IMG/VR virus record: IMGVR_UViG_3300046779_001735
Span: 92,621-156,620 of that record
Length of the DNA stretch: 64,000 bases
From: a virus
Reading direction: 5' to 3' (one strand)
The notes under the pieces are model-generated. The model saw only the letters and a program-made list of their open reading frames with translations. It made no database searches and was not told the DNA's origin. The translations under genes were made by a program, and so were the position numbers. This document shows positions 1-64,000 of the stretch, piece by piece. Position 1 is the stretch's first letter. Every line of letters begins with the position of its first letter.

Positions 1-1
1 T

Positions 2-742
2 CTCAAGACTCTAGGCGAATGGTCTAGACCTATTTTCACACCAAGAACACAGGATCAAGTCATAGCGGCCTTGAGTGCTATCAATCTTGATAATCTGCAG
101 CAGGTGGTGTTCTGCGGTGGAGAGACGCTGCTAGGACAAGAGTACTGGGAGGTTGCAAAATGGTTGGCTCAACGAGTGCCCAATGCCAAGCAGCAGCTCA
201 CGCTGTGTTTTCAAACCAATGGCACACAGCCAATTCTTGAACACAATCATGCAGTGGTTGACAGTGTGCATTTGGTCAAACTACATGTGAGTATTGATGG
301 TACTGGCCAGCAGTTTGACTACCTACGTTGGCCTGCTACCTGGCGGGAGACAACTAATAATCTAGAAAATATTAGACAAACTGTGCCTAGTAATGTGATG
401 TTCTTGATAGAACAAACAGTAAGTGTGTTTAATGTGCTGAGTCTGAATCAGGTTGATCAATGGGCGCAGCGTGATTTTAGCATGAACCGTGAAGGTGATC
501 CTGTAGAAGTAACCAGACACCTGGCCAATGGAATTTTTGGACTGCACAATATTAGTCAGGAACTTCGAGATCAGTTATTAGATCATGGACTTGGCCATTT
601 TGTGCATCCTAATTGGCAGGAACGTAGCAGCGACATTCAACGTATGTGCTCAGAGATTCTAAGATTTGATTATCACAGACAACAAAGCGTGGCTCAGGCA
701 TTTCCTGAGATGTGGCAACATTATCAAAGATTCATTAGTTGA
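2..742 (+). CDS. Radical SAM domain protein (5' truncated by window edge)
   Basis: Frame open from base 2. Motifs FCGGETLL, FQTNGT and VSIDGTG..FDYLRWPATW are typical of phage radical SAM proteins; the CxxxCxxC motif lies upstream of the window. Confidence 0.75.
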   Translation, partial: LKTLGEWSRPIFTPRTQDQVIAALSAINLDNLQQVVFCGGETLLGQEYWEVAKWLAQRVPNAKQQLTLCFQTNGTQPILEHNHAVVDSVHLVKLHVSIDGTGQQFDYLRWPATWRETTNNLENIRQTVPSNVMFLIEQTVSVFNVLSLNQVDQWAQRDFSMNREGDPVEVTRHLANGIFGLHNISQELRDQLLDHGLGHFVHPNWQERSSDIQRMCSEILRFDYHRQQSVAQAFPEMWQHYQRFIS

Positions 743-2438
743 TTTCAAGATACTGTTGGATTGGCAGACTCTTGATATTGCCACGCTTGACCTGTAGAAA
801 TTGACTGCCATCTCTACTTTGTTTTTCGCCTTGTCCTACTATCACTGATCCTGCGTTGTACTTGATTGGATTGTCTATGATTAGATCAACGTATTCGCCC
901 TCATCCACGCCCAGTGTGATAAAGTGAATATATCGTTTACGATCTCTGCGAAACACACGAGAGTTGGCCACGATGCCTGCAAACTCAAACCGATCTAGAT
1001 ACACATTGCGCACCCCCATGTTGGGCAAGAAGCCAGGAGAGTTCCACGCACCGTGTTCAATAAAACTTTCCACAGGATCTTCTGTGACCCAGTTGCCAAA
1101 CCCCAGTTCACGTAGATCCCAGCCCGCACGTTTGGCTTCGTTGCGATAGACCCAGCGTGCATAGGAACCTTGGCAGTGCATGAGAGCTGCTCGCCAGAAC
1201 TCGCGAGGATTGTGGGCTTTCTGATAAGCCAAGGCCCAGATCAGCCTGCCAAGATTTACTGCATGAGCACGACACAGGCCAAAACCTGCAAGACTCTGCA
1301 TCTCCGCACGTATCTGTTCGCGTTCAGTATGATCACCCAAGCGTGCCATAAACTCCATGACCTTTTCTTCGTTGCGCTTGGCAAACGCACGTCGGTACAT
1401 GTCAGCTTCGTATGCGTTGACACCAATCAACTTCATGATTTTTTCTATGGCGTCATCTTCGCACACTATAGCAGACTCTTGTACAGACTTCTTGGTCCAG
1501 TCATGAAAGAACGATGCTTTTTTACGTCCTTCTACAGCCACAGGACGTACCAGAGCAGTGGCAAACACACAGTCGTCAACTGATGTGGGACGTATGGCAC
1601 GAAATAGTCTACGCATAGCAGGTGATTCGCCTTGGGTAACACCCAGCACATCTCCGCGCTGCAAAAGGTCAGCTGTGAGTTCATCGGTCTTGGGATACTC
1701 GTGTATCATGCGTGTGGAATCAATTTCCATGAGCTGACTGAGCCCACGATTGGCTAGGATATCTACCTTAAGGTGTTCAAGATCTTCTACTTCGTTTTTG
1801 TCCAGTAGTATAAGATTGTCGTCGCGGAACAAACTCTGTGGCAACTTGCGATCAAACACTATAACTCCTCCGCAGTGTTTACTCAAGCAGCGTTTCTTGC
1901 CCATGAGTTTCTTTTCAATGCGTTCAGCTTCTTCTACATCAATACCCAGTTTAGCATAATCAATGTCTTTTGGCAAACGTCCTTTGGCACCAAGTCGCTT
2001 GGCAGCTTCTCGTCGTGCTGACTTTTCCTTGTACATTACATAGTTTGATATGCGTGCGGTCTTGCCTGGCCAGGCATCAAATATACGCTGCATAGCTAGT
2101 TCTTGTTTGTGATGCGGAACGTCAACGTCTACATCAGGTAGATCGTCTCGAAAAGGATTTAAAAAACGTGCCAATGGTATGTGCCATTCTATGGGATCAA
2201 CGTCAGTTATACCCATGAGATAACAAACCAAACTGGATCCTGCGGATCCGCGAGTCATGTGCGGAATGTCTTTGTTGAGATCTAGTATTCTGCGTATTTT
2301 TAAAAAATATTCAGTGAATCTTTGATTGATTATTATACCAAATTCTTCTGTTAGTCGCTCTTGGTATTCTTCACCCTGGGGACAGGGCCTGCGAAATTGA
2401 TCTAATAGTGCCTGTATTTGTTCTAGTTCAGTTGCCAT
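735..2438 (-). CDS. dnaE: DNA polymerase III alpha-like (C-family) polymerase, short, lacking PHP domain
   Basis: RGSAGSSLVCYLMGITDVDP, RFLNPFRDDLPDVDVD, KHCGGVIV, KVDILANRGL, GLCRAHA motifs; only 567 aa. Confidence 0.9.
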   Translation of the reverse strand: MATELEQIQALLDQFRRPCPQGEEYQERLTEEFGIIINQRFTEYFLKIRRILDLNKDIPHMTRGSAGSSLVCYLMGITDVDPIEWHIPLARFLNPFRDDLPDVDVDVPHHKQELAMQRIFDAWPGKTARISNYVMYKEKSARREAAKRLGAKGRLPKDIDYAKLGIDVEEAERIEKKLMGKKRCLSKHCGGVIVFDRKLPQSLFRDDNLILLDKNEVEDLEHLKVDILANRGLSQLMEIDSTRMIHEYPKTDELTADLLQRGDVLGVTQGESPAMRRLFRAIRPTSVDDCVFATALVRPVAVEGRKKASFFHDWTKKSVQESAIVCEDDAIEKIMKLIGVNAYEADMYRRAFAKRNEEKVMEFMARLGDHTEREQIRAEMQSLAGFGLCRAHAVNLGRLIWALAYQKAHNPREFWRAALMHCQGSYARWVYRNEAKRAGWDLRELGFGNWVTEDPVESFIEHGAWNSPGFLPNMGVRNVYLDRFEFAGIVANSRVFRRDRKRYIHFITLGVDEGEYVDLIIDNPIKYNAGSVIVGQGEKQSRDGSQFLQVKRGNIKSLPIQQYLEIN

Positions 2439-2462
2439 ATGTGCCTTTGTTTGCCTGTGTGA

Positions 2463-2496
2463 TATTTAATTTGAAGTTGCCTAGGGCCATTAAATA
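2463..2496. promoter_or_regulatory. Divergent pair of late-type TAAATA promoters
   Basis: TATTTA 2463-2468 (minus strand, toward dnaE) and TAAATA 2491-2496 (8 nt before ATG 2505); resembles the T4 late TATAAATA. Confidence 0.65.
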
Positions 2497-2504
2497 TTGC
2501 CAGC

Positions 2505-3161
2505 ATGAAATCAACCCAATATCTTGTGGCCTGTGGTGACAGTTTTTTATATGGCAGTGATTTATCATCCCCGGATCAAACCTGGCCCTGTGTGGTAGCT
2601 CAACAACTAGAACTTGAATATCAATGTCGAGCTCGTCCTGGGGTAGGCAATGCCCAGATTCTACAACAGATTATTTCAGCTCAAGCTGAGTTTGGTCAAC
2701 AGGCCGTGTACATAATCAATTGGACCTGGATAGATCGTTTTGATTATGTGAATATTCAAGACAACACCTGGCATACTACAAGGCCAGTATTAGATGACCC
2801 CGAGCGAGATCCTGTGTATTATAGATATTTCCACAGTGAGCTCGCAGACAAATTCCATAATTTAGTGTATATTAACACTGCTATCAACACACTTAAACAT
2901 CATGACTCAATAATGACCTACATGGACTATCTATTGTTAGATCAACGCTGGCACGCACCTGATTACATACAGATTCTACAGCAACAGATTGGTCCCTGCT
3001 TGGAGAATTTCAACAAATTAAATTTTCTAGATTGGAGTCGCGAACAGCAATTTCCCATTAGTGATCGCTGGCATCCCTTGGAACACGCACATCAAGCGGC
3101 CGCTGCATGGTGGTATCCCCAAGTAAGCAGATTAATTCAAACCCAAAATTCCAATAAATAA
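2505..3161 (+). CDS. SGNH/GDSL-hydrolase-like protein
   Basis: ACGDSFLYG, GVGN, and C-terminal HPLEHAHQ motifs. Confidence 0.6.
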   Translation: MKSTQYLVACGDSFLYGSDLSSPDQTWPCVVAQQLELEYQCRARPGVGNAQILQQIISAQAEFGQQAVYIINWTWIDRFDYVNIQDNTWHTTRPVLDDPERDPVYYRYFHSELADKFHNLVYINTAINTLKHHDSIMTYMDYLLLDQRWHAPDYIQILQQQIGPCLENFNKLNFLDWSREQQFPISDRWHPLEHAHQAAAAWWYPQVSRLIQTQNSNK

Positions 3162-3180
3162 AGCATCAGGACGCAGAAAA

Positions 3181-3429
3181 ATGCAAAAAAAGACACGTAG
3201 CATCCTTGAAGAACTAGAATCAATGTACACTGAGCGCGATCAGCGCCATGTGGTTGAAAGTCGCGCCAACAATATCATTGCATCGGCTATTAGACTCATG
3301 GAACAAATTGATGAGAGTTTTCCTGGCGAGCAAGCAGAAAATCTGCAGCGCAAGTTTTTAAATGCAATAAAATTCCGCGACCCTACAAAATTCACAAGAA
3401 CTGTTAGAAAAACTGATGAAACTATTTGA
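3181..3429 (+). CDS. Hypothetical late phage protein
   Basis: TAAATA at 3156-3161 and AGGA upstream; overlaps the next gene. Confidence 0.6.
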   Translation: MQKKTRSILEELESMYTERDQRHVVESRANNIIASAIRLMEQIDESFPGEQAENLQRKFLNAIKFRDPTKFTRTVRKTDETI

Positions 3430-4096
3430 AATTACTCAGACTGTAAACGAAGTTAATTGGGGAGCAATACCTGGAGCTCTGGGTGGCATAGCCAAACAGG
3501 CCATGGGAATAGAACCCGCTCCTGCGCTACCCGGGCAAGAACGTAGAGCAGCAAAGCAACTTGCCGCTCCTTTGACCAAGCAACAAGCAGACAGCATGAA
3601 AAAAACCTGGGCCGCAGCGGTTCAAGCTGAAATGGCTGCTCGCAATGTAAACGATATTCGCCTATTACCGGCTAATCGATTGCGTCAAATAATGACCAGT
3701 TATATTGAAAATAGATTGTTTGATGGACGCATGCGAATTGCCGATCTCAATTCTCCGTTTCCCACTAGGATAAATCAAGTAACCCAAAGTATTATCAACA
3801 ACAGTGCAGATCTAAGCGATCCTTCACTGGATCAAAGTTTTCAAGAACTGGCCAAATATATTCAAAATGCCATGGCCAGTGACGTTTTCACACGTGGCAG
3901 GCGTGGTGTGGCAGGCGCACCGGCAGCAGGTGGTGTCGCAGGTGCCAGTGACCCTGAAATACAACAAATACAACAACAATTTGCCCGAGAGATTCAAACA
4001 ATGCAGTCCTTGGGACGTAGGTATAATCAACCTATACGACCCACACAGAACAAATTGATCAATGCCATTGCTGGCGGACTTGGATTGTTACCATGA
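3416..4096 (+). CDS. Probable internal head protein (MKLFE start)
   Basis: N-terminal L-x-E prohead-protease-type site; Ala/Gln rich. Confidence 0.5.
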   Translation: MKLFEITQTVNEVNWGAIPGALGGIAKQAMGIEPAPALPGQERRAAKQLAAPLTKQQADSMKKTWAAAVQAEMAARNVNDIRLLPANRLRQIMTSYIENRLFDGRMRIADLNSPFPTRINQVTQSIINNSADLSDPSLDQSFQELAKYIQNAMASDVFTRGRRGVAGAPAAGGVAGASDPEIQQIQQQFAREIQTMQSLGRRYNQPIRPTQNKLINAIAGGLGLLP

Positions 4097-5970
4097 CCTA
4101 TCATGTGATCACAGAAGGCGGTAATGTTTTCAAGGATGGCGATGGTAATCCATTGACACAGCGTATCAATCAAACAGATGTTAAAACCACTATAGCCTGG
4201 CTGGAGCAACTGCTGCCTGGGCTTGATCTACAGAACAACACACTGGGTACCACAGGACTCAAGCCCACGTCAGGTGATCTTGATCTTGCGATTGACGCTG
4301 CACAGATCACAAAAGATCAACTGGCCACTGCGTTGTCAAACTGGGCCACAGGTCATAAACAAGATCCCAAGAGCTGGGTCAAGAAGTCAGGTATTAGTGT
4401 GCATTTCAGAACACCTATCAATGGCAAGCCTGCACTGGGTTTTGTGCAAACAGACTTCATGTTTGTTAACAATCTAGACTGGGCCAAGTTTATGCTAGCA
4501 GGGTCTCCACCGGATAGTCAATACAAAGGTGCAGACCGTAACATACTCATGAACAGCATTGCTAAGAGCATGGGCTACAAAGTAAATCAAAATGTGGGCA
4601 TAGTAGATCGTGCCACGAACGATCTGATATCCAATGACCCAGACAAAATAGCCAAGCTCCTATTGAATCCCAGAGCCACTCGTGACAATCTGGTAAGTGT
4701 AGAAAGTATTGTGTCTGCCCTGGAAAAAGATCCTAAACGTGATGCTAAACTAGCAGATGCCCGTGAACACTTTGCTAGAGAAGGTGTGCCGTTTTTTGAA
4801 GATCGCTCCGAAGAAACCGAAGTCTACTTCTTGGCCAGACTGCGTGACCGTATTGTTAACCAAGGATATTCTCCCTTGATAGAACAGCGTGTGCTTACCG
4901 AAGCAGAAGCACGCATACCTCACATCGAAGACATGGTGTTTGATGCAGGCACCAAAGGAGCACAACAGGCTCTACAGATCATTCTAGCCGGTGCACAAGA
5001 CACCGCAGGCACTACCACAGTTAAATGGGATGGCAAGCCTGCTATTATCTGGGGTCGTAAACCCACTGGTGAGTTTGTGCTTACAGACAAATCCGGATTT
5101 GGTGCCAAGGGATATGATGGCAAGGCCACGAGTCCTGCAATGTTGGCTGATATCATGCGCCAACGCAGTGGCGACCGTGAAGAACTAATTGCCATGTATC
5201 AGCAGCTATGGCCTGCATTGGAACAGGCCACACCTCAAAGCCTACGTGGCTATCTGCAGGGCGATTTGTTGTATACTCAGACACCGCCTGAAGTAGCAGG
5301 TGCCTATGAGTTTACACCTAACACAGTGCAGTATCGTATTCCTGTAAACAGCGCACTGGGTCAACAGATTGCTCGCAGCGACATAGGCATCGCTGTGCAT
5401 ACGCAGTATGCAGATGCCACTGCTGCACCTCAAGCTATTAAAGAACTGCCTGCTAGAAACGTACAGGGTCTACTGCTAATCCCGCCCACGGTGAAAGACA
5501 TTCAAAGCGTAAAGCCTAGTGCTAAGATGATCAAGGAAATTCGCAGTGTGTTGAGCGCACATGGCAAAAAAATAGATCAGCTGTTCCGTCCAGATCTACT
5601 GCGTGCTTCAAGAATCACAGACCTGCCTGAGCTGTGCAAACGTTATATCAACTCTAGAATTTTCACAGATTTTGACAATCTATTACAGGGATTTGGGCCA
5701 TGGCTAGAAAACGCAGTCACGCCCAGCAAGTACCGTAATATCATAGAATACCTGCAGAGTCCCAAAGATAATACCGCTGGGCTGAGCGCAGCATTTGTGA
5801 TATTTTCGCTGCTGCATGAACTCAAAATGGATGTGCTGCAACAGCTGGATCGTCAACAGCCCGGACAAGAAGGTTGGGTTATGGCAACAGATGCAGGCCG
5901 TGCAAAGCTTGTTAATCGCTTTGCTTTCAGCGCGGCTAATAGACTTAAAAACAATCCAGAACTTGCCTAG
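4093..5970 (+). CDS. Two-domain protein: pol-beta-type nucleotidyltransferase plus ligase-like (KxDG) domain; probable internal virion protein
   Basis: GTTGLKPTSGDLDLAID and VQTDF (NTase); TVKWDG, QGDLLY, QEGWVM, AKLVNR (ligase motif I/III/IV/V-like); ITE, LIE and LTE sites. Confidence 0.55.
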   Translation: MTYHVITEGGNVFKDGDGNPLTQRINQTDVKTTIAWLEQLLPGLDLQNNTLGTTGLKPTSGDLDLAIDAAQITKDQLATALSNWATGHKQDPKSWVKKSGISVHFRTPINGKPALGFVQTDFMFVNNLDWAKFMLAGSPPDSQYKGADRNILMNSIAKSMGYKVNQNVGIVDRATNDLISNDPDKIAKLLLNPRATRDNLVSVESIVSALEKDPKRDAKLADAREHFAREGVPFFEDRSEETEVYFLARLRDRIVNQGYSPLIEQRVLTEAEARIPHIEDMVFDAGTKGAQQALQIILAGAQDTAGTTTVKWDGKPAIIWGRKPTGEFVLTDKSGFGAKGYDGKATSPAMLADIMRQRSGDREELIAMYQQLWPALEQATPQSLRGYLQGDLLYTQTPPEVAGAYEFTPNTVQYRIPVNSALGQQIARSDIGIAVHTQYADATAAPQAIKELPARNVQGLLLIPPTVKDIQSVKPSAKMIKEIRSVLSAHGKKIDQLFRPDLLRASRITDLPELCKRYINSRIFTDFDNLLQGFGPWLENAVTPSKYRNIIEYLQSPKDNTAGLSAAFVIFSLLHELKMDVLQQLDRQQPGQEGWVMATDAGRAKLVNRFAFSAANRLKNNPELA

Positions 5971-6041
5971 CACAACAGGTTTTTTTCAAATTGGCTAAAT
6001 AAAAGTAGGACCAATGAGTCCACATATCAAGGAGATTAGAA

Positions 6042-6500
6042 ATGCCTACATTATTCCGTCCCAATGGTGACGCACAATCAGTATTTGCGCTTGACGTCGC
6101 AAATGGCCACCCAACTGGTAACATCGGTTCAACCGACGCACTGGTGCAGATGCAAGGTCCTAAACTGGACTTTTTCGCAGTGATCATTGAAAATGGTTCA
6201 AACCAAGCAATTGACCTGCGTAACGAGTGCGGTAACGTAACCGATCCTGGTGTAGTTCAAACTATCAACCAGACTATTCAGGAAAAAGCAACCATTGCTA
6301 TCTATCAGGTAGAAGGTGCTTCCACTGGTCAGATCAGCTATGCACTGTATCCTACTGGTGCATGGACAACTGCAACTCTAGACACAGCTATTACTGGTCT
6401 AGGCAACGTGCAAATCACCAACAACAGCGGTCAAGTTCGCGGTGTAAACGTTAGTGGTTCACAGACAACCAACGTTGGCTTCAAACTAGCTACATCGTAA
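6042..6500 (+). CDS. Probable abundant virion structural protein
   Basis: TAAATA 5996-6001, strong AAGGAG RBS, Gly/Thr/Asn-rich sequence, followed by two hairpins. Confidence 0.55.
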   Translation: MPTLFRPNGDAQSVFALDVANGHPTGNIGSTDALVQMQGPKLDFFAVIIENGSNQAIDLRNECGNVTDPGVVQTINQTIQEKATIAIYQVEGASTGQISYALYPTGAWTTATLDTAITGLGNVQITNNSGQVRGVNVSGSQTTNVGFKLATS

Positions 6501-6547
6501 TCTATTACGATGTATCACAACCCGGCAAAAATTGCCGGGTTTTTTGT
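6491..6547 (+). terminator. Stop-codon hairpin plus rho-independent terminator
   Basis: TACATCGTAA-tcta-TTACGATGTA (6491-6514), then AACCCGGCAA-aaa-TTGCCGGGTT plus T tract. Confidence 0.85.
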
Positions 6548-6563
6548 TGCCTGTAAATACTAG

Positions 6564-7199
6564 ATGCAACCTATTCAAGCCTGGACAGTGCCTATGTTTT
6601 TGTTTAACTGGGACCGTCACTCAGAATTTCAAGATCAATTAACACAAGTTTGTTATCAACATCAAGCACGATCCAGCACCAGTGGTGTGGCTACCACGGT
6701 CAAGGCCGGACTGTATGAAAGTGACTTTGACTTCTTACAGGATCCTGATTCCTCTGTGCAAACATTTTTAGAATGGGCTCGAAGCAGTGTATTTCAAGCT
6801 GCGAAAACTGTCAATCAAGAACGCTGGGCAGCAGGAACTCGCATAGGAATTGACATACATGAATCATGGTGCCATATTACCCAACAGGGTGGTTACCATG
6901 ACATGCATATTCATCCTAACAGTTCGTGGAGCGCAATTTATTATGTTAGCATTGGTGAAAGTGATGCGATCAAACGCAGTGGAGTTAATAGATTTTATTC
7001 ACCATGGAACGTGTCGTACACTGACATAGGCAGCCGCTATGTGAGTGAAACTTCTAGCATAGATATCCCACCCAGTGACGGCAGCATGGTAGTGTTTCCC
7101 AGTTGGCTGAGTCATGCTGCTACGCCTTATCAAGGAAACACTCCCAGAGTGATCATAGCTTTTAATTGTCGTTTTGTGGATGGCGGTGTAAATGTCTAA
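6564..7199 (+). CDS. 2OG-Fe(II) oxygenase (TIGR02466-like)
   Basis: SWCHI..GGYHDMHIHPNSSWSAIYY and VVFPSWLSH..TPY..RVIIAFN. Confidence 0.85.
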   Translation: MQPIQAWTVPMFLFNWDRHSEFQDQLTQVCYQHQARSSTSGVATTVKAGLYESDFDFLQDPDSSVQTFLEWARSSVFQAAKTVNQERWAAGTRIGIDIHESWCHITQQGGYHDMHIHPNSSWSAIYYVSIGESDAIKRSGVNRFYSPWNVSYTDIGSRYVSETSSIDIPPSDGSMVVFPSWLSHAATPYQGNTPRVIIAFNCRFVDGGVNV

Positions 7200-7425
7200 A
7201 CCTAATTATATTTTTGAAAGTCCAGATGGTGGTAAAACCATATATCGCCGTACCAGTGGAAATCCACATAGAGAACTTCATTATGAATCAAATGAGATAG
7301 TTACTCTGCGCGACGAAGTCAAAGAAACACAGTTGTGGCATGATATTCGTCAAGCAGCTTGTAATGATCCTGTACTGGGTGAAATGCTAGATAAAATCAA
7401 AATGTATTGGTTCTTACAAAAGTGA
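7192..7425 (+). CDS. Hypothetical protein (YIFESPDGGKTIYRR)
   Basis: ORF in operon; N-terminal motif is familiar from T4-like phages. Confidence 0.6.
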   Translation: MSKPNYIFESPDGGKTIYRRTSGNPHRELHYESNEIVTLRDEVKETQLWHDIRQAACNDPVLGEMLDKIKMYWFLQK

Positions 7426-7826
7426 AAATTCTAATTAGCACATTATTTGACTGCACCACCACAGGAGTAGTAGGGCGATATCGGGAAGAACGTGGGCGCT
7501 TTCAAGACAATGCAGGCCAATGGATTGAAAGCCAGGAACATTGGGAGCGAGCACGCAATCAACAACGCAATTATGAGACCCTGGTGCAGGTTCTGAGTCT
7601 GCGTACTCAATTAGATAACGTCACTGTTGCTCGGCATGACAACAACACCTGGAGTTTCAGTGTAGTCACCGATCGTGAAGGTGTGTTTGGGCCTGATTTT
7701 GCTGCTCTGCTAGATGATTGTGATAATGTGCCCATGATTCCAGGCCTGCTGGCTCAGGGCAAATTACCTGCTTGTTTACAAGGCACCGGTGAAAACCCGA
7801 ATGTTTGGTTTCAGCAGATAGACTAA
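7422..7826 (+). CDS. Hypothetical phage protein
   Basis: GTG start overlaps the upstream stop (GTGA). Confidence 0.6.
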   Translation: MKILISTLFDCTTTGVVGRYREERGRFQDNAGQWIESQEHWERARNQQRNYETLVQVLSLRTQLDNVTVARHDNNTWSFSVVTDREGVFGPDFAALLDDCDNVPMIPGLLAQGKLPACLQGTGENPNVWFQQID

Positions 7827-7836
7827 ATATTCTACT

Positions 7837-8100
7837 ATGAGCGATACCTCCGATATTGAAAAAAAGAGTCTTGAAGCACACGTTGAGCTGTGTGCGCAAC
7901 GCTACAGATTTCTTGAATCTCGTCTTGAAGACGTAGACAGCAAAATTGGATCTCTTGACTCATTGGTAAGAGAAGTGCACGACATGGTACAAAAAATGGC
8001 AGAAAAGCGCAACGATCAACTGGTAAAGTGGGGTATAGGTATTATCTCAATGTTAACTGGTTTAGTAGGCTGGTTGGTTTCTCGTGTTTTCCTGCAATGA
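7837..8100 (+). CDS. Coiled-coil protein with C-terminal transmembrane helix (XhlA/holin-like)
   Basis: Heptad region followed by WGIGIISMLTGLVGWLV; TAAATA at 7824-7829. Confidence 0.5.
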   Translation: MSDTSDIEKKSLEAHVELCAQRYRFLESRLEDVDSKIGSLDSLVREVHDMVQKMAEKRNDQLVKWGIGIISMLTGLVGWLVSRVFLQ

Positions 8101-8591
8101 CGCTAGAGCAAAAATTATTTGATATAGCTCAAAAAGAACTGACCCGTATTCAGTCTAATATTATCATGAAGTTCGCCCAAGGTTATAAAGCCTTTGGCAC
8201 ATTTGATATACAGCAACAAGACAATTTATTTTCAGTGTATCGTCAAGGTAATCACTGCGGTGATTTTTCCAGTGCAAAAGTGGCCCTGAGTTACTGCATT
8301 GCTGAAAAATCTCATCAATTTAATCTTGGAATAAAAATTCAGCAGCTAGACCAGCATGTAGCCAGTGCTCGTCAAAGCGTGATCAGCAGAAAAAACATGC
8401 TTGAGCGATTCCGAGATAAACCTGCAAAAGAAATAATATATACCAAAATTCAACACCGCAGACAACAACAACACGAACTTGAAAATCAACTTGAAGATTG
8501 TGTAAAACAGGCTAAATATTTGTATCTAAGAGGATTGAACAATGAAACTCAACGAATTAGCAGCGCAGCGCCCGCTAGATCAAGTCGCTAA
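8097..8591 (+). CDS. Hypothetical protein
   Basis: ATGA overlap start at 8097. Confidence 0.55.
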   Translation: MTLEQKLFDIAQKELTRIQSNIIMKFAQGYKAFGTFDIQQQDNLFSVYRQGNHCGDFSSAKVALSYCIAEKSHQFNLGIKIQQLDQHVASARQSVISRKNMLERFRDKPAKEIIYTKIQHRRQQQHELENQLEDCVKQAKYLYLRGLNNETQRISSAAPARSSR

Positions 8592-9219
8592 AGTATTTGA
8601 AAATTATTCCGGCACTGCTGCTAGATTTGACTCCCTAAATCGTGCACAGACTCGCCATATGCTGGCACGTGTGCGCACTGTGATCAACGAAACACGTCAT
8701 AGTCCAAAACTGCATCAAAGCGAACGAGATCCTGGCTATCTCAAGCTTATGATGATAGAGCAAGGCCTAAATCTGCGCTTACAAGAGCTACAAGAAAGCG
8801 AAGTACAACAAGCACAGGTTGTATTGGCAGCGCAGGATCTCGTGGACAGTGTGCAGAGTATGCTGGAAGATGTCAGTGAAATGCAGTTCAAAGAACTTCC
8901 TGCTCTAGTAGACAGCATTCGTAATCAAGTAGGCACAGCACAAGCAGATCAATTCAACACTGATGCCACTGCGGCTCTACAGGGCATGCTACAAAATCTA
9001 CAGGGCGGCAAGCAGCAACTAGAAACCGCGCTGGCAGTTGTAACTGGCCAGGGTCCTGCTATGCCCGCGATACCCGGTGCAGACATGAGCGCTGCTCCAA
9101 TGCCTGGTGCCGAACCTGGAGCTGACAACGTGATTGGCGTGGATGCTGAGGCCGATCTTGACCTTGACGTTGATGACGACAGCGGCCCTGAACAAACACT
9201 GGGTCGTGCGAGACGCTGA
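8542..9219 (+). CDS. Probable prohead core/scaffold-like protein
   Basis: TAAATA 8513, GAGGA RBS, MKLNE start, LQE sites, acidic tail ending EQTLGRARR. Confidence 0.5.
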   Translation: MKLNELAAQRPLDQVAKVFENYSGTAARFDSLNRAQTRHMLARVRTVINETRHSPKLHQSERDPGYLKLMMIEQGLNLRLQELQESEVQQAQVVLAAQDLVDSVQSMLEDVSEMQFKELPALVDSIRNQVGTAQADQFNTDATAALQGMLQNLQGGKQQLETALAVVTGQGPAMPAIPGADMSAAPMPGAEPGADNVIGVDAEADLDLDVDDDSGPEQTLGRARR

Positions 9220-9549
9220 TGCTGATACAAGAAGTTGAAGGTATGGATAATGGAAAACTGGCAGCATTGGCCAGTTTTCTTATGAATCGTGCCAAGGATG
9301 CAAATGTTGATAAAACCTTTCCTCTTGATAGCTTCGTTAAATTAGGGTGTGGCCGTTGATCCAGAATCTGTGCGTGATCTCAGTCAACGCCCTCCACTGA
9401 ACAACTTGATTTCTAATGTCACTGACAGTGAAGTTGTTTTCAAAGGAGCAGACGTTGCTCAAGCAGGTGTTCCACCCATGGGTGTAGATCAAGCACAGGC
9501 CACAGTAGATCGCATGGCCAAACGTGCAGCATCAAAAAAAGGCCTTTAG
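9219..9549 (+). pseudogene. Split (+1 frameshifted) head-associated protein gene
   Basis: ORF 9219-9359 (MLIQEVEG...FVKLG) is coupled to the upstream stop and continues in the +1 frame from about 9346 (GVAVDPESV...AASKKGL). Confidence 0.5.
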
Positions 9550-9587
9550 TCGGGGCCTGACTCAATCTTTGCAGGTATAATACGGTT

Positions 9588-9998
9588 ATGGCTTATTCAG
9601 ATCAAGTAGTTGATCATTACGAAAATCCACGCAACGTAGGTAAATTGGATAAAAACGATCCCACAGTGGGTACTGGTTTAGTAGGTGCTCCTGCCTGTGG
9701 GGATGTGCTGCAACTTCAAATCAAAGTAGAAAATGATATTATTACGGATGCGAAATTCAAGACCTACGGCTGCGGCTCGGCGATTGCGTCATCGTCGCTT
9801 GTTACGGAATGGCTTCGTGGGAAAACTCTTGAACAAGCAGGCGAAATTAAGAACACTGAAATTGCGCAAGAACTCGCGCTACCACCTGTTAAAATACATT
9901 GCTCAATTCTTGCCGAGGATGCTATCAAAGCAGCACTAGCGGATTACACTAACAAGCAGAACGAATCTCAGCCAGTCGTAGACCTGACAGGATCTTGA
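9588..9998 (+). CDS. iscU: Fe-S cluster scaffold IscU
   Basis: YSDQVVDHYENPRNVG, GAPACGDV, FKTYGCGSAIASSS, LPPVKIHCS. Confidence 0.97.
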   Translation: MAYSDQVVDHYENPRNVGKLDKNDPTVGTGLVGAPACGDVLQLQIKVENDIITDAKFKTYGCGSAIASSSLVTEWLRGKTLEQAGEIKNTEIAQELALPPVKIHCSILAEDAIKAALADYTNKQNESQPVVDLTGS

Positions 9999-10659
9999 TC
10001 CACATCCACCCTTCGTCAAACTCGTACCATTTCAATGAAAGCCTGGCACTAGCAGGTGATAAATGGTGATTATTATGCAGCTCTTCACCGCCAATAACAA
10101 TACCCCAAGGAAGAATATTTCTAGATTGATCTCGTGTTGTTCCATTTTTATACCCCCACCAGTGTCCTAGACCGTTGATAACTCCCGCTGCCCAAAATGG
10201 TATCCATAGCATTTGAATACCCCATACCAGTAATCCCCACCAACTAAAGAACGCTAGATCAATCAATAACATCACGATGATGCCTAAACCGCTGTGTGGC
10301 GTATAAAGGTTGGCTTCTATCCAGTCGTTGGGTGTTCCTACACCATAATTGTCAATCATGGCAGTGTCTTTGCCCGCTTCAGCATACAACAATGCTCCAC
10401 CAAACAGCACACGCCATATACCAAACACATGTGGGCTGTGCGGGTCTCCGGGCTGATCATCGTGTTGATGATGTTTACGGTGTATAGCTACCCATTGTTT
10501 AGTGACCATACCTGTGGTCAACCAAAGCCAAAAACGCATGAAATGAGCAATCACAGGGTGAAAAACAACAGCTCGATGAGCCTGGCTACGATGTAGATAC
10601 ATTGTAACCGAAAGAATGGTAATGTGTGTCATTACCAAAAGTGAGATTAGTTCTAGCAT
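9949..10659 (-). CDS. Acyl-CoA/fatty acid delta-9 desaturase
   Basis: His boxes LHRSQAH, HRKHH, HNNHH; TM segments; convergent overlap with iscU. Confidence 0.92.
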   Translation of the reverse strand: MLELISLLVMTHITILSVTMYLHRSQAHRAVVFHPVIAHFMRFWLWLTTGMVTKQWVAIHRKHHQHDDQPGDPHSPHVFGIWRVLFGGALLYAEAGKDTAMIDNYGVGTPNDWIEANLYTPHSGLGIIVMLLIDLAFFSWWGLLVWGIQMLWIPFWAAGVINGLGHWWGYKNGTTRDQSRNILPWGIVIGGEELHNNHHLSPASARLSLKWYEFDEGWMWIKILSGLRLAEIRSAC

Positions 10660-10739
10660 TGGTGATATTTAGCTTGAAAAAGCTAGCTAGGTATGTTATC
10701 ATAAGTAGTTGTGTCTCACCTAACTTACTTTTACCTACT

Positions 10740-10874
10740 ATGATACTTGAAATTATGACCTGGGGTTTTTTCAGCGCCTGGGGCTGGTTTGGCGCCAACT
10801 ATATTAAAGATCAAATCTGGCCTGAAAAACCTCCTATAGTTGTCCAAGAGCCCGAGCGGAAGGACAAACAGTAA
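10740..10874 (+). CDS. Small membrane protein
   Basis: MILEIMTWGFFSAWGWFGANYIKD...; TAAGTA at 10702. Confidence 0.5.
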   Translation: MILEIMTWGFFSAWGWFGANYIKDQIWPEKPPIVVQEPERKDKQ

Positions 10875-10878
10875 CATC

Positions 10879-11520
10879 ATGCCCAGCTGTATTGCGTTGT
10901 TTGCTCACCAACCAAGATGTTCAGTACAAAGCATAAACGGGGTAATGCGTGCCCTGGGCACCAATTACCGTTACAAAATATTCACCCGTCATAACCTAGA
11001 GTCCGACTTTTTTGATGACGTGGATATGGTGTGTTTTCCCGGAGGCATCGGCGACAGCGACAGTTGGGACTGGTTAATGAGAGAGCATCGCACACGAGTA
11101 CGTAATTTTGTTCGACGAGGCGGTGCTTACCTAGGAATCTGTATGGGTGCTTATTGGGCTGATTCAGACTACTTTGATATCCTGGATGGTGTGCGAGTGC
11201 AGCAGTACATACGCAGGCCCGGCACTTGTACCCGTAGACCTCATGCCAAGCACATGCCTATAACCTGGCGCGGAAAACCGGATCATATGTATTTTTATGA
11301 CGGTTGTAGCTATGCTGTGTCAAGCACGGTTGATGTGGTAGCACGTTACAGCAACGGCGATCCCATGGCAATCATGCAAGGCAGAATAGGTTTGATAGGT
11401 TGTCATCCTGAAGCCGAACATCATTGGTATCAGGACTACAGCTGGATGCGAAAGCGTTGGGCTGGCACACGATATCATTACCTGCGTGAGTTTGTTGATG
11501 AACTAGGATCAAGAACATGA
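10879..11520 (+). CDS. BPL_N / class I glutamine amidotransferase-like protein
   Basis: FPGGIGDSD, GGAYLGICMGAY and GCHPE (catalytic triad Cys, His, Glu). Confidence 0.8.
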   Translation: MPSCIALFAHQPRCSVQSINGVMRALGTNYRYKIFTRHNLESDFFDDVDMVCFPGGIGDSDSWDWLMREHRTRVRNFVRRGGAYLGICMGAYWADSDYFDILDGVRVQQYIRRPGTCTRRPHAKHMPITWRGKPDHMYFYDGCSYAVSSTVDVVARYSNGDPMAIMQGRIGLIGCHPEAEHHWYQDYSWMRKRWAGTRYHYLREFVDELGSRT

Positions 11521-11843
11521 TTAATTTAACTGAAACAGCAGCTAAAAAAGTACAACAGCAATTAACACGACGTGGCAAAGGTCATGGAATCATGATCGGC
11601 GTGCGTACCACAGGTTGCTCGGGGTTGGCGTATAAATTGGAATATGTAGACAGTCCGCCTGTTACTCGCGATTGGTTCAAGTATCAAAGCAACGGAGTTG
11701 ACGTCTGGGTAAATGGCAAAGATTTACCCTATGTTGATGGTATGACCATGGACTGGCGCAGACAAGGTCTAAACGAAGGATTTGATTTTATCAACCCACA
11801 AGAACGTGACCGCTGTGGTTGCGGAGAAAGTTTTAGAGTTTGA
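11517..11843 (+). CDS. iscA: Fe-S carrier IscA
   Basis: GVRTTGCSGLAY, GLNEGFDFINP, CGCGESF. Confidence 0.95.
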   Translation: MINLTETAAKKVQQQLTRRGKGHGIMIGVRTTGCSGLAYKLEYVDSPPVTRDWFKYQSNGVDVWVNGKDLPYVDGMTMDWRRQGLNEGFDFINPQERDRCGCGESFRV

Positions 11844-12451
11844 ATAATAAAAGATGGCTTGTGAGCGGGCCACCTAGAACTGGTGGACATTTATTGTTAG
11901 GTATAATACAAAGTGCAGGTGTGTTAGCTCTACATACTCACAATCCAAGATACAAAACTTGCAATGACCGACTAGCCACCTTGATCAAGCTACGCAGGCG
12001 AGATATTTTTGCAGCCTTGATGTCAAATTGTCTGGTATGGCACACAGGACAAAGCACAGATTATACCAAGCTTGACATAGAACCGTTTTCAGTACCACTC
12101 AGTCAGTTTGAATTTCATTACGCAGGGCATTTGTATCATCATGCAATTGATGTCAAGGAGGCAAGATTTGGCACTGTGGTTGATATGTATTTTGAAGATT
12201 TTGTCAACAACCACGACCATGCAATGAAATTGCTTGATCTAAAATTGAACGTACTTAAAACTCACAATCAATCAGTAAAAAAATTAGTGCAAAATAAATC
12301 TCCTTATAATTATCGTGACATTGTGTTGAACTACAAAGAGCTGCTGGAGTATTTCACCTGGATGCAATGCCAGGACATAACTACGTTGAATCTTGTAAAT
12401 CCGTTTGATCAGCCCATTGGGCGATCTCAAAAAAAACAAACTTTCTCTTGA
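11840..12451 (+). CDS. Sulfotransferase-like P-loop protein
   Basis: SGPPRTGGHLL 5'-PSB-like loop; RRDIFAALMS; YFEDF. Confidence 0.45.
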   Translation: MNNKRWLVSGPPRTGGHLLLGIIQSAGVLALHTHNPRYKTCNDRLATLIKLRRRDIFAALMSNCLVWHTGQSTDYTKLDIEPFSVPLSQFEFHYAGHLYHHAIDVKEARFGTVVDMYFEDFVNNHDHAMKLLDLKLNVLKTHNQSVKKLVQNKSPYNYRDIVLNYKELLEYFTWMQCQDITTLNLVNPFDQPIGRSQKKQTFS

Positions 12452-12457
12452 ATCATA

Positions 12458-13159
12458 ATGAAAATCATTGTAGGCGACAGCTGGGGTGTAGGTGAGTGGG
12501 GTACCACACACGGCAATTACGCAATCACCGGTCCAGGATTTGCACAGTATCTCAGTCTTAGAGATCAGGTATGTAATCTATCTGTAGGCGGCGCCAGCAA
12601 TGCTGATTGTGTGGCACGCTTAGAAAGTTTCCTACAAAGATACCATTTAGCGCCATCTGATCAGGTGTTTTTTGTAGTCACTGATCCCAAAAGACAACTG
12701 TTGCAACCGGCCTTGATATCCTGGGTACAAAATGTCACAGGCACCCTGCATGAACAAATTGCACACATGCTGCAGAATCAATTACAGATTATTGATGATC
12801 TTGCAGCACACTACAAGATAAAAATAAATCTAATTGCTGGATTTATTGATCTTGTAGGTCTTGATTGGAATCAATATGCAAATCTCAATGTTTTCGTGGA
12901 CAGTTGGATAAGGCTACATGTACCAACTTATCAGCCTAGTATTCTAAACAAGACTTGGTGGCCAGAGATAGGTGAGATCATAAAGCATCATAGGCCTGAC
13001 TTATTAGAGGAATGGATTGAGCTTGGCAATCAAATTAGCAAACGGTGGACTGCTATGAGCTCAAGTTTATTGTTTCAAGAACAAAACATTACCACACGTA
13101 CCGACGGCTTGCACCCCACACGGTATTCACATCAACAGCTGGCTTTGTTATTAGACTAA
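12458..13159 (+). CDS. SGNH-hydrolase-like protein
   Basis: VGDSWG, NLSVGGASN, DGLHP. Confidence 0.6.
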   Translation: MKIIVGDSWGVGEWGTTHGNYAITGPGFAQYLSLRDQVCNLSVGGASNADCVARLESFLQRYHLAPSDQVFFVVTDPKRQLLQPALISWVQNVTGTLHEQIAHMLQNQLQIIDDLAAHYKIKINLIAGFIDLVGLDWNQYANLNVFVDSWIRLHVPTYQPSILNKTWWPEIGEIIKHHRPDLLEEWIELGNQISKRWTAMSSSLLFQEQNITTRTDGLHPTRYSHQQLALLLD

Positions 13160-13878
13160 TGTATAATCCCAACAAGTATCAATACCAACCATTGAGTAGA
13201 CACAGTGACGATGGCAAGCGTGTGTATCAAACTCCTGATGGCAGTCGAGTACCCAGTGTTACAACTGTGCTGGATCGTACCAAACCTGAAGAAGCTCGAC
13301 AAGCTCTACAAAATTGGCGCAATTGTGTAGGCCATCAACAGGCACAGCAGATCACGACCGAAGCTGCCAATCGTGGCACAAAGATGCATGCCTATCTTGA
13401 AAACTACATCAAGGCCGATATGCTGGTAGAAATCCCAGCTAATCCATTCAGCTGGGCAAGTCACGCCATGGCCCGGACTGTGATTGATCAAGGATTCACT
13501 GATCGGATCTCCGAAGTTTATGGTGTAGAAATTCCACTGTATTTCCCCCGACTCTACGCAGGAACCACAGACGGCATAGGCCTACACCTAGGCGAAGAAG
13601 CCATATTGGACTACAAGCAAACCAACAAACCCAAAAAGCGTGAGTGGATTGGGGATTATTTTCTACAGCTCACAGCCTATGCCCTAGCACACAACGAAGT
13701 CTATGGTTCCAAAATCAATAAAGGCGTAGTTTTGATGTGTGTGAAGCCCGAGCAAGATTCTCAGCTTAATATCACAAAGCCTGCACAATATCAAGAATTC
13801 ATACTAGAAGGGGCGGAATTTGATCATTATTGTAACGAGTGGTGGAAGAGGTTGGAGCTCTACTACTTGACCAGCTAA
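13159..13878 (+). CDS. PD-(D/E)XK exonuclease (Cas4/MGME1-like phage exonuclease)
   Basis: PSVTTVL, RGTKMH, YAGTTD, ILDYKQT, QLTAYALA; TAATG-coupled start. Confidence 0.85.
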   Translation: MYNPNKYQYQPLSRHSDDGKRVYQTPDGSRVPSVTTVLDRTKPEEARQALQNWRNCVGHQQAQQITTEAANRGTKMHAYLENYIKADMLVEIPANPFSWASHAMARTVIDQGFTDRISEVYGVEIPLYFPRLYAGTTDGIGLHLGEEAILDYKQTNKPKKREWIGDYFLQLTAYALAHNEVYGSKINKGVVLMCVKPEQDSQLNITKPAQYQEFILEGAEFDHYCNEWWKRLELYYLTS

Positions 13879-13903
13879 ATACAGTCATAACGGGTAAAAA
13901 CAC

Positions 13904-15514
13904 ATGGCTATTGTACAGATTTCACGAATAACTCAACGCAAGGGTCTTGCTACAGATCTACCGCAGCTCAGCGGAGCCGAACTTGGCTATGCTATAGACG
14001 AACGCAGGCTGTTTATTGGCAACGGTACTCTTGAGGAAGGGGCGCCGGTAATTGGTAATACTGAAATCCTCACTGAATTTTCAAACATTTTTGGTTTACA
14101 GGGCACCTATACCTATCAAGGCGAAGCTGGCGGATATGTAGTACAAACTGGACCAAGTGCAGGAGCACCGGTTTCTCAGAGCCTACAGGCCAGACTTGAT
14201 AGTTTTGCTGTGGTAACTGACTTTGGCGCAGTGGGCGATGGTGTTACAGACGACACCGTGGCCATTCAAAGAGCTATGTTTCAGTTGTACTGCAGAAGCA
14301 GTGCTGTAAGTGCTCGCCGCGGTTTGTTTTTCCCTGCTGGTGTATATCTGATATCGGAAACCATTGTGGTTCCACCATTTGCCTATATCTATGGTGAAGG
14401 CCCTGCTAGCACCATAATTCGTATGGATTTGCAAAGTGACGTAAGCAGTCTCAATGCCTATGTGGTACGCACTGGAGACAGTTTATTACAGACCGGAGCG
14501 CAGATTGGTAACAATGGCGCTGTTAGACCACAGCAAATAACCATGGCCAACATGGGCTTTGACAGTTTGCAGGCCATTGACATTGCCTTAGTTGACTGTG
14601 CCGAAGGAGTAAGTTTCCAAAACTGTGCGTTCACTGGGCCTATTACTAGAACCCTATTAAGTACTGGATTTCAAAACAATATATCAGGCATGACCTTTAA
14701 CTCTGCTGGTAGTTTTGTAACCAATGATATTACTATACATGAATGCAGATTTTTTCAAACCACACATGGTATAAAGTGCACCGATGCCACAGAAGCAGTT
14801 TCAGTGGACAGTTGCAACTTTAATACACTGTATGAAGGCATCTACCTAGATACCCTTAACCCAGGAGTGGGTGGCCCTCAGGGTTTCAAAATCACAAACA
14901 ATAACTTTGATGTGGTTTTCCGCAGAGGCATCTTTATCTCTGATGACACCTCAATGTGCGGATCAGTGCACAATAGTTTTTTTGACGTAGCAACAAGTTT
15001 TTCAGGTACACCCACTGATCCTGTCATCAGTTTCAACGCTGTGACCAATTGTAGTCTAGGTGATCTATTTGAGCGAACCACGGTAGCCGTACAAGCCACT
15101 GGATTTCCAAGAATACAAAACAACAATCTTGCGATAGTTTCTATTGACAATGGCCAGGTGCTGAGCCTGGGTAACTATCAACTAGAAGCCGCAGTTGTTA
15201 CCAGTATCCAGGACAATCAAACCAATACCACATTGTTTACCACGGCCTCTGGAGCCAGTGGCAGTGCAATCACAGGCCAATTCAAGGCATTCAATGTGAA
15301 CTATACTTTCAAACGTGGAACTGCGTACAGAACGGGTGTGCTCACCGTGGTGAGTGATCCTTCAATTACCTATAGCGAAGATTACACCGAAAACGCCGCA
15401 ACTGGCTTGACTTTTTCAGCAGTACAGGCTGGCAGCACTGTTACAGTGCGATATTCTACCACAAGCACAGGCACAGGTGGTAGCTTGACATACAATATTG
15501 AACATTTGGCTTGA
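13904..15514 (+). CDS. Tail fibre/spike with pectate-lyase-3-like beta helix
   Basis: N-terminal RITQRKG..LPQL..ELGYAIDERRLFIG; DFGAVGDGVTDDT..FPAGVY; TAAATA at 13876. Confidence 0.75.
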   Translation: MAIVQISRITQRKGLATDLPQLSGAELGYAIDERRLFIGNGTLEEGAPVIGNTEILTEFSNIFGLQGTYTYQGEAGGYVVQTGPSAGAPVSQSLQARLDSFAVVTDFGAVGDGVTDDTVAIQRAMFQLYCRSSAVSARRGLFFPAGVYLISETIVVPPFAYIYGEGPASTIIRMDLQSDVSSLNAYVVRTGDSLLQTGAQIGNNGAVRPQQITMANMGFDSLQAIDIALVDCAEGVSFQNCAFTGPITRTLLSTGFQNNISGMTFNSAGSFVTNDITIHECRFFQTTHGIKCTDATEAVSVDSCNFNTLYEGIYLDTLNPGVGGPQGFKITNNNFDVVFRRGIFISDDTSMCGSVHNSFFDVATSFSGTPTDPVISFNAVTNCSLGDLFERTTVAVQATGFPRIQNNNLAIVSIDNGQVLSLGNYQLEAAVVTSIQDNQTNTTLFTTASGASGSAITGQFKAFNVNYTFKRGTAYRTGVLTVVSDPSITYSEDYTENAATGLTFSAVQAGSTVTVRYSTTSTGTGGSLTYNIEHLA

Positions 15515-15945
15515 AGCAAACAGACGTTTTTGAATCTAGGTTGCAGTCTTGGGCAGATCTTCGCACAAGACTGCGGCAAGACAGCATCTCCACTGCATTA
15601 CAATCTCTTAACTCATGGTGGTTTGAAATTGCCTGGTGCCCGTATCTATTGCACTGGGATGACCAATCTTCTTGGCCTGATCCTTGGGAACTCTTAGAAC
15701 AACAGGCACTATGTGATGTTGCTCGTGGACTGGGAATCATGTATACTATAGCGATGTTAGATCGCGAAGATCTAGGTGATTTTGTGTTGTTTGAGGAAAC
15801 AGAACACAATTTAGTCCTAGTGCGCAGTGAAAAATATATATTGAATTATTCATCAAATGACATCTTAAATACCAGCCTTGAAATTGGTAAAACAAAAAAA
15901 CGCCGTAGTCAAACACTGGCGGACATTAAAACTCGAATAAAGTAA
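15511..15945 (+). CDS. Hypothetical phage protein (WPDPWEL)
   Basis: TTG start overlaps the upstream stop. Confidence 0.55.
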   Translation: MKQTDVFESRLQSWADLRTRLRQDSISTALQSLNSWWFEIAWCPYLLHWDDQSSWPDPWELLEQQALCDVARGLGIMYTIAMLDREDLGDFVLFEETEHNLVLVRSEKYILNYSSNDILNTSLEIGKTKKRRSQTLADIKTRIK

Positions 15946-15948
15946 AAC

Positions 15949-18291
15949 ATGGCGATAATCACAGTAGTCAAACGCGACGGGAGTCGTGTTCCTTTAGCAT
16001 TAGAAAAATGGCAAGCCCAAATTGCCAAGGTCTGTCAAGGCATTGCCGACGTCAGTCAAAGCATGGTTGAAATCAAGGCACAACTGCATTTTTACGATGG
16101 TATCACCACAGAAGAAATTGACGCAGTAACACTGCGTGCCTGTGTGGATCTTATTGATATTGATGCCAATCCTGATGTAGGCCATACCAATTATCAGTAC
16201 GTGGCAGGTAAACAACGTCTCAGTATGTTGCGCAAAGATGTATATGGAAGTTATGAACCTCCACGTTTATACGAGATTGTGCAACGAAATGTTGCTGTGG
16301 GATTGTACACTGCTGACCTGTTGACTTGGTATAGTGAAGCAGAGTGGGACCGCATGCAAGAATTTATTGATCACAGCAAAGATGAACAGTATGGCTATGC
16401 TGCAATTGAACAGTTGATTGAAAAATATCTAGTGCGAAATCGTTCAACAAAAGAAATCTATGAAACTCCACAAATTCGTTACATGGTGGCAGCAGCAACA
16501 GTCTTCCATAGAGAAGAACCCAATTCAGCAAGAATGCGATATATCAGAGAGTATTATACCGCCGCATCTGACGGCTTGTTTACTCTTGCAACACCTGTTT
16601 TGGCTGGTCTTGGCACTCCGACTAAACAGTTTAGTTCTTGTGTTCTTATCCGCAGTGATGACGACCTGGATAGCATTTTTGCTTCAGGAGAAATGATGGC
16701 CAAGTATGCCAGCAAACGTGCTGGCATTGGTTTAGAAATTGGCCGACTGCGTCCATTGGGTAGTCCTATACGTGGTGGCGAGATAATGCACACTGGCATG
16801 GTACCGTTCTTGAAAAAATGGTTTGGTGATTTGCGTAGTTGTTCACAGGGTGGAATACGTAATGCTAGTGCTACTGTTTTCTATCCTATTTGGCATCATC
16901 AGTTTGATGATCTCATTGTTCTCAAGAACAACCAAGGTACAGAAGAAACTAGAGTTAGACACATGGACTACGGGGTGGTACTGTCTGCTTTCTTCTGGAG
17001 AAGATTCAAAAATCGAGAAAACATAACATTCTTTGATCCCAACGAAGTTCCTGACTTGTATGAAGCATTCTACAAAGACATACAACGGTTTGAAGATCTA
17101 TATGTCAAGTACGAAAAAGATCCTAAGCTGCGCAAGAAAACTATCGCAGCAGAAGAAGTTTTTAAGAGTGGCATTCTAAAAGAACGCACAGACACAGGAC
17201 GTATCTATCTTGTGTTTGTTGACAATGTCATGAACCAAGGACCATTTGATCCTGAGTATCACACCATTTACCAGAGTAACCTGTGCTGTGAAATACTTTT
17301 ACCTACTCGGCCTTTTAAGCGTCTTGATGACGACAGTGGTCGCATCGCTCTTTGTACTCTTGGCAGTATTAACTGGGGAGCTTTCCGTAATCCAGAAGAT
17401 ATGCGTCGTGCTTGCCGTATACTCCAGCGTAGTTTGTGCAACATACTAGACTATCAAGATTTCCTAAGCATACAAAGCAAACTCAGCAACGATGAAATCA
17501 GCCCTCTTGGTATTGGTGTTACAAATCTTGCGTACTGGCATGCCAAGCGTGGACTGCAATACGGTGAATCGGATGCATTGCATGAGGTAAAGACCTGGAT
17601 GGAGCATCAGGCATACTACCTCACCGAAGCCACAGTTGAACTGGCTAAAGAACGTGGTCCGTGCGTAGACAGTGATAAAACACGATACGGTCAAGGTGTG
17701 TTTCCTTGGGAACTACGAGCGCCTGGTGTTAATGAACTAACAAATTTTGAGCCTGAATTAGATTGGGAACCTTTACGCAAAGACATGAAACAGCATGGCG
17801 TGCGCAATGCCACTCTAATGGCTATTGCACCAGTGGAGTCAAGTTCTGTGGTTATCAACTCAACCAATGGTATTGAAATGCCCATGAGTTTAATCACTGT
17901 AAAGGAATCCAAAGCAGGCAGTTTTACGCAGGTGGTTCCGGAATATCACAAGTTGAAAAACAAATATCAACTGATGTGGAATCAAACCGACTGTGCAGGC
18001 TATTTGAAAACAGCCGCAGTATTACAAGCCTATGTGGATCAAAGTATTAGCACCAATACTTTTTATAATCCCGCACACTTTTCCAATCGCAAAGTACCAA
18101 CCACACTGATCGCAAAAAATCTCATGCTTGCACATCATTGGGGTATCAAGACTTTTTACTATAGCTTGATTAACAAACATGGAAGCAAGAGTCAAGATGA
18201 CGACCTTGAATCCCTAGAACAATTAAAAAGAGAGTATGAAATGCTAACAGTTGATGAATATGAAGAGGATTGCGAGGCTTGCAAATTATGA
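15949..18291 (+). CDS. nrdA: Ribonucleotide reductase class Ia alpha subunit
   Basis: ATP cone VVKRDG, FSSCVL, QSNLCCEI, ALCTL, C-terminal CEAC; no intein. Confidence 0.98.
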   Translation: MAIITVVKRDGSRVPLALEKWQAQIAKVCQGIADVSQSMVEIKAQLHFYDGITTEEIDAVTLRACVDLIDIDANPDVGHTNYQYVAGKQRLSMLRKDVYGSYEPPRLYEIVQRNVAVGLYTADLLTWYSEAEWDRMQEFIDHSKDEQYGYAAIEQLIEKYLVRNRSTKEIYETPQIRYMVAAATVFHREEPNSARMRYIREYYTAASDGLFTLATPVLAGLGTPTKQFSSCVLIRSDDDLDSIFASGEMMAKYASKRAGIGLEIGRLRPLGSPIRGGEIMHTGMVPFLKKWFGDLRSCSQGGIRNASATVFYPIWHHQFDDLIVLKNNQGTEETRVRHMDYGVVLSAFFWRRFKNRENITFFDPNEVPDLYEAFYKDIQRFEDLYVKYEKDPKLRKKTIAAEEVFKSGILKERTDTGRIYLVFVDNVMNQGPFDPEYHTIYQSNLCCEILLPTRPFKRLDDDSGRIALCTLGSINWGAFRNPEDMRRACRILQRSLCNILDYQDFLSIQSKLSNDEISPLGIGVTNLAYWHAKRGLQYGESDALHEVKTWMEHQAYYLTEATVELAKERGPCVDSDKTRYGQGVFPWELRAPGVNELTNFEPELDWEPLRKDMKQHGVRNATLMAIAPVESSSVVINSTNGIEMPMSLITVKESKAGSFTQVVPEYHKLKNKYQLMWNQTDCAGYLKTAAVLQAYVDQSISTNTFYNPAHFSNRKVPTTLIAKNLMLAHHWGIKTFYYSLINKHGSKSQDDDLESLEQLKREYEMLTVDEYEEDCEACKL

Positions 18292-19400
18292 GCACAGCAC
18301 AATACAATCTAACAAACAAAACAGATTACCTACAACGTAAAATGTTTCTTGATCCAGCTGGACCTGTAACCATTCAACGATTTGAAGAAGTTAAGTACAA
18401 CAAGTTAGTAAAATTTGAACAAGAGGCACGCGGTTTCTTTTGGGTGCCAGAGGAAGTTAATCTAACCAAAGACGCACAAGATTTCAAAGAGTCAAGTGAA
18501 ACTGTGCGTCATATCTTTACCAGTAACTTGCTAAGACAAACTGCTCTTGACAGTCTGCAAGGTCGTGGCCCAAGTCAAATCTTTACGCCTGTTGTAAGTC
18601 TGCCAGAGCTTGAAGCACTGGTTTACAATTGGACATTTTTTGAAACCAATATTCATAGTCGCAGTTACAGCCACATTATTCGTAACATCTACAACGTGCC
18701 CAAGGAAGTGTTTAACACTATCCACGATACCAAAGAGATAGTGGACATGGCATCAAGTGTTGGTAGGTACTATGATAAGCTGCATGCCATCAACTGTATG
18801 AAAGAACTAAGCGAAGTAATGCAAGGCCAGGTCAATGAAGAAGCACACATTGATGCTATTTGGCTAGCACTAAATGCCAGTTATGCGCTGGAAGCATTTC
18901 GCTTTATGGTATCATTTGCCACAAGCCTAGCCATGGTAGAGAACAAGATCTTTATTGGCAACGGCAACATCATCAGTTTGATTTTACAAGATGAAATCCT
19001 GCATCGCGACTGGACTGCATGGTTGATCAATCAAGTGGTCAAAGAGGACAGCAGATTTGCTCGCGCTAAAGAAGAATTGGCCAATCAAGTCTATGGCCTG
19101 TATGCAGATGTTATTCGAGAAGAAAAAGAGTGGGCAGACTATTTGTTCCAAAAAGGTCCTGTGATTGGACTTAATGCAGGCATTCTCAAAGACTTCATGG
19201 ATTTTACAGCATTCAACGCACTGAAAGAAATTGGCATCAAATATCAACAACCTGCTCCACGCAGCACTCCAATCCCTTGGTTTAACAAACATGTGGACAC
19301 ACACAAGAAACAAACTGCACTGCAAGAGAATGAATCAACTAACTATGTTATCGGCGTGATGAGCGACGATATCAGTTACGATGATTTACCAAATTTATAG
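18288..19400 (+). CDS. nrdB: Ribonucleotide reductase class Ia beta subunit
   Basis: FFWVPEE, LDSLQGR, ETNIHSRSY, EAFRFMVSF, DEILH. Confidence 0.97.
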   Translation: MSTAQYNLTNKTDYLQRKMFLDPAGPVTIQRFEEVKYNKLVKFEQEARGFFWVPEEVNLTKDAQDFKESSETVRHIFTSNLLRQTALDSLQGRGPSQIFTPVVSLPELEALVYNWTFFETNIHSRSYSHIIRNIYNVPKEVFNTIHDTKEIVDMASSVGRYYDKLHAINCMKELSEVMQGQVNEEAHIDAIWLALNASYALEAFRFMVSFATSLAMVENKIFIGNGNIISLILQDEILHRDWTAWLINQVVKEDSRFARAKEELANQVYGLYADVIREEKEWADYLFQKGPVIGLNAGILKDFMDFTAFNALKEIGIKYQQPAPRSTPIPWFNKHVDTHKKQTALQENESTNYVIGVMSDDISYDDLPNL

Positions 19401-19412
19401 AACGGGAAAAAC

Positions 19413-19643
19413 ATGAAAGCCGTAGTATGGAGTAAAGACAATTGTGCTTATTGCGACCAGGCCAAGGCCTTGTTAGAACAGCGCGGAATAGAATTTGAAG
19501 AAAGAAAAATTGGACATGGGTACACTCGTGAACAATTATTAGAGAGTGTACCCACTGCACGCAGCGTACCGCAGATTTTTTTAAATGATGAATTCGTCGG
19601 TGGATTCACCGAACTACGACAAAGGTTAAACAATGCAAATTGA
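19413..19643 (+). CDS. Glutaredoxin
   Basis: CAYC, SVPQIF, VGGF. Confidence 0.93.
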   Translation: MKAVVWSKDNCAYCDQAKALLEQRGIEFEERKIGHGYTREQLLESVPTARSVPQIFLNDEFVGGFTELRQRLNNAN

Positions 19644-19932
19644 ATTAAATGAAGTATACAGTATTAAAATAGCCAATGGTGACGAACTTGTAGCCAAGGT
19701 TCTAGCGCAAGATGAAACCACAGTGACCGTCTCTGATCCACTAACTGTGATTCCTGGCCAACATGGTCTGCAACTTATGCCTAGTCTTTTCACAGCGAAT
19801 CCCAAGAGTGCTGTCACTATAAATACGTCTAATATAAGCATGTTGGCATCAGTGATTGACGAAGTACGCGATCGCTATGTTGAAGTCACAACCGGTATAG
19901 CACCAGTGCGCAACAAAATCTTAATGGGCTAG
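19633..19932 (+). CDS. Sm-like fold hypothetical protein
   Basis: SIKIANGDELVAKV pattern found in T4-like phages. Confidence 0.5.
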   Translation: MQIELNEVYSIKIANGDELVAKVLAQDETTVTVSDPLTVIPGQHGLQLMPSLFTANPKSAVTINTSNISMLASVIDEVRDRYVEVTTGIAPVRNKILMG

Positions 19933-19933
19933 T

Positions 19934-20146
19934 ATGCACAGATTTGTTGTCATGCGGCGTGGTAAGTTAGAAACATACCATGATTATGATACGATACCGC
20001 GTGACTTTGATCATGTGATTGAGTTTGTGCCAGAAATACCGCCCGAGCCACACACTGATCAACAGCACCAAGAAATTAATAGCTGGAATGACAAAATGCA
20101 AGAACTCATGAGGATAGAACATGCCCGCAGTAGCTCGACAAGGTGA
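19934..20146 (+). CDS. Hypothetical protein upstream of PAAR
   Basis: FDHVIEFVPEIPPEPHT. Confidence 0.6.
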   Translation: MHRFVVMRRGKLETYHDYDTIPRDFDHVIEFVPEIPPEPHTDQQHQEINSWNDKMQELMRIEHARSSSTR

Positions 20147-20411
20147 CAGCAACGTACCACATTGTTCTGGACACAATGTCCAGTCAGCTTCTGGTGACGT
20201 ATTTGTCAATGGTCGCGGCGCTGCGCGGAAAGGCGACAGTTGTACAACGCACTTGGTAAAAAGAGGCAAAAAATGCAAGCCACATTCGGCTACTATTAGT
20301 GGTGGATCAGGATCAGTATATGTTAATGGTCGTCCCATAGCCAGAGTTGGTGATGGTTACGGTGGATGTACCTCTATTGCTCAGGGTTCAGGAGATGTGT
20401 TCGCAGCATGA
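20121..20411 (+). CDS. PAAR-repeat spike tip protein
   Basis: PAVARQGD, GAARKGD, PIARVGD repeats. Confidence 0.92.
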   Translation: MPAVARQGDSNVPHCSGHNVQSASGDVFVNGRGAARKGDSCTTHLVKRGKKCKPHSATISGGSGSVYVNGRPIARVGDGYGGCTSIAQGSGDVFAA

Positions 20412-21382
20412 CCACGCCATTACAATTGATAGCATTGGCGGGAATAAATCAAAACACAGCTCTAACTGTGAGTCCTGCGTTGACCAATTCTTTAAGCAGC
20501 TGGAATGCACAAACCTGGGTCAGCCAGTGGAAGCAGGCTGTGATACTTGGTGCCAACGTGGTAGCCAACGTAACAGTTTTAAGCAACTCTACTATCAACA
20601 CCATGACCACTATTGGCAGTACTACATGTCCTGCTCTTGGTGAAGCATTTCCAGCAAACGTCACTGCGTTAACAGGCAATTTGCAAGTGGCGCCTGGTGT
20701 CACTGGCTTGGTATCAACACAAGCATCTCTTGTGATTAATCAGAATGATCTAAGTAAATTTTGTCAAGCATTCAGTAGTGCCACTGGTTATGTTGCTGGA
20801 ACAAATCAAACCATCAATGTTTCTTTAAACAGCGCCACTTTCCTAGGTCCAACGTTCAGTGGCATGGACAGTTTGACCACAGGTGACGTGAGCCGAATGA
20901 ATCAAGCACTACCTGAGTTTGCTCAAGATCTAGAAAAACTTGGCCGTGTGATTAATTTAGAAAACCTAGGTGACCTTGGATCTCCTGCGCAGTTGTTGAA
21001 AAATCTCTTTGCTCAAGGCATATTGCCTGCGGTAAGCACTGCTATGCGTGCAGAAGGTATACCTGCTAACGTGGTATCTGGGCTCGCAGACAGTGACTTT
21101 GTGATGCCAGATAATCTACAGCGTCTAGCATACCAGGCCATGACCAAAGTCACCGGTGAAGATCTAGCACAGGTTCTTTCGGTGTTGCAGTGTACTACCA
21201 GCAACATCTTGACCATGGCTGATCTACTTAATCCTGTGAAAATTTTCCCCAACAGTTTTAAAACCATGACTACTACCACTGTGGTAGGCATTCGTGGCAT
21301 TTATCTTGATAGCAACGGAACTGTAAACAGCAATCTTGAACGTCAGTTGCCTCAGTATTATATTAGAGAGGTTCCAGCATGA
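20408..21382 (+). CDS. Virion structural protein (baseplate/tail region)
   Basis: ATGA-coupled to PAAR; Asn/Thr/Ala rich. Confidence 0.55.
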   Translation: MTTPLQLIALAGINQNTALTVSPALTNSLSSWNAQTWVSQWKQAVILGANVVANVTVLSNSTINTMTTIGSTTCPALGEAFPANVTALTGNLQVAPGVTGLVSTQASLVINQNDLSKFCQAFSSATGYVAGTNQTINVSLNSATFLGPTFSGMDSLTTGDVSRMNQALPEFAQDLEKLGRVINLENLGDLGSPAQLLKNLFAQGILPAVSTAMRAEGIPANVVSGLADSDFVMPDNLQRLAYQAMTKVTGEDLAQVLSVLQCTTSNILTMADLLNPVKIFPNSFKTMTTTTVVGIRGIYLDSNGTVNSNLERQLPQYYIREVPA

Positions 21383-22308
21383 TCACTTATGATCGTTTAA
21401 GAACCATGATACCTCCAGATCAGGCATTGGCCAACAAAGCTATGCAGGCCAGTTTTGAACAAGTCAAGAACATAGCGCAAACTCCAATGGCACAGTTTGC
21501 CAACACCGTGTCTGCATTGGAAACCAATGCTGGGTTGACTTTGATAAACAATCTTACAGAAGCAGTGCCGGCATCAGTACGAACTTATATCACCAGCAAT
21601 ATTGCCACAGGAACTGGACCCAATGGCACATTGACCATGGGGGACGTTCTAGGTTGCGCAAGTGGTTATAACATAACGCAACAATTAGTAAACGTACAAG
21701 CCAATGTTGCCAATATCAACATAGCCAATATCACTGTGGCCTACACCAGAATGGTAAATGTATTAAACGGTACCTATGGGAACTCTAGTAACATAGTGAT
21801 TCCGCCGGGCCCTGGACAAGGTACCTATGGCAATGCCAATTTGGCCATTGTGAGTTTGTGTTCAAGCGCAAACAGCATTATTTCAGGACTAGTATCGTCA
21901 TACCCAAATGCTATTGCCAATATAAACAACAACTGGACCTTGATAACCAACACTGTGATCAACCAGGTCACCAATCTATCCAAAGCAGAGATCAATTACG
22001 ATGATTTAGCCGCTAATCAATTTCCCAGTGTGCAGGCCTTTGCAGATAGCCTACATGATTATGGAACACAACAAGAAGCAGGTGGACCAGCTGAATACAT
22101 CAATGCCATTGCCAACACGGCTAATCAAGGTGGCCAGGCTGTGGTTGGCGCCCTACGTGAAGGCAGAAATATAGCATCACTCAACAACGGTGGCCTTGTG
22201 GCAGATGCTCAAATTCCTGCTACTCCTGCTACACCACCTGCACCGGGTAACATGGGACAGACCAATTATACCACCAGCGAAGCTGCTGCGAATATTGTTG
22301 TAAGTTAG
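21379..22308 (+). CDS. Virion structural protein
   Basis: Coupled start with GAGG RBS; Asn/Ala/Thr rich. Confidence 0.55.
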   Translation: MITYDRLRTMIPPDQALANKAMQASFEQVKNIAQTPMAQFANTVSALETNAGLTLINNLTEAVPASVRTYITSNIATGTGPNGTLTMGDVLGCASGYNITQQLVNVQANVANINIANITVAYTRMVNVLNGTYGNSSNIVIPPGPGQGTYGNANLAIVSLCSSANSIISGLVSSYPNAIANINNNWTLITNTVINQVTNLSKAEINYDDLAANQFPSVQAFADSLHDYGTQQEAGGPAEYINAIANTANQGGQAVVGALREGRNIASLNNGGLVADAQIPATPATPPAPGNMGQTNYTTSEAAANIVVS

Positions 22309-22324
22309 TTAATATTTCCAATGG

Positions 22325-22353
22325 TTGACCAATAAATCGGAGCATGCTATAAT
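22325..22353 (+). promoter_or_regulatory. Sigma70-type promoter of the DNA ligase gene
   Basis: TTGACC-17-TATAAT. Confidence 0.8.
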
Positions 22354-22381
22354 GTTTGCCTATACAAACTAAAGGCATTCG

Positions 22382-23782
22382 ATGTCAAATCCAATAGCTC
22401 CCCAAATAAGTATTGATATAGATAGCCATCATTTTCAAGGCATTGCAGTGGCAGAAGAATGGATTCGTGATCTAGAAAGTTCAGATAGCCGTTTGCACAA
22501 AGAGCGTGTGATAGAAAAAGCTCTCATGGCCTCAAAATTAGGCAGCTACAATGCTCAATGTTTCTTGTTCAATTGCTACCTTGCCTACAATCCATTTTTT
22601 ACATACAATATCAAAAAGGTTCCAGAAAGCGAGAATCTAGAAAACCGTCCTAACCATTGGCCCCAGTTTTGGGCGTTGTGTGAAAGTCTGCGCACAAGAT
22701 CGGTAACTGGCAATGCTGCTCGTGCTGCTATTGAAAGAGTTATGGCAGACTTTGATAGCTCAGAATGGAACATGGTGTGCCGTAGAGTTCTAATCAAGGA
22801 CCTGCGCTGTGGTATTTCAGAAAAAACTCTAAACAAGGTATTGGACAAAAGCGAATGGCGTATTCCTGTGTTTACCTGTCAGTTGGCACAAGACAGTGAT
22901 GGCAATCCGCACAAGCTCAAAGGCGATAAACGTCTTGAATGTAAGTTGGATGGTGTGCGTGTTTTAGCTGTGATTTCTATCAATAGTTCCGTTACTCTGT
23001 ATAGTCGCAATGGCAAGGTGTTTGATAACTTTGCTATGATTGAAAATCAGATATCAGAGCTTGCCAACCACATACGCGGTAAACTAGGTGGCCATTTGAA
23101 TGTGGTATTGGACGGCGAAATTGTTGGTGAAAGTTTTCAAAGTCTTATGAAACAAGCGCATAGAAAAAACAATGCGCAAACAGATAATATGATGTATCAT
23201 GTGTTTGATTTTATTCCAATGGATAAATTTGAACAAGGTGCATACAATTTAGACCTAAATTCAAGACTTGATGCACTGGAAAAACTCAGTGATTTATTTC
23301 AGCAAACTGAATGCCTACGGGTGGTACCCGGGCTGCACGTTGACCTTGATACCAGTGAAGGTCATGACATCATGGATAGATTTGCCAAGCATGCTGTGGA
23401 CACAGGCTTTGAAGGTATCATGATCAAGGATCTAGATGCTGTGTACAAATGCACACGTAACATAGGTTGGATGAAATGGAAGCCCACAATCACGTTGGAT
23501 CTAAATATTGTGGGATTTGAAGAAGGCACGGGTCGCAATCAAGGCAGACTAGGTGCTATCATTTGTGAAGGAGTAGACAATGAACGTAGAATTTCCGTTA
23601 ATGTTGGTAGTGGTTTTAGCGATAGCGATCGGGACTCTTTTTACGCCCGTAGAATGGACCTGCTTGGTCATGTGGTTGAAATCGAAGCTGATGCAGTTAC
23701 GCAAAACCAAGACGGATCATACAGCCTAAGATTTCCAAGGTTTGTGAGATTCCGTGGATTCGAACCCGGGGAAAAACTCTAA
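22382..23782 (+). CDS. ATP-dependent DNA ligase
   Basis: ECKLDGVR, LDGEI, EGIMIK, WMKWK, SLRFPRF. Confidence 0.96.
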   Translation: MSNPIAPQISIDIDSHHFQGIAVAEEWIRDLESSDSRLHKERVIEKALMASKLGSYNAQCFLFNCYLAYNPFFTYNIKKVPESENLENRPNHWPQFWALCESLRTRSVTGNAARAAIERVMADFDSSEWNMVCRRVLIKDLRCGISEKTLNKVLDKSEWRIPVFTCQLAQDSDGNPHKLKGDKRLECKLDGVRVLAVISINSSVTLYSRNGKVFDNFAMIENQISELANHIRGKLGGHLNVVLDGEIVGESFQSLMKQAHRKNNAQTDNMMYHVFDFIPMDKFEQGAYNLDLNSRLDALEKLSDLFQQTECLRVVPGLHVDLDTSEGHDIMDRFAKHAVDTGFEGIMIKDLDAVYKCTRNIGWMKWKPTITLDLNIVGFEEGTGRNQGRLGAIICEGVDNERRISVNVGSGFSDSDRDSFYARRMDLLGHVVEIEADAVTQNQDGSYSLRFPRFVRFRGFEPGEKL

Positions 23783-23783
23783 G

Positions 23784-24110
23784 ATGCAGCATAAATTCTT
23801 AGTAATGTGGAATCGCGATGGACTACAATATGTGGGTGATCAAACCCGTATTAATGGCGAACAGATTTGGGATAGAATACGCTGTGCAGAATCACACTGG
23901 TATCCTGACGTCATGCACCTGCGCACAATAGCTCAACGCCAGCCACATCTACATTTTGAAATCTGGGAATTCATAACAGATCCGGGTATCACCGAAGATC
24001 ACATCAAACAAATCTTTGAACAAAATCCTCAAAAGTCTGCAGACCTAGTTAGATCCTTGGGACAATGTTTGTACAGTGATCGCATTGTCACTGAAGCAAA
24101 AATTACCTAA
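23784..24110 (+). CDS. Hypothetical protein
   Basis: ORF directly after the ligase. Confidence 0.55.
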   Translation: MQHKFLVMWNRDGLQYVGDQTRINGEQIWDRIRCAESHWYPDVMHLRTIAQRQPHLHFEIWEFITDPGITEDHIKQIFEQNPQKSADLVRSLGQCLYSDRIVTEAKIT

Positions 24111-24148
24111 ACACTAGTATTTTCTCTAATGCAGCAGTATAATACACA

Positions 24149-24362
24149 GGCAGTTCTTGGGTGTATAGGGAGGTGTGGCAAGGATTCGCCCGGGGTATGG
24201 ATCCATGGCTATGTGACTGTCAATAAATCCTCCGAGGTGCGGCACCGGCCTGAACAAGACTAGACCGCTTTGAGTCTTGTTCAAAACCCATATGAACCCA
24301 ACAAAACTTGGCTCTTCATGGGACTTTGGCTTTGATAGGACGGTCGCGGTGAAAGCTCTTTT
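24149..24362 (+). ncRNA. Candidate structured non-coding RNA (family unknown)
   Basis: ORF-free gap with TATAAT at 24138-24143, several long complementary stems, and a terminal hairpin plus U tract (see findings). Confidence 0.5.
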
Positions 24363-24397
24363 GAGTATTGAAACTAAAAACCACTAATTGAAAAATT

Positions 24398-24712
24398 ATG
24401 TCTAGGTCACTCGATCCGCTTAAAGAAACGACTCAAGAACTGCACAGATTTTATTTTATGATACGCAGTGCCGACCAATGGTATGCTATCATGAAAGAAT
24501 GTAGACAGCACTTTGGTAAGAACTGGCATTGTCAGAGCAAGGTGCTTCGCAAACTCAAGGATGTCAAACGCTTTGGTTATTATTCCATGACGCCTCCAGC
24601 AAGACCCATTTGGTTTGATATACCAAATGCTGCTATAGCTACCTGGATAGCAGTGAAGTTAGGCGTAGAAGTACGCAGTGATCTCAAGCATAAACCTTCA
24701 ATAAATAATTAG
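24398..24712 (+). CDS. Hypothetical protein
   Basis: 104-aa ORF. Confidence 0.55.
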   Translation: MSRSLDPLKETTQELHRFYFMIRSADQWYAIMKECRQHFGKNWHCQSKVLRKLKDVKRFGYYSMTPPARPIWFDIPNAAIATWIAVKLGVEVRSDLKHKPSINN

Positions 24713-24715
24713 GCT

Positions 24716-26236
24716 ATGTTTTTAAGTTATGTAATGTTGATAGTGGCACTGTGTCTCAGCGCAGTTGCCGCTTTTTATTCTATAGTAGGTCTTACTGCTA
24801 TTTTTGCCGCGGCAGTAATACCTATCATTGTGATGGGGTCAATTCTTGAAGTAGCCAAGGTCACAGTGACCATTTGGTTACATGAATACTGGCCGCAGTG
24901 CCGCCTGGCCATGAAGGCCTATCTAGTGCCCGCAGTGGGCTTGTTGATGTTGATCACCAGCATGGGTATCTTTGGATTCCTGAGCAAAGCACACACTGAT
25001 CAAAGTTTGGTAAGTGGGGACAGCCAGGCTAAAATAGCCATATACGATGAAAAAATAAAAACAGCCAAAGACAACATAGAAACCAACCGCCGAGCATTGA
25101 AACAGATGGACGAGGCTGTGGATCAGGTCATGGGCAGAAGCACTGACGAAAAAGGTGCAGACAAAGCAGTGTCTATACGACGAGCACAACAAAAAGAACG
25201 CAGTCGACTACTGGCAGAGATAGGTGTAGAACAAACCAAGATCAGCAAGCTCAATGAAGAAGCCGCGCCACTGCGTGCAGAAAATCGTAAAATTGAAGCC
25301 GAAGTAGGTCCTATCAAATACATTGCCGCTTTGATTTATGGAGACAACCCAGATCAAAATATACTTGAACGTGCGGTGCGCTGGGTAATCATAATCATTG
25401 TTGCTGTGTTTGATCCATTGGCTATAATGATGTTGTTGGCTGCTACAGAAAGCATGAAGTGGGAAAGACAAGCACGAGCCGGTACAGTGATACCAGTGCC
25501 AGTACCAGTTGAACCTGTTGTTGAAAGTTTGCCTGATCCCGAACCAAAAGATATTGACGCCAATCAAAGTGATGACCCATGGCCTTTTCCAATGCAACGT
25601 CCAGTGGAAGGCGATGAGAAACTTGCGCAAGATGAGCAGCAACTAGCAGAGCAGGCCAATGCAGAAATCAGTGAACTTGATCCACCCGAGCCGGATATTG
25701 AAGTTGTTGAGCACCAAGAAATACACGAAATCAAAGAAGAAGTATTAGAAAACCTGTCTGAACAAATGATTGAACCAGCGCCCCAAGCAGATGACGCTAT
25801 AGATCAATCACTGGCAGAAGATCAGGAAAAAGCAGCTATGCGTGAGTGGAAAACTTCACACCCTGAAAGCACCATAAAAGAACAGCGACGTTTGGTTGAG
25901 CGTGGTGCTATCTCTGAGGTACCGTGGGCTGCTAACCTTGCTTTGCGTGCCGACAATGCACTATTAAATGGAAACATTTCAGGTTTTGGTATTGCCTTTC
26001 CAGACAATGCAAACAAAGGAGATCTATATCTTCGTGTGGACATGCTTCCTACAGTGCTATATAAACATAATGGCAAAAAATGGATAGAAGTTGATAAAGA
26101 CCTAAGTGATTCATACGCCTATGATGAAGCTTATATTGACTTTTTGATAGCCAAACTTGAATCTGGTGAATACGACGCTGAAATGTTGACTTACAGCGAA
26201 CGTGAACAGATAGCAGCTCGTTTACAAAAATCATAA
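24716..26236 (+). CDS. Membrane protein with coiled coil (DUF4407-like) and acidic C-terminal region
   Basis: Three N-terminal TM helices, LEVAK, SMGIFGFLSKAH, EVGPIKYIA, VFDPLAI. Confidence 0.65.
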   Translation: MFLSYVMLIVALCLSAVAAFYSIVGLTAIFAAAVIPIIVMGSILEVAKVTVTIWLHEYWPQCRLAMKAYLVPAVGLLMLITSMGIFGFLSKAHTDQSLVSGDSQAKIAIYDEKIKTAKDNIETNRRALKQMDEAVDQVMGRSTDEKGADKAVSIRRAQQKERSRLLAEIGVEQTKISKLNEEAAPLRAENRKIEAEVGPIKYIAALIYGDNPDQNILERAVRWVIIIIVAVFDPLAIMMLLAATESMKWERQARAGTVIPVPVPVEPVVESLPDPEPKDIDANQSDDPWPFPMQRPVEGDEKLAQDEQQLAEQANAEISELDPPEPDIEVVEHQEIHEIKEEVLENLSEQMIEPAPQADDAIDQSLAEDQEKAAMREWKTSHPESTIKEQRRLVERGAISEVPWAANLALRADNALLNGNISGFGIAFPDNANKGDLYLRVDMLPTVLYKHNGKKWIEVDKDLSDSYAYDEAYIDFLIAKLESGEYDAEMLTYSEREQIAARLQKS

Positions 26237-26242
26237 AAAATT

Positions 26243-27439
26243 ATGCTTCAAGATTATGCTTCATCCTGCTCGTTCTGTGGCAAGCACAAGGACGCAGTTA
26301 AAAAACTCATAGTTGGAGACAAGGTTGGTATCTGCAACGAATGTGTGCACCTATGTGATGATCTGCTGGAACAAGAATCACCTCTTGACAGTGAAGTGTT
26401 ACAAACCCCTGAACTTGATCCTAAACAGATAAAACAATTTCTTGATCAATATGTAATAGGCCAAGATCAAGCCAAGATCATGTTGAGTGTTGCTATTGTT
26501 AATCATTATAAGCGCATCAACAATCCAGACCCCGGGGTGGAAATTGACAAAAGCAATGTGCTTTTGCTAGGTCCCACAGGATCAGGAAAAACACTCTTGG
26601 CTAAAAGTGTGGCTCGATATCTTGATGTGCCTTTTGCTATTGCAGATGCTACTAGTCTAACCGAAGCAGGTTATGTTGGCGATGATGTGGAAAGTTTAAT
26701 TAGCCGATTGTACATAGAAAGCAAAGGAGACATTGAAAAAACTCAACGCGGCATTGTGTTTATTGACGAGATTGATAAAATAGCCCGCAAAAGTGAAAGT
26801 ACCAGCATCACACGAGATGTATCAGGCGAAGGTGTGCAACAGGCGCTGCTCAAACTAGTAGAAGGTACTCGTTGTAGAATCGCTCCTAGTCTTGGAAGAA
26901 AGAATCCCAATCAAGAATTCATTGAAATTGATACCACTAATATTTTGTTTGTTGCAGGCGGCGCATTTGAAGGGTTACAAGACATCATACAGACCCGTGT
27001 GCAAGGTACTGCCATGGGATTCTCTGCTCAGATCAGCAACAAACAGGATCAAAATTTCCTCAGCCAACTCAATCCTGATGACCTTGTGAAATTTGGCTTA
27101 ATTCCGGAGTTTGTAGGAAGATTCACTAATTGGGTGGCTTTGCAAGAACTTGACATTACACAGCTAGTCAGTATCATGTGCGATGTAAAAAATAATTGGA
27201 TAAGTCAGTACCAATGGATTTTTGCACAAGACAAAGTAGAGTTAGAGTTCACTGAACAGGCTCTGCTATTAATAGCGCAACGAGCCAAGACCACACGAAC
27301 CGGAGCGCGAGCATTACACAGCGAGCTAGAACGCATCCTGATGCCACACATGTATCATCTGCGCGATTACCATCGTGACCAGATTCAAACAGTCAATATA
27401 GGCATAGATTTGGTAAATAACCCTACACATTTACAGTGA
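26243..27439 (+). CDS. clpX: ATP-dependent Clp protease ATPase subunit ClpX
   Basis: Zn finger [52 protein letters not shown] loop. Confidence 0.97.
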
Positions 27440-27447
27440 GGAGTTCA

Positions 27448-27666
27448 GTGAGAAAAGGTAAAACAGTAGTGGTACACGATGGCAATGTAGAAAAAGCTCT
27501 GCGCAAACTCAAGAAAAAAGTTCAAGAGGACCGCTTGCTGATTAACCTACGTGAACGAGAACAGTATACCAAACCCACAACACAGCGCAAACTCAAGGCC
27601 AATGCTGCCCGTAACCGTTGGCGCAAATATCTGGCAAGTCAGAAATTGCCTGCCAAAAGATATTGA
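27448..27666 (+). CDS. rpsU: Ribosomal protein bS21
   Basis: VHDGNVEKALRKLKKKV...REREQYTKPT; GAGGAG RBS with GTG start; TAAATA at 27414. Confidence 0.85.
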   Translation: MRKGKTVVVHDGNVEKALRKLKKKVQEDRLLINLREREQYTKPTTQRKLKANAARNRWRKYLASQKLPAKRY

Positions 27667-27759
27667 CCAATCCTTAAAAATCCTGTATAAATACACTTGT
27701 AGCGCCGAAGTCGGGCTACTTAATGTCATTCTTGCTTAATGAAAGGAGAAAACAATGAC
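27663..27759 (+). promoter_or_regulatory. hsp20 promoter and ROSE-like RNA thermometer leader
   Basis: TTGACC-17-TATAAATA; hairpin 27699-27719; UUCUUGCUU pairs with AAGGAGAA with a bulged G. Confidence 0.65.
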
Positions 27760-28195
27760 TAAAATCACATCTTTTGACCTTACCCCGTTCTATCGCAACA
27801 CAGTTGGCATTGATCGATTGTTTGATCGCATCACTGCACAGATTGATGCAACTGCCACAGGTAACTATCCTCCCTATGATATCCTACGCACCGGCGATGA
27901 TCATTATGAGATTCGCGTAGCTGCTGCGGGCTTTAGTCAGGGAGAAATTGACGTGGAGTTTCATGAAGGCAAACTTACCATTCGTGGACAGCATGCTCAA
28001 ACACTAGACGATCAAACGGTTGAATATCTGCATCATGGCATCAGTAATCGTACTTTTGTACGCAGTTTTACCTTGGCTGACTACGTGGAAGTCAAGGGTG
28101 CTGTTATGAAAGATGGTATTTTAACTGTGCAGTTGGAACGTGTAATACCTGAGAGTCAAAAGCCAAAATCTATTGCAATCACATACGCTGGTTGA
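27755..28195 (+). CDS. Small heat-shock protein Hsp20 (IbpA-like)
   Basis: NYPPYDI, AAAGFS, YLHHGIS.R.F.R.FTLA, DGIL. Confidence 0.95.
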   Translation: MTKITSFDLTPFYRNTVGIDRLFDRITAQIDATATGNYPPYDILRTGDDHYEIRVAAAGFSQGEIDVEFHEGKLTIRGQHAQTLDDQTVEYLHHGISNRTFVRSFTLADYVEVKGAVMKDGILTVQLERVIPESQKPKSIAITYAG

Positions 28196-28210
28196 TATTG
28201 TGTAAATACA

Positions 28211-28232
28211 GGGGGAGGCAACTCCCCCATTA
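28211..28232 (+). terminator. GC-rich GCAA-tetraloop hairpin (hsp20 terminator or 5' stabiliser of the clpS mRNA)
   Basis: GGGGGAG-GCAA-CTCCCCC immediately after TAAATA 28203-28208; weak T tail. Confidence 0.5.
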
Positions 28233-28247
28233 TTCAAGGAACGTAAA

Positions 28248-28559
28248 ATGTCTAATGCTGAAGCTGCTACAGAGACCAAAACAAATATCAACGCAGAACT
28301 CAAAGAACCGCCAATGTTTAAGGTGATCTATCTCAATGACAATCAAACTTCCATGGAGTTTGTGGTCGCAAGTCTAGTTGAATTTTTTGATTATAGCGAA
28401 GAAACAGCAGCCTCTATTACTCTTGACATCCATAATCTAGGCGCTGCTACTGTTGCAGTGCTGCCCTATGAAATCGCTGAACAAAAGGGAGTGGAAGTTA
28501 CTATGAGTGCCAGGGCTAATAACTATCCGTTGCAACTACGTCTGGAAGCCGACGCCTAG
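28248..28559 (+). CDS. clpS: N-end-rule adaptor ClpS
   Basis: PPMFKVIYLNDNQTSMEFV, IHNLG, EIAEQK, YPL. Confidence 0.93.
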   Translation: MSNAEAATETKTNINAELKEPPMFKVIYLNDNQTSMEFVVASLVEFFDYSEETAASITLDIHNLGAATVAVLPYEIAEQKGVEVTMSARANNYPLQLRLEADA

Positions 28560-29347
28560 GCTATCTGAATCCGTTTGGGATAATACACCGACTGTTTGAA
28601 GTCGGTGTTTCCTCGTCCTCTACAGTTGTTTACGTAGCGCACATTGTCAATCATGCGATCCACGGGCAAATGATAATGGCCAAAACACCAGGTGTGTAGT
28701 TTGTTTTCAAGATCGTTTGTTAATGCGAGATTCATTAAGGAGTTAACCATGCAGTTAAATCTATAATTGCCGTTCAAATCTATGTCGTGATCAATTAGAT
28801 CGCTTCTTGGTACTGTGTGCGTGATCACTACAATGTGTTTGACATCTTGATGTACCTGTAATCGTTGAACGCTGCGTATGATATAGGCAGCATCTGTTCT
28901 ACTAAGTTCTTTGATTAGATGGCTATCTGCATCATAACCATCCTTGAACATTTTTTGCATCCACCAATGATGAGTTTGATCCTCATCAATTGACTGGTCC
29001 GCATCAAATCCCCACCAGCCATTGGTGGCCAAGAAAGCAACATTGTTCATTACTACAACGTTTTCTTGCAGATACACTACATTTTTTAAACGTTTGATAT
29101 CGTTAGTAAGAGTCTTATAACTATAGGCTAAATCGGACATGTATAATTTGTGTTCGTCATTACCATCTATGTAAAATACCATATGATAACATGCGGCCAG
29201 ATGTTCCAGAGTCTTGATAAGGATATCTCTATCAACTGCTAGATCACCGGCTACTACAGCAAAGGGACTGGTGGCCTGTCCAGTCCAATCAAACTGATCC
29301 CAGGTTTCGTGATGTACGTCAGAAATTAAATCGAATGACAAAGGCAT
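28556..29347 (-). CDS. Calcineurin-like metallophosphoesterase
   Basis: SDVH, AGDL, DGNDEH, THTVP, FGHYH, NNCRG. Confidence 0.85.
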   Translation of the reverse strand: MPLSFDLISDVHHETWDQFDWTGQATSPFAVVAGDLAVDRDILIKTLEHLAACYHMVFYIDGNDEHKLYMSDLAYSYKTLTNDIKRLKNVVYLQENVVVMNNVAFLATNGWWGFDADQSIDEDQTHHWWMQKMFKDGYDADSHLIKELSRTDAAYIIRSVQRLQVHQDVKHIVVITHTVPRSDLIDHDIDLNGNYRFNCMVNSLMNLALTNDLENKLHTWCFGHYHLPVDRMIDNVRYVNNCRGRGNTDFKQSVYYPKRIQIA

Positions 29348-29371
29348 AATACATATTTAAAAGGAAATGCA

Positions 29372-29728
29372 ATGCACATTATATTTGATGAAGCTGCTAG
29401 AAGCGAACTGTCAGACAAGCACGTAGTACTAGAACTAGACACAGTGCGGGTGAATGACAAGTTTGTAACTGCATACTGCGTAGTTGAACACATACCATTT
29501 CAAGATCTTGGCCGAATAGGTCAGCTCTACGATCATCATCATGAAATGTTGCTGCTTTATAAAAATAGAAACTGGATTGAAGCTTTAGACATTGCTTCAA
29601 GCCTGCTAGGCCAATGGGGCGGCCGAGTAGACAGCTTCTATGAAATCATGAAACAGCGTTTAGAAGATCTAATGCTTAATGATCCAGGGCCTGATTGGCA
29701 ACCTGTGATTGATCGTACACCTGTTTAG
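29372..29728 (+). CDS. Hypothetical protein (resembles the C-terminal part of adenylate cyclases)
   Basis: VLELDTV..AYCVV and Y..RNW..A..L..W..Y...R pattern. Confidence 0.45.
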   Translation: MHIIFDEAARSELSDKHVVLELDTVRVNDKFVTAYCVVEHIPFQDLGRIGQLYDHHHEMLLLYKNRNWIEALDIASSLLGQWGGRVDSFYEIMKQRLEDLMLNDPGPDWQPVIDRTPV

Positions 29729-30966
29729 AAACATTGCATCACTGCTGACTGTACCTGCCACAGTGGCATGGCATCATTATGAGTTTTGTAGTCAGGATAT
29801 TGATCATACAATGCAAGATGTTGATGCCATTCGGTACCTTGTCTGCTGTTTAATGTATTCCGTATGGCCTGTTGCATATTGACCATGTATTCATTAACAA
29901 CCTGAGAAAAGAAAACTTGGCTGAAAAAATGTTGTTGGTTACGTTCTGCAATTCGTCTAAGAGCCTGATGTAATTGAATTTTTTTCGCTTGCGGCATACG
30001 CGAGATTCTTTGCATTTCTTGAGCAATACATCTTAGGCGTTGCACTGGGTCAACTTCTTGGTCATAGCTTTCATCTATCAATGTGTCAAAGGTTTCAAAT
30101 CCATAGTTTTGCAAATAGCGCAGACTGCCCGCGGGAGCAACCAGTATAAACGGTTGAGCACATGCTAGAGGCCTAAGAGTTTTTTCGGTCAAATATATAC
30201 GTGATTCATCAAATATGGTTTCAAGTACAACGTCAATAGCACAAGAGGTGTAATGATCTGCGTCATAGGTGGCACTATTGTGACTACTAACTTGAGTATT
30301 ACCAAATAGATTTTCAAGGTCCAGGTTGTGGATGTCAAATCTTGGGTTAACAAACTTATGATCAAGATAACACCCTTGATCCTGCGTGCTAAATGTTACC
30401 CTGCAATGATGTGCAATGTCTGACAACATTGATAACAACAACAGTCTATACTCTCTTGATCCTGACCAAGCTCTGGCATAGATATTAAAATCATATGTCA
30501 AAGTATTATGCTGCTGAAGTCTTGGATCAACCATGGCATACCTATACCAATCACGAGCTAATAATGCATGACTCCATACATACACCGGTTCAAATCCATT
30601 TGCATGATACTGTTCAACCTGACTGCTGTTATATTCACTGTGAGTTAGAATACATCGATCATGAATGTTTATTTCACAGGCACTGCGCAGATTACGGGCA
30701 AACCAAAACTGTCTAAACTGTTCTGGCCAGTCCTTAAACCATGTGACATCATTAAGATTATTAGCACCATATAGATCCCAGTTCAGTGGTTCTTGATCAT
30801 GGCATATCATAATAGGTCGCGTAACACAGTCAAACATTGTATAATCACGCTTGGGTGTGAGATGTTCTAGGTTTTTGGAACCATGAGGCCAAAAGCGATA
30901 AATTACAAGGTCCTGTTTGATTACATCATCAAGGTAATCATATAGAGTATCCAATGGAACAAACAT
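29725..30966 (-). CDS. Glycosyltransferase-like protein
   Basis: VVLET..YLTEKTLRPL..QPFI..GFETF..IDESYD motif. Confidence 0.55.
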   Translation of the reverse strand: MFVPLDTLYDYLDDVIKQDLVIYRFWPHGSKNLEHLTPKRDYTMFDCVTRPIMICHDQEPLNWDLYGANNLNDVTWFKDWPEQFRQFWFARNLRSACEINIHDRCILTHSEYNSSQVEQYHANGFEPVYVWSHALLARDWYRYAMVDPRLQQHNTLTYDFNIYARAWSGSREYRLLLLSMLSDIAHHCRVTFSTQDQGCYLDHKFVNPRFDIHNLDLENLFGNTQVSSHNSATYDADHYTSCAIDVVLETIFDESRIYLTEKTLRPLACAQPFILVAPAGSLRYLQNYGFETFDTLIDESYDQEVDPVQRLRCIAQEMQRISRMPQAKKIQLHQALRRIAERNQQHFFSQVFFSQVVNEYMVNMQQAIRNTLNSRQGTEWHQHLALYDQYPDYKTHNDAMPLWQVQSAVMQCF

Positions 30967-30988
30967 AAACCTACTTATAGGAACACTA

Positions 30989-32203
30989 ATGAAACTACAA
31001 GTTTATCAACACTGGGATCCGTTAAAAGTTTGTATTGTGGGTGCTTGTTGGCCACCAGAAGCATTTGCTTATATCAAGGATGCTAAGTTACGATCAATAT
31101 TTGAACGCATAGCAATTGAAACCGAAGAAGACCTTGGTACACTTTGTAGGTTTTTAGAACAACGAGGCGTCACAGTTCTTCGACCTGATGTCAATCGTTG
31201 GCAGGAACTTGATTTGCAAGGGGAAATGCCCATGCCTCCGGTCACACCAAGAGATTATCATATCATGATCGGTGATACGTTTTATTACGCAGGAACCTGG
31301 AAGCGTGTGGTATATGCTGATCATTTTGATGAATGGCCCGGATGGAATAGATTTTATCGTGATATTAAACAGCCAGACTGGCCTAGCTGTCAAAACGAAC
31401 GCGACTTTGTTAACCTACCCACACGAGTTCAAGACCTAGTATATAATTGCGGATATCTGCGTATACGAAACAGCGAATGGTATCGCATGGCCGAAAAGCA
31501 TACCAATCCTGTGGGTGTGTTTGATTCAATATACCGTTACATAGATCAACGCGGAAACGATCGTAGATATACCACACATCATGAGTTTGTTAATGGTAGC
31601 ATGGTTACGAGAGTAGGCCGTGATTTGTTTTTTGCAACAGAGTGGTATGGTGGCATGACCAACGGTTTGAGTATGCTTGCTGGAAAAATTGCAGGCAAAC
31701 AGTTTCGCCCACATGTGATTGACACCGGTGGTCATAGTGATGGAACATTTTGTCCTGTGGCCCCGGGTCTAATTATCAGCTATCATGATCAAACCACATA
31801 TGAAAAAAGTTTTCCAGGTTGGGAAGTAGTGTATGGCAGTGATCGTAGTTTTCTTGAAACCGTAGCTGACTGGAGAGAACTGCGTAAGTGGGGATATGGA
31901 CGATACTACTTACAGGGACAAGAACAAAGCTCACAGCTCAAAGACTTCCTTGATACCTATATGCGGCATTGGACAGGTAATGCAGTGGAAACCAAATTTT
32001 TTGTAAACATCTTAATGGTTGATCCCAAGACAGCAGTTGTGAGTCAGTATGATGAAAATGTTGTACGTGCCATGGAACGTTATGGCATTACATGCCATGT
32101 GTTACCAATGCGCCATCAGTTTTTCTGGGACGCTGGCACACATTGTCATACTTGTGATCTAGATCGGGCGGGTGATATGCAAGATTTTTTTAAAAAGGCC
32201 TAG
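30989..32203 (+). CDS. Amidinotransferase family protein (with internal insertion)
   Basis: WDPLKVCIVG, PRD, HSDG, NIL, GTHCHTCDL. Confidence 0.8.
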   Translation: MKLQVYQHWDPLKVCIVGACWPPEAFAYIKDAKLRSIFERIAIETEEDLGTLCRFLEQRGVTVLRPDVNRWQELDLQGEMPMPPVTPRDYHIMIGDTFYYAGTWKRVVYADHFDEWPGWNRFYRDIKQPDWPSCQNERDFVNLPTRVQDLVYNCGYLRIRNSEWYRMAEKHTNPVGVFDSIYRYIDQRGNDRRYTTHHEFVNGSMVTRVGRDLFFATEWYGGMTNGLSMLAGKIAGKQFRPHVIDTGGHSDGTFCPVAPGLIISYHDQTTYEKSFPGWEVVYGSDRSFLETVADWRELRKWGYGRYYLQGQEQSSQLKDFLDTYMRHWTGNAVETKFFVNILMVDPKTAVVSQYDENVVRAMERYGITCHVLPMRHQFFWDAGTHCHTCDLDRAGDMQDFFKKA

Positions 32204-32988
32204 CGCCATAAATTACGCCAACTGTCTTCGATTAATGTAGATATGGCACTATGTTCTAAATTTATTACAATACCCACGCGATCCCGCTGGCTTCGATTAT
32301 GCACCCAATGGGGATGATTAAATGTATCAATTAGTCCAACCCAATCTTGTTTAATAGGTACCATGCCAAATCCCGCTATACCAAAGTCGTTTCCTTCATC
32401 CCACTGTGCTCCCCAAAAAATACTGCTTAGGCCAATCTTCATGCCTTGGTTATAGTCCATGTGAGGATCAAGATACTCTGTGGGAGGTAACATAAACGCT
32501 GTAACTGAATAAAGATTATGCTCTTGTACCAAATTTTGAACAAACAACCTTATGGGATGATTTGCATCCAAGGCCCATGCACACTGCATCTTATTCCTAA
32601 ATCTTCGAGCCATTGTATATTCAACATAAAGTGTGCCTGTATATGTTTCGGTTAGCCAATCTTCTGGACCAAAAAGAATTCTTCCTTGCCATAGGCGCTG
32701 TTCTGGTTCAGACTCTAACCTTTGCGTGGTGTTATGTCCTACCCAGTTAGATTGAGTAAACGCAGTATTTTGTAACGAATCAATGGTCAGACCTTCAGGA
32801 TAAAACCATTTTTTTATGTCTGCTTCGAACTCATTTGCATCTAACTTTGGCGGGTTGACAGACAAAGGCAACCAAGGAATGCCTGAAAATATTATTTTGT
32901 TAAAATCAACATCTTGGCGATCAATGTGTGCTTGACGCAAGCGTTGCACTAGCGGAAACTGATCATGAAATATCTCTGTTTGATTCAT
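32200..32988 (-). CDS. 2OG-Fe(II)/Asp-Asn beta-hydroxylase-like protein
   Basis: LPP..YLDPHMD ... PHWVHNRS..DR; start uncertain (33027 possible). Confidence 0.5.
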   Translation of the reverse strand: MNQTEIFHDQFPLVQRLRQAHIDRQDVDFNKIIFSGIPWLPLSVNPPKLDANEFEADIKKWFYPEGLTIDSLQNTAFTQSNWVGHNTTQRLESEPEQRLWQGRILFGPEDWLTETYTGTLYVEYTMARRFRNKMQCAWALDANHPIRLFVQNLVQEHNLYSVTAFMLPPTEYLDPHMDYNQGMKIGLSSIFWGAQWDEGNDFGIAGFGMVPIKQDWVGLIDTFNHPHWVHNRSQRDRVGIVINLEHSAISTLIEDSWRNLWR

Positions 32989-33451
32989 AAAGCGACTTTC
33001 TGTATGGAGTGAGTTTGGCGAAAGCATACAATGCCCAACGCCAAATTGGGGTTTCTATATCTAGAGTGTATAATCCAGGATAATCAAAATGCGTGCCAGG
33101 CTCATAGTATTCAACTGGATTTTGATGATTGAACAAGGTATGATCGGGGTATTGTTTGCCTAAATGAATATCGTGTGGATTGAGATCAATACCGTCTGCG
33201 ATGATTCCTTTAATTTGCACTCGGTTATCAATAATCCAAAGATTATTCAAATCTCCTACATGTATCTGAAGTTGGTCAAACCTACCTAGTGTAAGTTCTT
33301 GTTCAAGCATGTTTAAGCCATTGCTCAGTAATTGAGTTGTGGTGTTTTGATCAAACCTTGATGAAATTTTAATAGGCACTGCATCCAGGGTACTAAGTTC
33401 TGAGTAAAACCATACTTGTATCTTGGTAATTTTTTTGTCTTGGTGTGTCAT
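32963..33451 (-). CDS. Hypothetical protein
   Basis: ATG 6 nt downstream of TAATTA. Confidence 0.5.
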   Translation of the reverse strand: MTHQDKKITKIQVWFYSELSTLDAVPIKISSRFDQNTTTQLLSNGLNMLEQELTLGRFDQLQIHVGDLNNLWIIDNRVQIKGIIADGIDLNPHDIHLGKQYPDHTLFNHQNPVEYYEPGTHFDYPGLYTLDIETPIWRWALYAFAKLTPYRKSLYESNRDIS

Positions 33452-33490
33452 ATGCAATAATTATTGATAACCTTTACATCGGGAGAATTT

Positions 33491-34744
33491 ATGAACAAAA
33501 TTGGTTTTATAGGACTAGGCAAGCTAGGGCTTGATTGCGCTGAGGTTTTCGCTGAAAAATATCAAACTTCAGGTTATGATATTTATCCACGATCAAGCCA
33601 TTCTGTGCAAGTGTACACAGACATAGGTGAGATGATCAACACCAGCGATTGGATATTCATTGCTGTGCCTACACCGCATGCCGAAGGCTATGACGGATCA
33701 GTGCCTAGTTCGCACATGGAGCCTAAAGACTTTGGGCATGATGCTGTGATAGATGCGATCAACAACATCAATGCTCATGCTACATCGCCAAAAAAGGTAG
33801 TTTTAATTTCAACGGTGTTGCCCGGAACCACACGACGCAAATTTATTAGTTTACTTGATCCCATGCACTCGTTTTTGTACAACCCATATTTGATTGCCAT
33901 GGGGTCGGTTAAGTGGGACATGTCTAACCCTGAAATGGTAATCATTGGTACTGAAGACGGCAGTGTCACAGGTGTTGCGGGCGAGCTAATTGAGCTTTAT
34001 CGTGGCATCATGAAAAACGATCCAAGATACGAAGTAGGTACCTGGGATGAATGTGAAGCAATCAAGATCTTTTACAACACATTTATTTCGGCCAAGGTTG
34101 GCTTGGCCAACATGATACAGGACTTTGCTCTAAGGATCGGTAATATTAATGTGGATGTTGTAACAAATGCTTTAGCTCGCAGCAACATGCGTATCATGGG
34201 ACCTAAGTACATGACCGCAGGCATGGGCGATGCTGGTGCTTGCCATCCACGTGACAACATAGCACTGCGTTGGTTAGCGCAAGAATATGATATTGGCTAT
34301 GACTTGTTTGACACCATCATGCATGCTCGTGAAATACAGGCACGTAATCTTGCTGAGTTTTTAGTGAAACAATCTTATGGTGCACTAGATGGCAAAGACT
34401 TACCCATTGCCATACACGGCAAAGCCTATAAGCCTGATGTTGAATATTGTATTGGCAGTTATTCAACATTGGTTGGACATTATGTCAAGCAAATGGGCTA
34501 CAAGGTCAAGTACATTGATCCCTTGGCTGACGATACCACTGATGTTGTTACAGATCTTGGTGATGTTCCACATGTGGTGTTATGGGCACACAATCGCAAG
34601 ATCACATACGAATACACAGGTGATCAACAAGACACACAACCTTACTGCGCAATACCGCAAGGCTCAATTATTGTAGATCCGTGGCGCAAACTAAAACCAA
34701 CAGCAAAGCACACTGTGATTCATTATGGTAATACCAGACACTAA
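33491..34744 (+). CDS. ugd: UDP-glucose/GDP-mannose dehydrogenase
   Basis: GFIGLGKLG, IAVPTP, ISTVLPGT, KIFYNTF, GACHPRD, AYKP. Confidence 0.88.
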   Translation: MNKIGFIGLGKLGLDCAEVFAEKYQTSGYDIYPRSSHSVQVYTDIGEMINTSDWIFIAVPTPHAEGYDGSVPSSHMEPKDFGHDAVIDAINNINAHATSPKKVVLISTVLPGTTRRKFISLLDPMHSFLYNPYLIAMGSVKWDMSNPEMVIIGTEDGSVTGVAGELIELYRGIMKNDPRYEVGTWDECEAIKIFYNTFISAKVGLANMIQDFALRIGNINVDVVTNALARSNMRIMGPKYMTAGMGDAGACHPRDNIALRWLAQEYDIGYDLFDTIMHAREIQARNLAEFLVKQSYGALDGKDLPIAIHGKAYKPDVEYCIGSYSTLVGHYVKQMGYKVKYIDPLADDTTDVVTDLGDVPHVVLWAHNRKITYEYTGDQQDTQPYCAIPQGSIIVDPWRKLKPTAKHTVIHYGNTRH

Positions 34745-34745
34745 C

Positions 34746-35243
34746 ATGTGGGCCCAAGGGTCTATTTCAGATCCTTGGTGGGGCACACAACATCGAAGTC
34801 TTGATTACATCAATGAACCTTTTAATAATTTAGACTCAGTCGCTCGCTGGCGCGAACTTGGTTACACACAGACCAAATTCACAGGCGATATGTATGACAT
34901 GCGTCAACCAGAACCTGTTTGGATATCTGGATTTCGCGAAATGTTTCCGTTGCGATATTTCAGTTGGAGTGTGTATCGTATGACTCCGGGTTGTACCCTC
35001 CCGGAACATGGAGACACCTATGCGTTTTTCAAGAAAAAGCACAGGCTGGCAGAAGATACCACAATCGTTCGCATAATAGTGTTCTTAGAAGAATGGCAAA
35101 GCGGTCACTATCTTGAAATGAACAAACGTCCTGTGATAAAATGGGACAAGGGAGATTGGGTATGCTGGGGCAACCAATTTTTGCATCTTGCTGCCAATGT
35201 TGGGCAAACCAACCGTTACACTCTACAAATCACAGGAATCTAA
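34746..35243 (+). CDS. 2OG-Fe(II) oxygenase-like protein
   Basis: PGCTLPEHGD, FLEEWQSGH, HLAANVG..RYTLQITG. Confidence 0.7.
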   Translation: MWAQGSISDPWWGTQHRSLDYINEPFNNLDSVARWRELGYTQTKFTGDMYDMRQPEPVWISGFREMFPLRYFSWSVYRMTPGCTLPEHGDTYAFFKKKHRLAEDTTIVRIIVFLEEWQSGHYLEMNKRPVIKWDKGDWVCWGNQFLHLAANVGQTNRYTLQITGI

Positions 35244-35244
35244 T

Positions 35245-36162
35245 ATGACTGTTTACAGCCGCAACGAATGGGATCCACTCAAACGAATTCTTGTGGGATC
35301 AGCTACCAATGCAAATTGGCCTAGCGCAGATCCGGTATTCGCCGAGGAATCTAGCCGTACCAAATGGACCAAAACTCCAGTGCCATCTGGACCAGTTCCA
35401 CAGCACATTATAGATACCGCCAACGCAGAACTTGACAAATTAAGTGAAGTATTGTATAATCTAGGAATTGAAGTATGGCGACCGGATCCAATTGATTTCG
35501 TGGGTCGAGGTGGTATGTACAACTATTGCCCAAGAGATCGACTGTTGATTGGTGACGACGTGGTTGTTGATCCAGCAATGCTGTATCCCTGTAGAGACAT
35601 GGAAATTGAAGAAATGGATTTCATACTCCGGGATGCTGCTGACGTGTTGCGAATGCCAAGAGATCAGGGCATGGTACTTGACGCTGCAAACGTGTGTAGG
35701 CTTGGCGACAACTGGCTATATTTAGAAAGCCAAAGTGGTAATAAAGCAGCATATGATTGGTTGTGTGAGAAGTTCCCGCACAAGAACATTGAACTAGTAA
35801 ACTTTTACGCTGGTGTTCACATTGATTCTACCATAGCACCTTTACAAGAAGGTTTGGTGTTACTAAATGGTGATAGAGTCAACGAAAACAATCTACCGCA
35901 CTGTCTTGAACGCTGGGACAGAATTTATGTTAATCAAATAGTGGAGCGGGACTTTTATCAGTACCCTTATGCCAGCAAATGGATAGGAATGAACATCTTG
36001 GTAGTACGGCCCGGACTAGTGGTGGTGGACGAAATACAAACCACACTGATACAGGCTCTGGAAGCACGCGGAATAGAGTGCATCACACTACCACTCACAC
36101 ACAGTCGCACACTAGGAGGTGGCTTTCACTGCACCACTCTAGACATCTGGCGCCAGCCTTAG
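35245..36162 (+). CDS. Amidinotransferase (glycine/inosamine-phosphate type)
   Basis: NEWDPLKRILVG, YCPRD, DAAN, HIDST, LGGGFHCTTLD. Confidence 0.9.
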   Translation: MTVYSRNEWDPLKRILVGSATNANWPSADPVFAEESSRTKWTKTPVPSGPVPQHIIDTANAELDKLSEVLYNLGIEVWRPDPIDFVGRGGMYNYCPRDRLLIGDDVVVDPAMLYPCRDMEIEEMDFILRDAADVLRMPRDQGMVLDAANVCRLGDNWLYLESQSGNKAAYDWLCEKFPHKNIELVNFYAGVHIDSTIAPLQEGLVLLNGDRVNENNLPHCLERWDRIYVNQIVERDFYQYPYASKWIGMNILVVRPGLVVVDEIQTTLIQALEARGIECITLPLTHSRTLGGGFHCTTLDIWRQP

Positions 36163-36578
36163 ACTACCCAAAACTTTATTTTGCCTATGGCAGCAATCTA
36201 AATCATGATCAGATGAGTTGGCGTTGTCCAACTGCTCGGTTCGTGAAAAGATTTGATCTGCGAGGTTGGCAGTTGGCATTTGGTGCTCATGCCACTATTG
36301 TACCCAAACGAGGTGCACGAGTTCCCGGAGCATTATGGTTGGTACAACCGCAGGATTTTCAAGCTCTTGATCGGTACGAAGGCTATCCAATCTATTATAC
36401 TAGGCGTCGTTGGCGCCAAGATGGTGAGCACTTCTTTTTCTATGAAATTACAGGCCCTGCACAGGGCTACCCCAGTCCAGGCTACATTCAAGGTATATTA
36501 GAAGGCTACCAAGATTGTGGTATAACCGAACCTCAATGGAGCCAAAATCTTGCACCATATATCCCATCTAGTGTATAA
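36129..36578 (+). CDS. Gamma-glutamylcyclotransferase (AIG2/GGCT) family protein
   Basis: YFAYGSNL, ATIVP, LDRYEGYP; start uncertain (CTG 36129 after AGGAGGT). Confidence 0.8.
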   Translation: MHHSRHLAPALDYPKLYFAYGSNLNHDQMSWRCPTARFVKRFDLRGWQLAFGAHATIVPKRGARVPGALWLVQPQDFQALDRYEGYPIYYTRRRWRQDGEHFFFYEITGPAQGYPSPGYIQGILEGYQDCGITEPQWSQNLAPYIPSSV

Positions 36579-36585
36579 TCAGGCT

Positions 36586-37611
36586 ATGACTACATCTAGT
36601 GTAAAACAGCGTATTGGATTCTGTTGCAAATGGCTAACTGATCCTGCGGAGGTAGCAGGCAAGCGTGTAGCCGCTACTGATCATAACACTCGCACCACTA
36701 CTGTGGCCTGGCTTAACCGCCAGAATCGAGATGATGCTGTGGAAAAACTGTGGAGTCTGGTGAAGTTTAACATTGATGCAACCAAACGTTTAGTTGAAAG
36801 AGTAGGAGCACAAGATGCACGATGTCATATGGTACGCATTGGCAGTGATATTCTTCCTATGTACACTCAGCCTGATTGGAGCTGGTTTTATCGTGAACCG
36901 GATTTTAGATCTTACGCCGAGACACATTTTGCAGAAGTGGGACGGTTGGCTCGTGCCCTTGACGTACGGTTGTCTTTTCATCCTGGTCAGTACTGTGTTC
37001 TTGCAAGTGATAATGACAACATCGTTGAACGTAGCATTGAAGAGTTTGAGTATCATGTAGACATGGCTCGCTGGATGGGTTATGGTAGTGCATGGCATGA
37101 TCATGGATTCAAGATCAATATACATCTTAGTGGGCGCGGCGGCGCCGAGAAGTTTGTGCGCACACTAGGTCGTTTGACACCCGAGGCTCGCAACCTCATA
37201 ACCATAGAAAATGATGAAATTGGAAATGGCCTTGATACTGTTCTTGACATGGTTCAGCATTGCGCTGTTGTTCTGGACATTCACCATAATTGGATTAAAA
37301 CCGGCGAATACATCGACCCGCAGGATTCTCGGGTCATGCGGGTTATTGAGTCTTGGCGTGGTGTGCGCCCTGCTCTTCATTACAGTGTTAGTCGCGAAGA
37401 TCTTTTGTTGGATCATGATCGCGGAGTACGACCCGATCTTAATTCGCTTATTGATCGAGGTTTTAACAAACAAAAGCTCCGGGCTCACAGCGATTTCTAC
37501 TGGAATGATGCTGTGAATCAGTGGGCGCTTGGCTTTGCTGATAGCTTTGACATACAATGCGAAAGCAAGGGAAAGAATCTTGCACGCGACCAACTTTTGG
37601 CCTTGATATAA
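36586..37611 (+). CDS. uvsE: UV-damage endonuclease
   Basis: RIGFCC, RIGSD, RLSFHPGQY, IENDE, LDIHH, AHSD, ESKGK; TTGCAC-18-TATAAT promoter. Confidence 0.92.
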   Translation: MTTSSVKQRIGFCCKWLTDPAEVAGKRVAATDHNTRTTTVAWLNRQNRDDAVEKLWSLVKFNIDATKRLVERVGAQDARCHMVRIGSDILPMYTQPDWSWFYREPDFRSYAETHFAEVGRLARALDVRLSFHPGQYCVLASDNDNIVERSIEEFEYHVDMARWMGYGSAWHDHGFKINIHLSGRGGAEKFVRTLGRLTPEARNLITIENDEIGNGLDTVLDMVQHCAVVLDIHHNWIKTGEYIDPQDSRVMRVIESWRGVRPALHYSVSREDLLLDHDRGVRPDLNSLIDRGFNKQKLRAHSDFYWNDAVNQWALGFADSFDIQCESKGKNLARDQLLALI

Positions 37612-37895
37612 TGGAATGGTTACAAGACATGTTGTACTTTTTAATGTTGCCAGGGCTAGTATTGGTCATGGCAGCATTTACCATGAAAGGCAGCACACCC
37701 AGACGTTACAAAATTGTTAAAGAAACTAATTCAATAGGTGAAACTCACTGGGAGGTTTGGTTTGAATACGCAGCTATGCCGTTTAATTCAGATACCTGGC
37801 GCATGGAAGAAAGATTTGATACTGAGCAACTGGCCACTGACTTTATAGCAAGACGCAGTGTATTGCGCGAAACTGTAAAAGAAGGCACATTATGA
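37611..37895 (+). CDS. Hypothetical membrane-anchored protein
   Basis: N-terminal TM helix; start overlaps the uvsE stop. Confidence 0.5.
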   Translation: MEWLQDMLYFLMLPGLVLVMAAFTMKGSTPRRYKIVKETNSIGETHWEVWFEYAAMPFNSDTWRMEERFDTEQLATDFIARRSVLRETVKEGTL

Positions 37896-37904
37896 TGTTA
37901 AAAA

Positions 37905-38195
37905 ATGATTGATCTTTTAAAACCCACGTTTGACTGGATACGGGATGATTGGAAGTCATATCCAATGCGCTTTATTCTTGAGCTGTTGGCTTGGGCCGGA
38001 TCTATTGCCTGTTCACTTATCATGGCAATTACAGTGCCTAATCCTCCGCTTTTGGCTTTATATCCTTTGTGGATCACTTGTTGTGCTATCTACTCTTGGG
38101 CCGCTTGGACTCGTAAATCCTTTGGGATGTTAGCTAATTACATTCTGCTCACTACTATTGATACACTTGGGCTGGTAAGATTACTCAATATATGA
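37905..38195 (+). CDS. Small multi-TM membrane protein
   Basis: Three hydrophobic segments; common in T4-like aquatic phages. Confidence 0.65.
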   Translation: MIDLLKPTFDWIRDDWKSYPMRFILELLAWAGSIACSLIMAITVPNPPLLALYPLWITCCAIYSWAAWTRKSFGMLANYILLTTIDTLGLVRLLNI

Positions 38196-38467
38196 ATTCA
38201 AATTGTTACTGCTGGGAGTGTTGCAATAATCATGCGATTTTTGAACTAGAGACCAAAGGCATTTCCCATCATGTCACCGAAGGCATGAACCGTATGTTTT
38301 TATGCCCAAAGTGCGGAAACAAGCGGTGCCCTCGAGCCACAAGTCATAGAGAACCTTGTTCAGGCTCTAATGAGCCCGGACAGCTAGGCAGCCGGTTTGG
38401 GATTTACCCTAATCCCAACAAACGTTTATTTGATTTTGTTGAGGGCAAAGATCAAGTAGATTCTTGA
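38192..38467 (+). CDS. Cys-rich zinc-binding hypothetical protein
   Basis: CYCWEC...CPKCGNKRCPRATSH..CSGSNEPGQ. Confidence 0.6.
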   Translation: MNSNCYCWECCNNHAIFELETKGISHHVTEGMNRMFLCPKCGNKRCPRATSHREPCSGSNEPGQLGSRFGIYPNPNKRLFDFVEGKDQVDS

Positions 38468-38682
38468 TCTGTTTTCTTTTTGCGACCGGCGGACTTGGCT
38501 TTGGTCTTAACTACTTCCACAGCGGCTTCTGCATCTTTGGCATCCACTTTACCATCTTGGTTCACGTCAAGCTTTTTCGTGAATGATTCCAATGGATGTC
38601 CGTTTTCTTCAAGGTTGCGCTCTTTCCAGATCCACCAACCAACACCACCCAAAACTATCAATATGATAACTAGCAATTCCAT
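38452..38682 (-). CDS. Membrane-anchored protein with EF-hand-like loop
   Basis: TM helix, DVNQDGKVDAKD, basic tail; AGGAG RBS; TAAATA on the minus strand near 38707. Confidence 0.6.
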   Translation of the reverse strand: MELLVIILIVLGGVGWWIWKERNLEENGHPLESFTKKLDVNQDGKVDAKDAEAAVEVVKTKAKSAGRKKKTDQEST

Positions 38683-38728
38683 GGCTATTTCTCCTTTAAC
38701 GATATATATTTAACCCGTGGAAAAAGCT

Positions 38729-39607
38729 ATGAGTCAATTAATAATAACACTTGGAAACGAGCAACAAAGCATGGATTTGGTATTTGACGTGTTGGATATA
38801 CCAGTGGCTCAAAGATGGCTAGACCAAGTTCGTATGTTCTGCGCATTGGGCAGTCCTTTTGATGATCGAGAACGTTTTTATAATTTTCCTCACACAAGAT
38901 TTACTCGTGAGTACTGCGTTGAACATTTGAACAATTTGGTGAATATACTACGTCCCTGGGTGCCAGAACTACACTCACTAGACTGTTCTGATCTAGATCA
39001 AAACACACTTAATCAACTACACCATGTGTTTGAAATCTATCATGGATTGTATGATGATCAAAAAAATAATGCTCGTTATCAACGAATGCCTGTGTTGGCT
39101 CAAACTGCTGTTTCCGATCTCAACATCTGGATACACAGGATAGAAACACTGGGTTCGGATCCTAGATTTGTAATGACCTGGCATACCAAGCCCATTAGAC
39201 TACCATTGTCCCAACAAGATTTTGAAATTATGACATTAGAGGAATCCTGGGGAGATCTGCGTCTTAACTATTGTGAAATTGGTAAAACTCTAGAATGTCT
39301 TTGGCAGGACAATGACACACACATTTCTCCTGATGCTTTTAAGCCCATGCGGCACTTTAGTTTAGACTTTGTGGTTAAATTTGGAGAACACAACTTGTTT
39401 TATTATCAAAATCGAGCCAGGGCAATTTGGCAGTATTTTGAGAAGAACCAAAAATTTTTTGCTCAAATTGGCTATAACAAACACACACCCGGCCTAGAAC
39501 TTGGATCAATTACTGTGGCACAGATACGCTACACAGGCAAACGCAATCAACTAATACAAGAAATTGGACAGCATGCTAGGATACATGCGGTTACTGTGAT
39601 AGATTAA
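38729..39607 (+). CDS. Hypothetical protein
   Basis: LNQLHHVFE..HG, LNIWIHRIE, LNYCEIGK. Confidence 0.6.
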   Translation: MSQLIITLGNEQQSMDLVFDVLDIPVAQRWLDQVRMFCALGSPFDDRERFYNFPHTRFTREYCVEHLNNLVNILRPWVPELHSLDCSDLDQNTLNQLHHVFEIYHGLYDDQKNNARYQRMPVLAQTAVSDLNIWIHRIETLGSDPRFVMTWHTKPIRLPLSQQDFEIMTLEESWGDLRLNYCEIGKTLECLWQDNDTHISPDAFKPMRHFSLDFVVKFGEHNLFYYQNRARAIWQYFEKNQKFFAQIGYNKHTPGLELGSITVAQIRYTGKRNQLIQEIGQHARIHAVTVID

Positions 39608-39765
39608 TCTTTCACTCTACATTCAGCACGTATATCAGATTTTACCAAAGTTAATCGTTTGTTCCAGACATTTTCTGCGTCACGACATTCGCGCTCGTTT
39701 TTGAATAGTTGATGTACCGCGTAATTTTCGGGGTAAGTTAACCAAAAAACCAAAATCCAAGTCAT
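39604..39765 (-). CDS. Small protein (53 aa, not in ORF track)
   Basis: MTWILVFWLTYPENYAVHQLFKNERECRDAENVWNKRLTLVKSDIRAECRVKD; GAGG RBS and TAAATA on the minus strand near 39790. Confidence 0.6.
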   Translation of the reverse strand: MTWILVFWLTYPENYAVHQLFKNERECRDAENVWNKRLTLVKSDIRAECRVKD

Positions 39766-39825
39766 GTAATATACCCTCTTTGGAAAAAATATTTAGCCAA
39801 AATTCAGTGCTTTGAGCATGATAAT

Positions 39826-39857
39826 TGTTGCGTCGCAACATAAATACCATATATAAT
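39826..39857 (+). promoter_or_regulatory. PhaR-like operator overlapping the promoter of the phasin-like gene
   Basis: Perfect palindrome TGTTGCG-T-CGCAACA abutting TAAATA and overlapping TTGCGT-18-TATAAT. Confidence 0.55.
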
Positions 39858-39918
39858 AACGCAACACACAAGATGCCGCAAGTGGCGGGTCTTGTAATAA
39901 TTAACCAAGGAGAACAAC

Positions 39919-40281
39919 ATGTTTACATTTGATAGCACCATTGACGCAATCCAAAACGGTAAAAAAGCATTGATCAACCAATACGTTACTGACAACACTA
40001 TTGCCAAAAGCCTCAACGAAGTAGTTGATGCTCAAACCGGATACGTCAAATCCGTTTTGGCCACTAGCCGCAAAGCTGCTGAACAAATTGGCAACGAAGT
40101 TCTGGCTGCGCAACAAGAAGTAGTTAGTCGCGCCAAAACCACTGCTGAAGAGATTTTGAACAAAGCTTCAATCAAAGAATTAACCGAAAAAGCAACCAAA
40201 GATCTGTTTGATAGTTTTTGGAAAGATGCATTCAAGTGGCAGGTTCCTGCTGCTAGCACTTCCAAAAAATCAGCTGCCTAA
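39919..40281 (+). CDS. Phasin-like (PHA granule-associated) protein
   Basis: Ala/Lys/Thr-rich amphipathic helical protein (IDAIQNGKK...VDAQT); strong AAGGAG RBS; own terminator. Confidence 0.55.
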   Translation: MFTFDSTIDAIQNGKKALINQYVTDNTIAKSLNEVVDAQTGYVKSVLATSRKAAEQIGNEVLAAQQEVVSRAKTTAEEILNKASIKELTEKATKDLFDSFWKDAFKWQVPAASTSKKSAA

Positions 40282-40296
40282 TTGGAAAAATCCATG

Positions 40297-40325
40297 AAAT
40301 CCCGCTTTGGCGGGATTTTTTTTTT
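40297..40325 (+). terminator. Rho-independent terminator
   Basis: AAATCCCGC-TTTG-GCGGGATTT plus long T tract. Confidence 0.9.
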
Positions 40326-40408
40326 GATAAAATTTGGGTATAAAACAAGTTGACCAAAAATATCAATGTGCTGTAATATACACACATGAACATTAGCAAG
40401 GAGTTTGT

Positions 40409-40531
40409 ATGAAGCAAATTTTGTTGTTTTTAGTAGCCAGCATTTTGGTTGGCTGTGGAACGATCGGTGGCGCAGTATCCGGTGCTGGCTCTGATCTTAG
40501 TAAAGCCGGGGAATGGATCAAAAACAAATGA
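40409..40531 (+). CDS. Entericidin-like small lipoprotein (40 aa, not in ORF track)
   Basis: MKQILLFLVASILVGCGTIGGAVSGAGSDLSKAGEWIKNK; lipobox LVGC; AAGGAG RBS; TTGACC promoter at 40350. Confidence 0.7.
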   Translation: MKQILLFLVASILVGCGTIGGAVSGAGSDLSKAGEWIKNK

Positions 40532-41238
40532 AACAGAAACTATTAGTAGTAGCCGTAGCTGCCGCTTTCATAACAGGTTGTGCATCTAACAAGCCTGTTC
40601 AGCCTGGTGCTGGTGTGGACATTCCTGCTGGTCCTCAACAGGCCATATCCGAGCAGCGAGTTGTGAGTGACTTTACACGTCAGGGTGTAAAGGTTGTGTA
40701 TGACCTCAAAGGCAACGTACAGGCCATGGAAGTAGCAGGCTATGCTCCTGTGTGGGGTGGTAGCGAAAATGCAGTGCGCGAGGCCTACCGAGTGGCTGAA
40801 CTTGAAGCCAAAAAGTCACTTAATGATTTCATCCACAAAGAAACTATCACTAGTTCGGTGTCAGTGGCCATGGTGAGTCGTAACCTGGAAAAGGCACGCG
40901 ACAACAAAACCAACAACTTTGCTACCAATCGCAATCGTGATCAAGTGGCAGCACGTATCACCGACGCGGAACTAGAAAACAATCTGGATCAACCTGTCAC
41001 AGATGCAAACAAGGACGATGTAAACCGCGAAGAGAACACCGCAATCCGCAACGATGCCATGAACATTGCTAGTCGCGTGAACACAGTGATCACCGCCACC
41101 AACAAAGGCATCATCAGTGGCTTGTATCTTGTGGAAGGCGAAGCCATTAATGGTGGCAAGAACGTGCGAGTGCTGTATCGTTGGGATAGTAAGAGCGCCG
41201 CAGCACGCCCTGTGATCCGTAACCTAATGAGCCAATAA
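40528..41238 (+). CDS. Lipoprotein (LPP20-like)
   Basis: Lipobox ITGC; A..AELEAK..L motif. Confidence 0.6.
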   Translation: MKQKLLVVAVAAAFITGCASNKPVQPGAGVDIPAGPQQAISEQRVVSDFTRQGVKVVYDLKGNVQAMEVAGYAPVWGGSENAVREAYRVAELEAKKSLNDFIHKETITSSVSVAMVSRNLEKARDNKTNNFATNRNRDQVAARITDAELENNLDQPVTDANKDDVNREENTAIRNDAMNIASRVNTVITATNKGIISGLYLVEGEAINGGKNVRVLYRWDSKSAAARPVIRNLMSQ

Positions 41239-42299
41239 TGCGCGGCCTAGTAGCGGTGGCACTGTGTTTGAGCATGGCCACCGCGGCCGCTCAAAGTGGC
41301 CTGGAAAAGCTGCTGATACCCAGTCCTTGGACCATTGGTATCATGCTAGTAGATATATTTCAGAAAGAACAGCGCAAGATTGTGTACATCGAAGTTGTGG
41401 CACAGGGTCGTGATCTTAAGGACGCACAAGCACAGGCCTTGAGAATGGCAGTGGAGCGAGCTGTGGGCGCTGTGGTTAGTTCCAGCACTGAAACTCGCGA
41501 TAGCCGACTCATACGTGATGAAATCATTGTGTATGCAGCAGGCTATGTGGACGACTACAAACTAGAAGCACAGCAGGTGGTGGGCAATCAAACTCAGGTC
41601 AAGATGAAGGTCTGGGTAAGCCACAACAAGCTGGCCAATCGACTGCTAGGCGAAAGTCGTGCGGATGGTGCAGTGGAAGGCAATCGTATCTCCGAACAGA
41701 TCCGCAGTTTTCAGAACACAAGAAAAACTGGTGACCAATTGGTTGCTGAAGTGCTGCGGGATTTTCCAAAACGAGCGTTTGATGTACGCATGGACAAAAC
41801 TCGTACTCGTGTGGACGAAAATCGTGTGGCCTGGGTAGATGTGGGAATCTTTGTGGCCTGGGATCCTGAGTTTATTAAAAGCATGCAAGAGGTTATGAAA
41901 GCAATCAAACATCGCGATGACTGCAATAGTTTTTGGTACGACTGTGATGCCCAGGGCTTAGTTGAAATCAAAGACCGCTGGGGATTTGATGATACCAAGG
42001 CCCTCAAGGTGATGTTTGATCAAATGATAGTGTCAAGGCCCACTCTGCTGTTAAAACTCCGAGATAGCACAGGTCGTACTGTGTATCAAGACTGTTACGC
42101 TACCGACGACTTTAATCCTTTAGACAATAACTATGGATTCATACAATGGTACAATACCAAGATCACACTTGTTCATGACAAACGTTCTAGAATGAAGCTG
42201 AGTTTTTCCAGTAATCAAGTACCGGTGGATCAATTAGACAGTGCTCAAGTGGAAGTTGTGCGAATCAGCAGTTGTCCTACGCCACTGAGTCGTCGCTAA
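41238..42299 (+). CDS. Exported protein (FlgT-N/LPP20-like)
   Basis: Signal peptide; G...A..QALRMAVERAVGAVVSS. Confidence 0.55.
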   Translation: MRGLVAVALCLSMATAAAQSGLEKLLIPSPWTIGIMLVDIFQKEQRKIVYIEVVAQGRDLKDAQAQALRMAVERAVGAVVSSSTETRDSRLIRDEIIVYAAGYVDDYKLEAQQVVGNQTQVKMKVWVSHNKLANRLLGESRADGAVEGNRISEQIRSFQNTRKTGDQLVAEVLRDFPKRAFDVRMDKTRTRVDENRVAWVDVGIFVAWDPEFIKSMQEVMKAIKHRDDCNSFWYDCDAQGLVEIKDRWGFDDTKALKVMFDQMIVSRPTLLLKLRDSTGRTVYQDCYATDDFNPLDNNYGFIQWYNTKITLVHDKRSRMKLSFSSNQVPVDQLDSAQVEVVRISSCPTPLSRR

Positions 42300-42312
42300 C
42301 TACCAAAATATC

Positions 42313-42885
42313 ATGACCAATCAAGACAAAACCAACAATTATTACAACTCTAGTGACACTCTAACTGACACTGGTATCTATGTGCTTATGGATGACATAG
42401 AAGCCGAGACAGTAAAGCCTGTGATTGAATGGATCCTACATGAAAATCATGTGCGCAAGAAAAAACACAAAGAACTCTTACTAATGATCTGTAGTCAGGG
42501 AGGTAGTCTTGAACATGCGTTTGCTTTAATTGATGTAATAACCAGCAGCCGCGTGCCTATCAAAACCGTGGGTTTGGGGGTGGTGGCCAGCTGTGGACTC
42601 ATGATATTTCTAACCGGTAGTACTGGACGCCGCATGCTCACCCCCAATACCAGTATTCTTAGTCATCAGTTCAACTGGGGGAGCTCTGGCAAGGCGCATG
42701 AATTGTTTGCGACTGTGAAAGAGTTTGAACTTACCGAACAGCGCATGGTTGATCACTATCGTAGGTGCACCGGACTTGATGATGCAGTGATTCGCAAGGT
42801 GTTGTTGCCGCCGCAAGATGTGTATCTGTCAGCTCAGGAAGCCTTGGAATATAACATCTGCGATCACGTAGCAGACCTACACTAG
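42313..42885 (+). CDS. clpP: Divergent ClpP-family protease
   Basis: ICSQGGS, GVVASCG (Ser), LSHQF (His), DVYLSAQEALEY. Confidence 0.8.
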   Translation: MTNQDKTNNYYNSSDTLTDTGIYVLMDDIEAETVKPVIEWILHENHVRKKKHKELLLMICSQGGSLEHAFALIDVITSSRVPIKTVGLGVVASCGLMIFLTGSTGRRMLTPNTSILSHQFNWGSSGKAHELFATVKEFELTEQRMVDHYRRCTGLDDAVIRKVLLPPQDVYLSAQEALEYNICDHVADLH

Positions 42886-44432
42886 GTTCTGCGTTTTCTT
42901 CCTAGAGTTTTTTCTGTGCCAACCGGCTGTTCAGGTTTAAAGGCTTTGACGGTGCTGCGTTTTGGTTTCAAGTCAGGTGCATCCATATCTGCATGTGCTG
43001 ACTGTGGATCATCTAAAGATTTCTTTCTAGGCTTTACATCAAAAGTAAATTTCTGTTTGATTCCTGTGCTGTAATATGACTTGGAAGGATCAAGTGCAAT
43101 GGGACTGAATATAGATCCTGGCCATCGGCTGCTGAACTTTTGTAAAGTCCATTGCTGACCGCGTGCTGATACCTTGGTATAGATCTGAACCACTGCACCG
43201 TTGTTGAGAATAACAGCAGTATCTTTACTAAAATCAGTTTTGTTGTTTACATAGTCAGCTACCTTAAAAGCAACACTGGCCATGAGATGGTAAAAGAAGT
43301 TTACTTGCATGGGTTCTTTAGTGTTGCGTTCCTTGGCTAGCTTCACAAGGTTTTTAGAAGGCTCTTGACCACTGATGCTGACATCTTTGAACGAGTCCAA
43401 GGGCAACGGTCTAACCTTCTTGAGTGCTCGAATAAATTCCGCGTCTTTTTCTGTGATTATACCAAACTGTTGTGCCAACACCAACGGGCCTTCAGCCTGG
43501 CCTGTGTTTTTGATTGTGTTGAGAATTTCCACTGTGTTGATTAGTTTTTTAGTTAATTTGCGTCCGTTGGCTGTGCGTTGTAATTCGTCGTAGGCATCAA
43601 GAATGTTGATCACTGAAGCTGGTGCACCTTTACCTCCCTTGCTACTGACTTTGATTGATCTACCATCAGGAGCGGTCATTATTGAGTCACTGAGTCCTTG
43701 AGTCTTGCTCTTACTAAAACTGATCACGGTGTCAGTATATCCGTCCTCGCCAAGAAACACACTGCCTGCTTCTTGAGCTTCACCTGTGAATTGTCCTGTT
43801 TGCAGTGCAATTGGTTGCAGCAGCTCGCAAAAATAATCTTGAAACGCACTTATATCCATTTCAGCTGGGCGTAGGAAACTAAAAGGCAACTCGCCCCCTG
43901 AAGCCAAATGTTGTGCAACCGTAACCAATGAACTGCCTGGAAACTTTTGTTCAATTTGCTGCACAATATCTGCGGCACTGAGATCGTCTGGTTGTGAAAG
44001 TATGTCTTGTGGTGTGGCGTTGCTTTGAGTTTTTACAGCAGCCTTGCCTTTGTAACGATAATTACCTAGACCGGTTTGATTATCCCAGTAGTTGCCACGT
44101 GGATCTGGACTTAATTCTTTGTCAAAATATCTAATAAAAAATAGTGGACGACCTTCAGCGTCTTGGAATTGTGCAATACCAAACGAGCGAGTCTGTTTGC
44201 GGAACCAGTTGGTTTCAATTGGCTGCGCACCCAGCTCTTGAATGATTTGGTTTATAGCCTGTTGCGTTTCCGCAGCATCTGCATATTTGCCACCGCCTTC
44301 AGGGAAAAATTGCACGCCTTGGAAACGAATTTCATTGTTTTCGCCGTCGGCAAATATGTCGCCTGGTTTGCGATTGGCTATACCAGTGCTTTCTGTTAGT
44401 AAATCAAATTTGTCAAGAAGATTGCGTATCAT
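42882..44432 (-). CDS. Probable internal virion protein with PD-(D/E)XK-like motif
   Basis: LLTE processing-type site; DYFCE...LSDS...IKVSSKG; C-terminal EKTLGRKRR; TAAGTA on the minus strand at 44456. Confidence 0.45.
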   Translation of the reverse strand: MIRNLLDKFDLLTESTGIANRKPGDIFADGENNEIRFQGVQFFPEGGGKYADAAETQQAINQIIQELGAQPIETNWFRKQTRSFGIAQFQDAEGRPLFFIRYFDKELSPDPRGNYWDNQTGLGNYRYKGKAAVKTQSNATPQDILSQPDDLSAADIVQQIEQKFPGSSLVTVAQHLASGGELPFSFLRPAEMDISAFQDYFCELLQPIALQTGQFTGEAQEAGSVFLGEDGYTDTVISFSKSKTQGLSDSIMTAPDGRSIKVSSKGGKGAPASVINILDAYDELQRTANGRKLTKKLINTVEILNTIKNTGQAEGPLVLAQQFGIITEKDAEFIRALKKVRPLPLDSFKDVSISGQEPSKNLVKLAKERNTKEPMQVNFFYHLMASVAFKVADYVNNKTDFSKDTAVILNNGAVVQIYTKVSARGQQWTLQKFSSRWPGSIFSPIALDPSKSYYSTGIKQKFTFDVKPRKKSLDDPQSAHADMDAPDLKPKRSTVKAFKPEQPVGTEKTLGRKRRT

Positions 44433-44480
44433 GTGTATTTTCTGCTATAATACAGTACTTATCAAAAACAAGGAGACCCA

Positions 44481-45071
44481 ATGCCCAATCTAGTGCCCAT
44501 AGTGTTAGAACAAACTTCCAAGGGAGAACGCAGCTACGACATCTACAGCCGTTTGCTGCGGGACAGAATTATCATGTTGGATGGAGAAGTAACACAGCAC
44601 ACAGCCAGTCTCGTGGTGGCTCAAATGTTGTTTTTAGAAAGTGAAGATCCCAAAAAACCCATAAATCTGTACATCAACAGCCCAGGCGGGTCTGTTACAG
44701 CAGGTATGAGTATCTACGATACCATGCAGTTTATTCAGTGCCCGGTGCATACCATTGTCATGGGGCAGGCAGCGTCCATGGGATCACTGTTGGCCACAGC
44801 CGGGGAAAAAGGACATCGTTACATACTGCCCAATGCTCGACACATGATACATCAACCCTTGGGCGGAGCAAGTGGACAGGCCACTGATGTTGAAATTCAA
44901 GCACGAGAATTGCTGCGTTGGAAAACAGTGTTGACTGATATCTATTCAAAGCATACCGGGCTTGATGCCGAAGCTCTCAAAGCCGACATGGAGCGAGACA
45001 ACTTCATGACAGCTGAGCAAGCAGTAAGTTATGGATTAGCTGACAAATTGATTACCAAGAGAGAGTCATAA
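44481..45071 (+). CDS. clpP: ATP-dependent Clp protease proteolytic subunit
   Basis: [45 protein letters not shown]. Confidence 0.98.
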
Positions 45072-46240
45072 TGTTCTTTTGGATCAGTAAAGAACCCAGG
45101 GCCATGATGAGCAAACAAACACGCTACTTTCATTGGTCAGTGGATACCGACGAAGGATGGAAGCACGTCAGTACCCGGGATAGATTTCTAATTTACAAGG
45201 GTTATACTGAACAAGGTCAATTGCCTAATCAAGTGCGCGAGATAGCTGATGCGCCTTGGGCTTCAATCAAAGGCAACTTTTGTATACTTGATATACAAGA
45301 GTCAGGCATAAGAGTCATACACAACGACTGCAGAAGTTTTCCTCTTTGGTATGATGATAAACAAGGCTTGACTAATTTAGTGCCCTTGACACACAGTGTC
45401 TGGGCCGACAGTTCTGTGCATATTAATCAAGATCTTGAAATCACTGAAGTCAAACACGATATCATTGGTGACTTGCCGCAGAGCACAGCACTTGTGAATT
45501 ATGTATTAGATACTATTGATGACATTCTAATCACAAAGTTCAAGACCTTTTTTGAACACAACAGTTTGCCCGTGCGTATTTTTCTCAGCGGTGGTATTGA
45601 TACAACCTTGATGTGGAGTTATCTATGCAAACTTGGAATCAAACATGAAGTTGTACTGGCTGAACATCTTGAGTTTGACAAGTTCTGGGTACGCAATCAT
45701 CATAGACTCACAGAACAAAACTGGGCATACAAACAAATACATCATTGGCGTGAACCAACTGTTCTAGTCAGTGGCTGTCCTGGTGATGAATTTAGTCTGC
45801 GCAATCCTGGCATGGCCAATATGTTGAGTCTATGTCACGACGGTCGTATGTTGCATGAGTGTATTGAACCCACTGATTTACACTACAATTATTTCAATTC
45901 ACTGAAAAATCGCGAGTTGTTTATACAACAAAGGCAAGATCCCGAAGTTGTAAAGCTAATTCGTAATCCTGACACGCTCAACAGACATCTTTTAGATCGT
46001 GCTGCAAACGATCACCAACACTGGCATCTTGGTAACACATTGACATTTACACCCATGCGTGATCTTGCTATACTCAAAGAATTATTGAGCATGCCCTTTG
46101 ATGTCATGCGCTCGCAGATGTTAAACAGTGAGATTAGTCGTTTGTTGATAGCACGCAACTATCCAAAAGCTCTAGATATTCTAAGCACACAAAAGAATCA
46201 TGAGAACTATTTGGAAAATTTAGCTGGATTAGTAGCCTAG
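45071..46240 (+). CDS. Asparagine-synthase-like (ATP pyrophosphatase) protein
   Basis: FLSGGIDT PP-loop; SGCPGDE. Confidence 0.6.
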   Translation: MFFWISKEPRAMMSKQTRYFHWSVDTDEGWKHVSTRDRFLIYKGYTEQGQLPNQVREIADAPWASIKGNFCILDIQESGIRVIHNDCRSFPLWYDDKQGLTNLVPLTHSVWADSSVHINQDLEITEVKHDIIGDLPQSTALVNYVLDTIDDILITKFKTFFEHNSLPVRIFLSGGIDTTLMWSYLCKLGIKHEVVLAEHLEFDKFWVRNHHRLTEQNWAYKQIHHWREPTVLVSGCPGDEFSLRNPGMANMLSLCHDGRMLHECIEPTDLHYNYFNSLKNRELFIQQRQDPEVVKLIRNPDTLNRHLLDRAANDHQHWHLGNTLTFTPMRDLAILKELLSMPFDVMRSQMLNSEISRLLIARNYPKALDILSTQKNHENYLENLAGLVA

Positions 46241-47404
46241 AATGTCAGCCAGCACAGGCATGCTTTGCTTGAAGTCAGTGCGCTTGACACGATCCATTGC
46301 TGCCACAAAATCAACAAAGCGTTGATACTTGATAGCATCAAATGGCATGTCTTGTAGTCGATCAACTATGGCACTTAGAGCATTCTGCGCATTGATCCGT
46401 TGATACTGTTCGATGTCTGCGTGGTCTAGGTAGCCCACGGTGTTTTGCAAGTTTTCTACTATCCAGGCACGTGATAGCAAAGGCAGCACACTTTCATCCA
46501 TGAACCAACTGTTGTTCACAGTGCTGGCCACTCCAAAACTCACAACCTCAGGCCAATCCTGCGCCAACCACTCTACCAACTTGCCTACCAAGTGAAAGTT
46601 ATAAGCACTGACTGTGATGTTGACTCTGGTGTTTATATCAGGTTGACTTCTTGAGTACAGATAATTGTCGCAGACTTCTGACCAACGTGTGCCAAATCTT
46701 ATGTACTCAGCTGCTTCTCCCATGGCATCAATACTGAATATCAAGGTGATCTTGCCGGGATAATTCTGCAACATCTCTCGATCAATACAACTGCCATTGG
46801 TAAAGATCAACAAATTAGCCGTGCATTGCTGTTCAACCAACCATGTCAAGAGTTTTTTGCAATTAGGATCATAAAAAGGTTCTCCGCCAAGGATTACTAT
46901 GTCCTTGATCCTTGGTAGCACTGTTCCAATCTTGTCTAGATCAAGTGGATGTCGTTCTTGAGTAATTGTGATGCTGTGTTCGTCGCTTGCTGTCCAATCC
47001 TGTGTGGTATCAATACCAGCTCGTTGATAAAAGTCAGTAACGCGACTGCTGGCTTCGGGCCAGCAGGTTTGACAGGCGAAGTTGCACACATTGCCTGGAC
47101 GTATTTCCAATGTAATATCTTCAGGTTGGTAATGAGCGTAACTGCTTTGCGCATTGAGTCGCATGCTGTCTCCGCGTCCTTGAGATTCCAACTCCTTGCA
47201 CACATGACACTCACTGGGCCATTGATCGTTAGACAACTGGTCGCGAAGTTCTACCAACTGTGATTTTTGGTGCCATGTAACCAGATTGACTTTTTGAATT
47301 TGATTTTGATCGCGCCAGGTTTGGTTGCCATGGAAACTACAGCAGGGTCTAACCAACCGATTGTAATCAATGGCCAGCCCGTGTTTTAGAAATTGACATT
47401 GCAT
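46229..47404 (-). CDS. Radical SAM protein with SPASM/twitch-like N-terminal region
   Basis: CNFACQTC, LGGEPF, TNGS, SIDA; N-terminal RPCC and CHVC. Confidence 0.85.
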   Translation of the reverse strand: MQCQFLKHGLAIDYNRLVRPCCSFHGNQTWRDQNQIQKVNLVTWHQKSQLVELRDQLSNDQWPSECHVCKELESQGRGDSMRLNAQSSYAHYQPEDITLEIRPGNVCNFACQTCWPEASSRVTDFYQRAGIDTTQDWTASDEHSITITQERHPLDLDKIGTVLPRIKDIVILGGEPFYDPNCKKLLTWLVEQQCTANLLIFTNGSCIDREMLQNYPGKITLIFSIDAMGEAAEYIRFGTRWSEVCDNYLYSRSQPDINTRVNITVSAYNFHLVGKLVEWLAQDWPEVVSFGVASTVNNSWFMDESVLPLLSRAWIVENLQNTVGYLDHADIEQYQRINAQNALSAIVDRLQDMPFDAIKYQRFVDFVAAMDRVKRTDFKQSMPVLADILGY

Positions 47405-47424
47405 GGGGTACTTATTGTGCCCGG

Positions 47425-47481
47425 TTGACCATTATTGGAAAAACCCATATAATTTGGTATATTAGATAACAAGGAGCCAAA
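47425..47481 (+). repeat. Early promoter-RBS cassette
   Basis: TTGACC-17-TATAAT...TAACAAGGAG. Confidence 0.8.
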
Positions 47482-47721
47482 ATGATTTTAGCAGAAGAAC
47501 TTACTAAATTAGTAACACTAGATCGTTACGAACTCAGCAACATTCTTGATCTAAGTGGCTACAAGAACATGAGTTTTAATTCTGTTAAGTTTTTGGGACT
47601 TACTAACAGCGGTACTTTTTGCTATTCTGTTAAGTATTTTGATGATCACCGCGATGGCGAGCAAACTTCCAAAGTATATGTTAACAAAAACACAACAGGT
47701 AATTTGGTAGCAGATTTCTAA
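47482..47721 (+). CDS. Hypothetical early protein
   Basis: Directly downstream of a cassette. Confidence 0.7.
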   Translation: MILAEELTKLVTLDRYELSNILDLSGYKNMSFNSVKFLGLTNSGTFCYSVKYFDDHRDGEQTSKVYVNKNTTGNLVADF

Positions 47722-47727
47722 AAACGG

Positions 47728-47786
47728 TTGGCCAATAATCCCCGTTTTGCTATAATATGTGTATAGTGAATAACAAGGAGCACAAA
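47728..47786 (+). repeat. Early promoter-RBS cassette
   Basis: TTGGCCAATAATCCCCGTTTTGCTATAATATGTGTATAGT...AACAAGGAG, near-identical to 57904 and 58129. Confidence 0.85.
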
Positions 47787-48086
47787 ATGTCCAAACTTAC
47801 TGCATTTACTGTTGAGCTGTACAAAACAGACAAGCGTATCAAAAAAGACGAGCGTTATGGTCGTAACCGAGCAGGGCTGCGTTTTGTAGAAGTAGTAGAT
47901 TTTGCACCCAGCACTCGAGACTACATCAACACCGTTAAGGCTGATATGCAGAAGCGTGGTTTTGTTGTGAATGTGTTTGAAACTTTTGTTACAAAAACCA
48001 ACATGATGTCAGGCTATGAATATAAAGAACGTTATGATACACCCAGCTTCTGCTCGCCAAGTTCCGAATCTTTTTGGAGTATGTAA
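47787..48086 (+). CDS. Hypothetical early protein
   Basis: C-terminal E..DTP..CSPSSESFWSM motif. Confidence 0.7.
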   Translation: MSKLTAFTVELYKTDKRIKKDERYGRNRAGLRFVEVVDFAPSTRDYINTVKADMQKRGFVVNVFETFVTKTNMMSGYEYKERYDTPSFCSPSSESFWSM

Positions 48087-48208
48087 TGTTAAGAAAACTT
48101 ATTGATCGGATTCCTACCCTAGATCCGGAGTTTGGAGACAATATGATTAACCTAGCCTTGGCATTTGTAGCAGGCTTTGTTATTGCCATGTTTATTTTTA
48201 TAGATTAA
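48086..48208 (+). CDS. Small membrane protein (40 aa, not in ORF track)
   Basis: TAATG-coupled; MLRKLIDRIP...LALAFVAGFVIAMFIFID. Confidence 0.55.
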   Translation: MLRKLIDRIPTLDPEFGDNMINLALAFVAGFVIAMFIFID

Positions 48209-48209
48209 T

Positions 48210-48605
48210 ATGTCAAGTATTCAAATACCCATGCCAGGTAGTGAAGTAGAATTTGATTTGATAGATCACATTGGCCCAAACATGATCCCACCAAGACCTG
48301 GAACCAAGGCTTTTCGTGGAGAAGTGCTGCCAAGTTATCGTTGGCTTACCGATAGGGAATTCTGTGTTAGTGGTGATGACGCTTGGCCTGTGCGAGTTAT
48401 CAATGTGTCTAACATACGAAACTTGCGTATAACTTCTGGGCAAGCTCACTCAGTGAACACCAGCACTCAGACCTATACCATTGCAGGCAGCAAGGGCGCA
48501 TCGTATTGTGTAACTAGATCAGCAGCGGGCTGGCATTGCCAATGTAAGGGCTTTGAGTTCCGCGGACGTTGTAGGCACATTGAAGAAGCTCAAAAACAGC
48601 CATAA
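48210..48605 (+). CDS. SWIM zinc-finger protein
   Basis: GSKGASY.V...CQCKGFEFRGRCRHI. Confidence 0.75.
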   Translation: MSSIQIPMPGSEVEFDLIDHIGPNMIPPRPGTKAFRGEVLPSYRWLTDREFCVSGDDAWPVRVINVSNIRNLRITSGQAHSVNTSTQTYTIAGSKGASYCVTRSAAGWHCQCKGFEFRGRCRHIEEAQKQP

Positions 48606-48705
48606 CGGCAAAATCACTTGATCAAACGTGTTGCTTTCTGCCTAACACTTGTGTAATATACACACACTGCGTACAGCAGAAATATTTTTTGAAAGGTAAA
48701 CAACC

Positions 48706-48972
48706 GTGAAATTGATCAATCCAGAAACCAAAACCTACCGTGTGTTCCAGGCTCTGCAAGCCGGCGAAGCAATGAGTGAAAGCAAGGCAAAGAAAATGGG
48801 TATCGGCAATCTTGCTGCCGAAGTTAGCCGTATCCGCCAGCACGGATTCGCTGTGTACACTAACCAGCGCACTGCTGGCAATGGCGTGCGTGTTACTGAA
48901 TACGTTCTTGGTAAGCCCAGCCGTCGTCTAGTAGCAGCTGGCTACAAAGCTATTGCACTTGGCTTGGCCTAA
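48706..48972 (+). CDS. Helix-turn-helix DNA-binding protein
   Basis: LQAGEAMS...GIGNLAAEVSRIRQHGFAVY; followed by a terminator. Confidence 0.65.
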   Translation: MKLINPETKTYRVFQALQAGEAMSESKAKKMGIGNLAAEVSRIRQHGFAVYTNQRTAGNGVRVTEYVLGKPSRRLVAAGYKAIALGLA

Positions 48973-48992
48973 GTATTGATGGCATAACAATC

Positions 48993-49012
48993 AGGGCCGT
49001 AAGGCCCTTTTT
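48993..49012 (+). terminator. Rho-independent terminator
   Basis: AGGGCC-GTAA-GGCCCT plus TTTT. Confidence 0.85.
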
Positions 49013-49073
49013 GTTTGGCCAAAAATTGCAAAAAAGCTATAATCATAAGTAGATTATCCTGTGTGGAGGTAAC

Positions 49074-49409
49074 ATGAGTTTGTTTGATTTCCTGTTGTTG
49101 ATGGCCTTGTTGTATGGATTGACTCAACTGTTCAAAAGACATGTTGAGCGTGGACTAGAACGTGAATTGCAAGGTTTAGAAAAAAATATTGAATACCTAC
49201 GTAGAATCTACAAAAAAGTCACAGTAGAACAACACGGCGACATGTTATACATCTGGGAGTACGGCACTGACCAATTTTTGTTTCAAGGTAGTAGTGCGCA
49301 GGACTTTCAAGAGCGTGTGCCTCATGACATGGTATTGAGCGTAGTAGACGGCGATCCCGAAGTTATTAAACAATTCAAATTGATGTTCCCCCGCGAAGAA
49401 TCTATATGA
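49074..49409 (+). CDS. Membrane-anchored hypothetical protein
   Basis: GGAGG RBS; TM helix; TTGGCC-17-TATAAT at 49015. Confidence 0.6.
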   Translation: MSLFDFLLLMALLYGLTQLFKRHVERGLERELQGLEKNIEYLRRIYKKVTVEQHGDMLYIWEYGTDQFLFQGSSAQDFQERVPHDMVLSVVDGDPEVIKQFKLMFPREESI

Positions 49410-50620
49410 TTTATGTGTTACAGCCAGAGTCGGCTGTGAGATTCCAAAAAGCTCTTGACCTGCTTGAACACGATCATGCATGGTGTGATACCTGGAATGA
49501 ACACACTTGTAGGCATGAATTACCTCAACATCATCAAGATTGTCTTACCATGGTTGAGCCTTACTTCTTGACACAAATGGTACAGACCATGGGCCTTGAT
49601 CATGTGCGTGGCTATGCTGACCGTAATTGGTTGCTGATTGGCAACGATATCATGAATAGCAGTTGCTGGCGCTGTATGAGCTCTATCAGTCCCGCCTATG
49701 CACCATTGGAGCCACTGTTTAGTCATCCTAGAATATGGCGCTTCTGCGACGATGCACATATGCAGCCGCAGGAAATAGAAATTCTAAGTTCGTGGTGGTA
49801 CGCTCTAGACATAGGTAGCTTGGTAGCTCCTAGATTACAACATCATGTTGATAGGAAAAATCAATTTTTTGCCATGGTAAATGGTTATAGGCCTTATCGT
49901 CAACAGATTCTTGACCTTGTACACAGCAAAGGACTGTTGGAAACAAATTTTGTGATATATCACGGGCATCAAGGCAGTGCAGACATGACATCGCGATTGC
50001 AACAATTAGAACCCTTTGCTGACCTAGTGGGACGCAGGTTGACTAGAGATCATAATGTACAATATGAGGAAGCCGCTATTAGTCGTTATTATTCTGAGTA
50101 CTCTTGTGAGCTGGTATTGGAATCCTTGGTTCAAGAAAGTCTAGTAACTGAAAAACTTGTAAGGCCAATTCTAGCACAGATGCCATTTGTGTGCTTTGCA
50201 GGCGCAGGGCATTTGGCCTATATTCAAAAGCTAGGATTCAAGACATTCCATGACATGATTGATGAAAGCTATGATCAAGAAAACAGTATCACTAAAAGAA
50301 TTCATAAGATTGTGGATGTCTTGGTTAACCTGTGCAAAATGCCCAATGGCGTTCTTGAGTTTAGATCCGCCAGTAAAGATATCTTGCAACACAACTTTGA
50401 TCATTTGTTTTGGTTGAACGGTAGAAAAGATCTTGACTATGCAATGTCGTTGCAAAAGTTTTTGAATCAGTGTAAAATACCCACAAGTACCACTATACAT
50501 CCAAGCTGGAACATGAACAAGGGTGAATATTATTCAAGTCAGGCAGCTGCAAAACGCGGTCCTTGGTTTGATTATCCCAGCGGCAGAGATCATTATCTCA
50601 CAAACAAGGACAAGGCATGA
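49406..50620 (+). CDS. Glycosyltransferase-like protein (paralogue of 29725-30966)
   Basis: LVLES..LVTEKLVRPI..MPF..GFKTF..IDESYD. Confidence 0.55.
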   Translation: MIYVLQPESAVRFQKALDLLEHDHAWCDTWNEHTCRHELPQHHQDCLTMVEPYFLTQMVQTMGLDHVRGYADRNWLLIGNDIMNSSCWRCMSSISPAYAPLEPLFSHPRIWRFCDDAHMQPQEIEILSSWWYALDIGSLVAPRLQHHVDRKNQFFAMVNGYRPYRQQILDLVHSKGLLETNFVIYHGHQGSADMTSRLQQLEPFADLVGRRLTRDHNVQYEEAAISRYYSEYSCELVLESLVQESLVTEKLVRPILAQMPFVCFAGAGHLAYIQKLGFKTFHDMIDESYDQENSITKRIHKIVDVLVNLCKMPNGVLEFRSASKDILQHNFDHLFWLNGRKDLDYAMSLQKFLNQCKIPTSTTIHPSWNMNKGEYYSSQAAAKRGPWFDYPSGRDHYLTNKDKA

Positions 50621-51447
50621 GGAATCACTATTGGACCTGTAGCAAGTTTGCAGACTGGCTTAGAGGCACTGCTAAACCCACAGCAGAAACCAGCAGCGGC
50701 TGGGCTCGTTGGCATCGAGAAGCAGAATCTCAACATCCTATTCGTTATTGGTTAGCCGACGAGGGGTTGGATTATCTACAAAATATATTTTATTGGCCCA
50801 CAGACAAACTCTATGCTATCAAATACTACATCAACAATCGTTGGGTGAGTCGTACTCATGCTCTCACTGCTCATCCCCGCGACATACCGCGTGGCCAATG
50901 GCGCGACGTTGGCAATCGTTTTTTGCCCTGTTTATTCAATGAACTGGTAGACTTTGTTGAAGTGGAATTGGCCTGGTGGCACCTAGCCTGGGAAGGTCGT
51001 GAACAACGTGAGAAATATGCCATGCCTTGGTGGGCTGTGGGTTGGTGGCGTGTGCGTACCTGGCGCTGTGTACAAGCAGGTCTAGACAATCTTGACTGGC
51101 AAATGTCTCTAACACACGACCACCTAGCAGATGATCATCCAGATCGTAATCAACCCAGCCCACAGGCAGAACGTGCTCAAGAGATTTTGGCCTTATACAA
51201 ATGGTGGACTGAAACTTATCCAAATCGCCCAGATCCCTACGAAGTCAGTGGGTGGAGTGCTTACTGCGATCAAAAGCGTGAAAAAGGCAGTCTTTTCTTT
51301 GATGAGGATGATGACAATCCTGATGTTGAAAAAGTAGATACCAAGCCCATGATAGACAAAATACAGGAACTAGAAGCACAGTATGAACAAGAAGACGAAG
51401 ACATGATGATTCGCCTAATAAAAATACGCCAGTCGTTGTGGACCTAA
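50617..51447 (+). CDS. Hypothetical Trp-rich phage protein
   Basis: Long coupled ORF. Confidence 0.65.
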   Translation: MRNHYWTCSKFADWLRGTAKPTAETSSGWARWHREAESQHPIRYWLADEGLDYLQNIFYWPTDKLYAIKYYINNRWVSRTHALTAHPRDIPRGQWRDVGNRFLPCLFNELVDFVEVELAWWHLAWEGREQREKYAMPWWAVGWWRVRTWRCVQAGLDNLDWQMSLTHDHLADDHPDRNQPSPQAERAQEILALYKWWTETYPNRPDPYEVSGWSAYCDQKREKGSLFFDEDDDNPDVEKVDTKPMIDKIQELEAQYEQEDEDMMIRLIKIRQSLWT

Positions 51448-51448
51448 C

Positions 51449-51706
51449 ATGAACAACACGCCCAACACTTGGTTGAATATTATGCAAAACACTTCTACAG
51501 TTTGTAAAAATGTCACAAACAAACAATATCAGCAGTGGCGCAAGGCTGTGGTGTTTGACTGCTGTCGTGGATTAACTCAAGGCCAAAGTTTTTGTGAGTA
51601 TTTTAACATTCGCGATAACTTGCTACTATATAATGTCATACATGATACGGCTATAGACTCATACATTCGTGACACATATCTGGAAACAAAATTCCTGGCC
51701 CACTGA
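51449..51706 (+). CDS. Hypothetical protein (GQSFC motif)
   Basis: ORF in operon. Confidence 0.5.
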   Translation: MNNTPNTWLNIMQNTSTVCKNVTNKQYQQWRKAVVFDCCRGLTQGQSFCEYFNIRDNLLLYNVIHDTAIDSYIRDTYLETKFLAH

Positions 51707-51947
51707 TGATCCTTGGCACTGGAGATTTGGTGACAACACACAGCCAACCCGTGGATTTAGACACGCGGTTGAAGTTCATTTGCCGTTTGGTAGACTGGAT
51801 ATGGCTTTGGCATGGTGTCGTGAACAAACACAAGATGACTGGCGTTGGCAAATGATTGAAAATGCCACAGATCATATGCCAGGACGATATATCTTTTATT
51901 TTGATCATGACAGTGATCGTTTGGGGTTTGTATTAAAATGGAGTTAA
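51669..51947 (+). CDS. Small protein of the ...F-x-L-K/R-W-S family
   Basis: AWC...YIFYF..D...FVLKWS. Confidence 0.6.
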   Translation: MTHIWKQNSWPTDDPWHWRFGDNTQPTRGFRHAVEVHLPFGRLDMALAWCREQTQDDWRWQMIENATDHMPGRYIFYFDHDSDRLGFVLKWS

Positions 51948-51954
51948 TAGTATA

Positions 51955-52215
51955 ATGCAATGGCAACGCACAGGTGAACGCACACATGAATTAACTTTTA
52001 CCAATCAGGTACGTATGCTGTTGGTAGATAGCAAGCCCTGTGCTGCTATAGTAAATCGAGTGAACGCAGGCCCAGTGGTTATACGTAGTCAACGAAGCCA
52101 TCCTGAAGACATAGAAACAATCATCAGCGCATGGGTCAATCATCAACCTGTTACATCTGCTATAGTAGCACAATCAGTGCTGGACCGATTACTAGATCAA
52201 GAAGGTAAATTATGA
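51955..52215 (+). CDS. Hypothetical protein
   Basis: GGAG upstream; overlaps the next start. Confidence 0.5.
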   Translation: MQWQRTGERTHELTFTNQVRMLLVDSKPCAAIVNRVNAGPVVIRSQRSHPEDIETIISAWVNHQPVTSAIVAQSVLDRLLDQEGKL

Positions 52216-52955
52216 ATTGGCATAGAATGCTAGACCGTGTGCAACAATGGTGGCGTTATCCTCAACCCAATTGGTTTCAACGTAGACTCACAGGTCAATA
52301 TACTGATGTAATTGACACTGAATTCACAGCCCTGCGGCAAGCGTCTGAAGAGTCTGCTAGGTATGTGCAGCTTCACATGCGCACAGTTCCTAACTTTAGC
52401 TGCGACTATGACTTGCACGACTGGGTAGTTAACACTCAACTTGATGTCAACTTGGTGTCCCGTGGCATTGTATTGGAATTTGGTGTGGCCACAGGACGCA
52501 CACTGAACCAATTTGCTAGGCTGCTGCCCTCGAAGTTTATTCATGGGTTTGATAGCTTTGAAGGCTTGCCCGAAGACTGGACCAGTCGTATGCCTCGAGG
52601 TTTTTTCAAGAGAGACAATCTTCCTAGAGTACGAGACAACAGTTATTTGTACGTGGGTTGGTTTAATGAAACCTTGCCACAGTGGAAGGCACTCTATGCC
52701 AATACGCCGCTGTTGTTGCTGCACATAGACTGTGATTTATACTCCAGCACCAAAACAGTATTAACTGAACTGCGCGAAAACATTGTTCTGGGCACTGTGA
52801 TCATATTTGACGAATATCTTAACTATCCCGGATGGCAACAAGATGAATTTGCTGCCTGGAAAGAATTCTGTAGAAACTATAATGTGAAGTATGAATACAT
52901 TGGTCGCGTGAGCAGACACCAACAGGTTGCTGTTCGAGTAATCAGTGTTGGCTAA
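52212..52955 (+). CDS. TylF/MycF-family O-methyltransferase
   Basis: LEFGVATG, GFDSFEGLPE, GWFNETL, HIDCDLYSST, FDEY. Confidence 0.88.
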   Translation: MNWHRMLDRVQQWWRYPQPNWFQRRLTGQYTDVIDTEFTALRQASEESARYVQLHMRTVPNFSCDYDLHDWVVNTQLDVNLVSRGIVLEFGVATGRTLNQFARLLPSKFIHGFDSFEGLPEDWTSRMPRGFFKRDNLPRVRDNSYLYVGWFNETLPQWKALYANTPLLLLHIDCDLYSSTKTVLTELRENIVLGTVIIFDEYLNYPGWQQDEFAAWKEFCRNYNVKYEYIGRVSRHQQVAVRVISVG

Positions 52956-53084
52956 ATCGGACAAATCTTGGTTGTAAAATAATAGTTTCTGTTGTATACT
53001 AGTTTCTGTAATACTAAAGCTAACCAAAAAAACAATCTAGGCATAGGGCCAACGATTGTACTGGTTACTAACAAGGAGAAGCAA

Positions 53085-54281
53085 ATGGCAAGTGCCACAC
53101 CTACCTACGCAAATCAGCGTAACTCGCGTTTTCATAACACTCAATCTCATCTAGTTGATCTTAAACAGCGTCTGCAGGACACAATCTCGGCTCTGCCACC
53201 GCAGGCACAGCGCAATTGGCATGCTGGATTGGCCAAGGCTCTCAGAGACTTCAAGAAGAGTCATCCTAAGTTAAAGAATTTCTTTGATCGCACTCAGTTT
53301 AAATTGTGTGCTGCTCAAGAGATTGATGCAGGTGATATCATGATTGATACCACTATGCAACGTGAACCCAATCTCAAATGGATTCTGCACATCATTGGCA
53401 ACTTTCGTGCATTCAAGGCACAGCCCATACAGGTGTTCCGCACTCCCAATGGCAAGTGGGGAGCCTGGGATAGTCAGCACACTGCATTGGCCTTGATGCT
53501 GATTGTGGAAAACTTTTTTGGATTAGACATCAATGATGTAAAGTTTCCTGCCAACATTTATGACATCACCAGTCGCGCGGATCTAAGACAGTTGTTCATC
53601 AGTCTTAACACCACTGTGGGTAAAAATGCAGGCAAAAAGCCTTTGGACATCATTGATATCTTTGCACAGATGGTGTATGGTGTTGAGGTAGATGGCGCTA
53701 TTGATCCTGAATGGGTAGCTGCATGGGAGAAACAACAGTACATCGCCAAGGCTGGTATGTTTGTCACAGCTGAAAAGTTCAACGACACTGACCAAGTTGG
53801 TGCCATTAGTCGCCTTAACGAGCTTGACGCAGCGTCAGTTGATGTGGTCAGACAGTTTTGTATCTACGGTGCCTTTGTTGTGGCCAGCCAGCAACGGCCA
53901 ATCAACTCTAAGGAAATTCCTATTATCATAGAATTCCTCAACATGTGTGAACAGGAAAATATCACTTACAGTGATGCAGAAATTCAAGAAATGGCTGGCA
54001 TCTGCATTGACTTGTTTGATGCAAACTTTGATGCCAAGGGTCCTTATTGGGAACAGGTACATCGTGCAAACGTCAATGCATACAATTCTGCACACACTGC
54101 CACACAGTTACCAAAACACCTTTGGCCGGCTGCTCCTGCGAATCTAAAGAACACTCCGATTGGTACATCATTTTTCTGGCATCAAATGCGTCAGAGCTGG
54201 GCAGTAAACAAGCCTCGAAGTTTTAGGTATCCCAAGAACAGTTTCAACGTTTTTGTTCCTGCTGCCACTGATCTGTTCTAA
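53085..54281 (+). CDS. ParB/Srx-like N-terminal domain protein
   Basis: IDTTMQRE...PIQVF...WDSQHT (DGQH-like); TTGTAA-17-TATACT promoter; AAGGAG RBS. Confidence 0.55.
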   Translation: MASATPTYANQRNSRFHNTQSHLVDLKQRLQDTISALPPQAQRNWHAGLAKALRDFKKSHPKLKNFFDRTQFKLCAAQEIDAGDIMIDTTMQREPNLKWILHIIGNFRAFKAQPIQVFRTPNGKWGAWDSQHTALALMLIVENFFGLDINDVKFPANIYDITSRADLRQLFISLNTTVGKNAGKKPLDIIDIFAQMVYGVEVDGAIDPEWVAAWEKQQYIAKAGMFVTAEKFNDTDQVGAISRLNELDAASVDVVRQFCIYGAFVVASQQRPINSKEIPIIIEFLNMCEQENITYSDAEIQEMAGICIDLFDANFDAKGPYWEQVHRANVNAYNSAHTATQLPKHLWPAAPANLKNTPIGTSFFWHQMRQSWAVNKPRSFRYPKNSFNVFVPAATDLF

Positions 54282-54291
54282 GGAGTATGTA

Positions 54292-54729
54292 ATGAGTCAT
54301 TTTTTTTACCTACACAAAGACTTAACTGGTGAACCAGACGCTTGGAAACTTGGCATTGCATTGACACCATATTCGGCAGTTAGAGCAAGACAAAAATTTT
54401 GTTGGAATAAGTTCAAACTTGACCATGTGTATTTTGGAGAATCCTATCATATAGGGGTATTAGAAAGTCTGCTCAAACGTCGTTTGTGGAGATACTGTGC
54501 CAAGTATGTAAAGTATGGCAGTGCTCAAACTGAAATGTTCAAACTTCCCATAGAAGACCTTATGAAAGAAATTGAACTAGTTATTGCTGAGCGGAAGCTT
54601 CATATTCACAAGTTAGATTTGCCCAATGGATATTCTGCAGCCAAGATGTCAGAATGTCCATTGAATCTGCCAAGTGAAGCAGAAGCCAGCAATTATTGCC
54701 GCTGGCTTTGTGAACAGCGTTGGAAATAA
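54292..54729 (+). CDS. GIY-YIG (T5orf172-like) protein
   Basis: FFYL...WKLGI..P...R..Q...LESLLK...TEMF. Confidence 0.5.
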   Translation: MSHFFYLHKDLTGEPDAWKLGIALTPYSAVRARQKFCWNKFKLDHVYFGESYHIGVLESLLKRRLWRYCAKYVKYGSAQTEMFKLPIEDLMKEIELVIAERKLHIHKLDLPNGYSAAKMSECPLNLPSEAEASNYCRWLCEQRWK

Positions 54730-54731
54730 AC

Positions 54732-55286
54732 ATGAAATCGCTACAAGAACGTCTAAATGGTTTCAAACAAGTGAAATACACCAGAGTCAAACGCGATGGG
54801 GCCAGTTATGCTCAAACCGAAGCATTTGCTCAACGAGTGCTGCGAATCTGTTTGTGGACTTATTGCAGGTTGGAATCAGCCAATCAAACTGCGAGACTGG
54901 TGCGTGATATGATTGATATTGTTTTACGTCGGTATCATGGATACTGCATCAAAGAAAACATCGGTGCACACTATCGAGAGGTAGGACTTAAACCTGACAC
55001 AAAAACCGACTTTGAACATGTGTTGCCTGCTGCTGTGGCTAGGGATCTGCTGCTTAATGATCGTATCACTATACAAGAAGCATTGAACATTCCAACTTGC
55101 GTTGTGAGTAGAAAAAATCATAGTAAACTTAACAGCCGTAGTCTAGCCAGCACCACGCCTGATATCTACTGGTTTTGGCAACGGTATCAGAGTCTAGGCA
55201 TACAGATTGAAACACATGACGGCCTAGCTGTAAACACAACAACGTGGAATTTAGACAGCCATTACAAGCATTTTGGAATTCACTAA
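54732..55286 (+). CDS. HNH/His-Me-like protein
   Basis: DFEHVLPA...TCVVSRKNHSKLN...RY. Confidence 0.45.
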   Translation: MKSLQERLNGFKQVKYTRVKRDGASYAQTEAFAQRVLRICLWTYCRLESANQTARLVRDMIDIVLRRYHGYCIKENIGAHYREVGLKPDTKTDFEHVLPAAVARDLLLNDRITIQEALNIPTCVVSRKNHSKLNSRSLASTTPDIYWFWQRYQSLGIQIETHDGLAVNTTTWNLDSHYKHFGIH

Positions 55287-55308
55287 CGCAATTTAATACT
55301 TATATTGA

Positions 55309-55377
55309 TTCCATTGAAAAATACAATGGAAAAATGCCAAAAAATAGCTTGTATTAATGATATATAATCTGTATACT
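55309..55377 (+). promoter_or_regulatory. LysR-type (OxyR-like) box upstream of a sigma70 promoter
   Basis: TTCCATTG-N7-CAATGGAA palindrome (55309-55331), ATAG-N7-TAAT (55344-55358), TTGTAT-17-TATACT. Confidence 0.5.
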
Positions 55378-55412
55378 TTGTAGTGCAACAATTTTTTTTT
55401 AGGAGAAACCCA

Positions 55413-55850
55413 ATGAAAGTAAAAGGAACCAAAACCGAACTCTGCTTGAAAGAAGCATTTGCTGGTGAATCAAAAGCCAATCGTCGCTATCTGTATTTCG
55501 CAAACATGGCAGATATTGCTGGTGCAACTGACGTGGCAAACATTTTCCGCCACACTGCTGAAGGCGAAACTGGACACGCACATGGTCACATGGAGTATCT
55601 AGTGAACGGTGGTGCAGGTGATCCTGAAACTGGCTTGCCAGCAACCAACATTATAGAAGCACTGGAAAGTGCTATCTCAGGTGAAACACACGAGTACACA
55701 GACATGTACCCAGGCATGGCTAAAACAGCACGTGACGAAGGTTTTGACGAGATCGCTGACTGGTTTGAAACCTTGGCCAAGGCCGAACGCAGCCATGCAG
55801 GCAAGTTTAAGAAAACACTTGATGCATACCGAGCAGAACAAAACATTTGA
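55413..55850 (+). CDS. Rubrerythrin (short, without rubredoxin domain)
   Basis: [41 protein letters not shown]. Confidence 0.93.
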
Positions 55851-56091
55851 TTTGCAGTATGACACCACTGTAACCGATGGTGTCATAACTTTAACCAACC
55901 CCAACACCACGTTGGGGTTTGTTCGCTTCAAACCAACTGGCGCTATAGAATATATTTTTGTCCAACCCAGGTATCGTAAACTAGGTTTGGCAAAGAAATT
56001 ACTAGGAAAAGTTAGAGAGATAACCGGAAACAATCCTGTGCCCGAACCTCCTATCAGCCCGTTAGGACACTGTTTATTCAAAGATATCTAA
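55822..56091 (+). CDS. GNAT-family acetyltransferase-like protein
   Basis: [17 protein letters not shown] motif A; start uncertain. Confidence 0.65.
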
Positions 56092-56373
56092 ATGAAATAT
56101 TTTTTATCAGTAATTTTATTTGCCAGCAATGCTTGGGGCTCAGAGGGCGAAGCACTTGCCAAACAACGGGCCTGTCTAGGATGCCATAGTATTCAGCACA
56201 TTGGTATCAGTTATCCACCTGCTCTTGAACGGGTGGCAGAAAAACACAAGGATAATCCAGATCATGTCCAAAATGTGATCCGAAATGGCAAAGGCAAGAT
56301 GCCTGCTCATCCCACGCTTACAGACGCAGAGATCTTGATATTGACCAACTGGATTCTAAATCTGGTAAAGTAA
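56092..56373 (+). CDS. Class I c-type cytochrome
   Basis: Signal peptide, CLGCH haem motif, distal KMPAH. Confidence 0.88.
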   Translation: MKYFLSVILFASNAWGSEGEALAKQRACLGCHSIQHIGISYPPALERVAEKHKDNPDHVQNVIRNGKGKMPAHPTLTDAEILILTNWILNLVK

Positions 56374-56397
56374 AGCTCCTTAGGGGGCTTTTTATTT
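56372..56397 (+). terminator. Rho-independent terminator
   Basis: AAAGCTCC-TTAG-GGGGCTTT plus T tract. Confidence 0.8.
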
Positions 56398-56468
56398 GAC
56401 ACCACAACAGTTGACAGAAAATTCTTGAAGTCTTACAATATAGAGTCGTGATTAATCAAGGAGTATCA

Positions 56469-57164
56469 ATGCTGAAATATGAAAGTATCTATGCAGTCAA
56501 CCATGCCATCCTGCGATTGCAAGACAACAAGAGAGATAGATATGGATGGAGTCGTGAGAAGACCCGAGACTCGGACCAACTAACAGTGTTTACTCTTGAG
56601 CCACAGGCTGAAAAAGAAAGCCTGAGTAATCTTGCAACGATGCTGGATCTAGGACGCAGATTTAATCAGAGCTATTTGGTGTTTACCGATCGTAAGATAC
56701 AGTTGCTGGGTACTGCTGATACTGATATTGATGGTGTTAAGGCGCAACTTGATCCAGAAGACTGGCGTAGACAGTATGAACAATGGGGACAAGACACTGG
56801 ATTGAGTCGTGTGCGATCAAAATTTGAACGTAGCAGTCAAGGTGTCATGGCTCAGCTGGCCACTTGGAAACGCTGTTTGGCGTTGGCCAAACACCAAGGT
56901 GTTTACAGTATAGAGTCAGGTAAAAAATTAACCAATCGTCGAGAAATAATTACTGAGTTTTGGGATTATGGTTTTGCTGCCATGCGTGGGCGTCCGTTGT
57001 CTGTGGCCCCGATATCGCAAGTTGGTGAACGTAGCGAACTAGAAGAAATCACCAATCGCGCTGAAACTTATCTCTACAGACGAGGATACAGTGAAGCTGC
57101 CCGTAAAATGGTAACCAATTTTACAAGTCTAAACAGAATCGCTGCCTGGCCAGGTGCTTGGTAA
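56469..57164 (+). CDS. Hypothetical early protein
   Basis: TTGACA-17-TACAAT at 56411; AAGGAG RBS. Confidence 0.65.
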   Translation: MLKYESIYAVNHAILRLQDNKRDRYGWSREKTRDSDQLTVFTLEPQAEKESLSNLATMLDLGRRFNQSYLVFTDRKIQLLGTADTDIDGVKAQLDPEDWRRQYEQWGQDTGLSRVRSKFERSSQGVMAQLATWKRCLALAKHQGVYSIESGKKLTNRREIITEFWDYGFAAMRGRPLSVAPISQVGERSELEEITNRAETYLYRRGYSEAARKMVTNFTSLNRIAAWPGAW

Positions 57165-57222
57165 CGTTTGGCCAAAAAATACTGCTATTGTATAATGTGT
57201 GGTTACTTAAACAGGAGGATAT

Positions 57223-57564
57223 ATGTTTGCACGCAATTATATCGCAAAGTACAATGTAAGCAGTAACAAAAAAGCAATTGTGCAATATTACAAAATACCC
57301 GCCACAACAAAATGGGTAGAATACATGCTAGATAGGCATGAGATTAACAAAATACTAATGGATAGCGAATTTGCAACAAAAATGGACTTGTTAGAAACAC
57401 TACAAATTTTAGAACGCAAAATAGACTACATGTACAAGCATCCTAATTTTAATTTTAAAAAAGCAACAGATTTGTTTCATATTTTGAAAAATGCAACAAA
57501 AGTTAAAGAAGTTGCAATTATAAGCAAAAACACAACCAGCAAAAAAAGCAAGAATAAAAAATAA
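57223..57564 (+). CDS. Hypothetical basic early protein
   Basis: TTGGCC-17-TATAAT at 57168; AGGAGG RBS. Confidence 0.7.
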   Translation: MFARNYIAKYNVSSNKKAIVQYYKIPATTKWVEYMLDRHEINKILMDSEFATKMDLLETLQILERKIDYMYKHPNFNFKKATDLFHILKNATKVKEVAIISKNTTSKKSKNKK

Positions 57565-57628
57565 AGATTTGACCAGAATTCTCCAATTTGCTATAATGTT
57601 TGTACATTAACTAACAAGGAGCAAACTT

Positions 57629-57898
57629 ATGTTAGCAAACACTAAACAAATTCGCGCTGTTATTAATCAAGCAATCGCACAAAATCAGGGTCGTGTAATT
57701 AGCACATATACCGATGCTCCTATATTATCAAAACCAAAACTTACAACCAAACGCTATGTATCCTATTACATGCTTAACACTCGTGCAATCAGCCTTGCAA
57801 TTTTAACAACAGCACAAAATATTGCTAAAAATCTGGGTTACACAAACACAATTACTTGTGTAAATCGCAACATTCGTGCAGTAGCAGTTCTTGCATAA
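57629..57898 (+). CDS. Hypothetical basic early protein (1 Asp, 0 Glu)
   Basis: TTGACC-17-TATAAT at 57569; AAGGAG RBS. Confidence 0.7.
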   Translation: MLANTKQIRAVINQAIAQNQGRVISTYTDAPILSKPKLTTKRYVSYYMLNTRAISLAILTTAQNIAKNLGYTNTITCVNRNIRAVAVLA

Positions 57899-57903
57899 AA
57901 CGG

Positions 57904-57962
57904 TTGGCCTATAATCCCCGTTTTGCTATAATATGTGTATAGTAGCTAACAAGGAGTGCAAA
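57904..57962 (+). repeat. Early promoter-RBS cassette
   Basis: TTGGCC-17-TATAATATGTGTATAGTA..TAACAAGGAG. Confidence 0.85.
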
Positions 57963-58139
57963 ATGTCAGAACGTATAATAAAAGCGATACCAGACGTAGG
58001 ATACGTTGCTGTTGACAGCGAAGCAAGCCCCGGTGTAGGACGTTTTGCTGTTGTACATTTTGCAACAGATTACGATGCTTGCGGCTTTGATACGTTTGAA
58101 GAAGCCTGGGCTGAACTTGAACTTTTGGTTGGCCAATAA
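57963..58139 (+). CDS. Hypothetical early protein
   Basis: Stop codon lies inside the next cassette. Confidence 0.6.
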   Translation: MSERIIKAIPDVGYVAVDSEASPGVGRFAVVHFATDYDACGFDTFEEAWAELELLVGQ

Positions 58140-58187
58140 TCCCCAATTTGCTATAATATGTGTATAGTAACTAACAAGGAGCACACA
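58129..58187 (+). repeat. Early promoter-RBS cassette
   Basis: Near-identical to 47728 and 57904. Confidence 0.85.
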
Positions 58188-58427
58188 ATGAGTAAAAAAG
58201 CAATTTCCGGTGAAGTACAGATGTTTGGCATGTCCGAAGACGCAATTCGCGAACAGTACATGAATTCAATCTCGGCTAAGTTAGTTGGCCTTGAGATGGT
58301 GGTTGCAGGTATTCTTAGTGATTGTCAGGAATTGACAGAGCGTGGGCAGTTAGAGCAAGTTCGTAAGCAGTTGAACGTGGCAAAGTTCATCTTGTTTGAG
58401 ATGATGGATCAGAAGGAGGCAGCATAA
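58188..58427 (+). CDS. Hypothetical early protein
   Basis: First gene of a TAATG-coupled chain. Confidence 0.65.
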   Translation: MSKKAISGEVQMFGMSEDAIREQYMNSISAKLVGLEMVVAGILSDCQELTERGQLEQVRKQLNVAKFILFEMMDQKEAA

Positions 58428-58513
58428 TGTCCATGCTAAGTGCCTTTGCTTTTATCGCTGTCTTGCTCACAATGCGGGCTTATTTCAAAGGTTGGAACTG
58501 GGAGGCAGTATAA
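58427..58513 (+). CDS. 28-aa hydrophobic peptide (not in ORF track)
   Basis: TAATG-coupled at both ends with AAGGAGG RBS; MSMLSAFAFIAVLLTMRAYFKGWNWEAV. Confidence 0.55.
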   Translation: MSMLSAFAFIAVLLTMRAYFKGWNWEAV

Positions 58514-58722
58514 TGAACACATTAGCAAAGTTTGAAGAACTAGGCAATCGTGCAAGTTTTCATTATGCAGATGACTCGTGTAAAGAATGGGATTTGGCTC
58601 GTGATTGCAAAGATCAAGCAGAGAAGCTGTTTGTTCAGCATCCAGAGCTGCGCGAGGAAATGATCAAGATTTCCAAAGGCTTTTTGTGGACATTGTCTCC
58701 AGCACTGAAAGGAGCATACTAA
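58513..58722 (+). CDS. Hypothetical protein
   Basis: GGAGG RBS; TAATG coupling. Confidence 0.6.
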   Translation: MNTLAKFEELGNRASFHYADDSCKEWDLARDCKDQAEKLFVQHPELREEMIKISKGFLWTLSPALKGAY

Positions 58723-58925
58723 TGAGTATTCAATACATCACTGATGGTCGCAACGGACGCGGCGAACGTGTTATTTTGTGGCGCACTGGCGAATACACTT
58801 ACGAGCTTGACGTTGGTACAGGCATCTACAAGAAGAATCTCAAGTTTTACGAAACTGAATACTATGAAGCGTTGGAATTTTTTAATTCTGCTGTCTTGAA
58901 CTATCAAGACTTGGAGAGTGTATAA
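58722..58925 (+). CDS. Hypothetical protein
   Basis: AAGGAG RBS; TAATG coupling. Confidence 0.6.
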   Translation: MSIQYITDGRNGRGERVILWRTGEYTYELDVGTGIYKKNLKFYETEYYEALEFFNSAVLNYQDLESV

Positions 58926-59089
58926 TGGAAAAGATATTCATTGTGGTAGAAAAAATTGAGTATGAAGGATACACGATTATGCGTGCATTTTCACGGTATT
59001 CAGATGCTGCGGCCTATTCAGATGAGTTAACAGCAAACAATACCGTGCCTTTGTTTGAGTACGATGTATTAGAACGTGAGGTGTACTAA
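58925..59089 (+). CDS. Hypothetical protein (54 aa, not in ORF track)
   Basis: MEKIFIVVEKIEYEG...EREVY; coupled at both ends. Confidence 0.6.
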   Translation: MEKIFIVVEKIEYEGYTIMRAFSRYSDAAAYSDELTANNTVPLFEYDVLEREVY

Positions 59090-59487
59090 TGAACTTTGAT
59101 CGCAAGGTTAAATTTGTAACTCGCACCAACGGCAATGGTTATTGGTCTGACAAAGCAAAAACAGTTCGAGTCAATCGTGTAGAATTGGCTTCTTTAACCA
59201 CTGAAGAGTATGCTACATACGGTGAATTGCGAGTGTACTTCAACACTCAAGATTGGAATGTTGAATCAGACGGATTGATCTATTCGGACATGGGATGGAA
59301 ACACTCGTTCCTAACCTGTATGGAAAAAACTTTTGGTTTTAGCCCAGATGCTATACTTGACGTTTCTTACACTGAACAAGGTATGCAGGGCACTGACTAT
59401 GTTAGCCTGGATGTAGGACAGACGTTTTTAAACGAGTGTGCGCCGCTGTATCGTTTTGCAGTACACAAAGAAGCAGTTAACCTTTAA
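59089..59487 (+). CDS. Hypothetical protein (GLIYSD...YTEQGMQG motif)
   Basis: GAGG RBS. Confidence 0.65.
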   Translation: MNFDRKVKFVTRTNGNGYWSDKAKTVRVNRVELASLTTEEYATYGELRVYFNTQDWNVESDGLIYSDMGWKHSFLTCMEKTFGFSPDAILDVSYTEQGMQGTDYVSLDVGQTFLNECAPLYRFAVHKEAVNL

Positions 59488-59493
59488 TACACA

Positions 59494-59712
59494 ATGAAAT
59501 TAACATGGCAGCGTGATCCAAAACCGTTGTACTTGTGTGCAAGAATGGCCTATGAGCACGGCGCGGTCACTCCCACTGGCCTGCGCGACGAGCACCTAGA
59601 TCCTGTTGCAGCATGGTGCCAGGAAAATCGCTGTGGTGTGAGAACTGCATTTGATCAGTTTCGTTTTCGCAATGAACAAGAAATTGCAATGTTTTTGTTG
59701 AGGTGGTCTTGA
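59494..59712 (+). CDS. ...LRWS-family small protein 1
   Basis: AWC...FRF..E...MFLLRWS. Confidence 0.65.
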   Translation: MKLTWQRDPKPLYLCARMAYEHGAVTPTGLRDEHLDPVAAWCQENRCGVRTAFDQFRFRNEQEIAMFLLRWS

Positions 59713-59975
59713 ACTCAAGACAACGCAGACAACTTAGGCGCCAGTATCCTTATTTGGTGATCACCCGTTATCATGACTATGGTTCGTATCTTGACGCATG
59801 GGAATGGTTAAAGGAACGATACGGCGTAGGCAGATTACAGCCCCAAAATCAAGTTGACGCAGGGTGGCATGAGGAATTTACATCAGAGAACGATCTTGAC
59901 AATTGGAATTTTGGCGTAAGATGGCATTTCAAACGATCGCTTGATGCCACGGAGTTTGCATTGAGGTGGTCATAG
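59709..59975 (+). CDS. ...LRWS-family small protein 2
   Basis: TTG start overlaps the upstream TGA; ends EFALRWS. Confidence 0.6.
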   Translation: MNSRQRRQLRRQYPYLVITRYHDYGSYLDAWEWLKERYGVGRLQPQNQVDAGWHEEFTSENDLDNWNFGVRWHFKRSLDATEFALRWS

Positions 59976-60178
59976 TGTATTATCTAAGTCGCGCAGGCTC
60001 TCATCATCATAATCTGCTGCAATACTGGCGAAAAAATAGTTACCAATTTCAAGACACTGATTTTTGGTCGTGGTTGAAAGACACCCATGGTGCAGACCTA
60101 GACAGGAAAGCCAATCCTGTACGTTGGCAATTTAAAACTCAACAGGAATTACTGTGTTTTGCACTGAGGTGGGCATGA
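59975..60178 (+). CDS. ...LRWS-family small protein 3
   Basis: GTG start; ends CFALRWA. Confidence 0.6.
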   Translation: MYYLSRAGSHHHNLLQYWRKNSYQFQDTDFWSWLKDTHGADLDRKANPVRWQFKTQQELLCFALRWA

Positions 60179-60336
60179 TTTATCGAGCAAAGATGCCTGA
60201 AGCATTTGCCAGGATTGAGTGGTGCAAAAAAACATTTGGTGAAACCGATTATGATCAAGAGTGGTGGCGTGATCGCGGATATGTTTGTTTCCGCAATAAA
60301 CAAGATTATATGTTGTATTTGCTGAAGTGGACATGA
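60175..60336 (+). CDS. ...LRWS-family small protein 4
   Basis: ATGA overlap; ends LYLLKWT. Confidence 0.6.
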   Translation: MIYRAKMPEAFARIEWCKKTFGETDYDQEWWRDRGYVCFRNKQDYMLYLLKWT

Positions 60337-60581
60337 CCAAATCCAATAGACTAGATCACAGCAATCCTTTAAGCAGACCTTATTCTGAAAGATTGAATGA
60401 ATCGGGTTTTGTGCATTGTGTGCCTATGCGCATGAGCATTGAACCTTTCACACTTGATGATGTTCATTTCTGGTTGAGTGATCATGGACAACGTGTTAAA
60501 GTAGACTATATACTCAGTAATTGGTCAGTATATTTCAAAGACAGAACAATAGCTATTCTTTTTGCACTGAAATGGAGTTAG
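60333..60581 (+). CDS. ...LRWS-family small protein 5
   Basis: ATGA overlap; ends LFALKWS. Confidence 0.6.
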   Translation: MTKSNRLDHSNPLSRPYSERLNESGFVHCVPMRMSIEPFTLDDVHFWLSDHGQRVKVDYILSNWSVYFKDRTIAILFALKWS

Positions 60582-60657
60582 GGCCGGAAGCTTAAATGGT
60601 ATAAGCGTCCGACTCATAATCGGGGGATAGAGAGTTCGAATCTCTCCCGGCCCACCA
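60581..60657 (+). tRNA. tRNA with CAT anticodon, probably tRNA-Ile2 (lysidine type)
   Basis: Acceptor GGGCCGG/CCGGCCC, D arm GCTT/AAGC, anticodon arm TCCGA-CTCATAA-TCGGG, T arm GAGAG-TTCGAAT-CTCTC, encoded ACCA. Confidence 0.92.
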
Positions 60658-60663
60658 AACATC

Positions 60664-61032
60664 ATGGAATCTGAATATCCCAATCTAGATCAAGACGTTG
60701 AGGCCTGTGACTGGATCTGCGCCAAGATCCGTGCGCGAGATGACTATGCACAAAATTTCTATGCTGCTCTGTGCAACAACGAGTTTCAGCGCAATGAAGT
60801 TTGGCCCATACTGAAAAATCAAACCTGGGGCTGCACCTGGCGGTATGCAGGTGGTATTGTGGCCTATGTGCGTGACCAAGGCGACTACATTGATTGGTAT
60901 TGTTCGGGAATTCGCAGCGAAGTTGGACAAGGCAACAACGGATACGTAAGTGAAGGTTACATAACAGACGAAGTCCGTAAAGATCTGCTGCGTTTGGGCT
61001 GGATAGAATTTGAGCCTGAAAACTCAGATTGA
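60664..61032 (+). CDS. Hypothetical conserved phage protein
   Basis: YAQNFYAALCNN...WRYAGGIVA...DYIDWYCSG. Confidence 0.7.
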   Translation: MESEYPNLDQDVEACDWICAKIRARDDYAQNFYAALCNNEFQRNEVWPILKNQTWGCTWRYAGGIVAYVRDQGDYIDWYCSGIRSEVGQGNNGYVSEGYITDEVRKDLLRLGWIEFEPENSD

Positions 61033-61063
61033 CCAAATAATACCAATACCGTATAATTACGGT

Positions 61064-61222
61064 ATGAAAACTAAAGCCAAACTTCCAAAACTGCGCAATT
61101 GGGTCGTTAAAAACGATCACAATCGAGCTGTTCGTCATCGTGATGCCACACAGTATCAGCGCAGGGCCAAGCATCAAAATCGTGGGTTAGTAAGCACTTA
61201 CCTAGTTCAGGTTGACCAATAA
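61064..61222 (+). CDS. Small basic protein, ArfA-like C-terminal motif
   Basis: RNWVVK..NRAVRHRD..YQRRAKH; leaderless after TTGACC-17-TATAAT. Confidence 0.5.
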   Translation: MKTKAKLPKLRNWVVKNDHNRAVRHRDATQYQRRAKHQNRGLVSTYLVQVDQ

Positions 61223-61264
61223 TTCCCGTTTCTATATAATAGCAGTACAGTAAACAACAAGGAG
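61212..61264 (+). repeat. 53-bp promoter-RBS direct repeat, copy 1
   Basis: Identical to 61604-61656. Confidence 0.92.
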
Positions 61265-61270
61265 TTAAAA

Positions 61271-61600
61271 ATGAAACAAAAAGAACTAGATACCCTCAGC
61301 GCAGGTCAGTATGCCTGGGCTGCTGCCCAAAATGCTAGAATGCGAGCCATTGCCATGTGGAGTCACTATACACACGCCGAGCGCACTCGTGCAGAGCGCA
61401 TGCGGCTGGCACTGGAACTTTGCTATGCTGCCAAGGGCTTTCACGTTAATCCACGCGAAAAGTTCATTTCAATCAAAGTGGACAAACCGCAGATACGTGA
61501 TCGTAAACAGTTGCGATTGCTTGAAAGCGATTGGACTGAACAGGGCATTGTTAAAATTGCAACTGCACAGGGTGTAACATACCGTGTTGCTAAAAAATAA
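61271..61600 (+). CDS. Hypothetical early protein
   Basis: Lies between the two identical repeats. Confidence 0.7.
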   Translation: MKQKELDTLSAGQYAWAAAQNARMRAIAMWSHYTHAERTRAERMRLALELCYAAKGFHVNPREKFISIKVDKPQIRDRKQLRLLESDWTEQGIVKIATAQGVTYRVAKK

Positions 61601-61603
61601 ACA

Positions 61604-61656
61604 TTGACCAATAATTCCCGTTTCTATATAATAGCAGTACAGTAAACAACAAGGAG
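61604..61656 (+). repeat. 53-bp promoter-RBS direct repeat, copy 2
   Basis: Identical to 61212-61264. Confidence 0.92.
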
Positions 61657-61663
61657 CCACAGT

Positions 61664-61843
61664 ATGTCTAAGAAACACTTTGAACTGCTCGCCCACTACA
61701 TTTCAACCATGCTTGATCCACACTGCCGTTTGAATGCGGCTGTGGCAGTGGCATCGGCCTGTAAAGCAGCCAATCCTAGATTTAACGAGCAGCGATTCTT
61801 TGCTGCCTGCAACATCAACACACCAGTATCTGCTGAGGTTTAA
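61664..61843 (+). CDS. Small protein with NPRF..RF..AC motif (59 aa, not in ORF track)
   Basis: MSKKHFELLAH...ANPRFNEQRFFAAC; directly after the cassette RBS. Confidence 0.7.
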   Translation: MSKKHFELLAHYISTMLDPHCRLNAAVAVASACKAANPRFNEQRFFAACNINTPVSAEV

Positions 61844-61844
61844 C

Positions 61845-62045
61845 ATGACTTATCGTGTGTTCAAACATGGTCAAGAATTTGGTTCACGCAAAGGCCTAGA
61901 AGGTCCATTTTACTTTGGCAATGGCAGGGTGTTATACTATGATCCAAAAGCCGGAGATTATTGGGATCCGCTTACAGACTTTTATGTGGATCGTGAAGAA
62001 ATCAACCAGCTGCACGAGTACATGGCAAAGATACTGTCCAGATAG
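61845..62045 (+). CDS. Hypothetical protein (GLEGPF...LYYDPKAG.YWDP)
   Basis: GAGG RBS. Confidence 0.7.
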   Translation: MTYRVFKHGQEFGSRKGLEGPFYFGNGRVLYYDPKAGDYWDPLTDFYVDREEINQLHEYMAKILSR

Positions 62046-62107
62046 ACGGTTGACCAAAAAATGCCCATTTGCTACAATATTGGTACAGTAAAAAACAAGG
62101 AGTTTCA

Positions 62108-62359
62108 ATGTTGTCAGAAAAAGAGCAAGTGTTTAACATTTTGAAAAACAGCCCGCAGTTTGATCGTGAGCGTCATGGTAGCTTGTATGATCGTGGATCG
62201 GCGGACAGTTACTATCATCGTCCACGTAGCCCGCATTGGTGGCCCGAAGGCACCAGTATTGGCAAAAAGATTGTAGATCTTACTGAGGCAGAACGCGAAG
62301 AGTACTATGCAGGTTACGATTATAATGAACAATTTGGTGACAAGAAAAGGTGGGATTAA
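62108..62359 (+). CDS. Hypothetical protein (HGSLYDRGSADSYY)
   Basis: TTGACC-17-TACAAT cassette at 62050. Confidence 0.7.
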   Translation: MLSEKEQVFNILKNSPQFDRERHGSLYDRGSADSYYHRPRSPHWWPEGTSIGKKIVDLTEAEREEYYAGYDYNEQFGDKKRWD

Positions 62360-62360
62360 C

Positions 62361-62561
62361 ATGGGCAAGATGAAAGACATGGCTGTTGACATCATGGCGA
62401 TGGCTGAAAAACTCAACGATCCATATGGTTTTGAACATGAAACTGTGGAATATATTGCAACTGAATTTCAAATCAGTTGTGACGAAGTGCAAGCGGTGTT
62501 GGACATGATTGTGCCGCAAGAGTATGCTGACATTGACGCTGAATATTATGGGAGTGTGTAA
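62361..62561 (+). CDS. Small acidic protein
   Basis: MGKMKDMAVDI... Confidence 0.6.
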   Translation: MGKMKDMAVDIMAMAEKLNDPYGFEHETVEYIATEFQISCDEVQAVLDMIVPQEYADIDAEYYGSV

Positions 62562-62725
62562 TGGAAAATTTTCTTATTAGTGTAGAACATGATCCGGTGT
62601 CTGGCGCATACATGGCCAACTTTTATCAAGGACAGTGTATATTGCTGGGTGCCACTAGCTATCATGATGCAGTGCTAGAAGCCGACTTGCTTGAACCTGA
62701 AGAATATGAAGTGGGGTATAACTAA
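62561..62725 (+). CDS. Small acidic protein (54 aa, not in ORF track)
   Basis: TAATG-coupled; GGAG RBS. Confidence 0.55.
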   Translation: MENFLISVEHDPVSGAYMANFYQGQCILLGATSYHDAVLEADLLEPEEYEVGYN

Positions 62726-62904
62726 TGAACCGACTTGAACTTCTTGCTAACGAAATAGCCAGTCTCAGCAACACCAGTCTTGAACGATTGGCTTTTATAC
62801 TGGCTGAAGACTACAATCCAAGAGCCACGGTGCTAGAACAGCAGCTCAATCATGCTATGTTTGACAATGATGTAGCTCAGCGATTGGGAGTTATCCATGG
62901 GTAG
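62725..62904 (+). CDS. Small protein (59 aa, not in ORF track)
   Basis: TAATG-coupled. Confidence 0.55.
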   Translation: MNRLELLANEIASLSNTSLERLAFILAEDYNPRATVLEQQLNHAMFDNDVAQRLGVIHG

Positions 62905-63094
62905 TTTTAGCTATGTGCTTTTGGCAATAGCCAATTTAAGTGGACAGGTACAAGGCATGCCAGACGCAGAAGTGCGTGGCTACCACATGTCTGCCGCAGA
63001 CTGTGAACAAGAGCGACTGCGTGTTCAATTGCTTGACCGTCAAGGACGTGTGAGCTTACAATGTATAAAGGTAAACAACAATGCAATTAAATGA
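62897..63094 (+). CDS. Small exported/membrane protein with Cys pair
   Basis: GGAG RBS; architecture similar to 39604-39765. Confidence 0.5.
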   Translation: MGSFSYVLLAIANLSGQVQGMPDAEVRGYHMSAADCEQERLRVQLLDRQGRVSLQCIKVNNNAIK

Positions 63095-63317
63095 CTACAA
63101 GATAAACTGGGAAGAAACTGGCGAGGTTTTGAAAAAATTTCATGTAGCATGTAATCAAACCCACGGATGGCCCTATGAAGCAGGTTGGTTGAGTTCCACC
63201 CTGCAAAGACTTATTAGTACCTTGCCATTGGATCAAATGGAACAAGAACTTGAAATGTTTAAATCGCAAACTCGACAACTTGAAGCTATTGCTATTGTGT
63301 CTAAATTAACTGGATAA
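63081..63317 (+). CDS. Hypothetical protein
   Basis: PYEAGWLSS motif. Confidence 0.55.
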   Translation: MQLNDYKINWEETGEVLKKFHVACNQTHGWPYEAGWLSSTLQRLISTLPLDQMEQELEMFKSQTRQLEAIAIVSKLTG

Positions 63318-63319
63318 TC

Positions 63320-63511
63320 ATGAACCAACTCATTATTGATCGTTTAGCGGCACAAAGCACTGATGATATACTAGGTGTACCCGTGTTAGACCGATCTCGT
63401 TTTGCCAAGTTGATTGTACGGGAATGTATAAGACTTTGTGATGAAGTTGACCTAGCAGGTGCCGATGATTGTATTGATAAAATTCAAGATCATTTTGGAG
63501 TTGAATCGTGA
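63320..63511 (+). CDS. MNE..I/FAxLIVREC/FGVE-family small protein
   Basis: FAKLIVRECI...HFGVES. Confidence 0.65.
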   Translation: MNQLIIDRLAAQSTDDILGVPVLDRSRFAKLIVRECIRLCDEVDLAGADDCIDKIQDHFGVES

Positions 63512-63627
63512 ACGAAGCAATTGAGTTCGTTATGCAGTTTTACAATATTTCCAAGGAAGATGCCGTGAATCTTTATTGGGATGAGGTTGAAGCATACATG
63601 CAATTACTTAATCATGGAGTTGACTAA
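63508..63627 (+). CDS. 39-aa protein (MNEAIE...HGVD; not in ORF track)
   Basis: GTGA overlap; GGAG RBS. Confidence 0.5.
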   Translation: MNEAIEFVMQFYNISKEDAVNLYWDEVEAYMQLLNHGVD

Positions 63628-63673
63628 TGTTTTGGTTTATGATATGTTTGGCACTTATTTTGTTGAGTATGCG

Positions 63674-63877
63674 ATGAACGAAAATGTTAAAGCAATGTGG
63701 GCTGATCCACGGTTCAAACTGTTAGCAGACCTTGATAGACTGCTGGACGGTGATAAGATATGGGGTGGCATGGAATGGGTATATCATCCTATTCATCCTG
63801 CCAAGTATCGTCCTATGGCAGAACGGATTCGTGCAGAATTGCGTAACCTGTATACCGAATATGGAGTTGAAGAATGA
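63674..63877 (+). CDS. MNE...YGVEE-family small protein
   Basis: Shares termini with its neighbours. Confidence 0.55.
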   Translation: MNENVKAMWADPRFKLLADLDRLLDGDKIWGGMEWVYHPIHPAKYRPMAERIRAELRNLYTEYGVEE

Positions 63878-64000
63878 ACGAACGAATTAAAGAACTTATG
63901 GTCAGGTTGGTACCAGATGCCTTTATGACATATAAAGGATATCTATATCACTCCAGCGATCCTAAAGTTTTTGAACACAGTGATCCCGAGCCACTTTACA
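63874..64000 (+). CDS. MNERIKEL-family protein (3' truncated)
   Basis: ATGA overlap; GGAG RBS. Confidence 0.55.
   Translation, partial: MNERIKELMVRLVPDAFMTYKGYLYHSSDPKVFEHSDPEPLY

Follow-up and report, generated by a model that had tools for sequence, protein, structure and literature searches.

What is encoded in a gap with no conserved open reading frame, lying between a DNA ligase region and a set of closely spaced phage genes? The question was raised by the window, a stretch of 64,000 nucleotides (positions 92,621 to 156,620 of IMG/VR virus record IMGVR_UViG_3300046779_001735). The record measures 156.6 kb at an estimated completeness of 45%, and therefore its source is a very large phage. 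Downstream of the gap, a 104-aa gene, p104, heads a tightly packed operon of p104, p506, clpX, and then rpsU. The initial annotation had described the gap as an ORF-free structured RNA with its own promoter, arranged as a rod and released as a discrete, terminated transcript of ~210 nt, and had proposed either a phage ncRNA or a switch-like leader. The ORF-free structured RNA and its promoter were borne out by the present analysis, but the rod architecture and the discrete transcript were not. What was found is a conserved, covarying RNA of the plus strand, with its own promoter and no terminator before the gene that follows. The corresponding features are summarized in Table 1.

Table 1. Genes, promoter, and RNA features of the locus, in window coordinates
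Feature	Position	Strand	Remarks
ATP-dependent DNA ligase	22382–23782		Upstream of the gap
108-aa ORF (p108)	23784–24110		Between ligase and gap
Gap with RNA element	24111–24397		No conserved ORF
−10 hexamer TATAAT	24138–24143	+	Invariant or near-invariant in all relatives
Conserved transcript 5′ end (predicted)	24150–24168	+	GCAGU..GGG; family consensus GCAGUGAAnGGG; conservation begins with the first base past the promoter
P1 5′ strand GGAGG	24169–24173	+	Pairs with 24229–24233; 95% paired; both-side changes in 5/5 pairs
P2 5′ strand	24176–24180	+	Pairs with 24218–24222; 88% paired; 5/5 pairs covary
P3 hairpin AGGAUUC.../...GGAUCC	24182–24204	+	24182–24188 with 24198–24204; 93% paired; 6/7 pairs covary
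Junction CCAUGGC (family CCRUGGC)	24203–24209	+	P3 3′ side; near-invariant in the family
P2 3′ strand, conserved UAA junction, P1 3′ strand CCUCC	24218–24233	+	
Junction GGUGCGG (family GGUGYGG)	24236–24242	+	Between the domains; invariant in the close clade, near-invariant in the family
P4 5′ strand CACCG	24243–24247	+	Pairs with CGGUG 24347–24351; 99% paired
P5 hairpin	24251–24283	+	11 bp, 11-nt loop; 94.7% paired; 11/11 pairs covary
Pseudoknot 5′ strand GACCG	24263–24267	+	P5 loop nt 2–6; pairs with 24341–24345
P6 hairpin	24287–24322	+	Conserved internal loop, 3′ strand C-CnCU; window GGCUCUUC
Conserved single-stranded stretch	24323–24340	+	Family GGGAGUAnGCC ... AGG; possibly a 2–4 bp mini-hairpin
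Pseudoknot 3′ strand CGGUC, linker, P4 3′ strand CGGUG	24341–24351	+	
P8 hairpin GCUC-UUUU-GAGU	24355–24366	+	After GGUGAAAG; pairs 2–4 covary
Conserved tail	24367–24397	+	AUC/AUU, GAAAC, CnCU-type motif, A/U-rich spacer up to the start codon
p104, 104-aa gene	24398–24712	+	3′ neighbour of the RNA in every RNA-bearing locus
p506, 506-aa protein	24716–26236	+	Second operon gene; no known family
ClpX	26243–27439	+	Third operon gene; p506 and ClpX together span 24716–27439
76-aa ORF	27436–27666		4-nt overlap with the clpX end; relatives in the fetched loci carry a ribosomal protein S21 domain
Hsp20 gene			Farther downstream, beyond the 27436–27666 ORF

Relatives of the locus were collected by fetching contigs from freshwater metagenomes and IMG/VR through the flanking small proteins. 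Homologous gaps were present in at least 27 phage loci, all of them between the DNA ligase region and p104, and p104 identity among these RNA-bearing loci falls to approximately 40%. On the fetched contigs the layout consisted of the ligase, sometimes a small ORF, a gap of ~280 nt, p104, p506, and ClpX; the order ligase, RNA, p104, p506, and ClpX was found in 20 of the 20 loci examined, with constant orientation. Nucleotide conservation in the gap equals or exceeds that of the flanking genes, the RNA being 80% identical to that of relative L003 when the p104 gene is 74% and the p108 gene 69% identical, and long invariant blocks run through the gap across relatives. A covariance model was built from a plain MAFFT alignment of the close clade and then used on distant loci, where it detected the element directly 5′ of p104 at E values of 1e-39 to 6e-4 and p104 identities of 40–65%. 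The homologue search suggested in the initial annotation was thereby productive through flanking proteins and the covariance model, and BLAST of the gap and its surrounding 10 kb against 50,697 phage records returned no match.

The element is confined to one genomic setting. It occurs as a single copy in the 156-kb record, and every contig on which pattern scans of IMG/VR, including one with a degenerate pattern, located it carries p104 as well. When metagenome contigs were scanned with an exact pattern, ~80 random GC-rich matches and only three additional family loci were obtained. With the same degenerate pattern, 80 loci were obtained from prokaryote genomes, none of which passed the covariance model, and a protein-based search of prokaryote genomes gave no usable relatives. 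In Rfam 15, as the initial annotation had anticipated in calling the RNA unannotated, no family matched: the only match in the whole window was a tRNA elsewhere, nothing meaningful appeared in region 23900–24600 at E up to 10 (best 16–18 bits against thresholds of 50), and nothing overlapped the element in 12 diverse relatives at E up to 1. ARAGORN detected neither a tRNA nor a tmRNA at the element. Likenesses to the T-box, the cobalamin B12-box, and yybP-ykoY had been noted by eye and were dropped, none of those Rfam models giving a score. A narrow literature search found no description of the element. It is a structured RNA family without prior description, carried by large uncultured freshwater phages, and we rate it a new class among structured phage and bacterial leader RNAs and orphan riboswitch candidates.

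The structure was evaluated by comparing relatives. In 25 sequences, 93.7% of 1019 cells of the final structure were paired, and compensatory changes were observed in 37 of 43 pairs, so that homologues do contain covarying pairs. None of 500 shuffles reached the observed values, and partners slid by 1–3 columns paired in 31–47%. Because alignments A7 and A9 had been fitted to the model, these pairing figures are somewhat inflated, but the helices came from an unfitted alignment and contain many Watson–Crick pair types; one P2 pair, for example, is CG in 8, GC in 7, and UA in 6 sequences. From the plain MAFFT alignment of ten close-clade sequences, RNAalifold predicted P1–P6 de novo with 13 covarying pairs. 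Moreover, approximately 77 G-U cells were counted by hand in the pair table; as transcription of the opposite strand would turn each of them into an A-C mismatch, they mark the RNA as a plus-strand product. The initial annotation had regarded a folding energy no better than that of dinucleotide-shuffled controls as evidence against the element, and on energy alone this is what was obtained: the minimum free energy of 24150–24365 gave z −0.51, and the minus strand z −0.02. Support for the structure therefore comes from the comparison of relatives and not from energy.

The comparison establishes a predicted fold of two domains in a folded element of ~220–250 nt, of which the first ~220 nt carry covariation support. 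The first domain comprises P1, P2, and P3 with conserved asymmetric internal loops; P2 was never predicted by single-sequence energy folding. No supported pairing partner was found for the GGUGYGG junction between the domains. In the second domain, P4 encloses P5 and P6 with a pseudoknot. P4 shows a compensatory change of C-G to U-A in two lineages and four pair types at its fifth pair. P5 is the perfect 11-bp hairpin that had been recognized in the initial annotation, and every one of its pairs covaries. P6 corresponds to a pairing of CCCAU..GAA with UUCAUGGG (CCCAU/AUGGG) that had been listed as an alternative only; it is a real hairpin, with its basal helix 95% paired, covariation in 5/5 basal pairs, and inner helices that also change in step.

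A kissing contact between GACCG in the P5 loop and CGGUC had likewise been proposed. To evaluate this contact independently of the alignment, complementarity to the P5 loop was examined with the P4 3′ strand as an anchor. In almost every sequence, the best complement involved loop nucleotides 2–6 and ended two bases 5′ of P4; the linker between pseudoknot and P4 is one base in the window and two in the family register with P4 anchored at GGUG. At least nine different complementary versions occurred in the same register (GACCG/CGGUC, GCCAC/GUGGC, GGGCC/GGCCC, GCCGC/GCGGC, AGCCGC/GCGGCU, and further GUCA/UGAC, ACUGC/GCAGU, GACUG/CAGUC, GACUU/AAGUC, and GCUAC/GUAGC), and a column-based count gave 89–91% paired. 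Thus, as those versions indicate, the contact is a real 5-bp pseudoknot, but CGGUC does not lie in the loop of a terminal hairpin as had been supposed, that hairpin being 35.6% paired. Two helices of the first structure model were discarded. P7 (UGGCC/GGUCG), placed at 24323–24340, used the pseudoknot strand as its 3′ strand, and a GG.U/AGC helix clashed with the covarying P8.

The pairings on which the rod had been based were not recovered. The closing stem, 24152–24170 with 24287–24308, was 52–56% paired in 25 relatives against 38–48% for slid controls, and its duplex energy was no better than that of a shuffled leader (z −1.15 in the window and ~0 in most relatives). Single-sequence folding does reproduce this stem; it competes with P6, as its 3′ arm belongs to that covarying hairpin. 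GGUGU/GCACC (24172–24176 with 24242–24246) was 68% paired without compensation, and AGGAUU/AAUCCU (24181–24186 with 24226–24231) was also 68% paired, with P3 and P1 forming instead. Since none of these three pairings was supported, the rod-like, 6S-like picture fails. The element resembles 6S RNA in its similar length and in having one long perfect hairpin. However, it consists of two branched domains, has neither a closing rod of its 5′ and 3′ ends nor a central bubble, and is not an independent terminated gene. None of the Rfam 6S covariance models matched: the window was searched at the gathering score and with E allowed up to 10, and the 12 relatives with E allowed up to 1.

The promoter proposed in the initial annotation at the TATAAT hexamer is retained in relatives. 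The mean match of the −10 box was 5.1 of 6, and a fixed 6-nt gap separated it from the conserved GCAG start in 22 of 27 loci. A TGn extension of the −10 was present in 12 of the 27, and a perfect −35 TTGACA at 17 nt in some; in several loci, an intrinsic terminator of the preceding gene lies just upstream of the promoter. The window itself has a weak −35, and the promoter at 24138–24143 was absent from the output of the promoter scan. Judging from the conserved spacing, transcription most likely begins at 24150 or 24151, 6–7 nt past the −10. For the conserved 5′ end at 24150–24168, a covariation scan and duplex folding gave no consistent partner, and its pairing with P6 was not above that of a shuffled leader.

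At the 3′ end, P8 was evaluated in 24 sequences with a test anchored on flanking motifs. Pairing was found in 92 of 96 cells, against an average of 70.9 for 2000 shuffles, none of which exceeded 83, and the exchanges GCUC/GAGU, GCAG/CUGU, GCAU/AUGU, and GUAU/AUAU were observed. A terminal hairpin GGCUUU/AAAGCU (24328–24357) with a following U tract had been read here as the end of the transcript; the hairpin is the poorly paired one mentioned above, and the U run is the loop of P8. The terminator scan found none within the gap and none internal in 23000–25500. With the terminator unsupported, a discrete terminated transcript of ~210 nt is therefore not supported. The motif that most lineages carry in the tail beyond P8 is GGAGAUCUCU; the window clade has AAAAACCACU instead. 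Conserved sequence stops ~13 nt before the AUG, and the spacer between the tail motif and the AUG is A/U-rich, variable, and 8–17 nt long. The tail motif ends in CnCU, as does the internal loop on the 3′ strand of P6, and no pairing partner could be demonstrated for either copy. This motif lies at 24379–24388 in the window and at 2483–2492 in L132; the version of most relatives, GGAGAUCUCU (DNA GAGATCTC), contains a palindrome and precedes the p104 start by ~13 nt. The tail motif may provide a second site for binding, mediate dimerisation, or act as a DNA operator.

What, then, does the RNA do? The comparison of loci makes it about an even call that this undescribed RNA family from large freshwater phages acts in cis, as a regulatory 5′ leader of p104-p506-clpX, most likely of a riboswitch-like or protein-binding type. 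This reading was reached because there is no terminator, the tail extends nearly to the AUG, the orientation is constant, and the context is single; in all 27 RNA-bearing loci, the structure occupies the 5′-leader position on the same strand with no intervening terminator or gene. Host sigma-70-type RNA polymerase would initiate at ~24150, past the conserved −10, and, as the covariation shows, the first ~220 nt fold into the P1-P2-P3 domain and the P4-closed domain with P5, P6, and the 5-bp pseudoknot, followed by P8. Transcription would then run on, without a terminator, into p104 and the rest of the operon. A ligand or protein bound at the conserved junctions might set operon expression; the binder might be a metabolite, a component of the ribosome, or the small protein that the operon itself encodes.

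Some observations count against a leader acting in cis. No expression platform was recognized by eye or duplex search, there being neither a terminator/antiterminator pair nor a conserved pairing over the start codon. In the window clade, p104 lacks a Shine-Dalgarno sequence that could be hidden, the distance from tail motif to AUG varies, and a p104 lineage without the RNA exists, as do two with a reduced form of it. Shine-Dalgarno sequences were found for ~45% of the window genes; p104, p506, and clpX (starting at 24398, 24716, and 26243) have A/U-rich upstream sequences instead. Given that share, the absence before p104 is not special. Since only one gene context is available, the argument for a riboswitch from varied regulated genes could not be used.

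Two groups of known leaders are comparable to the element. With riboswitch aptamers that form a loop-to-strand pseudoknot, it shares the 5′-leader site, a length of ~220 nt, covariation, invariant junctions, and a pseudoknot beside the closing helix; however, it matches no Rfam 15 class, has a single gene context, and has no recognizable expression platform. Autogenous leader operators include the T4 gene 32 pseudoknot, the lambda nutL-N arrangement, and ribosomal protein leaders. The element is similar to these in the succession of promoter, structured RNA, and small first gene of an early-type operon, and in its pseudoknot, but it is far larger and more complex, and the predicted product of p104 is a folded ferredoxin-like domain of no known family.

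The p104 protein also bears on a second reading, namely that the RNA is released by cleavage from the operon transcript, whose 5′ end it forms, and persists as a stable trans-acting ncRNA, in a ribonucleoprotein with p104 or another phage or host protein. We consider this rather unlikely, although it is a serious rival to a cis-acting leader and the strongest one. It is favored by conservation that begins at the first transcribed base behind a near-consensus promoter, by a compact, pseudoknotted, and junction-rich fold that is more elaborate than simple protein operators, by the strict linkage of RNA and p104 in 27 loci, and by the missing expression platform. Relatives of p104 formed 70 clusters, all viral, and neither Pfam nor PHROG contained a matching family. 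The AlphaFold model (pLDDT 83.5) is a generic ferredoxin-like beta-alpha-beta-beta-alpha-beta domain, in which the nearly invariant aromatic and basic residues H16, R17, W72, and F73 lie within modelled strands 16–22 and 69–75; as modelled, they would suit RNA binding as in RRM- or S6-like binders. However, the fold matches are weak and generic, with Foldseek E values of ~0.05–0.3 (including ribosomal protein S6) and VIA Z of at most 7.2, spread over ACT, metal-binding, and pro-peptide domains, and fold and feature searches with p104 and p506 indicated no function. Moreover, a 3′ end is indicated by neither a terminator nor a recognizable processing site, conservation of the tail extends nearly as far as the start codon, and p104 occurs without the RNA in one lineage.

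Processive antitermination, in which the nascent leader binds RNA polymerase and secures read-through across the operon, as with HK022 put or the Bacillus EAR element, appears improbable. The element resembles these cis-acting structured RNAs in its conserved 5′-proximal structure and in lying directly downstream of a host-type promoter, where a long and tightly packed operon begins. It is three times the size of put and unrelated in fold, Rfam contained no match to EAR or other leaders, and the operon region covered by the terminator scan offers no internal terminators to be read through. Finally, it is scarcely credible that the gap is conserved for a short protein-coding gene, be it on the plus or the minus strand, or for a site acting at the DNA level: a stop-free minus-strand frame does cross the whole element in 12 of 27 homologues (24150–24374 in the window), and in one metagenome annotation (L007) a gene has been assigned to that strand of the gap, but the explanation was rejected because indels break the frame in close relatives (1 nt between the closest, L118 and L119, leaving a longest minus-strand ORF of 37 aa, and 4, 2, and 1 nt in L023) and because substitutions are paired across helices and not placed at third codon positions, with strand-specific G-U pairs; base composition probably accounts for the open frame.

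Phages have so far yielded few structured RNAs, and the large uncultured phages of lakes almost none. With a defined promoter, a supported pseudoknotted structure, invariant junctions, and a fixed genetic partner, the present element is directly testable. The products of its operon include ClpX and, farther downstream, ribosomal protein S21 and Hsp20. Tentatively, and with somewhat less than even confidence, we suggest that the element represents a new ligand- or protein-sensing leader class or a new small ribonucleoprotein, whose lineage-specific, pseudoknotted fold would set expression of the clpX and S21 operon and so link a signal to host proteolysis and translation control. Should it prove to be a sensor, it would reveal which signal a phage responds to ahead of its remodelling of host proteostasis and translation; should it prove to be a ribonucleoprotein, it would give a lead to the function of two widespread phage proteins, p104 and p506.

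Variants of the locus were also observed. In a divergent p104 lineage with 36% identity (L190:1–1827 and L191:1117–1182), a gap of only 64 nt separates p104 from the ligase, no trace of the RNA is present, and p104 is followed by a 563-aa relative of p506. A reduced form of the RNA was found in two lineages, L141:2300–2500 and L193:190–378, in which domain 1, P4, and AAAAC are kept, together with CCGUGGC, GGUGYRGCAC, and a short pseudoknot. L193 has neither the long P5 nor P6, and in L141 a short hairpin similar to P6 is retained; in both lineages the gene is preceded by a canonical Shine-Dalgarno sequence, AAAGGA. Given one p104 lineage without the RNA and two reduced forms, regulation by the RNA is therefore dispensable.

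Within the operon, the 76-aa S21-like ORF at 27436–27666 appears to share its transcription unit with the leader RNA. The closest cultured relative of p506 is from Pelagibacter phage Mosig, in which the similarity covers the N-terminal half only, at 41% identity, and no such RNA context is present. The N-terminal ~250 aa of p506 (window 24716–25475) are well conserved, at 60–80% within the group, and match no known family or fold. This N-terminal half also occurs in the jumbo phages XacN1, Xoo-sp13, SCTP-2, and RsoM2USA, and in Flavobacterium and Microcystis phages.
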